Assembly: GCF_037042905.1 (NCBI RefSeq)
Contig: NC_087246.1
Coordinates: forward strand, 67,394,001 to 67,458,000
Direction: 5' to 3'
From: Lytechinus pictus
Taxonomy: Eukaryota
Length of the DNA: 64,000 nt
Part shown: one piece after another, positions 1 to 64,000 of the stretch
How positions within the stretch are numbered: position 1 is the stretch's first letter
Layout of the letters: each line of letters begins with the position of its first letter
Made by a program: the position numbers and the translations under genes
The notes under the pieces: generated by a model
The model's database searches: none
The model's input: the letters and a program-made list of their open reading frames with translations, nothing else
Told to the model about the DNA's origin: nothing

Positions 1-2731
1 GCGAAACCATTGGTAGACCAGAGGTGAGGAAAATTCCTATATAATATATATATATATATAAATAATGCTGGCATATGCTGGCTAAATCGTTCAGGTGTGC
101 ATGACTGTCCCGCGTAACACAAATTTTTCACATCTGCAGTCGAAACGTTGGAAGGTTACTCTAAATTAATCTGCATATGTTTGAAATTGATATCTTTTAA
201 GAGAATATGATATGAGGTCGGATATAAAACCAATATGTTAACATGGTCAATGAATAAAACTGACTCGTTCACACATTGTTGCCAGTTAGATGTGATTACA
301 TCCAAATTGTAATTGGCAACAGTACATTACTGATTCAGTTTTCTGATTGACTTTTATTGGTTATCATTTCTTGTAACAATACGTGGATTATGAGACCCGT
401 GCCCTGTTACATAAAAGTTACTACCATGGTAACGTTGATCAACAGCCAATCAGAGTCAAGGATTCCATGCAAGTTATTATTGGATGTCAAAGTTACCATA
501 ATCATGATAATGATAACTTTTATGCAACGGGGCCCAGACTAACATATTTTAACATACATTTTTTTTGTTAAAATCTTCTTAATCCTGATTTGTGCGAATA
601 CAATTATGTGTTCCTCCGTTGTGATATAGATTTGTGTTTGAGGAGCCTTTTTTATTGCTAATTCAGTCGCGCCTATATTTCTGACAATTATAGTGTTTTT
701 AAGGGAAGAGGAATGCAGCTTTTAGATAAATTTCTGAATTTTATCTCCTTTAATTTGAAATAGCTAAATCCACCCACATTGATTATTGGCAAAATATAAA
801 AGGGATTTTGATATCAAATGTATTAACAAGTGTAATTTTGATACCTTGGCCAAGAAGAGTATACAGTTTGACTTTAGCACTCCTTCTAAGAAGCCTAATA
901 AATTACAAATGTGCCATTATTGTATACTCTCTCATGCATGGATCAAGGTCATAGTCAGAAAAAAACAGGAAAAGTGCCAATTAGTTACTTCGCTCAAAAT
1001 ATATTTAATAAAATGTTACGCCCTTTTCGTATATAATGGGGGAACTAACATGTTTTGTGCAATGTTAACGTTTGTTATTCGCCTTCTACCTGGTATTATC
1101 GTTCTCTTCATGCAAATAGCATGCAAACCAATTAAGTCGTTTACACAATAACACAACCAAAAATGGCTGTAGATCTATATTACAACAGGATGATTATTTC
1201 AATTGAATAAAGGGATATACACATCTCAACTACTGAATTAAGTCTGTGAATGTTGTTATTCCCAGCATAAACAGGTGTATGCGATAGACTGTACTTGTAT
1301 ACTGAAAAGCGTCCATTTACCTGTTCACTAATTCATAAGCATAATATTTCAACACATTTCAAAACTGTTGTTGACAACCTTAACATTTGCCACAGGTTTG
1401 TCAGATATAGCAATGTTCGGTTTGCATAATGAATGAGAAGCAAAACGTTTTCCCAATATCAATATCATTTCCAAAACAAGCAAAATAATATGAATATTTG
1501 AATAATCAAAATGATCACCAAAAAATGCCAAAGGCAAGATAATTCGTTTTTAGTAATCACGGACACGGTTATCATTTGAGATGTATATTTATTTATAATC
1601 TGTAGTTTATACCAATAGAAATTTTCAAACATGATCAAATTGCAAAATTTGAGCGTATCGTTTGATAAAGCATTGTCAAAGTTGTAACCAAAGACTATCA
1701 TAAATGAATGCACTGCGGCCTGTGTCACTACCTACCGGTGTAGTAGGTATATATAGATTGTAGAACGACTCTTTCTGCTCGAGAGACTGAATTTTAACGA
1801 ACAAAAGAAGGCTCTTAAGGCTCTTTTACGCCTGGAATACCTGCTCGAATCATTGATAAATCGAAATACAAAGTCTGTATATATAAATAACTATCATTAT
1901 CAACAGTTCAATATAGATAAATGACTAAGGAAATGCTAAAACAGTGACCCTTGTTAGCCTGGCTGTTTTTTAATATATGACTATTGTTCGTGGATATAAC
2001 CTTCTGTCCCTCCCTTTTAATACAATTGCCTCTGAAGTTTTTTGGTCGGGATTTGAAATGAAAGCTATTATAATCATGGGCTTACCAGCAAAAATGAGTA
2101 AAGAACTGGCTCCAGAGTATACATGTACATACCTGCTATGCTTCGTTGCTAAAATGGCGACCTGGTGCAGACTCGAAAGACTTGCTTAAAAAATTATATA
2201 GGCTTAGTAATCCCCTGTAACCTCAAAGAATATATCTCACAATCTCCCAATTATCCGTCGAAATATGGGTATACATGGGCATTATTCCCGACATTATTAT
2301 TGTGAAGTCTGGTGCGTTTACGGTATAAATCTGTATAGATTGTGACTGTTGATGCTTGAGTAAAGTCACGGATGAAATTCTCCGAAGAATGCATGGCGGG
2401 CGAATGTGGGTTAAAATGACATTTTTGCAGGCATTGTAGATGTGTGTTATATAAAAACTCAAATTCAGATTGAGAAACTTATATTTTGCTCTTAGGGGAA
2501 TACTTTTTGATCCATCAGTTACCATTAAATTTTAAAGTGACTTTTTAAGTATTTTAAAGTAAAGTGACCATCCCCTTCAGAATTAGTTGCCATTAATTAG
2601 TGACGGGCTTAAAATCTAGATGGATCATGGATGGCCCTCTACAAATGGGGTACTAAGGAACTGGAATTTAACCTGAAAAAGGGGTCTTCGAGAATGATGC
2701 CTGTACTGAGGGGTTTGGGAACGGGGGAGAA

Positions 2732-3008
2732 CAGGGCCCCGTCTTACAAAGAGATACGATTGATCCGATCAATCTCTAGTATATGGAAATCCATCAATGT
2801 CATAATTTTTCTTTAGGAAATTTCCTCATTTTCCTTTGAAAACAAAGGGAAGCATACTGAATTTTCAAGAAAACAGTGAATTTATTGAATATACATAATT
2901 TCTAGAAAATATTTTGAACAAACATGTAATTTTAGATGTTGACGTTGCTGGCTTTCCATAGTTGCGATTGATCGGATCAATCGTAACTCTTTGTAAGATG
3001 GGGCCCTG
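2732..3008. mobile_element. Palindromic MITE (PIF/Harbinger-like termini)
   Basis: TIRs cagggccccgtcttacaaagagatacgattgatccgatcaa / ttgatcggatcaatcgtaactctttgtaagatggggccctg. Confidence 0.7.
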
Positions 3009-3110
3009 GTTGGAAATGATATGCGTTTTTGAAACTGTTGACAATCAATGCGTGGACCGCACGTACCAAGACTGCGTATCCCCGGGCTTTTAACTCTCAT
3101 TTCACAATTA

Positions 3111-3302
3111 CACTCTAAAAAGGTTTACTCAATATTGGGTAAAATGGGAACATGCATGTTGGTTGAGTAAAAAGATATTTTGTAAATTTTACGCAATGTT
3201 GCGTTGAGATAGCCCAATATGGAGTAAAAAAAATACCCAGCAAACATGCATGTTCCCTTTCTACTCAATATTGAGTAAAATTTTACTCAGTGTTTTAAAG
3301 TG
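3111..3302. mobile_element. CAC..GTG-ended MITE (CMC/EnSpm-like), TA-flanked; three copies in window
   Basis: ta-CACTCTAAAA...TTTTAAAGTG-ta; inverted copies at about 14194-14399 and 37945-38139. Confidence 0.7.
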
Positions 3303-4412
3303 TAAAATTAGCATATTTCAGAGCTGGGGATGTTTGGACCTATCAGATTGTCAGGCATGGACAAATCTCGCTGCCTTCTGTCAGCTTTTCAATGGCTTTG
3401 AAACTAGAAGGGGAAAAGGCTTCAAAAAGAGGGTTACTCACTGACGCTGAGCGATTTAAAGGATGAGGTGGGGGCAACAAAAGACATAAAAGATTTTACC
3501 AAATGATGGTTATTTAAATAAATGAAAACAACCGAGTCTTTTTAGATCAAAATAATTCCAAAAAGACATCACTATCAATAGAGACAGTGATGGGGCCACG
3601 TTTAATCATAAGTCATACATTGTAAAATTACTATGTTGCACATCACATTGTAATTTGTATTTTTGTATAAAATAGCAAAGATTAAATGGTCTCAATCCGA
3701 CTGTAGCTTAGAAGCAAATCCTCGATGCCACCTCATTTAAATTTCAAGAGAGTTTTTGCTTATTATTTATGAAAATAACAATACATTGACACCCAAGAAT
3801 CTGCCTAACATACATAACTATATATGCTCATCGAAAAAATATCAAACAATATCATTTTATTCTTCCCTATCCAATCGGTATTTTCTTGTAATATATACTC
3901 TAGATATAACGATCTTACCATAAGGGAAATGAAATGAAATCTATAGTTTAATATTTGTTTTATTGAAAGGGACAGATTAATACAATGATACATTTCAGAA
4001 GACAATGCCATCATGATCATAATTGTTCACTGAAATAGGAAAAGCAATAAAAGATGACACATAACAGACTCGGACAGATTTGGAAATACAAGGGGCGTTT
4101 TTGTGTATTTTATAGATCCCTCCATTCGCATAATTATTATTGCGGTCACATCGAATTTGTAAGTAATATTTAATTCAGTATCATTATTGTAACTGTATTT
4201 GAAATTCAATTTAGTAATATTACATTATAATAAATTGAAATTATACTGGTAGATTGTGTATTAGGATATCACTCTGGATGGCTTAAATATGGCTTGTATG
4301 TAGTTTATTTCCGAAAATATACTAATTGTACATGTACTTGGCAGGGGTATAATGTGCCAACGATTGTGAGAGGGCACAATATGACGCATGGAACCAAATT
4401 TATATATATATA

Positions 4413-5550
4413 TAAACTCCTCAAAAAAAGTTTGGAAATCTGACTTTGATCGAAAATCCCTCCTTGGTTTTAGTAAATATAAATGTGTAATTAATAGCTC
4501 TGAATAGAACATTTAATTATCTTTAAAATGATACCCTACATGATATGATTATGGTTCACATGGAGGTGCAGTGCCTTGAAATGTGGGGCAAGCTCAAATT
4601 TCAAATGTTGCAAAATGACACAATATTGAAAGTCACTGTTCTTTTTTCCGTGGTGATGAGTGAGTTTCTCAGCGGTTTGTTTTTTACTTTGATCGATAAT
4701 CCCTCATCGGTTTTAGTAAATATCAATGTGTAATTGATATCAATGAATAGATCATTTAATTTTCTTTAGAAAGATAGCCTACAGGATATGATTATTGTTC
4801 ATATGGAGGTGCAGTGCCTTGAAATGTGGGTCAAGGTCAAAATTCAAAAGTTGCAAAATGACACAATATTGAAAGTCACTGTTCTTTTTTCAGTGGTGAT
4901 GAGTGAGTTTCTCAGCGGTTTCTTTTAAATGTTTTCATGCACATTAAAATCACCATTAATATGGAACCAAACACACCTCTGCACAATCAAAAACATAACA
5001 AACAAACATGCATGGGTATTTCAAACCATATGTTATCTCACAGTACCATCACTACAGAAGCAGGGGCTTGATTTGAATGGATTTTCATCTCTATTGACAC
5101 AGACAAAAGAATCATGTTCTGTATTGACCCATCATGACTATTTCTGCTCGTTTTGCAGCTTTTCAATTCAGACCTCATCCAACACTTTTGAATCCTGCTC
5201 TTTTCGTGATTGCATGATCATAACAAGCATGGTATCATTTTAAAGAGAATTAAATGATCTTTTGAATGATATCAAATATGCATTGTACAAAATTTGGAGT
5301 TAGGAGAAATTAATGGTCAAACTCAGATTTCCAAACCTTTTTTGCTCGTTTTGCAGCTTTTCAATTCAGACATCATTCAACACGTTTGAATCCTGCTCTT
5401 TTCGTGATTGCATGATCATAACAAGCATGGTATCATTTTAAAGAGAATTAAATAACCTTTTGAATGATGTAAAATATGCATTGTGTAAAATTGGGGGTTG
5501 GGAGAAATTAATGGCCAAACACAGATTTCCAAACTTTTTTGAGGGGTTTA
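4413..5550. mobile_element. About 1.1 kb non-autonomous DNA transposon within a (TA)n tract
   Basis: TIRs taaactcctcaaaaaaagtttggaaatctg / cagatttccaaacttttttgaggggttta; internal tandem duplications; second copy at 45005-46122. Confidence 0.75.
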
Positions 5551-7285
5551 TATAATATATATATATATATATATACATTTGAATATTCATTAGGTGGGCT
5601 GATGATTTCACATCTCCACTTTCCGTTTTCTTATGTTATTGTATAAAATCATATTTTTTCCTTATTTCATACTTGTGTGAATAACATGTCTTCCTTATAA
5701 TGAAATAAGTTGCAGCAATAAATATCTAATGCACTAAATTAGTTGTCAATCCAATTTTTCTAGTTCTTAGAGGAAAAAAATTGAATAAACCTAATTTCAT
5801 ATGATAAAATACAAAAGAACAAGTGGGGATGTGACATCATCAGCCCACCTAATGAATATTCATGACGAGTGTTTTCACAAAATATTGCTAAACTTTAAAC
5901 TTCAATTAATTTATTATTTAATCGCTAGAGGGTATTCATTTGTCTCGCAATCTACTATGGTCAACAAGGAAATTCGTAATCACTCTCGCAAAAAGTGTTC
6001 ACTAGCTTACAAGTTCATGAGCTTTCGAGTGCCGCTATTATTATTTGTTATCCGATTTTGATCAAATTTTCGGCATTTTGCTCAGTGAATTCTACTCTAT
6101 TTATTAAGCTATAAATACTTTCAGCCCGGACCGTCCTTTTAAAGTCGCTCTTATCTTATGAACAGCTTTATGAAACGGCCCCCATTGAAGTGTTGAAACA
6201 ACACTAGTTAATAATCAAACCAATATTGGTTTAACACTGATTAGTGTTGTTTAACTGCCTATCTGGTGTTAGACTAAAGCTGAAGTGGTGCTGTTTCAAC
6301 ACATTCTCTGGTGTTTTCCGAAATAGATACCAAGCTGGTGTTAAATTAACACCGGTATCATTGCAGTGTACTATAGAACGATAAAGGCCGTCAAATTTAG
6401 TGTTTAGAATACGGTAAGTATCCTTCAAATTGTCGTTCGATGCAACTTTGTGTACGAGAAGTTTGATAATATTTGCAAGAACCAGAAGTGATATAGATAT
6501 AAATTACTTTGGTTTAATTTCTTTTCAATGTTATGCTTCCAAATCAGAAATAAAAGTTATAAATCAATAAGCAAAAACAATAACATTCAATTGTAAATGG
6601 GTTAACATGGATAAACAAAAGACATACACAAGCAAAAGAGCATTATTATCATTCATATGAGATATGGTATAGAAAAGCCCCCACCCCGAAACGGGATAAA
6701 TTATAATGGACTTCAAGAACTGGCTTAGGGGGGGTTGGACCCCAAAATTTTCACGACCAAGATAAAAAAGAGAAAATGAAAGCAAAGGGGAGAGAGAAGG
6801 TGAAATATGATATTATTTTCTGAATATGATGTCAAAATCTATCACAAAATTAGAGTTTCGTTTAAAAATGTCAAAATTTTTGCTCACTCGCTCGCAACTT
6901 TTTACAGATTTTGCTGCCCAGTACGCCATGTCTGGTCCACTCAAAATTTTTGTCAAAGCATGCACTCAACAACAAAAAAACAACGCCCTCACACACACAC
7001 ACTCACAAAATCTCAGGTAAGATTTGAAACAGGAAATCAATCCGTTGGAGCCACACTGGTCCCTGGCCGAAAATGCCCCCCCCCCTGGGGATGGGGAGGG
7101 GGCGGCAACGAATATCGAGCTCAGATGCGACCATTTATGGGTCAGATCAGATCCTACTGCGTCACAAATGATCTTATTCAGGGTTGTATTGACCTGGAAC
7201 AGAGTGTGCCCCCAACGGACTGATTTCAAGACCAATCTAAACCGAGAATTTAAGAGTAACCAATAAATCTTGTAAATAGTGTTAA

Positions 7286-7873
7286 AGGAGAATGAAACTC
7301 TTGGAGCAAGTTAGCTTTTGTGAAAGCAGAAAAATCAAAGAATAAGATCAACAAAAGTTTGAGTAAAATAGGACTAGCAATAGAAGGGTTATGAGCATTT
7401 GAATGTCGAGATCACTAATGCTATGGAGATCCTCCTATTGGCAATGCGACCAAGATCTATGATGTCACAGATGTACAACTCTCCCCTTTTGGACACTGAA
7501 AATATACCCCAAAACATCTCTTTTTGCTCATTCTAATCATATGACAAACGATTCATCAATGATATAATGTTGTGAAACCTCAGTCTGTACTTGTCCTCTC
7601 ATAAAAAGAACACCTCACCTTGTGATAGACTCTATAAAAGTGAGAATATAAGTGAAATAAGTACTAAAGTAATGAGGGAGTTGTACGTGTGTGACATCAC
7701 AGATCTTGGTCGCATTGCCAATGGGAGGATCTACATGGCATTAGTGATCTCAATATTCAAATGCTCATAACTTTCTTATTATTTATTCAATCTTCCTCAA
7801 ACTTTCAACAATATGTTTCTTAGATTTTTCTCTTTGATATGGATTCAGCTGGTTTCAAGGGTTTCATTCTCCT
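7286..7873. mobile_element. Kolobok-like non-autonomous element (TTAA flanks, AG..CT ends, long TIRs)
   Basis: ttaa-AGGAGAATGAAAC...GTTTCATTCTCCT-ttaa with roughly 200-bp imperfect inverted arms; relative at 16530-17123. Confidence 0.75.
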
Positions 7874-7983
7874 TTAACAACCATAGACATAGACATACAA
7901 TGGATTAGGGGAAATTACTCTGAATCCATGCAATAAAATTACTTTCAAGTTGTTTCTCGAAGCTTACATTCTCGTTACATTCC

Positions 7984-8159
7984 CAGGTGGGTGTTTCATA
8001 AAGCTGTTGGTAAAGTTACGCACAACTTTACGCACGACTGGAATATGTTCTTAGGTCATAAATCAATTATATAGGGATATCACATAGCACAAGAAAGGAT
8101 CACCAGTCGTGCGCAAAGTCATTCGTATCTTACGAACAGCTTTATGAAAGACCCACCTG
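7984..8159. mobile_element. Short palindromic MITE (Harbinger-like)
   Basis: caggtgggtgtttcataaagctgtt / aacagctttatgaaagacccacctg; relative at about 12229-12400. Confidence 0.65.
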
Positions 8160-8359
8160 TACCTAATCACTCGAACTGAACATCATTACAATATACAAGC
8201 AGTGAAATTTACAAATCTAAATTTATTGGATGAATGTTCTAATCGAAGTGTAATCGAATATCATATTACTCGATACATAATTGTAATATACCCGATGGTT
8301 AGCCCCCAGCACCATTACAAGATTATGAGCACGAGAGCAGAAGGATAGGGACAGATAGA

Positions 8360-8556
8360 TAATAATAATAATAATAATAATAATAAACAGTTCTTGTATA
8401 GCGCATATCACGATTATGAATAATGTCTCTATGCGCTTCCAAAGGACTTGGATATTATTACCCCAGCTGTAGCTTGGCAGCCGTAATTACTAAGATTACA
8501 GCGCACACGCATTTCAAGGAATAAATTCCTGCCAGGTACCCATTCACCTCACCTGA
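8360..8556 (-). mobile_element. 5'-truncated SINE with (TTA)n tail
   Basis: Shares gtacccattcacctcacctg and the tail region with the SINE at 18247-18531. Confidence 0.55.
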
Positions 8557-8700
8557 TCACCCTAAGCATGTTAAGGGCTTAACAGGGCGAACGATTATAC
8601 TCTGTTTTATTTTTTAATTCGAAAAATACTTCTTGGTAATCCTTGCAAATGGAATACTGGACTTCTCGGTCCGTGTATATATGCGTATTGAAATGCCATT

Positions 8701-8842
8701 TTAAACGCCCTGTCTATTTTGAGAGAGGACGCCCTCTCTAAATCTCTCGGCTGCCTCTGTGAAGTCTGAAGGAGTATTGAGGCCCAGATGTTGACGGGGA
8801 CCCGGTGCCATTTCCATACGAGTGAAATCATCCTGTCCAATT
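8701..8842 (-). CDS. Avidin-family protein, last coding exon (final strand + C-terminal extension)
   Basis: gtctcttccag|A ATT GGA; reads IGQDDFTRMEMAPGPRQHLGLNTPSDFTEAAERFREGVLSQNRQGV*, matching avidin VGINIFTR; possible AATAAA on the minus strand at 8606-8611. Confidence 0.88.
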
Positions 8843-9052
8843 CTGGAAGAGACATAAACAAATTGACAAGAAAATGAAATAAGAGGTTTGATAAACGTTA
8901 TTGTGACGGGTACCATTGTCGCCGTGATCAAGATGAACAAACTACAATGTATGTAATTCAGTCAGCTGGACATTCATCCATGATGGACACTTAATTAAGA
9001 TATACACAATGTCTGTAATTTCTTTAATTTTTGTACGAAACAAAAATCTAAC

Positions 9053-9257
9053 CTGTTGGATGACCAATGGTCCTCGCAGGTGTCGACCTCACTGGTCAAG
9101 ATCCAGGTGGTCTTCATGATTTCTTGACCTTGGCAAACATGGCACAGACCTGTCCAGGCCGTGGCCGAAGCGCCGTTACTCCAGAGGACTGAGAAGGCAA
9201 TTGCATTATGGGATCCGTCCATGGAAGTCCATCCCGAGACACGTCCAGGACCAGAAC
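9053..9257 (-). CDS. Avidin-family protein, coding exon 4
   Basis: taccttcag|GT TCT...AAC AG|gttaga; reads GSGPGRVSGWTSMDGSHNAIAFSVLWSNGASATAWTGLCHVCQGQEIMKTTWILTSEVDTCEDHWSSNR, matching avidin FTVNW...STTVFTGQC...EVLKTMWLL...DDW. Confidence 0.92.
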
Positions 9258-10106
9258 CTGAAGGTAATACAAAAAGTCAGAAATTATATTTATTTGAAAA
9301 AACATAATCGCGGCTGGGGGCACGAGGCGACACTCTGCTGCTGTACAGAATTCCAAGGGGGGCACGTCCCATTTCCGATCCCACCCCCATCCTCAGTCCC
9401 CAGGATCGCCGTATGATATAAGTACTCTATTACTCATTAATTTGAAAGCTGGGAAAGTCAATTTAGTTCTTAGCAGACATTGCTTGATACAAAAGCTTTA
9501 AGGTGGCATCGACTTGTCGAGATGGCAAAATGATTTAATCTCCCTAAGTCGACATACAACAAAATTTTATGTCAACAAGGCGAGATAAGTTATCGAGCTC
9601 TCCATTTCGAAAAGAACGCTAACCTGCTATCATCCTCTTTTTAATATTTGTTTGAGATGAGGGCGCGCTACACATAAATGCTACACCGAGCCGCGTTGAC
9701 GCTTTATAATTATGAGGGGAAAAAAATCACCAACTGTTAGGAGATCTGAGGAAGAGAGAGATGGGGGGGGGGGTGAATGGATCGAGCGAGAGAGAGAGAG
9801 AGGGGGAGGGGGAAGATGACCGGATGGGGAATTCAAGACTACAACTTAGTAGTCAATTATGTATTTCGTCTTAGAAAAAAAGAAGATGCAGTGAAGAAGA
9901 CGTGCTCATCTGACTTCCAAATCATGAAAAAGAAGTTGTAGTTTAGTTTTTGCACAAACAGGGAGATGCACCAGAAAAATATCTGAGAGGAGGGGTCGAA
10001 GCTAATCCGAAATCTTATATTAATAAAAAAATATTCAAAGATATTAATATTTCCAGTCTGGAGTACGCCTTTGGCAATGTTTGGCTTTAACAGATAAGAT
10101 ACCCAC

Positions 10107-10232
10107 CTGCAGCTCCGGGTCTCCTCTCCACTGCAGTCCTGAATTCGCCTGTCACGTGACCTGTTTCTCTATCGACGGTGAGGATGATTTCGGAACCGAG
10201 ACTGTTGTACCACTTACCCGTCACGTTGCATT
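10107..10232 (-). CDS. Avidin-family protein, coding exon 3 (start of avidin beta-barrel)
   Basis: tctcttctacccag|AA TGC...GCA G|gtgggt; reads ECNVTGKWYNSLGSEIILTVDRETGHVTGEFRTAVERRPGAA, matching avidin CSLTGKWTNDLGS...FTGTYITAV. Confidence 0.9.
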
Positions 10233-11009
10233 CTGGGTAGAAGAGACAACATGACATTACGTCACAATGGCATATATCAAAGTTACGACTGCACTCGACC
10301 GAGCGTAAAATAGAGCGACTTCACCGAATATCATAAATAGTTTTGCATGGACATGGCTGGAGGTAGTGTAAAAAAAAAGGATGGGAGCGATTCGTAAAAA
10401 TAAGCGAAATTCTAGCAATCCAATACCAATTCTGCGGTGGAAAATGGATTGAGCTCAAACAGCCAAGGGTGGATATGGGGGAGGGGGCTTCCGTTAGACC
10501 CAGTTTTTTTTTTTATTATAAGGGCGATTGGTTCTATGTTGCCGACCTTTGACCACTGTTGTTTTGGGGGAGAGGGTAGCATATTTCTTTCATTTTCTTA
10601 CCCCAGTGGACGTCCCACTTTCCCCACTGACTCTAATCAACCCAAGCTCAGCTCCTTTTCCCCCAACACATCATGGCCGTACAAAACGGTGTATAATATA
10701 GGCCTATATATTTTGTGTTTCAATCCTTCTTGTTTGTTAGTTGTATCCCAGATCCTTCAAATGACAATAAAAAAAACTTGATCAGCTCTGTCTCTTTGCT
10801 TCCTTGTAGATTATCGTTTTGTGAAAAGAAAACATTGTAGGGCCCCGTTATGCATAATCATTATTCGAAATTAGATTTTTTTTTTTATTGATATCGAGGC
10901 AAAGGTCTATATTTGAAATAATTAAAATCATATGAAAGGGACATGCAAATTTGAGAAGAAAAGTGTTACTTGATAGAACATTGCACATTCATGTCACCAT
11001 GTATTCTAT

Positions 11010-11444
11010 CCGGGGGCCAGTCAAATTTATTCCTGTACATATGCGTGACCAAATTATTTCCAAACACCCCCTAAACGAGTTTTTTTCTCTGTGTGCAAAA
11101 TAAACCCCATAACAAGTTTTTCGCGTGCTATATTTACACATTTTGGCCCCGAAACAAGTTGTCGTCAGAATATGACCCCGGGGAAAAAGCATAGGGAAAC
11201 TCCCTAAACACGTTTGGCTAGTCTTAAAAAAAAGCTTTGGAGAAAAAACATACCCTAGCTACGTTTGAACCCGCGATTGACCATTGACCAGTCTTTCAAA
11301 ACCACCCATTTTCTTGAAAATCGGTGTTTTTGATATCTTTAACGAGTACACGCGCGGCCCTCGTCTAAAACTGAAAACCACCCCTTTAAACGCGTTTTTT
11401 TTTGGTCACGCATGTGTACATCAATATATTTGACTGCCCCCCGG
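11010..11444. mobile_element. MITE with 9-bp TSD (Mutator-like) in avidin-gene intron
   Basis: gtattctat-CCGGGGGCCAGTCAAAT...ATTTGACTGCCCCCCGG-gtattctat. Confidence 0.8.
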
Positions 11445-11776
11445 GTATTCTATGATCATTACCACTGGGAAAACTGAATTGAGCAAATCAGTGAGAAATA
11501 TAACTACACGGCAGCAACTACAATTAACGTATATGCCTAAAAAGAAATATTTGGTGCATTTCTTTTCATCAGGAACAGAAACGTGAGGAATATAGATGAA
11601 TATACATGTATGTTAAATGGGGTTAAATGTAGACACGTTTTTCTTTAAAATGAGACTGAACTACAACGAATAATGTGTATGCCTACATTATGATTATGGA
11701 GCTATAATAGCTCAATCCATGGTATGATTTTAAAAAATTGTGAACAATAGAGGCAAACTGTACATTAAGTATTTAC

Positions 11777-11816
11777 CAGTGGCTGGTTCAAAATGGGTAA
11801 TCTGGTCACTAGGGGT
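11777..11816 (-). CDS. Avidin-family protein, coding exon 2 (40-nt micro-exon)
   Basis: ttttattttgtttgcag|ACC CCT AGT GAC...GCC ACT G|gtaaat; reads TPSDQITHFEPAT; supplies exactly the phase 0 to 1 shift needed between exons 1 and 3. Confidence 0.7.
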
Positions 11817-12828
11817 CTGCAAACAAAATAAAAGATGAAGTAACAAGTAAACAAAAAAGATTTTAGACTTGTCATTTTATGACGGTTTGTTAATTGGTAT
11901 AGTTCAACAATGGATTTATAGTGAAAGATCTAGGTGGTAATTACGCGGCCCCAGTTTGATCCTTTATACAGTATCATGCATTATAGTGCGTTTAGATATC
12001 CGGCCTGGATAACATAATAGGGCCTATAATTTGTCATAAGTTTGGAGTAATTAGTGAGGCTGGCTTTTATAGCACTCCTAAAATTATGGAAAATCAACAC
12101 CGGCATAATGAGCGGGTATAGATTTTGGTTATATAAATCTCAGAATTGTGAAATAAAAAACATACAATTTTTCAATTTAGAATCAATAAACGATATTGTA
12201 CAATGCCACGACACCCTCCATCATAATCCAGGTGGGTGTTTCATGAAGCTGTTCGTAAATTAAAAGCGACTTTAAGAACGACTGCATTGAGAACCTTTCT
12301 TTTGCGCTAAATAATCATGAACATTTAATGGTGAATATCATATACCACAAGAAAGGATCACCGGTCGTTCTTAAAGTCAGCTTTATAAGATGGCCCCATG
12401 AATGCTATCACGATCCCGGAATATATTCGTGATGTTCGTCATTCAAAAAGCTGAATTTAATCACGAAACATCTCAATCACAATCCCTCGAAATAAAGTCG
12501 CATCGCATAGTATTCATGTTTGAACATCACTTAATTGGCTGACAACTGTCCAATTTTGGACAGTAAAGTAGCTGTTAATGAGGAATAAAGTCTATCTTTC
12601 TACCATGTCTATAGGGATTTTTTTTTATATATTGACGAAAAACGTTAAATGCCGTATGGCAAAACACTGTAGCAATTTAAGTACTGAATGATAAGGCTTT
12701 TATAAGAATGAAAAGTGTAAAATCAAATAAATAATTTAGGTGAAAATACTGGACAAAGCAAAAGGCATATTAACTATGAGAGAGAGAGAGGAGGGGGAAG
12801 GGGGAGAGAGAGACGGGTGGATGTTCAC

Positions 12829-12969
12829 CTCGTAAACAATGTCCTGGAGCTGGACCTGTTCCACACCAAAACGATGACGATGATGACCATGGTGCTCTTG
12901 GCGGAGAGGGTTGTTGAACGCACTCGCGCTGAAGACGAGCCCGACAACGAGCATGAACCAATTCAACAT
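12829..12969 (-). CDS. Avidin-family secreted protein, coding exon 1 (signal peptide + His-rich extension)
   Basis: Acceptor ctctctccag|ATC ATG; reads MLNWFMLVVGLVFSASAFNNPLRQEHHGHHRHRFGVEQVQLQDIVYE; donor GAG|gtgaac, phase 0; 141 nt. Confidence 0.8.
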
Positions 12970-13088
12970 GATCTGGAGAGAGAGGGGGAGAGAAATACAA
13001 ATCCTCAATGCACGTAAGGAAATGATCGTGACGTGCACGACGTTAATACAAAGGTAATTATGATGATAGTGATGATGATGATGATGAT

Positions 13089-14175
13089 CAGTGGCGTAAC
13101 TACGGGGGGGGGGCCTGGGGTGGCATGTGCCCCCCCCCCCAACGGCTGACCAAAAAAAACGGGGAAAAGGAGAAAAAGAGGGAGAAAGGAAGAGAAACGT
13201 GGGAAAGAAGAAATTATTCATTATAATGTTATATTATATTATAATTGTTATGTTATAATTATTACATAAGAAACATTTTTATCATAACTTTATGAAACAT
13301 AATTTGCTCAGGGCCTATGTTTTCATTGTTCGTGGTGCTCGCATTGTCTGTTTAATGAGATATATAATCCTGTTGAACTAAAACCTCCCGTTTTCAAGTC
13401 AATATACACCAAATATATTTCCTCGCACTTCGAGTTATTATTGTTTTATGTAGTGGCATATGCTTCTTTTTCATGACTACTTCAAGTGATTGCCCCATGT
13501 TAAGGTCTTGATATAAAACATTTAATGATTTCCTGTCCGTGATTACGTTCGCATTAGTCATGTTAGTGGTTAGGTGAGATATGTCTGCTCTCCATGAATT
13601 CCTAAAAATTGTCCTTAAAATGTTTCGGTCAATATATACAAAAATTTCAGCTCGCGCTTCGCACTCGCATCATTTGGTTAGTGAAATACGCGTGGTCTTA
13701 GTGAATTCCTACAAACAAGCCTTAGAATGCCCCACTTCAGGTCTGAATTATCTATATTATTTAAATTTTCAGCTCGCGCTTCGCGCTCGCAATATTTGAT
13801 TAGTGAGATGCGTATGATAATCATGATTAGAATGACTACAAAAAGTGCTTCATGTGTTCAGATGTAATTGGCACTCGCATTACATGACTATGGTGAGATA
13901 TGTATACTCTAAATGGATTCCTTGAAAAATAGTCCTTAAAATGTTTCTGTTTGGGGTCAATATATAAAAAAAAGGTTAGCTCGCGCTTCCCGCTCGCATT
14001 GTTTAGCGAGACAGGTACATATCATGATTACAAAAAAAATATTATAATTTCCCTTTTTAGGTCTGAATATAAAAAAATTTCAACTCGCGTTTCGCATTAT
14101 TTGATCAGTGAGATTATTATCCGTTTAATGGCATTGTCCTTAAAATGTCTCTATTAGGTAAGTATACCTGGCAAC
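13089..14175. mobile_element. hAT-like non-autonomous element, right end uncertain
   Basis: Starts CAGTGGCGTAACTACGGGGGGG; carries recurring gctcgcgcttcgcgctcgca motifs shared with the element at 26258-27366. Confidence 0.55.
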
Positions 14176-15670
14176 TGATGATAATGACAATATGACTCTA
14201 AAAACACTGAGTAAAATTTTACCCAATATTGGGTAGAAAGGGAACATGCATGTTTGCTGGGTATTTTTTTAACCCCATATTTGGCCATTTCAACGCAACA
14301 TTGCGTAAAATTTACAAAATATTTGGTATCTGTTTACCCAACCAACATGCATGGTCTCATTTTACCCAATATGGGGTAAACCTTTTTTTAGAGCTAGTGT
14401 ATGAAGATGATAAGCCGTTTCATGTACTAAACAGCTACATGTACATTGTAATGGGTAAAATTTTAACCAGCACGAGGTTAATTATATGTCCAACCAATTT
14501 GGGATAGTATTTTACCCAATGCGGGAAGCATATTGTCCAGTAAGGTTAAAAATAGGCAGCAATCACTTTAGAATGGGCAAAATTTTCCTCACACTAGATA
14601 AATAAAAATGCCCAAAAGAAATGTCCAATGTTGGTTGGATGCATAATCTCCCTCATGGAGCATTTCACCCAATATTATTTTAAGAGTGGATAAAAAGGGA
14701 GATAAAAGGGTTACAAGTTGCTTAATGTGATATTATCATCTTTTTATCTTAATTTATTAAACAGCTCATCTGCAATTACGGTACTTAAAATGTGAACACA
14801 TAATTATTTTAGTAATTCCTGAAGTTTACTATCTATTTTAAAGATTAGCCTACTGAATTTTTGAATGAACCAGTACCAAAAGTTTAATGTGATTCGTAAA
14901 TGCTACAAACTTTTGTCAGTATTGTTAGCATTAATACCTTTGCAAATGAATAATTACAAGAAAGTAAACCATTTGAATAGAATATGAAATATTAGCGGAA
15001 AGATATAAAACAACCAAACGGCGCGCCGTGGCGGTAAGAAAACCTGGTAATTCTGGTCAAGGAGATGAATACTATAAACATGATAAAACCGTACAAACTT
15101 ACCCACTCAACTACACCAAACACCCCGTTTCCAGCAAATGATCAATCATTCTAGGCAATAACACAGCTGGCAAATTCGTCGAATTTAAGTTATAATCTCC
15201 AGCTTAGCAGTTTGAAAATATTTCAGAAACTTAAGTGCAATTATTCATATTCAACTACTGTTATCAAGGTGTTATCAAACTTGCTATCTTGGATCTTTGC
15301 TCGAGCGGGGTTAAATTAGGCTAAAAGAACTTCATCAGTACATGTAGAATATACGTGATTACGTAGTATTACTTGTTTTTATTCCCAAAATCACACATAA
15401 AAATACGATAGAAAAAAGTATACAAAATATGTAATAATACATAATTATATATTAAACAGAGGTTAGCCAATTCAGCAATGTTTATCGAACATTACTGCAT
15501 TTACTGCCGTCGAAAAATTACAAAAATGTGTACATTAAGCAGAGATTACTAAACTTGTGTTTTCATGATGGAAATCACAGCCTGGTAGAACATTTTATAA
15601 CGCCGATTGAAAACAATTTAAACACAAAACTCCCCCAAAACAAGAATCATGGAACGAAATGAATACTTAC

Positions 15671-15970
15671 CCTATGCATTCTCTGTTACAATATGGAGAA
15701 AATTGTTGACAAAATCTGGTATATGCCAGTATTAGACTTCAAAGAACGACTGATCGAGGAAGAATAATCTGTGGTGCTTTGAAGTTTGATCCCAGCTATT
15801 CCGATTATGATCCGCAGCCGCACCTCAGAACCAACCAAGCCAATCCAGAACCGATTGATGATCGCCCCGATGGGGTTATATTGTGTATCGGATCTAGTTC
15901 CTGTTTTCAGTTCCCCCTATGTGACCAGGGTATAACTAATGAACTTCTGCAACGATCGAATGCCAGGAAC
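15671..15970 (-). other. Candidate non-coding 5' UTR exon of the avidin-family gene
   Basis: Acceptor ataccttcag|G and strong donor ATAG|gtaagt bound a 300-nt GC-richer segment with stops in all three frames; coding exon 1 has an acceptor 3 nt before its ATG, so an upstream exon is required. Confidence 0.45.
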
Positions 15971-16529
15971 CTGAAGGTATTGTATGGTAATCGTTCTTCC
16001 TTTTTATCTTGTTTGCATTAACTTTATATTGTTTTACGAGTGTCATTATACAGGACTTGTAACAAAGCGGGGCCTTTTGGAGTCGGGGTCACGATGGGTT
16101 AATATCTGTTGGATTATCAGCTCATGTCCCTTTGAGAACATCACGTGATTCTGTGAAACAACAGGAGAGATCGATACGCATTAATGGGTAAGGTTTTGAG
16201 AGCTAGCTGTCCTGATCGTTTTGAGATTAAAATGTAATTAAACCAAATTGTCTTGATTAGGCCTTTATCGCCTCTTTCAAGCGTTTTGTATTCATGTGTA
16301 GCATGTTTAAAGGTGGCCATATCCTTTTCCAATTCATAGCAATTTTCGCAGAGCTCAATAGGCAATTACAATTAGGGATTAGCGCCCAAATGGCGCCCCG
16401 CCCCTCAATAAATTACAAGAGAATGCTCGATACGCTTCATGTAAGCTCCTGTAAATCATGAATTTAATAAGATGCATCACAGAGCATTCCGAAATTGCTT
16501 TAGCTGATAGATGGATATGACAATGTTAA

Positions 16530-17123
16530 AGGAGAATGAAACCTTTGGAACAAGATAGCTTGTGTGAAAAAAGAAAAATCAAAGAAACAGATCAACAAAA
16601 GTTTGAGAAAAATCGGACAAATAATGAGAAAGTTATGAGCATTTGAATATTGCGATCACTAATGCTATGGAGATCATCACACTGGCAATGCGACAAATAT
16701 GTGTGATGCCACATGTGAACAACTCTCCCCATTACTTTAGTATATATTTCACTTTAACTGCCTCTTTTATCACATCTATCAGCATGATCAGTAGATCATG
16801 TCTTCTTTCTTTAGGAGGGCATGTAATACAGATTTTCAAAGAATACATCATGGATAAAGAGTTTGTATCACCATATGAAAAAGCAAAAAGATACATTTGG
16901 GGGGTATTTTATAGTCCATCAAAGGGAAAGATGTTCACATGTGACATCACACATCCTTGTCGCATTGCCAATAGGAGGATCTCCATAGCATTAGTGATTG
17001 CAATATTCAAATGCTCATAACTTTCTCATTATTTGTCCGATTTTTCTCAAACTTTCTTTGTTCTTATTCTTTGATTTGTCTGTTTCGACACAAGCCAACT
17101 TGTTTCAAAGGTTTCACTTCCCT
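16530..17123. mobile_element. Kolobok-like non-autonomous element
   Basis: ttaa-AGGAGAATGAAACC; long inverted arms; homologous to 7286-7873; right terminus degenerate. Confidence 0.7.
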
Positions 17124-18078
17124 AATCCACTAGGCAAATGAACAAACGCACATCTATATTATATGTTTGCTTACTCGTGTCAGTGCAGGCGTATATATAT
17201 TTTTTTCGGTCATTCTATTTTCACTTTTCAATGGCGCAAATTTGACATTTTTGTCCTACTTTGATGCAGCTGGAGCTTGAGTGGGGGAGGGGAGGGTGGG
17301 GGTGACGCGATTTGTAAAATGTCACAATCATCTATATATCCCCATCTACTACCAAAGTCGATTGAGGGAATTTCATGCTTTCCAATCTAGCTTTCCGATT
17401 GCAGGATCCACCGGCGGGATAATAATTCCCAAATATCTTCAAGAATATTCATCGGTGAGAGACGGAGACTGTAGATTTTTCTTCAAGAAGGCACACCCTC
17501 GATCCCCGTATAACGGCATACCCACTAATTGTATGATATTTTTAATACAATATTATGGGGTTTCCACTGCACTGTAAAATATTGGGTATTTTTTTACTAC
17601 CACAATGGAAATTATGAGTCTAACTAGTTTTGGGCGGTATTTTACCCAATGCTCAGTAAGGTTAAAAAAATAAGCAGCAATGACTTTAGAATGGGCAAAA
17701 TTTTCATTACACTGGATAAATAAAAATGCCTAAAAGAAATGCGCAATGTTCCAATGTTGGTTGGACATAACCCTCATGGAGCACTTTTACCTATAATACT
17801 TTGTTTAGAGTGTGTATTTAAAGGCTTGGTCCCACTGCACTTACGGATGCAGAGAGGGTGTAAAACGGACAAGAATCTTGCCATCCGTTGAAAAACGTTA
17901 TGTATCCGTTGTGTACTCATTGCATACGTGTTTCATACGCTCTATATCCATCGAGCATCCGTCCAATGTGATTTCATTGTTCGCCAATTTTGTCCATTGT
18001 CTGGAGCGGATGAAAACGGATGGAGCCACCCCGAAATTTTGTTTGTCCGTTGTATCCGTTATGAATTCGTTTTGTGTC

Positions 18079-18221
18079 CAGGGGAGTGTTTCATCAACAT
18101 TTTCATCCGACAAGTTGTCAGATCTGACATCTTTCTCTGATGTTGATTGGCTGAGAGGTACTGTTACTATGGTAACTGTCGGATAAAACGTCCGACAAGT
18201 CCTTTCATGAAACGCCCCCAG
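18079..18221. mobile_element. Short Harbinger-like MITE abutting another element fragment (17820-18078)
   Basis: caggggagtgtttcatcaa...ttcatgaaacgcccccag. Confidence 0.55.
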
Positions 18222-18246
18222 GCCTTAAATTTGCCTGAAGTATTGA

Positions 18247-18531
18247 ATAATAATAGGCATTTGTATAGCGCCATCTATCTAGAAACAATCTATTCCGAGG
18301 CGCATTATTATTATCATTATCATTATTACCCTAGCTTTAGCTCAAGCTGCCTTTCAACACTCGTACATTCAAGAAATTAATCCTGTCGGGTACCCATTCA
18401 CCTCACCTGGGTCGAGTGCAGCACAGTGTGGATAAATTTCTTGCTGAAGGAAAGCATGCCATGCCTGGATTCGAACCCACGACCCTCTGTTTGAAAGGCG
18501 AGAGTCAGAACCACTAGACCACGATGCGCCC
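18247..18531 (-). mobile_element. tRNA-derived SINE
   Basis: Minus strand: GGGCGCATCGTGGTCTAGTGG (A box)...GGTTCGAATCC (B box), body gcactcgacccaggtg...aatgggtacc, tail gcgctatacaaatgcc(tat)n. Confidence 0.8.
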
Positions 18532-19945
18532 ACGCGATTAATCAACCTGTCTTCCTTTCTTAATGTTTCTTGATATAAAAATTGATTGGTGGGTCCAATT
18601 TGATGAATATTTAATGAATGTATATGGAAGGAAACATACATTGGTAATGATGATTAACCCTATCGAAAAAGAATCACGTGAAATGAATTTGTTAATCAAA
18701 AGTTTAATTTTGTCAAGCTTTGATCCATGTAAAGTGCATCACTTTATGATTAAAGTACTGTCTTCTATAGTCAGTGTTATTTTTTTTTCAATTGTGGTCC
18801 CTATAAAGAGATTGACAATGCGTTCAATGACGTCAGTCATTAATTCCGGTTTGACCTGTTAGTCATAATTGATAAGATATCTTCCCAGCGGAGAATGAAT
18901 TTAGAATGAAATATCATCTGTCATTTATTGAGAGATCAGAAAATTGAAAATTGATTAAAGCGACTTTGTGATTATTGTGCTCTTTCGCGCTGTTGTCAAA
19001 GTGTATAATTGTGCACCATTGTAATGACAGCGCCCTCATTTTCCTTATACGAAATTTACCAGGAATTGATTAAATAGTTGGGTTCTATTTGGTTATGACG
19101 CCATTGATAACAAGAGCTTGGGCCTCTCTGATGATAACAGTAGCCTATGCATATATAGTAGAGCGAGGGAGCGAATCGATAGAGCGCCTATAATATCCTA
19201 ATTGAAGTTATCTTGGTCGCATGGTAATCGAGACTAGTAAAACAATGTTGGGAAATATTAAAATGGTATTGAATAAATTTAATAGAAAATCTCAGAGGCA
19301 TATCTTTTAATTTTGAATTAATGACGCCTTTGTCACAAAATGAAGATTTCCAGGTAAAAAAAAGTTTTGGGGGCGGGGGGGGGGGGGCTATCTCGCGACA
19401 TATGAATCTCCGTATGTTCTTTTCTTTTACTCATTACGGCACTGGTTAAAATCCATCATGAATTATGGATACTATAATCGTATTAGGTCTGTAACGTGAG
19501 TAGTTAAACCACATGTAATGCAATGGATATCAAACATTTGATGTTATTTATAATGTTTAGTGTACAAATTATTTAGTTTTGAGTTTTCATTTGAAAAAAA
19601 AATCAAAGTGACATCGCAATAAATAATAAATAAAGATTTTAGAGTTCCAAAACAACATCTTCCATTCGCGTTTTGGGTTGGAAGAGGGGTCATAATTCAA
19701 ACAAATGTTCATCATAGATATCAGTAAATTAAAAAAATGCATTTCACAGGATAGCAAGGTCCTCTTGTAACTAAATTTTCGGTTCAACCTTTTAAATCCC
19801 AAAACAAGTGGTGGCTACTTTTTTATAGGGATGTGTGATTCCACGTTTTCCACAAATCACGGGCGAGCTTATTGGTTTTGTGAAATCATGTCCAGGCATT
19901 CAGTCAACTACTCTCACGTGCGCATGGTCAAACAGTACTCCTATA

Positions 19946-20873
19946 CAGTGCGTATAAAAAAAACACTTGGATATAATCCTGTAAAATTATATATTTACAT
20001 TATCCTGAAGCCTTTTCCACATTTAAACGTTGGTGATATGATTGTCGAAAATTCTTTCCGCTTGAGTGAGCACCACTTACTTATGAAAAGTTTGTGAAAA
20101 ATTATTTGCGCAGAACTTGGAAAAAGTTATATGAATAAAAGTCGACTTTAATCATGCAGAACCCATGGACTTTAGCTAGGAAGATTGATTTGATAATATC
20201 TTTTGCTTTTTTTTTTTTTGGGGGGGGGTTCCCCAATTTCGCCCCCTCCCCTCCCCACACACCAAGGCCATGGTGATGATCTGCTTTACTCGGAGCTGCG
20301 ATTCACATAAAATGGCTTAGGTTTGATTTTCCTTCTGTTAATCATTGTCAGCTTGGGAAAAGTGTGGAGAAACAAGTATTAAATTAAATATGAAATGTTA
20401 ACCCACTTTAAATGAAAAAAGATAATCAAAAATGCTGGAGATGTTTCTAATAATTTTTTTTTACATTCAGTTATGTCCTCCGATCCAGCTGGCAAAAAAT
20501 GGTAGAGGTTGTGCTTACCTCGGGTTAAAATGTGAATTTGGGTCTCAAAGTTGTTACGGAATGTTTAAATGTATCCGTGTTTTTTTTCAATTGGCTAAAA
20601 AATGCAAAAGAAAATTAATGTTTGAGAGATGAATCACACTGTCAGTTTGTTTTCACCTTTTTACCTTGACACAGCGTCAACATGAGCATTTCTTCGAGCT
20701 TTACCAAAATGGGCAGCGCTCACTCAATTGTAACATTCTGTCAAAAATGTTACTTTCATTTGATAGATGAGACCCAAACCCAAGATATTTGAAAAATATA
20801 TCACCATGTTGTATATTTTTCAATTCCTATATAGGGCTTTTTCAAAATGTAAACTTTTTATTGATACGCACTT
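19946..20873. mobile_element. Tc1/mariner-like non-autonomous element upstream of the GPCR
   Basis: ta-CAGTGCGTATAAAAAAAA...TTTTTATTGATACGCACTT-ta; imperfect TIRs with TA flanks. Confidence 0.55.
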
Positions 20874-21231
20874 TATAATATAAAGTCGGTGGCATGATAA
20901 TAAAAAAAGAATAGTTTGCATCGGACCGACAACGGTGCTGTGACGAGAACCTCGTTCAAGCGCATAATGCAAGAAGCAGACCGTCAGCAGATGAGCATTA
21001 TAGGTACACTCGTGGTTTCATTCGTAAGAACGGGCGAAAATTGATAAAAATCAATAACATGTTGGTCGTTCACATTTATTTCCATGGATCATTTTTGAGT
21101 GGAACATGATCTCCGTTTAATGAAAAGTTCTTTCTTTGGAAAACGCCAAAACTGTCATGACTGTACAATTACGATAGTGAGTACCAACTGATACAGCTTT
21201 GAAACATTTTCATGAGAGATAAAGGTTCTAC

Positions 21232-21319
21232 ATGGAAGTTGTAAAGATGAATGTAGTCACTTTCAAAATATTGTTCTTTATTTTGGACGCAATTCCCTTT
21301 CACGCAGTTTCATCTGAAG
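21232..21319 (+). CDS. Class B/Methuselah-like GPCR, exon 1 (signal peptide)
   Basis: Reads MEVVKMNVVTFKILFFILDAIPFHAVSSE, then G|gtaacg; phase 1 matches the acceptor at 22943; start could be the second Met. Confidence 0.65.
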
Positions 21320-21404
21320 GTAACGTAGTAATTTTTGCTCTTCTTCCTCACCTTTTTTTTATGCGTAATGCCGTCTGTTTTGGGTTTTATTATTGTTAGT
21401 GTTG

Positions 21405-21710
21405 TCTTCGTCGTCCCTTTTTCTTCTTCTTCTTCTCCTTCTTCTTCTTCCTTTTCTTCTTTTAAATTCTTTATCTTTTTTTTCTTCTCCTTCTTCTTCT
21501 TCTTCTACTTCCTCTTTTTCTTCTCTCGTAATTTGTGTTTCCGTTAAAGTACTTTTTGCTCTTCTTCCTCATGTTCATCTTATGCTGAATGCCGTCTGTA
21601 TAGGGTTTTGTTGTTGTTAGTGTTGTCCTTGTCGACCTTCTCCTTCTTCATCTTCTTCTTCTCCTCCTTCTTCCTTTTCTCCTTCTTCTTCTCCTTCTTC
21701 TTCTTCTTCG
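21405..21710. repeat. (CTT)n-rich low-complexity tract with internal duplication, GPCR intron 1
   Basis: ttcttcttc runs; flanking unit tttttgctcttcttcctca...atgccgtctgt occurs twice. Confidence 0.8.
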
Positions 21711-22943
21711 AATATAATTAAAGTTTGACAAAATATTTTCACTTGAAATTAATGACAAAAAGTTATAATTTTACTTTCTTTGAAGGGGGGGGGGGCGGGT
21801 TACTCCGCTTTAGGATTTACAGGGGTCCCCTTATAGTATACAACAATGTTCTAAAGAGAAAAACCCCATAAATATAATTTTCAAAAACAAAAGGACAAGC
21901 GGAAACGAGCAAGGGTCTAAGTGACCACCCCTGATTTTTTTAAAATAAATTAAAAAAAAATGAAAGAAAGAGTGAGAAAAACGAGAATCAATAGAGAAGT
22001 CTTGGTCGTGTAACTATATCCTTTGTATATCATGCCTTCTATGCTATCGAAATGAAAAAAAATGACGTCATCTTTATGTCGTCTTGAGTCAGGCCTTTAT
22101 CCAGATAGCCTTAGCCTTTATTCGGATAATAATATTACATTCTCTCATACATAGTAAATGAAATACTAAAACAAAATGAAGTTTTATATTACAAAGGAAA
22201 TAATATACAACGTGATATACATTTTTCGAACAAAGATTAATATAACCCATAATACAAACAGGAAGCAGTCGACTTCACTCGTATTTACCGTATGATGAGA
22301 AAAATCCAAGACATAAAGACTTTTTTTTAAGTTCAGAGCAGACAAAAATTGATATATGAAATAATTTGTTTAAGAGAGAGAGATGTAAAGAGAAGTTTAT
22401 CCTATAATTAAAAAAATAAATATACATAATATATCTCCATATTTTGTAAGACGGTATGAATAGAGAAACATTAAGTTTCTACGTTTATGCATAGAAATAT
22501 ACAACAATCATAATAAAGGTTTTAGGTATAAGACACACAACAAAACATAATTGTGAAAGGGGAGCAGCCAAACCGAAACCCATCTACTTTATTATTTTTT
22601 TTTTACCCATAACGGCATTAAGATATATTTGATAAAATTGGATTCATTACTATTATTCTATACTACTAATTACTCTTATTAATCATTTTATCAATATTGA
22701 GCATTGTAGCAAGATAACCGTATATTGATGTTTTTTTAATTGAAATTGATGGGTAAGGATCAGTGGGAGAAATAGTTTGAAGAAAGCAGGAAATTGAAAA
22801 ATGATCCCTTCCAAAACAACAGGGCGCCACCCCTGCTCATGCTAGCATAGGCATACGCCCATCATACCCATAATATCATTAAGCACTAACGAGCAATGAT
22901 CTCCGTTTGGAGTAACTATGATAATTATTCTACTTTCATCCAG

Positions 22944-25243
22944 GTAACGGATCTGTGATGTGGTCAACTTCATCGAAATACCCACCCCCCTCTCCTTCGG
23001 ATTCATCTTCATATTCTTCGCAGTTCTCTAGTACCGTCACGGCGGCAGAATCGATCCCAACCTGCTATCGACAGATGTGCAGCGAAAAAGATGGTGGACC
23101 TGTCACCTGTCGTTGTGACAAACGGTGTTTCTTCTTCGGGGATTGCTGCTACGGTATCAGAGTCCCACCACCATTTGTTCTAGAACGGTTACAATTTGAC
23201 ACGACCGTATGGGACTGTGTTGAAGACACGTTCCTACCGCCGATCTATCAGGAACTCAACCATGGCTATCGCATGGTCACACGGTGCCCACAGAGCTGGG
23301 ACAAGGACGATGTCCGGAGGAAATGCGAAAATGTTTCAAGCAACGATACTGAACATATCATGTACACGGACGGAGATGACTACTATAGGAACGTTCACTG
23401 CGTCATATGTAGTGGTATTGACGAATCTTCAGTATCCCCTATCTATGGCTCGGATCAATGCTCGTGGCAATCAAAGAACGAACTGAAATGTTTACTAGAT
23501 GCCAATAGCACCTCCCCTATCCCAGACGACATGGACAACAGTCTTGACAACTATACACTTGTAGAACTATACCAAGAAATTCCAATACCGCGTTTCTGTC
23601 TGCTGGATGTTGAGGAAACTTGTCCAAATGATAACGGGGACCTGAACTTGCAAAATAAGTGTCGAATGTACTTTGTTCCGGTCTTGTTTAATAGTTCTAT
23701 ATATAAAAATCCCTTTTGTGCTCTGTGCAACGACCAACGTGAGGACCTTCATTCATATTGCAAAATACCGGTGAGGAAAAAAGAGGGTGAGAGAGGTGGC
23801 GATTATTTCAATGTAGGGATTGGAGCTGCCTTTAGCGGTATAGTGAATAGGGAGCAAACGGCTGAAAATAAAGATGAGCAGGTCTATCGACACCCACTTT
23901 TAATCAGTTCTATCTGGCCCTTGTGCAAGTCAAAGCAGGCATATTTAATCTATAAGAATGGAAAGGTGGAATGTTTCGGAAATGAATCCTGTTCTATAAA
24001 CTCAAACATCCCCAAAGGTGATGCAAGAGAAGTAGATGATTTTCTATTTGAGATAAATCTTGCTGATGCATTGTCCTCTCATTTAGACCTTGCGGATATC
24101 CCGCCATTGGTAACCTTTCTGCAACGTCTCCGCAACCGAAGCGATGAAATGTATATACCTCAAGTACTTACTGTAATGCAGTGGTGCCATACTCTGAAGT
24201 ATAATCAAGAGTCTCTAGGCAAATCCAATTGCTCAAATGAATTGTATGAAGGGGAGCCAAATAAATTCTCACCGTTCGTCCTGTCAAACGATTCTTACAT
24301 ATTCTTTAACGGATCGTTCGTGAAACCCATCTGGTGGTTTAACCAGACTGCTCTCTGGTTTGAAGACACCAATTGGATACCGTATCCTAAGATGTATCTA
24401 TGCGGTACGGAGCATGAAGTTCAGTTCTGCCCTTCGATAGCGGTGGCGACAGACTCAGTTGAATGGGTAGAACGCTTTAACAAAACCCTCCTGAAATACA
24501 AGAACAATATCTATTTCCAAGAGGATTTCTTTTTGCACCCTGATGGGCGGATTCGCATATGTATTGATGAGGAAAACCAACTTGAAGACTTTGTTTATAC
24601 AGGACTGAATATTGTTGGAAATGTAGCCTTCGCAGTGTCTTCAGCTTGCCTGTTTGCTACTTTGTTGACGTATCTTGTTTTCTCGGAGCTGCAGAACAGA
24701 CAGGGTATAGTGGTCATCAATTTCATTGTGGCTCTGCTTCTGGGGCAAATCTTTCTGCAGTATGTGGGCTACCACTTCTCTGATCGGTTCATTCCATGTC
24801 TTGCATTTGCGTCTCTATCGCATTTCTTCTTCTTGGCGTCCTTTGTCTGGACAACAGTACTGGCCTGGGATCTTAGAAGAAGCCTCTCGGCATCGGTCAT
24901 CTTTAGGAGTGGGCAATCGTGTTTCCACACAACTGCGTATGCTTTGATCGGTTGGGGAATTCCTCTAGTGATAACATCGACAACTCTCCTGATGCAATTA
25001 GGTGGATTCACGGACGAGCCCATCCTGGAATATGGTGGTCCCGCCTGTTGGTTTGCTACAAGGTTGTCGAGTCTGGCAGTCTTCTTTGGGCCTATCTGTC
25101 TTTGCCTCCTAACCAACTGCCTCCTTTTCATTGGAACCATGCGGAATTTGCACTCTACGAATAAATCTACTGCAATAGCGAGGAAGAACTCCGGTAGTGC
25201 CAGACAGAAGCAACTCACTTTGGAACTTAGGATCTTTGTCAAG
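22944..25243 (+). CDS. Class B (secretin/adhesion/Methuselah-like) GPCR, exon 2: SMB-like domain, Cys-rich ectodomain, TM1-TM5
   Basis: tactttcatccag|GT AAC; 2300-nt open exon; CRCDKRCFFFGDCC (somatomedin-B-like); TM motifs SSACLFATLLTYLVFSELQN, HFFFLASFVW, YALIGWGIP, CWF, FFGPICLCLLTN; donor AAG|gtaaga. Confidence 0.93.
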
Positions 25244-26218
25244 GTAAGAAGCATGGACATGATCATTATTATAAAAGAGAGTAGATAATCCTTTCATGAT
25301 AAATTAGAAAGTTCCTATTATCAGGATGATGTTATCTAAAGACTCGAATATTGAGTAAAATTTTACTCAGTGCTTTTAGAGTGTATAATAAGAAAAATAA
25401 ATGCTAAGGGGTTGGTATCAAGCATTTACTCGAATAGGTATTCATAAAACCTACATTTGTTATTGATTTTTTTCTACAAAATATGAGACCATGAGAGCAC
25501 GCGCGGTTCTTGACGATTTTTTTATATATTTATTTAGTTATTATTATTACTATTTTGAGGGGGAGGCTTCTGAGGGCTCGAGAATATTTTGAGCCTGGTC
25601 ATTTAATACATGGTAAATGGGCTATCATTTAAATAATTGGAATGGGAGCCTATACTGACTAAGCAGATGGGAATTGGTGACTGTAATACCAGCCCGCCTT
25701 CTCCCCTCGGCAAAAAAATTATTTATAATAATTTGTAATTCAAGAGAGCGTTGCGACTGAGGGAGGAATAATCAACATAGAATGTATTTCAGAACTATTT
25801 CATCTACAATACACCCATCAGGGCATGACAGTTCGATTCACGATAACTGGCAGTCAGTAAGAGGGACCGTGTTGTAACCATCTCCAGGCTTTTCAATTAT
25901 TTACATGTATACGTGAGTGAGCATAGCGAACGAGCGATAATTGATCCTATTTTCAATAGCTATACTTCGCAGTTTTTACAGCAGGCTATTGCAGGGGATA
26001 TGGGGAATTTGGCTTTTAATGTCAATGACACCCCCTTAAGCATGTTGATCGAGGAGACATTTTTAAAGTGAAACTTAGAATTTGGAGCACCTTCTAATGA
26101 ACCCCCAATTAAATATATGTCTAAACTTCCTAAAATTCCTGATGTGAATACTCATCATGGTGAAAATAACATGACACTGGGATTGCTGCCCTGCATGAAA
26201 CAGTAGTCAACTGTATGG

Positions 26219-27510
26219 AGGGGCGATAGCTCAGTCGGTAGAGCGGGGGTTTCGGATCAGGCACGGATCCAAGGGGCGGGGGGAGACCCGCCCCCCCTAA
26301 TTTGGGGCAACCAAAAAAGTGTCCCCTTTCAACTTTTTAACAGAATTGTAAATACAAGGACGTATTATACCCATGTTTAATTTACGGCCTCGTAACGACC
26401 GGCCCGATCCCCCTAGATCTACTCGAAATGACACCGCATTCTGTTAGTTCACAATTGTACTCAAACCACGCTACCGCAACTGCGCACTCCTCAATGAAAG
26501 ACATTCTCCTGCGCATGGGGTTTCCTGCATTCCATCAACAGCCGAGTAGCTCTGCGTTGGAGGATCACCATATGCACCGCTTAAGAAGGCCGTAAGATAA
26601 TATAAATTAAAAAATGCATGTTATTCAAAACGTGCTTAAATTATCAATTTTATATCAGAATATCAAAATTTTACTTCTCGCGCTTCGCGCTCGCATTATT
26701 AATGTAGGAAGATACCCATTTGCTCATCGCTTTCATGATTTACAAAACATGAATAGAGTGTCCCGTTTTTAGGTCTATACCTTTTCTTTCCGCTCGCGCT
26801 TCGCGCTCGCATTTAGTTATATACCTATCCTGTTCATGATTACAAAAAGTGCCGAGAATGTCCAATCTTTAGGTCAAAATTATGTCAAAAAAATTTCAGC
26901 TCGCACTTCGCGCTCGCATTATTTGATTGTTGAAATATGTATCGTTTTCATGGGTAACTGCAAACAGTGCTTAACAGGTCCCTTTTGATCACGCCAGAAT
27001 GTATACATATTTAACATTTCTGCTCGCGATTCACTTTCCGCAGTAATTATTTAGTTAGAACATATATACACATCTTTTTTACAACCACAAACATTGCTCA
27101 GAATGTTCAATTTTCAGGACAGAATACATAAAATTTCAAAAAAAAAAAAAAATAGCTCGCGCTCGCACTTTTCAATCAGGGCTTATATGAGATTATCATT
27201 CATTTTCATGTTTCATGTTTTGTTAGAATAAAGCCAAGAAGTGACTGTTAGGACTACCCCTTTAAAGAAACAAAAATCAACTTTGAGCGGCCGATCGGGG
27301 AAAATAATTATATGTGAAAGCAAAATTTTGCCACCCCCCTATTGGCGAAAGCGGGATCCGCCCCTGCCGGATTCCGGTGACCCAGGTTCGATTCCCACTT
27401 GGAACGCTAGTGCCCTTTGGTAAGGCATTAATTCTTATTACCAGGTCCCTCGGATAGGACCTTAAGATGTCGGTCCTCTGGTTGCTTGCTTACAATCATT
27501 CGTTCTTTCT
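26219..27510 (+). mobile_element. tRNA-derived SINE split by a DNA transposon insertion (26258-27366)
   Basis: A box GATAGCTCAGTCGGTAGAGCG at about 26225; B box GGTTCGATTCC at about 27385 followed by SINE body; 3' end approximate. Confidence 0.7.
26258..27366. mobile_element. hAT-like non-autonomous element inside the SINE head
   Basis: TIRs CAGGCACGGATCC / GGATCCGCCCCTG; flanks tcggat / ccggat; repeated gctcgcgcttcgcgctcgca motifs. Confidence 0.7.
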
Positions 27511-29154
27511 TAGCAATCAGGTAAAAAAATCACTACTAATCATTTCCAAATATGGTTTTGTAGAAATAAAGTCAAACCACTTTCAAAATGCATTAAAAAT
27601 AACTCTAAACTAGGTCCGAGAAAATATAGGGGCTGAGTTGTTTTTCTCAACAGAAATTCAGAGCGGTTTTGACCAAAACATGCCAAAATAGACAAATTTA
27701 GGATTGTTAGTCCATTTTAAGGAACCAGTATTTTGATTTTCACTGTTGGCGGGGAGGAGGGGGATTCTTTGAAAAAAAAGTTGTTTCTCTCTCATTGTAG
27801 GAATATAATTTACTTACTATAGCGGCACTTTAATAGAGCATTGACACGGTATGAATTTAGGTATTATAATTTATTTATTTGTACATATGCTTTTTTACTT
27901 CTTCGCGATAAAACGTTTTTAGGGGTGAGCCCCCACAGTCACCCCTGCTCCTCGTAGTAAACTATATAAGTCGGCAATTTTCAGTGTTTTTTGTTCGAAA
28001 AATGAAGGGTTGCTGCAGGCCATGTAAAATTGTGATCCTGTACAAATGCGATTTGCTCTCTTTGTAATTCATAGTTATGTTGAAGTCAGAACTGCGCATT
28101 TAGCCCAAACAACTTTGCAGTATGTTATATAATGGAGTACCTACTAAGGAGTTATGGAATAGAAATGAAGTTTTATGAGGTAGAATAAATTGGAGATTAT
28201 TCCACTTTTCGAAATATTACAATATGGCGCAGCTGCGCTGTTCATTCCAAGAAAACAATCGATCTATGATAACATTCAAAAATCTCGCGTGAGTTTTCCG
28301 TTCAAATGGTGTCCGTCAAACTGTAAGTGATATTGATGATCAAAATAGATAAAGTTTGTATTTGGGTGTTTGAGGATATAGATTTACGCATTAGAATACA
28401 ACTAACATTTACAATCAGGTGGAGATATATTCAGCTTAGATTATTCACGGTCGTGCAAACAAAATCAAATATTTGGAATGGCACGTGCTAGAAGTTACTT
28501 CCGCTATATTTTGTCCGTGAATAATCTTGACTGAACCACAAAATGGTAATTTCACATGTTCAGGGAGGAAAAATTCTTTGTTTGTCATGACAATTTTAGA
28601 GAAGTTAACAATATGTCATATTTCATATAATGAAATATAACAGAAATAGTGAGTGGGTGATGTCATCAGTTCCCTCAGTTGCATACTAACCAGGATGAGC
28701 ATATAATACTGTTTTGTGAAATTAAGCGAAATTTTGAAATGTTATAACTCTCTAACTTTGTCATCCGATTTTGATGAAATTTTCAGTGTTATGCTTGTCG
28801 GATTTTACTCCTTTCATTTAAATCTACATTTGTTGGGGGGACTTGTTCTTTATGTATATTAATAATCATCTCACTTCGTTTTTTGATAACATATTTAAGT
28901 TCAAAAGCTAAATCTGTACATACCCAACTTGCATATCTGGAAACTTTCATCTCACCATGGACCTACTACTCTGACGTGTTCCAAGCATTTGGAATAATCT
29001 TTTAAACAATATTAAGATATACAATATATCCCTTATAACTATCATTCAATTTTATGCATCTTATACCCAAAACAATGGTATTCACATTCGCCACTTAATA
29101 TTCTTATTTTACTCAACTGTTATCTACGTCACCTGCACCTGCATTGCACCAGTG

Positions 29155-29341
29155 CACTCTTAAAATAACTCAGTCAAATTGACTATAGTAGTTAGCTGGG
29201 TCTAGTTACACTTCTGAATTATATTCTAGTCGGAAATAACTATGTTCTACGACTAGAAAATAGTAAACTATGACTAGAATAACAGTTTCACCCAGCTTAT
29301 CATATTAACTAGTCATTTTTGACTGATTTGTTTTTAGAGTG
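29155..29341. mobile_element. CAC..GTG-ended palindromic MITE
   Basis: CACTCTTAAAATAACTCAGTCAAA...TTTGACTGATTTGTTTTTAGAGTG. Confidence 0.6.
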
Positions 29342-29731
29342 CACATGATCAGTATATTTAAATACCATTCTCAGTCACGATTTTTTAAAGGTTTTGTATG
29401 GTACAAAAGAGAAGTTTAGGCTCACACCGTTATTTTGTATTCATTGTGTAGTACAACAATGTTGTTTTCATTATGTAAACAAATTCAATATTATCCGGCA
29501 TATAATGTATTGTGCTATTTTGAAGCAGAAACAAAACTAACAAATAAATGAATGTCTCGGTTTTATTTTAAAAGGTTGCATTTGTCTAATTTGCATTTTG
29601 AAAAAAAAATGAAATAACAATCACAAAGTCACTGGAAATCAGAAAGTAAGCCACATTGCTTTTTAAATGAATTCTTCTCTGGATGCTTACTGCTGTCATA
29701 TAAATTTTGGTTTTCTTTTCTTTTGTCTTAG

Positions 29732-29959
29732 ATTTCGGCTCTTCTCGGATTCGCTTGGCTGTTTGGGTTCTTGGCCATGGTAGTAAACATCCTCGTGACA
29801 TGGTATCTCTTCATCATTGTGAGTGGCCTCCAGGGATTCTTTATATTCATCTCGTTCGGGGCGAATAGACGAGCAAGAGGGCTCTGGGGTACCCTTCTCG
29901 GGAAAGCTTTCTCTGCGAACGCAACCACACGCACCGAATCGGGGACGCAATCACGATAA
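29732..29959 (+). CDS. Class B/Methuselah-like GPCR, exon 3: TM6-TM7 and C-terminal tail
   Basis: ttttcttttcttttgtcttag|ATT TCG; reads ISALLGFAWLFGFLAMVVNILVTWYLFIIVSGLQGFFIFISF...QSR*; the LLG.W.FG and LQGFFIF class B motifs are present; phase 0 matches. Confidence 0.92.
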   Translation: MSALLGFAWLFGFLAMVVNILVTWYLFIIVSGLQGFFIFISFGANRRARGLWGTLLGKAFSANATTRTESGTQSR

Positions 29960-32900
29960 CAATTGTGGTTGGACCGTTGGACAAACGTAAACTTTGTAGT
30001 CATGAGCTGCACAAGAATGGAAGGGGTGGGATTTTTTTTCAGGAATCATAGTGTTCTTTGATATTACTGAAATGAAAAAAAACTGAATATTCATGATAAT
30101 ACAAATTTATGCATCACTCATGCGCTAAAACAAATACTTTCTTGTAGAAGAGTATCAATACAGTGAAATCAAGAACAACGCTAGTATATACCGATTTCTT
30201 ATTATGTACTTTATGATTACAACAAATAATAACCATCATCAAGTTTTCATATGCACACGAAAAAAATTATTTGTATAATCTCTGTAAATAGCGATTCACC
30301 ATTGCTTGTTATTAATTGATTTTAAAAACTGTGTATGATCAGTGGATCGTTTCTATACACAGGAAGATTGTTGGACAGTCGATCAGCGAAAAGAAAAAAA
30401 AACATGTCGGCGGTTGAGACGGATTCAAGTTGATTCGTAAATATAGAGTTTCTTGGAGGGCTACTAGTAGTTTTGTACAGTAATTTAGTAAAATATGATA
30501 TTGCAAACATTATTTTAATTGATTGGTGACTTGATTGCTTGCTTGATTAATTGATTGATTGACATCCTTTGATATATTTCTTACTGATTTATCAGTGCAT
30601 TCGTCAACATAGTTGTTTATTTCTTTATTTTGTATATATCAAATTAAAATATGCACCCAGGTAACACAGCTTTTGTAAAATGTTGAATTATGCAGTTTAT
30701 TGCAGTTTATTTCAAGTTACCTGCCAAATATAGTGCGACAATACATCAAGTCGATGGACTGAGCTTTATCAGACAAAGGAAGAAGTTTTAGGAGCAAGGT
30801 TTTATGATCATCACGTTTATGCAAGGCTTTGTGCATATGACTACAATAATGCATTTGGGCGCTTGATAATTCTCGGTCTCGGCGCATCTACATTAATGAA
30901 ACGATATGACCCATTTATTTGATTTCATTGAACCGATATTATATATATATATACTAGGACTTGCACAGGTCACTTTCCTAAAATGGATGACCACCGTGTC
31001 TGTTAACTCCATTTGATTTACTTGTGACAGAAAAGTGTTTATACATGTATATGGGGTATGAATTGTGGTCATCTGTATTCCGTGTTCTCCTGTATATCGT
31101 TAATTACATGATTTAAATTTCTAATTCAATATCATGTCTTATTGGAAAAAACAAGGTTACCAAAATTCATTAGAATTTCTCCAAATTTAAAGTACAGTGT
31201 GATATTTTTAGAGTGGATTTTTTATCTCCAATCATTCGAGAGAAGTGAGTTAAAAATTAAATAAATACATCGCTAGGGACATGAATGCAGTTAGGATGAT
31301 TTCGGGGCATAGAATAAAGAGTTTTCGCAACCACTACGTAGACGCTTTCTAGTATCTATTGTCAAAAAGGCCTTCATGACAAAGAAGCTTTTGGCGAAAT
31401 ATCGGTGAATCAAAACAGCAGTGTCGTCCCGGGCTCCGAACAAACGGTTTTTTTTTTGCTATTTTTCGTCAGCTCCGAATCTATATAAAGACAGATTTTG
31501 CTGTCCTGGTTCAACAATTTTCGACAAAGATCTCTCTGCTTTTCAATAGATTTACTATGTTGTTTAATCCGTCCCCGTTTCAATTGCGAAAGCTCGCTAG
31601 TAATTCAAGAACGCAGATGTGTTCATTTCTAAACCAATTAAGCATTCCGCTTAAAAATGAACCGAGTCGTTTCGATTTGGTCTCGCCCTTCGGCATGCAC
31701 TTATTTTGGGTTTTTTTACGCCGCTATTGACATAATGTGTGTATTATTAATTTATACAAGAAGGAACACCTGTACAGGTCTACAAGTAATGTGTTAAGTT
31801 GTATTCTGTTTTTATCTACCATTATCCGGCACTTATGCATATGTATCAAATACATTTTTTTTTCTAGATATATTTATCCTCTCGCCATTGGCATATCCCT
31901 GTATTCCAATCTTTCTTTCTTTCTTTCTTACTCACTTTCCTTCCTTCCATCCATCCTTTCTTCCTTCCTTTCTTTCTTTCTTTCATTCTCCCCCTCCTTC
32001 TTCTTCTCCTTCTTTTTTCGTCGTCGTCGTCTGTTTATTCCTTCTCCTCCTCCTCTTTTCAATTCTCCCATTTCCGCTCTCTTCTCATTCCCTCCCCCTC
32101 CCCCCCCCCCCCTCTCCCGGTTTTTCCTTTTGAACTCCATTACCATCCGGATTAGAAGTCAGAAAGGGAAAATTTTCTTCGAAAATATCTGGTGGTGCTG
32201 ACATTTCTTTACCATCAGGTATAAGGTCTCCTTATATTTCTCTTATAAAAGATCTTAACTTCGATCCCGGTAATCTAGACGCTTTAAGATTTATTCCATC
32301 GGGGGAAGATGTGTATTTATGAATTTAGATGGAGTAATCTACGTTTAAGGTCCATTAACGATTTACATCAGCTTACATTACCCATAAACAACAACACATC
32401 CCGATGCACAAAGTGCCCATATTGCGAAAAATATTACGAAATCGTAAGATGGGAATTATTGCGAAAGTTGGTGCCTTTTCCCCCCTTTTTTTAAATGATA
32501 TTCTTTTCCGACAAGGATGGGGGTTGGCAACGGGCAATTATGATTATTGCTAGATGAATACTTTGAATTCTAAATAATTAATAAAAATGGGTATCGAACG
32601 GCTGATTTACCGTAACCCCTCCCCCTTCTCCCTCTTGTGTTCACCCGGATGGAAATTGAAATTGAGAACATGTGCAATCAAAATAAGAGCTTTGAATATG
32701 CCCTATTTTCTTTTTCGGGGGGGGGGGGGGGTATTGCGTAGAATCATAGTTAAAACATCATGTTCTTCGATGTAAATCAGGAGTTGGGGATGGGATCATT
32801 AGAGAGAAAAATATGAAACCCACACACTCCTCAAGGAAAATGAATCATACATACATAGTTGAATATACCCCAAAAATGTCGATTAATTACAAGAAATTCA

Positions 32901-35900
32901 CCATTTTGTTCCCGATGAAATTGATAAATCAATCAAAATACTTTAGAGTATATCTGAATTAGATCTGAACATGTTGACCGCTGCTGCCGCTCCAATCAGT
33001 ATCGGCCATATTAATTCCCTCATAATTTCTTAACCGTGTTATGAATAATTTTGTTTTCCATAGTAAATGGACAAATGGGCCCGTATTTAACAATGCGCAA
33101 TTGTTTTTGCCAAAATATTATATAGATGTTAGAAAGTGTATAAAAAATACGCTGGGATATGTGTATAGCATGTCATTCTGCCAGCATATCACATACGATG
33201 GGACTTATCGGGACTCTTGGGGATTGAACAGGTTTTATTTCTTGCTTGACTCAGAATACATGCAGAATGACCAAAGAGTTAAAAAAAATAGGTGGACTTG
33301 TGATATCCCAAGACTTCAGTCGGGTTTGGGTTCATTTATAGCCAATTTTGTTTTACTCTGCTTCATGAATAGGAACCACTGTTATTCCACGTTCTCACTT
33401 ATCCATTATACATTACTTACAAAAGGCGGGGTATTTTCCCCCACTGGATGGCTCCTTTTATTTTTCCTATGATATATTACTTATTTATATAATTTCGTAA
33501 AATGACAGACTTCAGTTCCACCATGCTGTTCAAAGACAGCTACCACAATCCCTTTATAAAATAAGAGGGGCGTATGGGGCGTATCTTGTTTCCACATGTG
33601 CGACTTTCGCGTTTTTGCTAAGCATATGCTAAGCGACCCTTGTCATTTATGAGTACTCCTTTAAACATTGACAAGTGCCTCTTAATTATTTTTGACACTT
33701 GCTCCTTTCCATCACCAGGAAGCACCTGGGAGAAAGTAAAGACGGTTTGTGATGGGAAGTTGATTTTATTTATCTGTTCACGGTAAAATCCCTTTTCAGC
33801 CGCTATTGTCTGTTTTACATTGCAAACGAATTTTAGAAGAGTACTGCATCCAATTTGGTAGGCTTGAATGATAAAGAATAGGAAGCAACGTCGTCGATGG
33901 GGGGGGGGGCAGGGACGATCGCCCCATGAAATTATTGAGGGGGCAGATATCTCGATTTGCCGCCCAATGCAAATTTAAGTTTTAAAAGTATTGGGAAGCA
34001 CGAAAGTAAACTTTGCATAAAAATACTATCAAACATACAAATTTCTAATTTTTTCGGCGCGCTTCGGGCGCAATACTTTCTATTTTCTAAGCGCGCCGAA
34101 AATAAATATTGTCTACTTCTTTCACCTTTGCCCCCTCCTTTCCTCTTTCAAAACATGGATCGGCGCCCCTGATTGGATGATTGTAAAGAGTTTTACAAAT
34201 AGATCTTTCTCAAATAGATATGAAATGTGTGGCTAGAACAATATTCTAATTGAAATCTATATTAAGATTCCTACCTTTTTATAAATACGTGTAAACAAAA
34301 TGCTACGCTTTGGGCTGTGCCAAAATCAGATTTTAGAATATGAAACAGATAGTAATGTCCATAGATACTCTAAACAACTGCGTAGCTAGGCACCATATGC
34401 CGCATTGTGGACCGAGCTCCATAAAACTGATATCTTAAACAGACAGTCCATTTCACTCTTTCCTAAATTGCCGTTCTTAATGATTAATTTTCTCTCAATT
34501 CATGATATCCCTTTCAAAATGATGCAAACTCTTGACCCTGGTCATGCCTATAAAGGTTAATTTTAGAATTGCTATTGGGGCGAAATTTGTGCGATTCTGA
34601 GAGGAAGCTTTAGAAAAAAATAAATGTACCCATTAATGTCTCTAAAGCCAAGATAAGATGCATTAACCTTCAGTGTCCTTTTTAAGGGGGTGGGGGCAAA
34701 TCATCTAAATGTATTATTTCCCCTTTACTCTTTTCTCTCCGGTATATCTCTCCCTGTTTACCAATTTCTCAAATTGGCATCCTATAAGCACTTGCATCCG
34801 CTGCACAACCGAGATACACAGATGAGTCTTAATAAATAGGGCACTCTGAACGCTTTTTACTATCCTCCTTCAATCAAATGAATTGCAATTTGCATGCATT
34901 AAAATAAAAACATATTAAAATGGTATTTGTTAATGCTAGGAAAACTATTGCAACAATTGTTATTTGTGTCGAGAAGGTAAAAAACATTTTGCTCCATAAA
35001 AAGAAGAGGGGAAATAATTCAGCAGTCTTATCGAGTATATACTCTCGATTAATAACTGCCCTTTGAATATACTTATGATTTTTTTTCTCTTTATAATTTC
35101 AGGATCTTGACATACACTCATAAATATGGATGAAGAAATGTCAATTTTACTTCAATCTTTACTTATTTATTGAATAGTAGCCATTATCTTAAATTACACT
35201 TAGATATTCCCTCTGGAATGAATGACTGGCATGTTGGTTTGAAGTGGTTGTGAAATGTTGTAGGCCTACGTACTGAATTTGACGTAACGTAATCATGGTA
35301 TTTATTAGGCTAACATCTCTCATCCACAATATGAATATGAAAACCCAATATACAATTTAGATTATTTTTCAAAATAGACATATAAATTTTCAAAGATAGT
35401 CTTTGTTGGTGCAGGCATGAACAAAAATAATCGTTTAATGACATCTAATAGAAGAGATGCTGCAGTTTATATCCACATAAATTTGGCAGCGAAAGTTTGC
35501 TGATTTCAGAAGATAAGTCGTTTGAAAAAAAAAAAACCACTCTAGCAAACCCACTCACCCACAATAAGCTTTTTAATACGTGTAACACTAATTAGAAACG
35601 CTACTATTTACATTGTTCTGAATATATCAAAATTTATTTCATGTTCCACAAATCATTAACATACATTTACGACATTTACTAATTAGACCGACTTTGTATA
35701 GTAATTGGTGTAGCAGTTGTAGTAGCAGTATTAGAAGCAGCAGCAGTAGTAGTTGGAACAAGGTAAAATTTTAAGCCATTTTCAAGCCAAAACTCGTCAA
35801 ACAAGGACATAGCAAACCATTTGAGTCTGGTTTAATTTAATTGATTTAGAACGTAAATTATGTGACGAAAAATGTCTACAGCCAGTGGCATGCATCTCCT

Positions 35901-36713
35901 GCTAGTATCATTCATGACATATTGTGGGGGGGGGGGGGGGGTTGATGGTTAGGTGCATATCAGTTTTCAGTTAGATATGACAAAATGCTGTCCGAATATG
36001 ATTAATGTAAAATCGCTTTTAGATTTATTTAAATAAAAAAGTAGTTTCTTCAGAATCATATACCATATTTCCATTCGATGAGCCTACAATTTAAAATTGA
36101 GTGGTTTTGAACCAATAACTCATTTAGAAATAACTAAAATAATTGGCATAATAAATAAACACACACATACAAACACGCATCCTCATCCTCTCCCTCCCAC
36201 ACACACACACACACACATGCAAATATATAGGCACGTACAATGTACCGCGTTGAAGTTTTTTTCTTTCTATCTTGTTAAAGTCCAAGTAATTGAATAAAAT
36301 ACAAAACAAGTACAACGCTGGGTTATGACATTCTAAATTTTGGGTTGATTTCACAAAAAATAGAATTTAAAATGTCACAACTTCATTGACATACGACACT
36401 AATGATTTTTTTTCACAGTATTATGCTCCTTTTAACTTCTCTTTTTACATATGAAACAATGTTTTTGGGGGACGTACATGAATAACATTACCACATACTG
36501 ATAGCAGTACTGGCTTAATATGTCTTATAGTACTGTAACGGTAGTAGTAGCTAATGTCTTGCTCAGATCTGGGTTTCAGTTTTACTTGTCTGTTACTGAA
36601 CACATTTGGATTCTAGCTGCCAAAATCACTCTCTCTCTGACATTGGTTTTGAATTACCCATAGTGGAGCTAAAAACCTGTTTATGTAGGTACTGAAATTC
36701 CTAAATTCCTTTT

Positions 36714-37195
36714 TTAAATAAACACTGAATCAGTTCTTTGATACATTACACGCGGTGTTGTTCCGTGTCGATCGATTTCTATTTCACGTGGCATACCCGA
36801 GACGTAATGACGATCGTCGCCATTGTCGTGGTCATCGTCAGTACCGTTATCGGCTCGAGGTGCAGTATGGTCTTCGTTCCGCTTGTTCGTGGGAATCACA
36901 ACCGATTCGTACGATGGCGGTGATTCAACTGGCGGCGGAGTAGGGGGTCTGTAGTCTGGTGGAGGCTCAGTCAACTCGCAAGTCGGGTTGTAACTGGCTG
37001 GTACAACGTCATCACGTGACGCGGTCGGGCCTGTGTGGATAGGGGATGTACCAGGGCGGCGTTTTCTGCGCCCTTGCTGGTAGATAGCCAAGCCGGATAG
37101 AATGAGAAGCATGAACATGGCCATCAGTGTGATGAGGATTATTTCCCAGACTGGTATGCTCGTACCTTGGCTATTATCAGGCTCTGATGGGTTAA
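36714..37195 (-). CDS. SRCR membrane receptor, last exon: stalk, TM helix, cytoplasmic tail with two PPxY motifs
   Basis: atttgatcag|TT AAC; VWEIILITLMAMFMLLILSGLAIY (TM), then RRKRR stop-transfer, PPPDY, PPSYESV, ending DSVFI*; phase 1 matches. Confidence 0.85.
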
Positions 37196-37591
37196 CTGAT
37201 CAAATTAGAAGTGGGTTCAAACGTGATTATAAATTATTCACTTATTTTAGATAACCGATGCAAGGCCCTGGGAACGATTATTTAAAGACTGGGTGCTGGT
37301 TTGGTAAAAATAAAATGACAAGCAGCAAAAGAAGAAAAAAAGGTTTTCGCTCCAAAAGGTGATTTTTGTTAAATTCCTATAATTTCAGCGTACCAACCTG
37401 ATTTGTAGGGGGGGGGGGGGGCTGCCTATCGTGTATAGCATTTTTAATCTAAAGATAATACAATAAAGCAACGCCCATGCACAAAATACATAAGAGCTAA
37501 TCTGGTCCCCAATCACACTATATACTCCCAGAGTGAAACAAAGGACCAGTCATTTTGGAGTGGGATTTCCACCTTTTGAGAGTGCATTATA

Positions 37592-37826
37592 CACTGCAAA
37601 AACTTTGGTGTTGATTTAACACCGGCCCGGAATCTAAATATGTCCACACCAGACAAGTGTTAAACAACACCAGTTTCGTTTTGGTCTAACACCAGATATG
37701 TGTTTATACAACACCAATTAGTATTAAAACAGCATCGGTTTGATTCCAAACTGATGTTGTTTCAATACTTCTCTGGTGTGGACTATTCCGGGCTGGTGTT
37801 AAATCAACGCCCGAGTTTTTGCAGTG
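37592..37826. mobile_element. CAC..GTG-ended MITE nested in an older repeat
   Basis: CACTGCAAAAACTTTGGTGTTGATTTAACACC / GGTGTTAAATCAACGCCCGAGTTTTTGCAGTG; host repeat appears uninterrupted at about 53075-53260. Confidence 0.75.
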
Positions 37827-37944
37827 TGGCTCGTTCTGGAGTGAACTGTACTTTATCTTTAGACATTATTTCACTAAGATAGTGTAAAAGAGTCAAATGA
37901 CCCGATTCGTCACTGTGTTTGATAATGTTTTTACATTTCAGCTA

Positions 37945-38139
37945 CACTACAAAAACACTGAGTACAATTTTTACCCAATATTGGGTAGAAAGGGAACGGG
38001 CATGTTTGCTGGGTTTTTTTACCCCATATTGGGCTATTTCAACGCAACATTGCATAAAATGTACAAAATACTGTCTTTGTACCCAATCAACATGCATGTT
38101 CCCATTTTACCCAATATTGGGTAAACCTTTTTTAGAGTG
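37945..38139. mobile_element. CAC..GTG-ended MITE, TA-flanked
   Basis: ta-CACTACAAAAACACTGAG...TTTTTAGAGTG-ta; reverse complement of 3111-3302. Confidence 0.7.
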
Positions 38140-38691
38140 TATACGCTGCAATTAAGTTTAGAAACTCTGGTTTGAATACTCCCCCGGGAGAGGAGAAAGT
38201 GCGTACATCGTTTGCGTGCAAGCAATGATAACACCAGCCTGGTATCTATTGGAACATGTGCACCAGGGAAGTGTTGAAACGACACCACTTTAGAATCAAA
38301 CTGATGTCGGCTTAATTACTGTTGCTTAAATGCCATATTGGTGTAAGCGTAACGCCAAACCAGTGTTGTTTCAACAAATCTCTGGTGTGTTCTGATATAG
38401 ATACCAGGCTTAACACCGGTGTTTTTACAATGGGGTAATGAAGTGCTTATAGAGACATTCGATTCATCATGCGCTATGATAGCGGATTTATAATAATAAT
38501 GATGATGAAGATGATGATAATATTAATACTAATAATGACGATGATGATGATGATAATGAATATGATGATGATAATTATAATAATAATATGAATCATATAT
38601 CATTACTCATCATAAACAGGTCGTCATGATATTCCAAGAAGTCTCTTGATCGCTTATGGTTTAATTCGAAAGCAGCTTAATCTATACCCAC

Positions 38692-38902
38692 CTTCATAAT
38701 AATAACAGTCGATCCCTACATCCTGGTGGTGTCCGCAGTCCTTTTGACCCCATGCGCCATATTGGCACTCCCTCAGCGAACTATCTTCCGAATCACAGTC
38801 AACGGTGCTAAAGGCTATTGTTCCGTAGCTTTCGGGAAACTCGGAGGCGTCCAGGACCTTGGCATGGCTACCTGTGCCAAAGTTTAGTTGCCTACATACA
38901 GC
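38692..38902 (-). CDS. SRCR membrane receptor, SRCR domain 6 second half
   Basis: gctgacag|GCT GTA TGT...GAA G|gtgggt; AVCRQLNFG...VDCDSEDSSLRECQYGAWGQKDCGHHQDVGIDCYYYE; not in ORF track; phase 0 to 1. Confidence 0.87.
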
Positions 38903-39356
38903 CTGTCAGCATTGGAAGAGTAAGAATTTGTCAATATCAGGTCGAAAATAATTGTGGTGTGGATGTAACTTTACACTTTGGATCTGTGGCAGTTTTTCCT
39001 TGATCAAATGACCAAAATAAAAAATATGGGGAAGGAAATTTTTGACAACTTCTAATTAAAAGTTCTGATAAAAATGCCTCACCACAAATTGATGAACAAA
39101 GTCTCTCTGTCAATCAAATGACACAATTTCAGTGACATAGAGCAATGGTTCATGTTTTTTCAATGATAACAAGCCATCCTTTGAATCCAGGGTTAAAGTG
39201 GTGAAAGTATTGAACTGTCTTGACTAAAATGACATTAATCAGAAAAATGCTCATTACCCTAACAAAATAGTTCAAAGTATCCATCTTTCTTCCACCCGTT
39301 TGTGTGTATGGTGAATTAATATGTTATAGGTGCATGTAAAACTACATTATTTCGGT

Positions 39357-39878
39357 TACACTTCGTAATTCCGAAGGTTCGTAATTCCGAAGGTTCTTTA
39401 TTCCGAAGGTTCGTAATTCCGAAACACGTAAATTGCCTATACCTCGATGTTCGTTAATCCGAAAACGTTAAAGGGTTCGTTAATCCGAACATTTGTGGCG
39501 TTATTCCGAAGGTTCGTTATTCCGAAGGTTCGATAATCCGAAAACGAAATAAGGTTCGATGTTCCAAAGGTTCGTTAATCCGAAAACAAAATAAGGTTCG
39601 ATGTTCCGAAGGTTCGTTAGTCCGAAAACGAAATAAGGTTCGTCAATCATTTCGTTTTCGGACTAACGAACCTTCGGAATTACGAACCTCATTTCGTTTT
39701 CGGATTAACGAACCTTCGGAATTACGAACATTTCGTTTTCGGACTAACGAACCTTCGGAATTACGAACCTTATTTCGTTTTCGGACTAACGAACCTTCGG
39801 AATTAAGAACCTTCGGAAATACGAACCTTCGGAATAACCGAACCTTCGGAATAACGAAGCTTCGGAATTACGAATGTA
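39357..39878. repeat. Foldback (inverted) minisatellite built from a 16-bp unit TTCCGAAGGTTCGTAA
   Basis: Left arm repeats ttccgaaggttcgtaa; right arm repeats its reverse complement ttacgaaccttcggaa; polarity flips near 39645-39650. Confidence 0.85.
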
Positions 39879-39971
39879 TGCGCATTAGGTCAATTGAAAA
39901 TGGGAACACATTTTTAGATAGCATTAGGGGATATGATTGTGATTCTGTATGGTTGGTGTGTATGGGGTGTA

Positions 39972-40210
39972 CACAGCAAAAACTGTGGTGTTAACCGGTG
40001 TACATAGAGGACCACACCAGTTATTTTACTCCGGTGTTAAACTGATGGTGTTAGTTTAACACCTATATGTGTTATTACAACACCTTTGGTTGTTACATTT
40101 ACACTCTTTGGTGTTATGTTCAATCTCTAGGGTGTAATTTTAACACCTCGGGGTGTGGTCCTCTACTAACACAAACTGGTGTCAGTTTTAACACCACAGT
40201 TTTTACAGTG
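39972..40210. mobile_element. CAC..GTG-ended MITE, TA-flanked
   Basis: ta-CACAGCAAAAACTGTGGTGTTAA...TTAACACCACAGTTTTTACAGTG-ta. Confidence 0.75.
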
Positions 40211-40259
40211 TAGGGTATGGAGTAGGGGATGGGGGTAGGGCATTGGGGAGGGGTATTAC

Positions 40260-40396
40260 CTGAGCTTCAGAATGCCCCCATCCTTCTGATGAACAAACAG
40301 ACCCCCATATTCCATATCCGACATAAACCTCAAGCCGACCCTTCCATTGTAGGTTGTCGTAGCTAAAAAGTCGCGCTGCTATAGTTCCGATTGATT
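40260..40396 (-). CDS. SRCR membrane receptor, SRCR domain 6 first half
   Basis: ttcctaatgcag|AA TCA...GCT CAG|gtaata; ESIGTIAARLFSYDNLQWKGRLEVYVGYGIWGSVCSSEGWGHSEAQ; not in ORF track; phase 1 to 0. Confidence 0.85.
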
Positions 40397-41777
40397 CTGC
40401 ATTAGGAAATGAAATATATCCATAACATTCGTAAAAATAATATTTATGTGATTATAATAGTGGCTACTTATAATTATAGCACACAGGGACACCCTTTGGT
40501 GCTCATGCCACTTTAAGAAAATAAATATACTGTACACATGAACAATAATTGAAATGAAATAGAAAAAATATAAAAATTTTAATTTTCCTGAACACAACAC
40601 ACTATATACATGTACGTTGTTATCACCAACCACACGATGGGTATTGATACAGTAAACTTACTTAATTGCTACATCCACTGTTACGCATGTTGTATAAACA
40701 ATTTACAAATGTTTCTAAAATTTTCGAAATATGTTAAGAAAAATTATGAAGATCCTTCCATCTTGTAAATAGATAAAATATTTCTTTTTCCAAAAAGGGT
40801 AATAATTTCCCAAACTATCTCCCTCATTCCTTTAATCATTATTCTGTCAAGATATTTCTCTTTTCCGCTTACCCTTTGTATATATTATCTCTTGTAGATC
40901 TAATTAGTTTTGTGACTACCCACTTTCCCTTTTTTCCCCTAAACCAATCATATCAATGCCATACTAACATTCTTTGTATTCATTTCGCATGACATTGTTG
41001 AGCTTCTTTTTCTTTTCTTTTTTTTTACAAGATATGCTTTCTCCTTCATTATTATGTTCTTATATTCCGTTTAAACTTACATGCCTTTGTTTATTTATTT
41101 CTTATTCATTATTTGTTTTTTATGTTATCAATATCAAAGTTTTGTTTATTCTATTGTGCATGTTAAGTGGAAAGAAAGACAAATAAATTTGAACTTTGAA
41201 CAAAGTGAGCAACGAATTCCTTTAAAGAGCTTGGTGCAAATGAGACTGATATATCAGATGTTAATCATGTTTAATCAGAGAGTTGGATTGTGTGGGTCAT
41301 AAAGAATATGTGCGGAACCTTGCTTTAATGAGGGAAACATGAGGGAAGGAGGAGTATGGCCCTCTGGTTGGGAAGTCTGAAGAGGGTGTAAGAATTGAGC
41401 GTTTAGAAAAAAAACGGTTGAGAGTTTTCGAACGGCTTGATCCTCAAACTCAAACGACATGGGCAGAGCCCGGGCAGAGACAGAGAGGGAGATAGAGGAG
41501 AGGCCGTTGTATATATTTTCAGCACGAATGTTCAACAAGTTTGGAGCATTTGTCTCGCAGGTCAGTGACGTGAATCGGATCAAAATATATGGTAAGGGTA
41601 AGATTTGAGATCTATTTTTATGTTTTTATTTTAAATCGGAACGATTGTTGTTTAATGAAATGAGCCAGTTAGATATCGATCTAAATAAAAGGGGAAAAAG
41701 AAAAGAAAATCGACCCGAGATTTGATCTTTGTACATTTATCAAAATTATATATTTTTTTTTTATAGAAATCAATTAA

Positions 41778-42331
41778 AGGACAAGTCCACCGCATCAAAA
41801 AGTTGATTTGAATGAAAAGAAAAAAAATCCAAGATGTAAAATAAGACAGTTATGACATTTTAAAGTTTTGCTAAATTTCACAAAACAGTTATATGCACAT
41901 TCTGGTCGGTATGCAAATGGGGAGATTGATGACGTCATCCACTCACTGTTTCTTTTGTACTTTAATGTATGAAATATGAGTCATCTTAATTTTCTCCTCA
42001 TTTTCAAGTGAAACAACGATCAATTCCTCCCTGAACATATGTAAAATTATATGGTTCAGTCAAGTTAGTTTTAATTGTCATATCTGTAGAAAAAATGAAA
42101 TATTGTATAATTCAATCAAAAGAAATATAGTGAGTGAGGAATATCATCAACTATTTCATTTGCATATCACTTAGTTGTGCATATCACTGTTTTGTGAAAA
42201 AAGAGAAATTTTTAAATATCATAACTTTCTTATTTTACATCCAATTTTGATGAAATTTTCAGCGTTATGCTCTATGGTTTGATTTTTCTTTATTTGTTCA
42301 AATCAACATTTTTCTAGTGTGGACTTGACCT
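41778..42331. mobile_element. Kolobok-like non-autonomous element, family B
   Basis: ttaa-AGGACAAGTCCAC...GTGGACTTGACCT-ttaa; homologous to 49060-49661 and partial 28500-28853. Confidence 0.78.
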
Positions 42332-42335
42332 TTAA

Positions 42336-42930
42336 AGGGGAATCCAACCCAAATAAAAACTTAATTTTATAAGGAAAAGAAAAATCAGACAAGTTGATAG
42401 GTGAAAGTTTGAACAATATCGGACAAACAACAAGAAAGTTATGAATTTTTAAAAGTTGTCAATATTGGTAATCACTATACCCACGGAGACTTCAAATTGG
42501 CCGCATATGTGATGTCATAGTGATGTAAGGCAAGGACTACTCTTCCATGTACTCCAATACATATTATGGCTAAAATGTAATTTTTCCCAAAAGTTTTATT
42601 TCAAATTATATGTTTCTTTCATGAGGACATAACACAATATATTACCCGGGTTATATTTAGATTACTGCCCCAGGGGAATGGGTACTTAGGAGAAAACCAC
42701 AAATCCCTGATAATAAAGTACATGGCCTATGGGGAAGTTGTCCTTGCCCCTTGTCATAATTTACTTACCCAGTTGCCAATTTGAAATCTACATAGTATTA
42801 GTGATCTCAATTTTAAAGCAGCTATAATTTTCTTATTGCTTGTTCGATTTCTTTCAAACTTTCACCATTCTGTTTAATTTATTTTTCTCCTTCCCATCAC
42901 AACATTTTATGGCCAAGGCTGGATTCCCCT
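42336..42930. mobile_element. Kolobok-like non-autonomous element, family C
   Basis: ttaa-AGGGGAATCCAACC...GGCTGGATTCCCCT-ttaa; shares its left TTAA with the previous element. Confidence 0.78.
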
Positions 42931-42982
42931 TTAAACATCGGAGTTAATTCAAATAATAATGTAGAAAATTTTAGGAGTTTAC

Positions 42983-43297
42983 CATGAGGCCTGCACATTA
43001 GAGCGATGTCCTTTGAATGACGGGGAAATTCGACCTCCGTAACATTCCCAACACATTCTCTGAGGTCATCCTCGTCCCCACCACACACGATCGTCTCTAT
43101 GCCAAATATAAGACCAAACCCGAACCCGAACTCGCCCTCGTCATAGATCTCCATGACGGCCTCGTAGCCAAGCTGACGACAGACTACCTCGGCTTGCTGT
43201 GCACTGAGGGAGTTCACGGTCCCCCAGCTCCCCGAGTGGAATATCTCAAGAACGCCCTGGCCAGCGTAATCTTCATTAATCAGTCTGACTTCGAGGT
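42983..43297 (-). CDS. SRCR membrane receptor, SRCR domain 5 exon (4-Cys variant)
   Basis: acatgcag|AC CTC...CAT G|gtaaac; VRLINEDYAGQGVLEIFHSGSWGTVNSLSAQQAEVVCRQLGY...HSKDIALMC; 315 nt, phase 1-1. Confidence 0.88.
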
Positions 43298-45004
43298 CTG
43301 CATGTAATATGAATTAAAAAAAGATATACACGATGATATATACAAAATAATGGAAGATAATATAAACTTTAGAAGAAAACTGAATGAAGTGTCGTTAAAG
43401 AGAAAATCAGATATTAGCAGAGACATACAAAATGGTTCTAAAATTGTCTCTGAATTCATATGCTCTACATTAAAAAAATCATCTTGTTTTATCTTTCTGA
43501 TTTTCTCCTTGAGAGTTGAATTCTTAGGTTTTCACGACTGAGTGTTTTTTCTCTTATACATGTATTTACGGGTTACTATATGCACCAATGGCAGAAATTA
43601 AGTTCCATGTGTCGTAAAGGTTTAATACTGAATGCTCGAACACATTCACATCTAAAACATGAACACATGGTAAGGCACAAACTTTGACTGTCAGCTAGTT
43701 TGGAACCAATATGGGTAATTCGCGTGGAGATATTTCTGTACCGTAAATGTATAGTTTAAAGACTTTAAAGCAACTTCCCAAAACCGTTGCGCCTTACAAA
43801 ATACATGGTTGGATAAAGTATTTGTGGGTCGTTTTATAATCAGGGTTACCGAACTATCTCATTTAAGTTTTCCCTCAACTTTGGTGTGTGTGGGTGTTGT
43901 GGTGTGTTTTGAACAGCTGATATTCCTTAAAATTTGTATGCCCAAGGTCACATATTTTAGTTATAGGAGTTCAATATTTCGATCACATGTTCTGTCGATG
44001 GCTTAATTTTTCGGATAGGACTTATTTTGAAAGAATTGGCTTTCGCAACATTGGAACGTGAACTGCATGTCTGAAAAATAAGTGCATATGGTCGAGGTGA
44101 AAATTTTGGTTTTGTTACATTTGTCCAAGTGTTCTTATAGACAAATATACACTTACTAATCAAGTAACTTCTTAAAATGCAAAAAAAACACCGAACTCGG
44201 AGAGGACATTTCTGGACAGCATTGGTACTCCATTCGCGGGTTAATTCATAGTCATGACAAATCAATTTATCTACTGCTTTGGGGGAGGGGTTCAGTTTTT
44301 ATACACATGCATTTCAATGATCAATTCTGATTGATAAAACAATGCGTAAAGGTTGCTTTGAAGTGATAAAATCGAAATCGGAAAAAACAAAATGAGACAA
44401 TTAATTTTGACTCTAAAATGACAGATTGAGAAATAAACATGTATTTCAATTTTTCTTTTGCATGTTGCTCTAGGTGTCCAATAGCTTGTCGCAGATTTTG
44501 AGATTACAATTCACAATGTTTTATGATACACAGAAGGCCCCTTTCCCCCCTTTTTAAGTATACCATGATTGCAAAACAACCCTTATACAAAAGCATTGTA
44601 AAAGGATTAGGTACATCATGACCAGATTGTACCAGAGTGTACCAAACACAACCCGATTTTTCGCACAATTAAAATCTTGATTTTATTTTCGTTATTTAAT
44701 AAAACAAAGGTAATCCTTGTGCCTCAATATTATTGCGCAATCAGCATTCTCCCAAGATTCAAAATTCCAATTTTCTTTATCGAATATCTGCTATAATTAT
44801 AGCTTCTCCACAGTTTTTTTCCACTTTGGCTCAGGTGAGTACGTGTGCGTGTGTGAGGGCGAGGTGGGGTGTGTGGGTGTGTGTGTGGGTGTGAGGAAGG
44901 GTGTGTTTGTCTGTGTGTGTGGTGACTGTGACGTTTAGTGTGTGTTGGTGTGGTGGGCATGCATTTTTTTTATAGTAATAGAGAGGGAAAGAGAGAAATT
45001 TTGA

Positions 45005-46122
45005 AAGTTTGGAAATCTGACTTTGATCGATAAATTCTCATCAGTTTGAGTAAATATCAATATGTAATTAATATTAATGAATAGAGCATCTAATCCTCTT
45101 TAAAATGATACCCTACATGATATGATTATGCTTCTAATGGGGGTGCACTGCCTTGGAATGTGGCGCAAGGTCAAAATTCAAAAGTTGCAAAATGACAAAA
45201 TATTGAAAGTCACTGTTCTTTTTTCCGTGGTGATGAGTGATTTTCTAAGCGGTTTCTTTTGAATTTGATCGGTAATTCCTCATCGATTTTAGTCAATATC
45301 ACTTTGTAATTAATATCAATGAATAGATCATTTAATTTTGTATAAAATCATACCCTACATGATGTGATTATCGTTCACATGGAGGTGTAGTGCCTTGAAA
45401 TGTGGGGGCAAGGTCAAAATTCAAAAGTTGCAAAACTACACAATATTGAAAGTCACTGTTCTTTTTTCAGTGGTGATGAGTGAGTTTCTAATCGGTTTCT
45501 TTTAATTATTTTCATGCACCTTTAACGTCAACATTAACATGGAATCAAACACACCTCTGCACAAGCAAACACATAACAAACAAACATGCATGGGTATTTC
45601 AATCCACGACTCAAACCATGTTATCTCACAGTCACAGAACCATCACTCCAGAAGCAGGGGCTTGATTTGAATGGATTTGAAAGAATCATGTTCTGTATTG
45701 ACCCTTCATGACTATTTCTGCTCGTTTTGCAGCTTTTCAATTCAGACCTCATCCAACACTTGTGAATCCTGCTCTTTTCGTGATGGCATGATCATAACAA
45801 GCATGGTATCATTTTAAAGAGAATTAAATGTTCTGTTGAATGATATCAAATATGCAATGTGTAAAATTGGGAGTTGGGAGAAATTAATGGCCAAACTCAG
45901 ATTTCCAAACTTTTTTGCTCGTTTTGCAGCTTTTCAAATCAGACCTCATCCAACAATTTTGAATCCTACTCTTTTCGTGATGGCATGATCATAATAAGCA
46001 TGGTATCATTTTAAAGAGAATTAAATGATCTGTTGAATTATATCAAATATGCAATGTGTTAAATTGGGAGTTGGGAGAAATTAATGGCCAAACACAGATT
46101 TCCAAACTTTTTTGAGGGGTTT
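45005..46122. mobile_element. Second copy of the 1.1 kb TIR element at 4413-5550, left end clipped
   Basis: Collinear similarity from aaagtttggaaatctgactttgatcg to tttgaggggttta(ta)n. Confidence 0.78.
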
Positions 46123-46508
46123 ATATATATATATATTCTCTTACTTCTTTCTCCCCAGCTGTCCTCTATTTCTGCCCCCTTCTCTCCCTCTCTCCTTTTT
46201 TCTAGTCGTTTTCCTTTTCCCTTTTCTCTCTTCCTTTTGTCTCCCCGGCTTTTTTCTTCTTTTTCTTTTTTTCCCTTCCTCTTTCTTTCTTTTTTCTTTT
46301 TTTCTCTCTTTTTTTTTTCTCTCTTTTCTTTTGTACTGTTGCGCTTCGCGTCTTACCTCTCAGCGCGTTGTTTTTTACGCTTTGCGTTTTGCGCACTGCG
46401 TTTCTTGGTGCTGTTGACTAATAAATTCATCATTTCCTGATGAAGCCCTATGGGCGAAAATTTGATCAACTTTTCTATCTACGGTTGTTTTATTCACCTT
46501 GTATTTGG

Positions 46509-46542
<34 letters not shown>

Positions 46543-46589
46543 CATTTATTATTACTATTGACAATTTCTGCACACATTATTGATATTAC

Positions 46590-46931
46590 CTTTTGGTTTG
46601 CTACATCGAGTTTGTGCAACATTCTCTGGTCTGCATTCATTCCCACCAACGTAAAGATGTCTCGTACATTCCTGGGTAAGTCTATCTTCTTGTCCTGAAC
46701 AAAAGTAGTTTGCTGTTAACGTCTCGCCGATCACCTCGCTAATGACTGTCACAGGCGTCCGATAATCGGCATCGACCTCGTAACCGAGCTGACGACACAC
46801 CACTTCCCTCTCCTCACGACCCCAGTTGTTATCGACGTCACAAACCGTCTTCCACACTCCGTCTTCATATACTTGCACCACCCCTTCGTAACTCGTGAAA
46901 CCGCCAAGTAGTCGAACTTGTTTCTCCTTCC
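46590..46931 (-). CDS. SRCR membrane receptor, SRCR domain 4 exon (divergent)
   Basis: gtttcag|GG AAG...AAA G|gtaata; VRLLGGFTSYEGVVQVYEDGVWKTVCD...VVCRQLGY; 342 nt, phase 1-1. Confidence 0.9.
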
Positions 46932-47489
46932 CTGAAACGTGATGGCGGGAAAGAATAATGTTTTAGTATCAAATCAGACCAAGATGTATAAATTCATTTT
47001 GGTCAAATTGGCGAATGCACGCGTTCAATGATGCGGAACTGTTATAAGTTTGTTATTTTTTGACATGATTTGCATGTGCGTGTCGATTGTTGTCGAAAAT
47101 GCAGGCAACATTAGTGTAACTCATGTAACTCCATGGGTATACACTTCCTTGCTTCGCAAATAAAACTAAATGATACAGAAGCTTTAAGTGCCATCGACTA
47201 GTCGAGATGGCAAGATACGTTATCTCGCCAAGTCGCCTTATAAAAAGGTTTTTTTTTTCAACATGTTGAGACACATTATTACGCTAAGTCGACATATGAA
47301 TATAGATATTTTATGAATATGATATATTTCATTTTTGTGAGCTGCTATTAAAATATATGATTTATATATATATTTTTTTTTCATAGCAAATGTTTATGAA
47401 TATTCATGATATTATGTAGTCTTTGACTAAATAAACCTTATACCTGACACCGAGAAGAAAAGGTCGTAGGAAAAATAAATAGCACCCCT

Positions 47490-47648
47490 GGGGCCTGTTG
47501 CATAAAACTTTTTACCTGAGAAAACTCTGGTAAAAACTAAAAACTAAGGTTAGTCTGATTTTTGCCATTGACTTTAACACAGGGCAAAAACTCAGGTAAA
47601 AACAACCTGAGTTTTCTCAGGTAAAAAGTTTTATGCAACGGGCTCCTG
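47490..47648. mobile_element. Palindromic Harbinger-like MITE
   Basis: ggggcctgttgcataaaactttttacctgagaaaactc / gagttttctcaggtaaaaagttttatgcaacgggctcc; related ends at about 399-536. Confidence 0.7.
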
Positions 47649-47780
47649 GAGTGAGGTTCAAAGACTGACAGACGAGTGGCTTCAATCCGTTCGGATTTTT
47701 GGTTCACTGATATTTCATGAAAGTATAAGGCTTACTAATTAAAAAAATAAGAAAATTAGCTTCGTTTTAAAAATACATAC

Positions 47781-48089
47781 TTAAACAGACAGCGCCTGCA
47801 TCGGTACGATGATTACAGTTATCGTTGGCTAGCCCACTGTGACCACAGCTAAATAGACTATGCTCCCATCCATAACATTGTAAGTCATCAAGAAGAATAG
47901 GACCATCGGCCGCACCAAATTCAGAGTTCCGAGGTGCTTCAAAGGCTCCATAGCTGTAGCCGACTTGGCGACAGACTACGTTAGCATCGTTAATATCCCA
48001 GTCATCGTCACATACTGTTCCCCAGGTAGCACCGTAGAAGACTTCGACACGACCCTCATGCGGTTCACTTCCGTCAACGAGGCGGACGT
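47781..48089 (-). CDS. SRCR membrane receptor, SRCR domain 3 exon
   Basis: ttccttgccag|AC GTC...TTA A|gtatgt; VRLVDGSEPHEGRVEVFYGATWGTVCDDDW...CNHRTDAGAVC; 309 nt, phase 1-1. Confidence 0.93.
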
Positions 48090-48680
48090 CTGGCAAGGAA
48101 AAATCAGAACCGCAGTTTATCGGATTGAAATAACAGACTATACTGTAGCTGTGACCAACACTTGGGCAGAATTCATTGTTTTAGAATAATATGTTTTAAT
48201 AGTTTGATTGCTACCTTAATTCGTAAAGAAGTCATAAACTGTAGTACACAATAGTTTAATATTCGGCTCAGCCCCCCTGTCAAAACCGTTCCACGCCCTC
48301 TGAAGAATGCATCCAATATACCAGTTAGGTCCCTTAGGCCATCTACCTTATATGTATGTTGTAATGGCAGTGCCCCCCCCCCCCCCGGGCACCCAGGCTC
48401 CCTGCTCAAATAAGCATTTTCAAACCATTTGTGTCGGTTACTTTAGCGACGCTGACATGGTAGCCTGACACAAATCCTTTTAGACTGACCCTATATCCTC
48501 GCCAAGCCAGACCGAAAATATCCTTATCAACCTGATCAATTTAAGATTGAAAACCTAATATGATAAAACAAAATATAACAAGGAAATATATTATGGATGT
48601 CTTTAATTGATTATACCCGTAATTTCGTTGTAAAATTGACGCCTCTTTATCTGACGAAACTACAAATAAAAGTCATCTAC

Positions 48681-49022
48681 CTGTCCGATCGCACACCAGA
48701 TAAACATCCTCACTTCCAGTGCAGGTGTCCACAGAGCTCCACTCTGCATCAAGGCACGCTTCAAGTCTTCTCTCATTGCCATGGCAACGGAAACCACCGA
48801 GGAATGCCCTCGTATCGTTGTCGTGCCGATAGATGGAGCTGTTTGACTTGGCAACCAAATCACTGCTCAAGTATCCAGAGAAGCCGAGCTGACGGCAAGC
48901 GACTTCGCCAGCTTCCGGGCTCCAGGTGTCCCCGCAGACACCATTCCAGGTGCCCGAAGAATTCCCCATTATTTGCAGGATGCCAGCGTAGTACGTGGTA
49001 CCGTTGACAAGCCTGAGAGAAC
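48681..49022 (-). CDS. SRCR membrane receptor, SRCR domain 2 exon (divergent)
   Basis: ctcctcag|GT TCT...ACA G|gtagat; LRLVNG...WNGVCGDTW...VACRQLG...DVYLVC; 342 nt, phase 1-1. Confidence 0.9.
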
Positions 49023-49059
49023 CTGAGGAGACAAGGAAGGATTTTAAGGACATCGTTAA

Positions 49060-49661
49060 AGGTCAAGTCCACCTCAGAAAATGATGATTTGGATCCATAG
49101 AGAAATATAAGGCAAGCATAATGCTGAAAATTTCATTAAACATGTTATAATCGGATGTAAAATAAGACATTTTAAAGTTTCGCTTATTTTTCACACAATA
49201 GTTATATGCACAATTTAGTCACATGCAAATGAGAGAATCGATGATGTCCATCACTCACTATTTGTTTTGTTTTTTATTGTTTGAATTATACAATATTTCT
49301 ATTTTTACATATTTGACAATAAGGACCAACTTGACTGAACCATAAAATATTAAACAATGGTAATTTCACAAGTTCAGGGAGAAATAAAACTTTGTTTCAC
49401 AGGACAAAGAGGAGAAAATTATAATATTTCAAATTTTAAAAAATAAAATAGTAAAGAAATAGTGAGTAAGTGATGTCATCAGTTCCCTCATTTGCATACC
49501 GACCAGGATGTGCATATAACTGTTTTGTAAAATTAGGCGAAACTTAAAATTGTCATAACTTTCTTATTTCACATCCGATTTTGATGTCATTTTCAGTGGT
49601 ATGTTTGTTGGATTGTTCTCTTTTTATTCAAATCAGTTTTTTGTTAGGGTGTACTTGACCT
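49060..49661. mobile_element. Kolobok-like non-autonomous element, family B
   Basis: ttaa-AGGTCAAGTCCACC...GGTGTACTTGACCT-ttaa. Confidence 0.78.
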
Positions 49662-50045
49662 TTAACTGCATGTAGACACTATAAAATACCGAACCCCAAA
49701 CAGGAAAACATTGCAACAGTATAGGTTAAAGCTGATTGGCTGGCAACCTTGTATCATTACTAAAAATATGAATCATTCTAAGGGCGAGAATTTACTCTTT
49801 CCTGCACAATGAAAAAACAAAGGAAAGTCACATTTTCGACTTCATAATTGGTCGTTTTATGGTGTATTTATTCATTTGATTGTAATCTTCTTTCAATTCG
49901 GTATAAGCCTACATGTTAAAATGGTGCATAAAGTGCAGCATGGAATGTTTGTTGGAGGTGTTGTTGTTTCTGAACTATTATTCTCTAGGATGTTTTTACT
50001 CTTCATTTATTAAAACAAAACTAAAAAAAAACACCTCGTAAATAC

Positions 50046-50363
50046 CTCTTGCTGTACAAACCACCGAAGCATCATCCGCATGAGCACAGTCATGTGTTCC
50101 TATTTGATGGCTCCTAGAGCACTCAAACAGATCTTCTTCTCCTCCGTAACAAAAGGTATTGTCCATCCATATTGGACCACTTCCAGGACCGAAGGCTGCG
50201 TAAACAAGGGCTAGGTCCGCCCCGATATAGTCCAAGTCTTTGCACACGACCTCAGCCTCTTCAATACCCCAATGATCATCGCAGACCGTCCCCCATTCAC
50301 CGTTGTAAAATACCTCAACTCTTCCCTCAAAAGGGAAATCCCCGTTCATCAATCGCGTATTTT
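50046..50363 (-). CDS. SRCR membrane receptor, SRCR domain 1 exon
   Basis: tttacag|AA AAT...AGA G|gtattt; RLMNGDFPFEGRVEVFYNGEWGTVCDDHW...CAHADDASVVC; 318 nt, phase 1-1. Confidence 0.93.
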
Positions 50364-51575
50364 CTGTAAAGATAGATGCAAATTGTATTTTTTTTTTTAA
50401 TAATGCATACAATTCCGACATATTGGGTAAAACATAAAGCATTATTTTTAATGTTTTATGATTTTCCAATATGTTGGAACTGTGGAAAATGAGACGATGG
50501 GAGAGAAGGAGAAAGGGGAGAAAGATGCAAAATTAATTGAATACCTCATTGATTTATATATAATTTATATCATATTATTCATATCTATAATCTATATCAT
50601 ATATGAAAATATATAATTATGTACCATATACATCATACTTCTGTTCTTCCGCGGTATGCCCATTTCTCCAAACAAGTATACATTTGGCCATCTAATAGTA
50701 TTTCAAAATTATGATTATTCTGAAAACATTAACATAAAAATGAAGAATTGCATACTAGTAAGGCCTATGTGTCCTTATAAACAAATATTTTACCCCATTG
50801 CCCGGATGAAAAAACTGTTTCTTGCTTTGGCATAACATGACTATACTCTATCATTCTATCGCGGCGTTGTAGAATTCATTGAGTAAATTTACGAATTTGG
50901 AACTCACCCGATTGCACTGTTATGAAATAAAACAGGCTGCATAATACTACCAGTCTTGGGGTAGATAACAGCTTCACAGAAGCAAATAGATCCATACTTA
51001 TCATAAAAATATCCAAGAAATTCAGCATCTACGCCGGCCGAATACAGAAACTAGAACGATACAATGATGATTCACGAATGGAAATATATAGTACATTAAA
51101 TGTCACGAATAGAGAGAGGGGGGGGGGGGAGATGTCTCCGCGATGTCACTGGCTACTTTCTGTTGACATTTCCCTACATTAGCATTTCCGACTACGTCTA
51201 GCAGAAATTAATGATTAACTATATTGGATATCAAAATCAGGCCCCAAGAAGAGTCCAACGGTCTAGCCAAAATACTGACGATGAAATGCGTGTTTGCAGT
51301 TCATAGTTCAAGTCTTGTTTAATCACGTTAATCGACGTTTTTATAAAAATAGATTTTTTTTTTTCTTGGAGCAAAGACGTATACTGTCAAAATGGTCAAT
51401 AATTATGAGGGGACTAAATGTATGTAGAAATGTAAAAATATTTCAAATTATGCGGTTAATGATGACGTTGAATATCTCAGTGACGTCATTTCACATATTC
51501 TTTTCTTTTACTGTTTGCTGTTTCACGAATTCGAAGTGAAGTCATACTATACATGACTATATATTCACATCGAAC

Positions 51576-52378
51576 CACTGGCGTATATATCCGGTCCGAG
51601 CAGTGGGGGGGGGGGGGGGGGGGGGTGATCGCAATATATTGACAAGAAATTTCAAAATTTCGGGGACACCAAAAACACTGGGGTATATAACCGTGTACAT
51701 AATACTACCATCATTCAGTTAAAGGCCTGTCACGAATGTTTTTTTTTTCGATGGCTGTATTGTAATGATTTTGTTGGAGATATTAACTAGTAAATGCAGT
51801 TTATATTAATATGCGAGCGAGCGAAGCGAGTGGGCAAATTTTTTGTAGTTATAAGACAGAATGGTGTCCGAAAACGTCTTTCAAGTGGGCAATTATCACA
51901 TCAAGGGCTATTATTTTTTCCTGGGATATTACAACCTATTATAATCTATCCCTTTTGGTGATGACAGTTGCAAGCTTATTTCCATTTTTCCGATGGCTAT
52001 GGTAACGGTTTTGTTGTGATATCAACTACTGAATTACAGTTAATATCCTAATGCGAGAGAGCGAGCAACTTTTTAGTATATGGAAGACAGAATGATGTAA
52101 AAAACGTAAAGGGATGTAAAATAAGGGGAGAATTGCCAGACCGTAACAGACGCGGGAGCGGAGCGACTGCTTGAGAAATTTTGCACTTTTAGACTGCAAA
52201 ATTAGGCGAATTCAAGAATACCAGTAGTATTTATCATTTGATAATTAAAAAAAGCTATCGTTTCTGTCTTAAAAAGTGTGTGTGTGTGTGTGTGTGTGTG
52301 GGGGGGGGTGATTGTACATGCCGCCCCCTCTCCGAAAATAAACGATATATCCCCCCCCCCCCAGGATTTACGCCCGTG
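51576..52378. mobile_element. hAT-like non-autonomous element with degenerate 8-bp TSD
   Basis: catcgaac-CACTGGCGTATAT...ATTTACGCCCGTG-cagtgaac; G/C homopolymer subterminals. Confidence 0.55.
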
Positions 52379-52879
52379 CAGTGAACATCGTGAACAATCT
52401 TTCTTTTAAGGAACTGGATGGATAATGGTTTTAATATCTACTAATAAAGGTTGGCAATCGACAACTTATCAACAATATACTTTCGGTACTGTTCTAAACA
52501 ACCTTGGGTTAAAATGTGAACCTATTGTACCATTGTCTATTAATACAAAATTGCATGCAAGATGAACATACCATAAATAACATATTTTTTAACAGTTAGT
52601 GGATTGATATGTTAAAAACTTTGAGTAGGTTAAACGAGGGCAAGAGTGTAACTCAGTCTCGTTTATGTTATTATTATACGCAAACGTCTTATAACCTATG
52701 AGCCTAAAAGTAAATAAATAAAAATATAAATTGTAATATGATCCTTTAATTAGTTGTGAACTAATCTATTTACTTAAAGCCCCCTTAATAACCTTTCTTT
52801 TAACCTTCACTATCACAAGCTAAATATAATTTTCAATCATTCTCCACTCAATTTTGTTTGATAATGAAATAATAATTTG

Positions 52880-53050
52880 CACAGTATATATAGCGGGTCA
52901 CTGACGTCTTATTTTTTCAAACTCTGTGGAAGAGGATTCCACAGGTTCAGCTTGCACGATCAAAGGCCCGTCCTCCCCCAATGGTTTCTCTGAAACCGGA
53001 ACTTATATAAGATTATACGTTGAGGATCTAAGTTTCGTGAGGGTTTGTAC
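52880..53050 (-). mobile_element. Degenerate 3' fragment of an L2/CR1-group LINE
   Basis: Minus-strand translation with stops RNLRSS..LI*VP..LG...LWNPLP.SL resembles the L2-type ORF2 C-terminus (LRS..L.VP..G...LWN.LP). Confidence 0.4.
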
Positions 53051-55309
53051 TCTTTTAAAGCAAACGAGCTAAATCACGCTCCTCCAAGAGTGAGATGAGG
53101 GACAGATCCCTTTGGAGTGAACTGTACTTCCTTATAGAGTGAATTATAGCTCCTTCTGGAGTAAACTGTGCATCTTCTTAGACACTTTCTAGACAGAAAG
53201 ATGTAAAATACACTCTAGAAAGATGCAAAGCTCACTCGAAAATGAGTGAGTTCGTCTCACTTTGAGAAGAGGTACTAATTAGGTACTAGATTAGCTCTTC
53301 TGCACTTAATTATGAATCAACGATTCGTTTTAAATTGGGAAAGTTTACCTTTAAATAAAATGTCACAGCTAAAAATGGTAAATGTAAATCTTTGAGATTA
53401 AGACATATTCATCGCAATCTCCTTGAATCCGGAATTCGACTGGGCACTACAGCACTCAAACTTATTTTGCTTTTGATTTATACATTAGAGTGTTTTAATA
53501 CAATAAAACTCAGATAAAATGCGCGTCGTATCTATATCATCATGATTCAAAATGAATGGAGGTAAAAAAAACATAGCTCCATTGATACATATACATATAC
53601 ACATGTGATACTTTTTTTATCCAAGTTTTGAGTAACCATTGTAACAAGTTTTATTCAACAGCCCTAGAAAGCTACTACTATAATTATCAATGGGAAGGAG
53701 GGAAAATAGGAATATAATTTGTATTATGTGAAACACCAATTAATACATAACGCTTGATTTTAATAATACAATATATATATTTTATTGTTTAACGAGACAT
53801 ATTAGAAGTTGATAAAAAATGTATTTACATAACAAAATGTGGTGACGATACAGATTAATCTAATCCAGTGAATTGAGAGTTTATAAGCAACGAAGCAACA
53901 CAATATAAGACCATTCACTGACACAAGGCGTGATTTGAAGAAATATATACCCGAATAATTTTAGTCGCAAATACCCATCATTTTTTTCCAACACACGTGC
54001 AAAGAAAACACACATTAACCATGTTTTATCAGCATTCCATACAACGGATTACTTAGTTTTGCCTCTTTTATCGGGGAAACACTGAGGTGATTAATCATAA
54101 AGTCATTTATACTTTCTTCTCCATTCACCACTGAATTTGCATTTATTTGCCTTAGTATTAGTCAGGGGAGAGGTTTTTATGTTTATTAAAGTAACACCCT
54201 TGCATATAAATACTAATAGATACTAATGATGGTAAGTATAACAGTAAAAATACAAATGATTCATATCATACATACGGCACAGGGTTAACATCAGTTACAA
54301 TTTGATTTCAAATTACTCCAGTTAAAACAACCCATCGAAATGGAGGATAAATAAGATCTAAGCATCACATTGACGTTGAATATAATACCATAAAATCTTC
54401 TGAAATCTTTGGCAAAGTGCATTTAAAGCTTCTTCAATCTTAGGTTATAAATTATTTAAAAGGCAACAATGGATACATAAAAGACAAAAATAATTACCGT
54501 CCTGACCACCGCCCACTCCTTTGCGCTCCAGCAGGCAATACAGTAAACCTGCAGGGACTATGCATGTATGGCAAACAATAAATTGCGCCATCAAACTTCA
54601 ATGGCATGCCAAAACGTTTTCCCCCTTAATTATTTGTAAGAAGAAATATGAAATCTTATAAGAATATGTGAAAATCGAGGAACGGTATCCCTGCAGTCAG
54701 ATAGCGGTGAATAAAAAATAATCGACAGAACAACAAAAAATACTATTTTCTTCCAATCGCTGTAAGTTTTCATTTATTCTTACATATGACTTCAATAATC
54801 AGATTGCCCATTGATATCATTTCTATTTTGGAAATGCAATCATCTAAGAATAAAGAGTTGTCCTTCCATTTGTATGAAACTTAACACCGCATCACCACAG
54901 GGGGAACATTCTACAACATTAACAGTCCAGGCCAACCTAATGCAGGGCTATCTTAGCTTTGCAAATTATTACGTGAAATGTAAATTTAAAAAAAATTACT
55001 CTAGTAAATGAAGAGGCTTTAATAGGAGGAAATTATAATTTGTAAACAATTATTTAAAAGTAAAATAACTCTATGAAAGGCATCAGCAGGGAAACAGAAT
55101 CAAAGTACTTCGAAAATATTTTTAAAGGTAATTTTTCTATTACAGGATTCTGGATTTGCCTAATTAAGCAGACATCTACTCTTGTCTGAAAAACAGCATT
55201 GTACTGATTCCCACACTAGCATGCTAATTGACTCGTTCAACCTATTTTCAAAGGGGTAATGATATACAAAATGACATTTACCTAATTAAAACAGTAAAGG
55301 TGACAATTA

Positions 55310-55676
55310 TGATATTGACGACTATGATAACGACGATGGTGATGATGATGATATGGTAGTGGTGGTGGTGGTGGTGGTGGTGATGATGATGATGATGATG
55401 ATGAAAGTGATGACAATGATAATGATGATTATGATGATGAATATTATAGTAATGACAATGATAATGATGGTTATGATGATGATGATGATAGTAATGACAA
55501 TGATAATGATGATTTTAATGATGATAGTGATGATGATGATGTGGTAGTGGTGGTGATGATGATGATAGTGATGACAATGATGATTTTAATGATGATGGTG
55601 GTGATGATTATGATGAAGATAACAACGATCATGATGATAATATTGAAATTGATAATCATGATGATGGGATGACGAT
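55310..55676. repeat. Imperfect (GAT)n/(GGT)n trinucleotide microsatellite
   Basis: Long atgatgatg/gtggtg tract; explains the poly-M and poly-I ORFs. Confidence 0.92.
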
Positions 55677-57122
55677 AAATTATGTTTGAACACGCTTAAT
55701 AACCCTTAATAAAACAAGTTTTTATAGCATCAAACAAAAGTGAGTAAAACAAAACATCCCATCTTCAGTAAGCTCTTCACCAAAAGAATGCTTGATCTCA
55801 AGCTATAACTAAAAGACATGTAAGGATACACTCTAAAAATCAAGGATTTAAAATAGATCAAGATCGGCTGTGGATAGTGACCAGCCGAATGTTGGATTTA
55901 TTTTAAATCTTTAGGATTAACTTTCAAATCTCAAAAGATACATCATAATATTTCCCTTGGTTTGGAGTCGGTTTCATTGGTGCAACTCAAGCAAAACTAC
56001 AAAGTATAAACATATGAACACAATGCAAATAAATTAGATATATAACAGGTAGATGAAACGCTTAGTCAGATAGAAATAAATATCACGTTATAGCTCGTCA
56101 ATATTGGTGAACTGACTATGAATAAATAGAAACTTTATCGTAAATAAAATACGTGTAGGTAGTTATAGAAATGAATCATTGCGAAAATTGGAGACATCAT
56201 TATTACAACAGAAACTTTTTTTTTAATGTTCAGTAAAATACGAATATACAAAAAAATAATCTTCTCCACTCTTATTCTATTTTTTTTTCTTTTGTACAAC
56301 AAAAATTCATTGTGAGCTCAGAGCATGGCCGTACACATTTTATTTTTACCTAGGGAAGAAAAAAAAACAGCTGAAATGTTAAAGAACATACACTGACATG
56401 TGCAATTTGGAAACGATGGCTACCAATGTGATCAGAAAAGTTCCGTTTTTTAATTTACAAATTGAAATTTGGTGCACACTTGAGATAAATTTGTATGAAA
56501 AATTGAAATAAAAATGTAGGTTTTGGAAATTTAAGAAGACGCGGTAATTTTCTCTGGCCTTGTCATACAGCCATGGAGTTGAGTCAAGTGCAGAATTGTG
56601 ACATTTATACCCCCAAAATCCCTCCGATGCCCTGAAATTTCCAATCACTGATTTTCAGCATGGAGTCTGACCAGAGTCAAAATCCTCGAACCGTCAAGAA
56701 GATGTCTTTATCTATCCCTGAAGTACTGTAAATGGCAGTGAGCCACTTCCCAAATCCCTTCCATTTCAAAGACCTTCCATAGTATTGGGTTATTTTAAGC
56801 GATCCATTGCGACGATTTTACGATTTGGCTTGGAACTATAATTTTTCGGTAGCGACAACATCTACCGTATTCTCTTCACCTAAAGCCGATTTAAGCGAAT
56901 CTGGGAACAAGATCTTTCGCATAGGTGGACAGAAATTCTCTGTTCAATCTTCTTCGATCGTTTCCCACTTCCGGAAGGTGATTACAAGCGAATCTGGCAA
57001 AGTTATCTCTTATGTGGCTTAAAAGAGTCTCGTTATCAGCTCTTTCCACCTACATCCCTGACGCTCATTTGAAGTGTGTTTGGTCACAAGGATGGTAAGC
57101 CCGACATGATCATCAGGCTCTT

Positions 57123-57233
57123 TCATCTATCCCTGAAGCTGATTTTAAGAGGTGAGCCTGGTACAAGGATACCCCGGATAGCAGGGAAGACCTCTTCTGT
57201 GCCGTGGTATCGTAGCTTGAAAGATTTAGATAT
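57123..57233 (-). CDS. Cytochrome P450, last exon
   Basis: gtgtttgcag|ATA TCT; ISKSFKLRYHGTEEVFPAIRGILVPGSPLKISFRDR*. Confidence 0.85.
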   Translation of the reverse strand: MSKSFKLRYHGTEEVFPAIRGILVPGSPLKISFRDR

Positions 57234-57641
57234 CTGCAAACACAAGGGAAAGAGTCGGATGTTTATTTGTAGATGCAATAATTAAAAAGCAGGATGACTC
57301 CACAATGGAGGCATAATTTTACGCAATGAAATAACGTTGTCGATCTGAAAAAGAAACAAGTGGTGTGTACGGCTAAAATTCAAATGGTGCTTACCTCGAT
57401 GTTATATGTGGTATTTATACAGTTAATTTTTCCTCCACCAAAGTGCATAACATGATCATGTAGCATTTTTTAAATTAACGACTAAATCAATCAAATAAAG
57501 GTAACCATAATGTAACTAACGATACAAATATTTGATCAACAACTCATTGATAATTTATGATGCGATCAATAATCATTCAAACTTTACTCATGAGTTTGGG
57601 CTAGAATATCCTGATTTTAAAACTTTAAAATGTTCACTTAC

Positions 57642-57860
57642 CCTTGCTAGTGCTAAATGCATCTCCAACTCGGCAAGCCTTCTACCGATACACATCCTGG
57701 GTCCAAACCCAAATGGTAAGGAAGAGAAAGATGACACTCTCCCATCAGCTTGGTTCTCCTCACCGCTATTCCTCAGCCATCGATCGGGTAAGAATGTATG
57801 AGGGTCGGGGTAGATCTCGGGGTCTCGTCCCATCACGTACTGAAGAGATCCAATCATGGT
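57642..57860 (-). CDS. Cytochrome P450, PERF-like and heme-binding exon
   Basis: ctgctccag|ACC ATG...GCA AGG|gtaagt; FLPDRW and LPFGFGPRMCIGRRLAELE (FxxGxRxCxG; GRRLAELE typical of the mitochondrial clan). Confidence 0.95.
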
Positions 57861-58118
57861 CTGGAGCAGAATGAGGAATCAGCGTCAAAATGGTTGGTGA
57901 GTATAAATCCAAACATGTAAACGATTCAGAACTAAACTGTAAAATGAATATATCAGGCCATAGTAGTAACATAGTCACATAGTAACAAAATCTCACTTAT
58001 TATATCAAATTGAAAATTGGGACTGAGTAAAAGTTAATGTGAATTCCAGCAAATACATATACTCTGGACTAACCGGGGTAAGACAGTGTAATTATATGAA
58101 AGTCCTTTGAAAGCGGAT

Positions 58119-58267
58119 NNNNNNNNNNNNNNNNNNNNNNNNNNNNNNNNNNNNNNNNNNNNNNNNNNNNNNNNNNNNNNNNNNNNNNNNNNNNNNNNNN
58201 NNNNNNNNNNNNNNNNNNNNNNNNNNNNNNNNNNNNNNNNNNNNNNNNNNNNNNNNNNNNNNNNNNN
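58119..58267. other. Assembly gap (149 N) inside a P450 intron
   Basis: Run of N; the flanking exons join in frame (IPKG|TMIG), so no coding exon needs to lie in the gap. Confidence 0.97.
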
Positions 58268-58649
58268 TATCATTACACATCCATAAACATGATACCCCCA
58301 AAGTATCTTTTTTTTTTTTTTTTTTTGCAGGTGTTTCTGCATTTATTGAAAATTCAATATATGAAACACAGTTATCATAATGAATATAAAGAAATACAAA
58401 AATAAATGTAATAATTACAAATTGCGACGATTACATAATAGAAGAATAATTTACATAGATATACATGTAAGCAATAATATATAAAATAAAATGCAGTGGC
58501 TGCAAATTATTCAAAACTTGTTGGGATCTAATTTCATATTCTCCAACGTTAGAGCCAATAACAAATCCGGCATGTTTTGCGGGGACTTTGGGGGAATTAC
58601 CTGATTATAACAAGCATTAATGACCATTGTGGTGTTCATATTTGCTTAC

Positions 58650-58728
58650 CCCTTTTGGTATGTGATATCCGCCTATCGCTACGTCTTTATCCAACACTCG
58701 GTTGTTGGCAGGAACTACAGGATACAAC
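58650..58728 (-). CDS. Cytochrome P450, 79-nt exon
   Basis: tttttctag|G TTG TAT...AAA GGG|gtaagc; LYPVVPANNRVLDKDVAIGGYHIPKG; phase 2 to 0. Confidence 0.9.
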
Positions 58729-59939
58729 CTAGAAAAAGGGTAAAACAAATAAAATGCAGGCTATATAAACAAAAAATCTTGATGCAAAGTTTAACTTTTG
58801 TGATAAAGATTTTACATTAAAATTCAGAGACATACTGGAGATGTATACGAAGATACCTAAATCCCATTTTGGTACAACTACATGAACGTTGATCGATTTC
58901 TTTAAGGAGCATGGTTAATTCATCACTCGTTCTTTTTAAGAGAAGGTATACCCTCACTCTCTTAATATAGGTCTGCTGCCCCACTTTTTAATGACTTTAT
59001 AGTAAATGATTTGAAAGTGGGCGGTATCCCTTTCACATCAAAATCACGGCCACACGTTGCATGACAAAATGCTGCAATTAAGAAATGTCAATTACAAAAA
59101 AGAAACGATTGGTATTGATAGATAGGATAATATACAAGAATATACACAATAATAGGCAACACGACACTTGTATTAAAAAGGAATCGCGCCCTCTAAATTT
59201 CATAATGTATACAGCGTTGAATTTAGACTGATTACTCTTCTTTCATTTTGGTTGGTTCACCCTCTATCGATAACTTAACATCATATTCCAAGGACGCAGT
59301 GGCTTGGATAACAATGCAACCAAATGCATAATGTCCTTCTGCAAAAGCGGAATAGCAAACGAATTTTGTCTTAATGTTTTTCATGACTTTATAATTGTAA
59401 CTTCAACCCTGGTTTTAATACTATACCCTACCATAGACCTATCCTTAAACCCAACATAAAACCGCCTTGCAACCCACCTCTTACCCCGACATCTTAGACG
59501 AAATAAGCCTGGAGCAATTGTTGCAGGAGCAAATAACTTATCAGCCTTCCCATAAAGTCACTTGTGCAACACTGATGTCACCTGCACTCACCCACTTGCA
59601 CTTATTTCTCCCCAACAAGTTTCTAATTATCAATAATTTATATTTCGTGACATCAATATCTTTGTTAAAATATATTTCATCACGGTTTGCATGTAGCCCT
59701 CTAACCTGCCAGCTATTGCTTCAGCTTATAATAGCTGGCCCCTTGTATTTTACACAATTTACTATATTACACACTATACTTATCCTATTATCAGTCTTTA
59801 TCATCAGAATTATTCATCTCTTTATTGTCACATTTTAAATATATTAATATATATCAGTTATTACATGAAGATGTTAATTTATCATTGATCAATGAATAAA
59901 ATGCAGAAACTCCTGCAAAAAAAGTGTGACTTCTCTGAC

Positions 59940-60112
59940 CTCAGTGTTTCTTTGATGACCCCTTTCAATAGTGGCATACACTGAAGATCATCATGCTCTG
60001 GGATACATCTGTCCTTTTTGGCAAGGGCGCCCTCAATTTCTTTGGCCAGTCTCTCCTGGGTGTCTGGGTGACGAGATAGTTCATACAAAGCCCATGCCAG
60101 CGTATTCGACGT
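59940..60112 (-). CDS. Cytochrome P450, mitochondrial clan (CYP27/CYP24-like), I-helix end to K-helix exon; 5' exons not found in window
   Basis: attacag|ACG TCG...CTG AG|gtcaga; TSNTLAWALYELSRHPDTQERL...MPLLKGVIKETLR (ExxR motif). Confidence 0.9.
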
Positions 60113-60115
60113 CTG

Positions 60116-60172
60116 TAATAATAATAATAATAATAATGATAATAATGTAATAATAATAATAATAATAATAAA
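60116..60172. repeat. (AAT)n microsatellite abutting a P450 splice acceptor
   Basis: taataataat run directly adjacent to the acceptor at 60113-60114. Confidence 0.85.
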
Positions 60173-63100
60173 TGTATATACATTTAAAATATTTAGATAA
60201 AGATGATCGAGAGTCACAAATAAAGTGTATACCTCAATCAAGGTGAATATTCAAAATAAGAATAAGTATCATCTCCATTCGTAGCAAATCGAGGGAGTAT
60301 AAAACGCTTGACACCGAAGATGAAATGCTGAGAAACAAGAAAAGTGGGATTGAACAGTAAAATTTACAAAATGGATGAAGAAAAGAATCTTTTGTGGAAA
60401 TCTTATTTCGATATACTTCTCAAATGTAGGGTCAGTTCTATAGCAGGTCGATCACTAAATGCTACAATTATTTACATGGGTGGACTTTTCATCAGACAGT
60501 TTTGCGAGATCAAAATCACACTAAATTCATTACTGTAGAGCGATTAAAGCAGGCACGGTTCTAGACAAAAAAAATGATGGGGCTGCTGGGGGCTTCAGAA
60601 ATGTTCGACGTTGGTTTATTTAATACGTTGGTTTATTATTTTATTCAATGGTCTATCGTGGGCAGCATATGTGTATGTGGGCGACTATTCTGATCTGACC
60701 AAGAAACTAATTCCCCGCCCCCTGGCCCGAAAATGTTTATATTATGTGAGGAAGCATAGCGACCGAACCAAACAAAATCACATAATAAATGCTTGAGAAT
60801 GTTTTTAATTAACCATTTCATCTACATGTGTAACACAAATTCGGGCAGATGAGGGCTTGAGATTTCACTTCACGATAAGGGGACAAGAATTAAAAAGGGG
60901 GCTTGCGTTCTTAATCTTTCCGGGCATTTCATTTAGTTACACGGAAGTGAGCAAAGTAAACGGGCGAAAAATTCCTAGTTTCAAGAGCGATCTTTTCAAA
61001 ACTTCAAAACGTAATATAAGGTATAATCATGATGATAGAATATGGCAGGAAATGTCAATGGTATCAATCCTCTTTAAATTTTACGAGCGAACGTGGTGAC
61101 CGGGTTAAAAAAAAAATCGAAATTAAACCTAGCATGATGCACTTTATAATGAACATGCAAATAATTCTACATCTTTCAATTTCTGAATGGGATACTCGAC
61201 ATGCAAAATAGCGAGAAAAGAACACAACCCGGGATTACCGACCAGTAAAAAACGTGTTATTAGTCGACATAATAGAATATTGTAGGGGATTCGAGTCAAA
61301 TCACTCTAAACAGAGGCATCGATCCTGGGGAGCAGGGGCGATCGCCCCATTAAAAAAAATATTGGGGGATAAACATATCGATTTGCTCGCCCATCTTAGT
61401 TTGACGTCTTGAAAAATTGATAGTATTCAATGCAAAACATGTTTGAAAAAGCATCGAAAAGCACTATCAAACCATTATCATGATTATACTTGACATTAAA
61501 TTTACTATCAATATTAAGAATACAAATTTGTCAAGTTTTCGGCGCTCTTCATGTGCTAATTCCTGTGTTAAAATATATTTGGAAATTTTTTCACGCTCCC
61601 ATTCGAAAATAAATCGATATTCAAATTCTAATTCAGATTTTTAATTTCCATAAGAACTTGAAAAAAAAAAAGAATAATGCTAAAATAATTTATTACATTT
61701 ACAACAAACTGACTATAAACTATATGTTTCAAATAAAGAGAGAAGATAGATATCAAAGCTTTTTCACAAAGAGAAAATCCTAAAGATCAACGAAATTTCA
61801 GAGTGTTTTAGACAAATCTAGAGAACAAAATTTGAATTTCACGGCATTAGTATTCATGTTGGACGAATTACGGAGATCAATTTGGAATTGGCATTCTATA
61901 TTGAATTGCAGGGGATCATTGACTTGCTATACTCGAACTTTAAGACGTATTTTTGTAAGGGAGTGCGTTGCGACCGAGCGGGAAAATTTTCGAATTAAAA
62001 AAAAAAATAATAATAATAATTTTAGAGCATTGACGAAATGAACATGATGAATGGAATACTGTCATATTCAATTCATGCATATAGGATCTACATTATATTT
62101 TTTCTGTGTGGTCGATTATTATTAACGGGGGGGGGGGGCTTGAGCGATTTTTTTTTGGGGGGGAGCTTTAGTCCCCAAGCTCCCCCTAGAAACGCCACTG
62201 GCTTAAAGACTTCTGATAAAGTAGGCCTAAGTTTCACGTGCAATGCTATGTAAGCAATTATTATTATGATTATATCAAGACATTGTAGTTATTGAGAACA
62301 ATCTTGGTGTAAAAAGGTTTCCTTGAGAAACACCAAAACAATCATATCATACGCTGTCACGTTTACTTTGAATTTAGCTGGCGACAAGTCAAAGTACGCA
62401 CGTTGGTAATGTATTGATATGCAAACATAGTAAGCTGCCTCGGAATAAACAGCTGAAGAAAGTCACGATTCCCGAGATTTTCGAATTCATTATCAGATAT
62501 TTCAGAAGATCAATCTTTTTTTTTCTCCAAACACTAAAAAGGGGAATGGCTTTGGCAAGGGAAACCTCAACCTGGCTGGAATAAATCAGCTGCTGTTAAT
62601 TTGTTGATCACAGATGGACACCCAAATACGCTTCCTCACTAAAACACACTTCCGACGTTGATTACCAGTGACTTATCGAGCTTGCAAGTACGCACGGTTT
62701 TAAACCACGAAAGATTGGCAAACTTAAGTTAACATAACTTATACGGCGGTAAAAGCTTTACTTTGAGATGAGGGCGTCTGGGGGTATTTAATCTCAAAAT
62801 CCCTTGAATGTTACGAATAGCAGTTCATTATACATTATTTGAGGTTACAAGCTCATCATCATAATGAATGGGGGAGAGGGGATGACTGGGTGGGGGTATT
62901 AGGGAGGGGCGATAAAAAGAAAGGGGGAGGGAGGATAGGTGGGAGAGAGAGAGAGAGGGACAGGGAGAAAGGTAGAGATTGGGAATATGTAAATGGAGCA
63001 CTGACTTTAAATTTGTTCAGATTTTTAAATCCAAAATGTCAAAGCCACTGTGATTAGTTTCATTTCATTTCATTTCATATGGATGTATTTTTATGATTAT

Positions 63101-64000
63101 GTATGTATTATGTTTTATGTATTATGTATTACGTACTATGTGCGCTTATGAATGTTATTTTGGGCCATCCAAAGAAGCCTGATGAGCTTTCATTTGGTCC
63201 ACCACTATTTTAAAATGTATTTGTATATTGCTTTGTATATATTTTAATTATGTGGAAATAAATGAAATCAATGAAATTAAATAGTATCAGTCCAATACCT
63301 AGTTATTCGTTTAATACCAAAGAAAAAGCATCCTGATTCATTTGTACTCAATCTACAATTCTTTTCATTTGACTCCTTCAAAAAATAGACACATAAGAAA
63401 TAAAACATACAAAAGAACGGGGAAAAAAAGAAGAAACAAACATCATCCACAACAACTGCCCATTGAGCGATGGGAATGGAATAGTCATAGAGGGATTACA
63501 GATGCTGTCATCATCAAGGAAAGTCATACAGTATAACCAAAACGTCTGGAAAAGATTTCCTTATTACCAGGTGACACAAAGCAAAGGATTGGAAAGTCGC
63601 TTCGAATGCCTGCCTTTAATTCCGGTAGAGGAAGTGCAAATTGAGGGGGTAATGCTTTGTTGAAATGGCCAGAAATTGGATGGATTGGTTAGGAGGGATA
63701 GAGTGCATCTCCATGCCTCGTTCGGTTGAAGACAACCTGGAAGTGATAGGCGTAATTAGATTTATGCAACAACTTTCCCTCAACTGCAATTGCAGTTAGA
63801 CCTGAATTTGGCAAGTCATCTTAAAGAGCGATGTAAAGACTCACAATGACCAGGCTACCCTACTTAGTTGGGAAAATGGGAATGAAATCGCCTCATGTGA
63901 TCTAAAACTATTTTATGGTATTTTCATCAAGTACGTGCTGTCTTTTCATGGGCACTCATCCCGGTAGACGATATGTCAGGCAAGACATATTTTGGTATTA

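What the first reader, a model, noticed from the sequence alone, without database searches (positions are those of the whole stretch)
8701..12969. Stand-alone avidin with fibropellin-type cysteines and a largely intact biotin pocket
Seen: five exons splice in frame into a 217-aa secreted protein with a full avidin barrel and no EGF or CUB modules. Recalled knowledge: in chicken avidin numbering it keeps N12, L14, S16, T35, W70, S75, T77, W97 and W110, has F79W and N118D (streptavidin-like), and differs at Y33F, F72N and S73G. It also has the extra Cys pair (LCHVC, DTCED) and the GQD..TR ending of the sea-urchin fibropellin avidin-like domain, which lacks S16/W70/W110 and is reported not to bind biotin. 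Inference: this could be a true biotin-binding echinoderm avidin linking vertebrate avidins and fibropellins, possibly acting in nutritional immunity.
Basis: partly seen in the sequence, partly recalled or inferred. Interest (0 to 1): 0.8.

Follow-up and report, generated by a model that had tools for sequence, protein, structure and literature searches.

The report
Stand-alone sea-urchin avidin gene
This is a real, expressed sea-urchin (Lytechinus pictus) gene for a small secreted avidin-type protein that very probably binds the vitamin biotin; public databases already hold it under the misleading automatic name "fibropellin-3-like", and a sister protein from another urchin ("strongavidin") is already listed as a working avidin, so it is a new member of a known family, not a new kind of thing.

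Summary
On the minus strand of window 8701-12969, five exons with canonical GT-AG borders splice in frame into a 217-aa protein. Pfam Avidin is the only domain it matches. RNA reads and an independent oligo-dT contig span three of the four coding junctions.

Refinement: a sixth, 5' exon ending at 15671 supplies an earlier in-frame ATG (15679-15677). The product is then 221 aa and identical to RefSeq XP_054748158.2, "fibropellin-3-like", of Lytechinus pictus.

The AlphaFold model matches zebavidin (TM 0.92), and a homotetramer is predicted.

Not novel as a kind:
- Orthologues exist in S. purpuratus (XP_790505, 85% identical), Diadema and probably sea stars, with more distant stand-alone relatives in crinoids, sea cucumbers and hemichordates.
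- The sister paralogue, strongavidin (S. purpuratus), is listed as a functionally verified avidin and shares the 72/73/79/118 changes.
- The "fibropellin-type" Cys pair is widespread in invertebrate avidins. It sits at avidin positions 86 and 106, in the predicted 1-4 subunit interface, so it probably forms inter-subunit disulfides.

Biotin binding and any immune role remain untested.

The parts
15671..15765 (-). 5' exon (5'UTR plus first three codons ATG CAT AGG); start codon at 15679-15677; donor GT at 15670-15669. The upstream end is not mapped; 15765 is only the extent covered by the RNA contig.
   Evidence: RNA contig of run X5 continues 94 nt beyond 12973; exact match at 15672; in-frame TAA upstream and no earlier ATG
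12829..12972 (-).
   Evidence: acceptor AG at 12974-12973
11777..11816 (-). Coding exon 3 (40 nt), linker
   Evidence: junction 10232>11777 in reads and contig
10107..10232 (-). Coding exon 4: avidin strands beta1-beta3 and the start of loop L3,4 (N74, L76, S78, F95, T97 in 221-aa numbering)
   Evidence: Pfam Avidin positions 1-37, 34.5 bits; junction reads
9053..9257 (-). Coding exon 5: avidin strands beta4 to L7,8 (W132, S137, T139, W141, C145, C148, W158, C167, W171)
   Evidence: Pfam Avidin positions 44-107, 64.2 bits; junction reads
8701..8842 (-). Last coding exon: strand beta8 (D179), conserved C-terminal tail APGPR...EGVLSQNRQGV, and the stop codon at 8703-8701
   Evidence: junction 8842>9053 in two raw RNA runs and one contig
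8656..8700 (-). Start of the 3'UTR, as far as the RNA contig covers it
   Evidence: X5 contig begins at 8656

Best explanation
The locus is the single pocket-intact avidin gene of Lytechinus pictus. It encodes a 221-aa precursor with a signal peptide (about residues 1-21), a disordered linker with a His-rich stretch (22-62), an eight-stranded avidin barrel (63-186) and a conserved, partly helical C-terminal tail (187-221). Shown here: the gene structure, its splicing and transcription, family membership, the fold, and conservation of the biotin-contact residues. Inferred: the secreted protein forms an avidin-type tetramer (dimer of dimers) and binds biotin in the barrel. In that model W171 (avidin W110) is lent to the neighbouring subunit. 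C66-C145 is the intrachain disulfide of avidin (C4-C83). C148 and C167 (avidin D86 and I106) form disulfides between subunits across the 1-4 interface, stapling the oligomer covalently. Because Tyr33 is Phe and loop L3,4 is zebavidin-like (TAVE..GAAG), affinity is probably high but below that of chicken avidin. By analogy with avidin, zebavidin and lancelet avidins, the likely biological role is extracellular biotin sequestration, either antimicrobial or egg/embryo protection. This last step is not tested.
For: Gene model and RNA support. Identity to XP_054748158.2. Pfam Avidin over the full profile and nothing else. Sequence matches to avidin, zebavidin and streptavidin chains, E 1e-17 to 1e-29. 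AlphaFold2 model has mean pLDDT 83.8 (barrel above 90); best PDB match is zebavidin 4bj8, TM 0.92 (target-normalised), rmsd 1.5 A, 40% identity. Pocket positions N12, S16, T35, W70, S75, T77, W97 and W110 are identical to avidin; 79 is W and 118 is D, as in strongavidin. These are invariant in all six sea-urchin orthologues down to Diadema (57% overall identity), while the eight fibropellin-type loci of the same genome have lost S16, W70 and W110. Strongavidin, listed as functionally verified (PMC8033661), is the sister of this clade (support 97/89). Zebavidin, with the same loop motif, binds biotin (kdiss 6.5e-3 s-1; PMC3811995). Predicted homotetramer: score 0.89 against best control 0.02, partner pLDDT at least 72, runs agree in at least 84% of contacts. 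The mark was reached by 21 of 30 proteins solved as homo-pairs and 0 of 23 solved as single chains; on eukaryotes by 17 of 29 and 0 of 30. The tool warns that the pass may come from memory of solved avidin complexes and that its calibration held two copies, not four. The interfaces reproduce avidin's 1-3 contacts (157, 176, 178 = M96, V115, I117) and 1-2 contacts (W171), and put C148 and C167 in the copy1-copy4 interface. Cys86 and Cys106 co-vary (Fisher p 0.0006) independently of C4/C83 (p 0.0014; cross pairs p above 0.2), and four domains carry only the 86/106 pair. Avidin Ile106 lies in the 1-4 interface (PMC1831776).
Against: No binding measurement exists for this protein or its orthologues. 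Tyr33, a ureido-oxygen hydrogen-bond donor, is Phe; T38, A39 and T40 of loop L3,4 are E, R and R. The authors of PMC8033661 themselves warn that binding cannot be judged reliably from residues. Strongavidin's 'verified' status has no primary reference in that paper. The tetramer prediction can reflect memorised avidin complexes. The inter-subunit disulfide rests on interface membership, co-variation (not corrected for phylogeny) and my recollection of the engineered D86C/I106C avidin (Nordlund 2003, not retrievable). No coordinates were available to measure the S-S distance. Expression seen is low (depth 5 or less in 6% samples of three runs) and the tissue is unknown. The signal peptide was judged only by hydropathy and the ASA|F motif.
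Confidence: 0.72

Rival explanations
1. It has the avidin fold but binds biotin only weakly or not at all. Like the fibropellin domain, it would serve mainly as a disulfide-linked oligomerisation or matrix module, or bind another small hydrophobic ligand.
For: Y33F is fixed in sea-urchin and sea-star orthologues, and L3,4 positions 38-40 are E/R/R instead of T/A/T. It shares the Cys pair and C-terminal motif with non-binding fibropellin domains. The conserved extra N- and C-terminal segments suggest functions beyond the barrel. PMC8033661 cautions that residue inspection is unreliable.
Against: The two changes reported to abolish binding when copied from fibropellin into avidin (W70R, W110K; PMC8033661) are absent. 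All four Trp and all the Ser/Thr/Asn/Asp hydrogen-bond positions except Tyr33 are conserved over the whole sea-urchin clade. Such conservation is hard to explain without ligand binding. Zebavidin has the same TAVE..GAAG loop motif and binds biotin. From my own knowledge, unchecked here, Tyr-to-Phe at this site costs streptavidin only about 1 kcal/mol; only the existence of that mutant's structure (1swu) was seen.
Confidence: 0.2
2. The model is an annotation artefact: the avidin exons are really the 3' end of a larger fibropellin-type gene, or a transcribed pseudogene.
For: RefSeq names it fibropellin-3-like. The exon1-exon2 junction was not directly covered by reads. Expression is low.
Against: The RNA-supported 5' exon carries an in-frame TAA just before the first ATG and no other ATG in 220 nt. 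There are no EGF or CUB matches. The frame is open through all exons. The same 213-232-aa architecture, with signal peptide and tails, is conserved in L. variegatus, S. purpuratus and Diadema. The echinoid clade has short branches and an invariant pocket.
Confidence: 0.03

Closest known systems
Strongavidin (S. purpuratus 'avidin-related protein 4/5', XP_030849314 / XP_011666509; listed among functionally verified avidins in PMC8033661)
   Same: A stand-alone sea-urchin avidin and the sister branch of this gene's clade (97/89). About 48% identical over the barrel. Shares G73, W79, D118, all four Trp and the Cys at positions 86 and 106.
   Different: It is a separate, long-branched paralogue. 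S. purpuratus also has the true orthologue, XP_790505 (85% identical), and L. pictus has no strongavidin gene. Strongavidin keeps Tyr33, has a shorter L3,4 loop, lacks C83, and in the available models lacks the signal peptide and His-rich linker.
Zebavidin (zebrafish; PDB 4bj8; PMC3811995)
   Same: Best structural match (TM 0.92, rmsd 1.5 A, 40% identity). Same TAVE..GAAG loop L3,4 motif. Secreted tetrameric biotin binder.
   Different: Zebavidin keeps Tyr33 and has neither the 86/106 Cys pair nor the His-rich linker and C-terminal tail.
Fibropellin C-terminal avidin-like domain (for example L. pictus fibropellin-3, XP_054771358.1)
   Same: Same fold family. Shares the four Cys (QCHLC, NTCED) and the GQD..TR ending. 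Both belong to the ambulacrarian avidin radiation.
   Different: Fibropellins are CUB + EGF mosaic proteins. Their avidin-like domain has C14, D16, R70 and K110 and is reported not to bind biotin (PMC8033661 citing Yanai 2005). Only 39% identical. They form a separate clade with 100/99 support.
Chicken avidin / AVR4
   Same: Pfam Avidin family and the C4-C83 disulfide. N12, L14, S16, T35, W70, S75, T77, W97, L99 and W110 are identical. Tetramer interfaces are predicted at equivalent residues.
   Different: 31-34% identity. Differences are Y33F, F72N, S73G, F79W, N118D, a different L3,4 loop, the extra Cys pair, and the extra N- and C-terminal segments.
Amphioxus avidins (Bjavd1/2, Guo et al. 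2017, as cited in PMC8033661)
   Same: Invertebrate deuterostome stand-alone avidins. A Branchiostoma relative (P0023) has the same four Cys and is about 47% identical. They are reported to bind biotin and respond to infection.
   Different: Different phylum. They keep Tyr33. It was not established whether P0023 is Bjavd1 or Bjavd2.

Membership tests
Avidin family (Pfam PF01382) | Sequence match to the family profile above the curated cut-off over the whole domain | tested here: met
   114 bits against a cut-off of 24, profile positions 1-116 of 116; exons matched separately
Avidin family (Pfam PF01382) | Eight-stranded up-and-down beta-barrel superposable on solved avidins | tested here: met
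   AlphaFold2 barrel pLDDT above 90 with 8 strands; TM 0.85-0.92 to zebavidin, AVR4, xenavidin and avidin
Functional (biotin-binding) avidins | Conserved biotin-contact residues (N12, S16, Y33, T35, W70, S75, T77, F/W79, W97, W110, N/D118) | tested here: inconclusive
   10 of 11 are kept or conservatively kept; Y33 is F; loop L3,4 contacts differ
Functional (biotin-binding) avidins | Measured high-affinity biotin binding | not testable with these tools
   Needs recombinant protein; no published measurement was found for this orthologue group
Functional (biotin-binding) avidins | Dimer or tetramer with W110 donated across the 1-2 interface | tested here: inconclusive
   Homotetramer predicted: score 0.89 against best control 0.02, with W171 in an inter-copy interface. 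It is a prediction only and may come from memory of solved avidin complexes.
Fibropellins (the RefSeq name of this gene is 'fibropellin-3-like') | Mosaic architecture: CUB and tandem EGF repeats followed by a C-terminal avidin-like domain | tested here: not met
   Avidin is the only Pfam domain in 221 aa; the 5' exon has an in-frame stop before the ATG. L. pictus fibropellin-3 has CUB + 7 EGF + Avidin.
Fibropellins (the RefSeq name of this gene is 'fibropellin-3-like') | Degenerate pocket (W70R, W110K, S16D) | tested here: not met
   W132, W171 and S78 are retained; the protein falls outside the fibropellin-type clade, which has 100/99 support
Strongavidin orthologue | Groups with S. purpuratus strongavidin, not with another S. 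purpuratus gene | tested here: not met
   Its S. purpuratus orthologue is XP_790505 (85% identical); strongavidin is the outgroup to the six-species clade

The most novel reading that the evidence does not exclude
The most novel reading not excluded has three parts. (1) This conserved echinoid protein, and with it most invertebrate avidins, is a naturally disulfide-stapled tetramer: Cys86-Cys106 bridges across the 1-4 interface, the same solution that (as I recall) protein engineers introduced into chicken avidin. (2) The sea-urchin-specific His-rich arm (EHHGHHRHR) adds metal binding or pH-dependent anchoring. (3) One secreted molecule would then withhold both biotin and transition metals from microbes, or be tethered in the egg or larval extracellular matrix beside the fibropellins.
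Probability: 0.15. Interest if true: 0.55.

Novelty: new member of a known kind. Interest (0 to 1): 0.35.

Why it matters
- It corrects a misleading automatic name. 'Fibropellin-3-like' hides what is the one pocket-intact avidin of this genome, among the nine avidin-domain loci found.
- It shows that the sea-urchin avidin studied so far, strongavidin, is a divergent side copy. This gene is the conserved sea-urchin lineage (Lytechinus to Diadema), with similar stand-alone avidins in the other echinoderm classes and hemichordates.
- It offers a natural experiment next to the non-binding fibropellin domains of the same genome: which substitutions switch biotin binding off.
- It suggests that inter-subunit disulfides are an ancestral animal avidin feature lost in vertebrates.
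- If the protein binds biotin tightly and is covalently stapled, it could interest avidin biotechnology.
- None of this changes basic understanding of the family.

Tried and rejected
- Nordlund 2003 (engineered avidin disulfides), Yanai 2005 (fibropellin domain), Marttila 2003 (Tyr33 mutants) and the 2006 engineered-avidin review could not be read here. Full-text searches for D86C, I106C and Avd-cci found nothing relevant. The statement that D86C/I106C were engineered as 1-4 inter-subunit bridges, and the size of the Y33F effect, therefore rest on my memory only.
- Searching papers for the RefSeq accessions of this gene, its orthologues and strongavidin found none. A search for echinoderm avidin or coelomocyte work found nothing relevant.
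- Rfam found nothing in the window.
- The idea that the extra Cys pair is an intrachain, fibropellin-specific feature was rejected. The pair is widespread, and both residues fall in the predicted inter-subunit interface.
- The idea that this gene is the L. pictus strongavidin orthologue was rejected by the tree and by XP_790505.
- A second sequencing-run search with exon 5 alone found holders in 8 studies and several related species. Only one is on record as RNA and the metadata are coded, so tissue or stage (egg, coelomocyte) could not be addressed.
- The high RNA depth at 8268-8635 is not the gene's 3'UTR. It comes from a dispersed repeat.
Full report
**Observation.** Reading the minus strand of window 8600-13000 in three frames and locating the splice motifs gave five exons: 12969-12829, 11816-11777, 10232-10107, 9257-9053 and 8842-8701. 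Each has an AG acceptor and a GT donor. Joined, they give an open frame of exactly 217 codons, with the stop codon ending at 8701.

**Family.** The in-frame pieces of exons 3 and 4 each pass the Pfam Avidin (PF01382) cut-off and cover profile positions 1-37 and 44-107. The full protein scores 114 bits over positions 1-116 of 116 and matches no other Pfam family. By sequence it matches solved avidin, AVR4, xenavidin, zebavidin and streptavidin chains, with E-values of 1e-13 to 1e-29.

**Transcription and the true 5' end.**
- I laid three raw RNA-seq runs of the same species and one oligo-dT RNA run labelled marine metagenome on window 7900-13400.
- Junction reads with CT..AC ends (GT..AG on the minus strand) were found for 8842>9053 (X12 and X13), 9257>10107 and 10232>11777 (X12).
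- One 564-nt contig of the independent oligo-dT run covers exons 5-4-3-2 and starts 45 nt past the stop codon.
- All reads lie with the first mate on the plus strand, as expected for a minus-strand RNA in a stranded library.
- Depth is low, 5 or less with about 6% of each run read.
- The 12829>11816 junction was not directly observed.
- A second contig covers 12891-12973 and then continues for 94 nt that do not fit locally. That sequence lies at window 15672 onward.
- The upstream exon ends at 15671 with a GTAAGT donor, and the acceptor AG sits at 12974-12973.
- The joined mRNA reads TAA CAG AGA ATG CAT AGG ATC ATG.
- The six-exon CDS is 666 nt. Its 221-aa product is identical to protein P0001, the 100% hit of the representative search.
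- That protein is RefSeq XP_054748158.2, 'fibropellin-3-like [Lytechinus pictus]', on a 70.6-Mb contig, which fits the window's position on contig C2.
- The organism is therefore L. pictus and the gene is already predicted, under a misleading name.

**Architecture.**
- Residues 1-21 have a charged start (MHR), a hydrophobic core and an ASA|F motif. I read this as a signal peptide from hydropathy only.
- Residues 22-62 are predicted disordered and hold a His-rich stretch, EHHGHHRHR. Similar stretches occur in L. variegatus, S. purpuratus and Diadema.
- Residues 63-186 form the barrel.
- Residues 187-221 form a tail with a conserved APGPR motif and an EGVLSQ.RQG ending. It is partly predicted as a helix with fair confidence.
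- The AlphaFold2 model, built on a 73-sequence alignment, has mean pLDDT 83.8, with the barrel above 90. It shows eight strands and the short helix in loop L7,8.
- Its best PDB match is zebavidin 4bj8, at TM 0.92 (normalised to the target), rmsd 1.5 A and 40% identity. AVR4, xenavidin, avidin and streptavidin follow.

**Pocket.** HMMER aligns residues 64-185 to avidin 2-124. An 80-domain alignment gave the residue table below, in avidin numbering.
- Kept: N12, L14, S16, T35, W70, S75, T77, W97, L99, W110.
- Changed: Y33F, F72N, S73G, F79W, N118D. In loop L3,4, T38/A39/T40 become E/R/R.
- The core positions are invariant in all six sea-urchin orthologues, including Diadema at 57% overall identity.
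- Phe33 is shared only by the sea-urchin and sea-star proteins. The crinoid, holothurian, hemichordate, lancelet and strongavidin sequences keep Tyr.

**Paralogues in the same genome.** A six-frame search of the 812-Mb assembly with the Avidin profile found nine loci. The eight others are fibropellin-type, with NECND in place of N.LGS, R at position 70 and K at position 110. One of them is L. pictus fibropellin-3, whose protein has CUB, seven EGF and an Avidin domain. The window gene is therefore the only pocket-intact avidin found in this genome, and it fails the defining architecture of fibropellins.

**Relatives and what is already known.**
- Orthologue-level proteins: L. variegatus XP_041453924 (same 90% cluster), S. 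purpuratus XP_790505 'fibropellin-3 isoform X1' (85% identical) and Diadema antillarum 'avidin-like' (57%).
- Similar stand-alone proteins occur in Asterias, the crinoids Anneissia and Antedon, Holothuria and Apostichopus, the hemichordates Ptychodera and Glandiceps, and Branchiostoma.
- The literature search turned up 'strongavidin'. It is listed among 14 functionally verified avidins in Laitinen et al. 2021 (PMC8033661), and its sequence is in that paper's Additional file 2.
- That sequence corresponds to S. purpuratus 'avidin-related protein 4/5' (P0089/P0090). It is not the orthologue of the window gene.
- In a maximum-likelihood tree of 74 avidin domains (128 columns, so deep forks are unresolved), four results stand out: the six sea-urchin orthologues form a clade (95/95), strongavidin is its long-branched sister (97/89), fibropellin-type domains form their own clade (100/99), and vertebrate avidins form another (100/94).
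- The best match to strongavidin in the L. pictus assembly is the window gene itself, at 51% identity, so L. pictus appears to lack strongavidin.
- The 2021 paper gives no primary reference for strongavidin's verification, and I found no paper on this orthologue group.

**The extra cysteines.**
- The four Cys sit at avidin positions 4, 83, 86 and 106.
- Positions 86 and 106 carry Cys in most invertebrate avidin domains (placozoan, annelid, tardigrade, hemichordate, lancelet, echinoderm, strongavidin, fibropellin) and never in the vertebrate ones. The pair is therefore not a fibropellin signature.
- Presence of Cys at 86 and at 106 is associated (Fisher p 0.0006), as is 4 with 83 (p 0.0014). 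The four cross combinations are not (p above 0.2). Four domains carry only the 86/106 pair. This count is not corrected for phylogeny.
- Position 86 ends strand beta6 at the closed end of the barrel, and position 106 lies in the L7,8 helix. From my knowledge of the avidin fold, these are far apart within one subunit.
- The BBP-A structure paper places avidin Ile106 in the 1-4 subunit interface, contacting Lys94 of the other subunit (PMC1831776).
- The four-copy prediction gave a score of 0.89 against a best control of 0.02. Partner pLDDT was at least 72 and the runs agreed in at least 84% of contacts.
- The tool's calibration counts: the mark was reached by 21 of 30 proteins solved as homo-pairs and 0 of 23 solved as single chains. 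On eukaryotes it was 17 of 29 and 0 of 30. The tool warns that the pass may be from memory, since avidin tetramers are solved, and that its calibration used two copies.
- In that prediction residues 148 and 167 of both chains lie in the copy1-copy4 interface. Residues 157, 176 and 178 (avidin M96, V115, I117) contact copy 2, and W171 (avidin W110) lies in the copy 3 interface. This is the avidin dimer-of-dimers pattern.
- I recall that Nordlund et al. 2003 engineered D86C plus I106C into avidin to make 1-4 inter-subunit bridges, but I could not retrieve the paper.
- My inference, not shown, is that C148 and C167 form inter-subunit disulfides.

**Function.**
- The conserved pocket, the contrast with the degenerate fibropellin domains next to it in evolution, and the sister position of a protein listed as a verified binder together make biotin binding the best explanation. 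I put it at about 0.7.
- So does the zebavidin-like loop. Zebavidin binds biotin with a fast off-rate and is expressed in gonads and oocytes.
- Affinity is probably below that of chicken avidin, because of Y33F and the loop.
- A defensive or egg-protective sequestration role is an analogy to avidin, zebavidin and amphioxus avidins (PMC8033661) and was not tested.

**Verdict.** It is not a missing link and not new as a kind. It is a mis-named, uncharacterised member of the animal avidin family, and it is the conserved counterpart of strongavidin.

Noticed in passing
window 8400-8555 (just 3' of the avidin stop codon): RNA depth jumps to about 970x here, and over 90% of the reads run on into unlike sequence at 8555. 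The 156-bp stretch has at least 40 copies at 100% identity on many contigs (over 1000 first-look candidates). It is a truncated copy of a very young, highly transcribed dispersed repeat, not part of the gene's 3'UTR. It has no Rfam match.
   Followed up: partly
window 7986-8149 and 12317-12378 (intron 1 of the avidin gene): Many RNA reads join these two stretches in opposite orientation or 'go back' between them. This indicates copies of another repeat family in inverted orientation flanking most of the gene. Read depth of 10-20x on both strands suggests the transcripts come from other copies.
   Followed up: no
window 22955-25288 (+): A single 777-aa open frame whose C-terminal part matches the secretin-family 7TM receptor domain (PF00002, 81.5 bits). 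It is probably an exon of an adhesion- or secretin-type GPCR gene about 7 kb upstream of the avidin gene's 5' exon.
   Followed up: partly
window 49996-50469 (-): An open frame with a full SRCR (scavenger receptor cysteine-rich) domain (PF00530, 99.6 bits), presumably an exon of one of the large sea-urchin SRCR gene family.
   Followed up: no
P0001 residues 28-37 (window about 12860-12890, minus strand): A His-rich stretch, EHHGHHRHR, lies between the signal peptide and the barrel. His-rich stretches sit at the same place in S. purpuratus (HHEHHGDHRRNR) and Diadema (HHPHHHRHHGHR), but not in sea-star, crinoid or hemichordate relatives. It could be a metal-binding arm or a processing site (RRNR in S. 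purpuratus resembles a furin site).
   Followed up: partly
P0004, P0006-P0010, P0014 (annelids Ridgeia and Owenia, and unnamed others): Proteins of 330-416 aa with two tandem avidin domains. In most, both domains have largely intact pockets and the 86/106 Cys pair, making them natural 'dual-chain' avidins. The second domains lack Cys4 but keep Cys83.
   Followed up: no
S. purpuratus P0049 ('hyalin', 829 aa) and P0073 (1436 aa): Fibropellin-type degenerate avidin-like domains also end other large extracellular proteins. One is annotated as hyalin. P0073 begins with a hydrophobic stretch that looks like a membrane receptor, though I did not run Pfam on it. The non-binding domain therefore seems to be a reused C-terminal module.
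   Followed up: no
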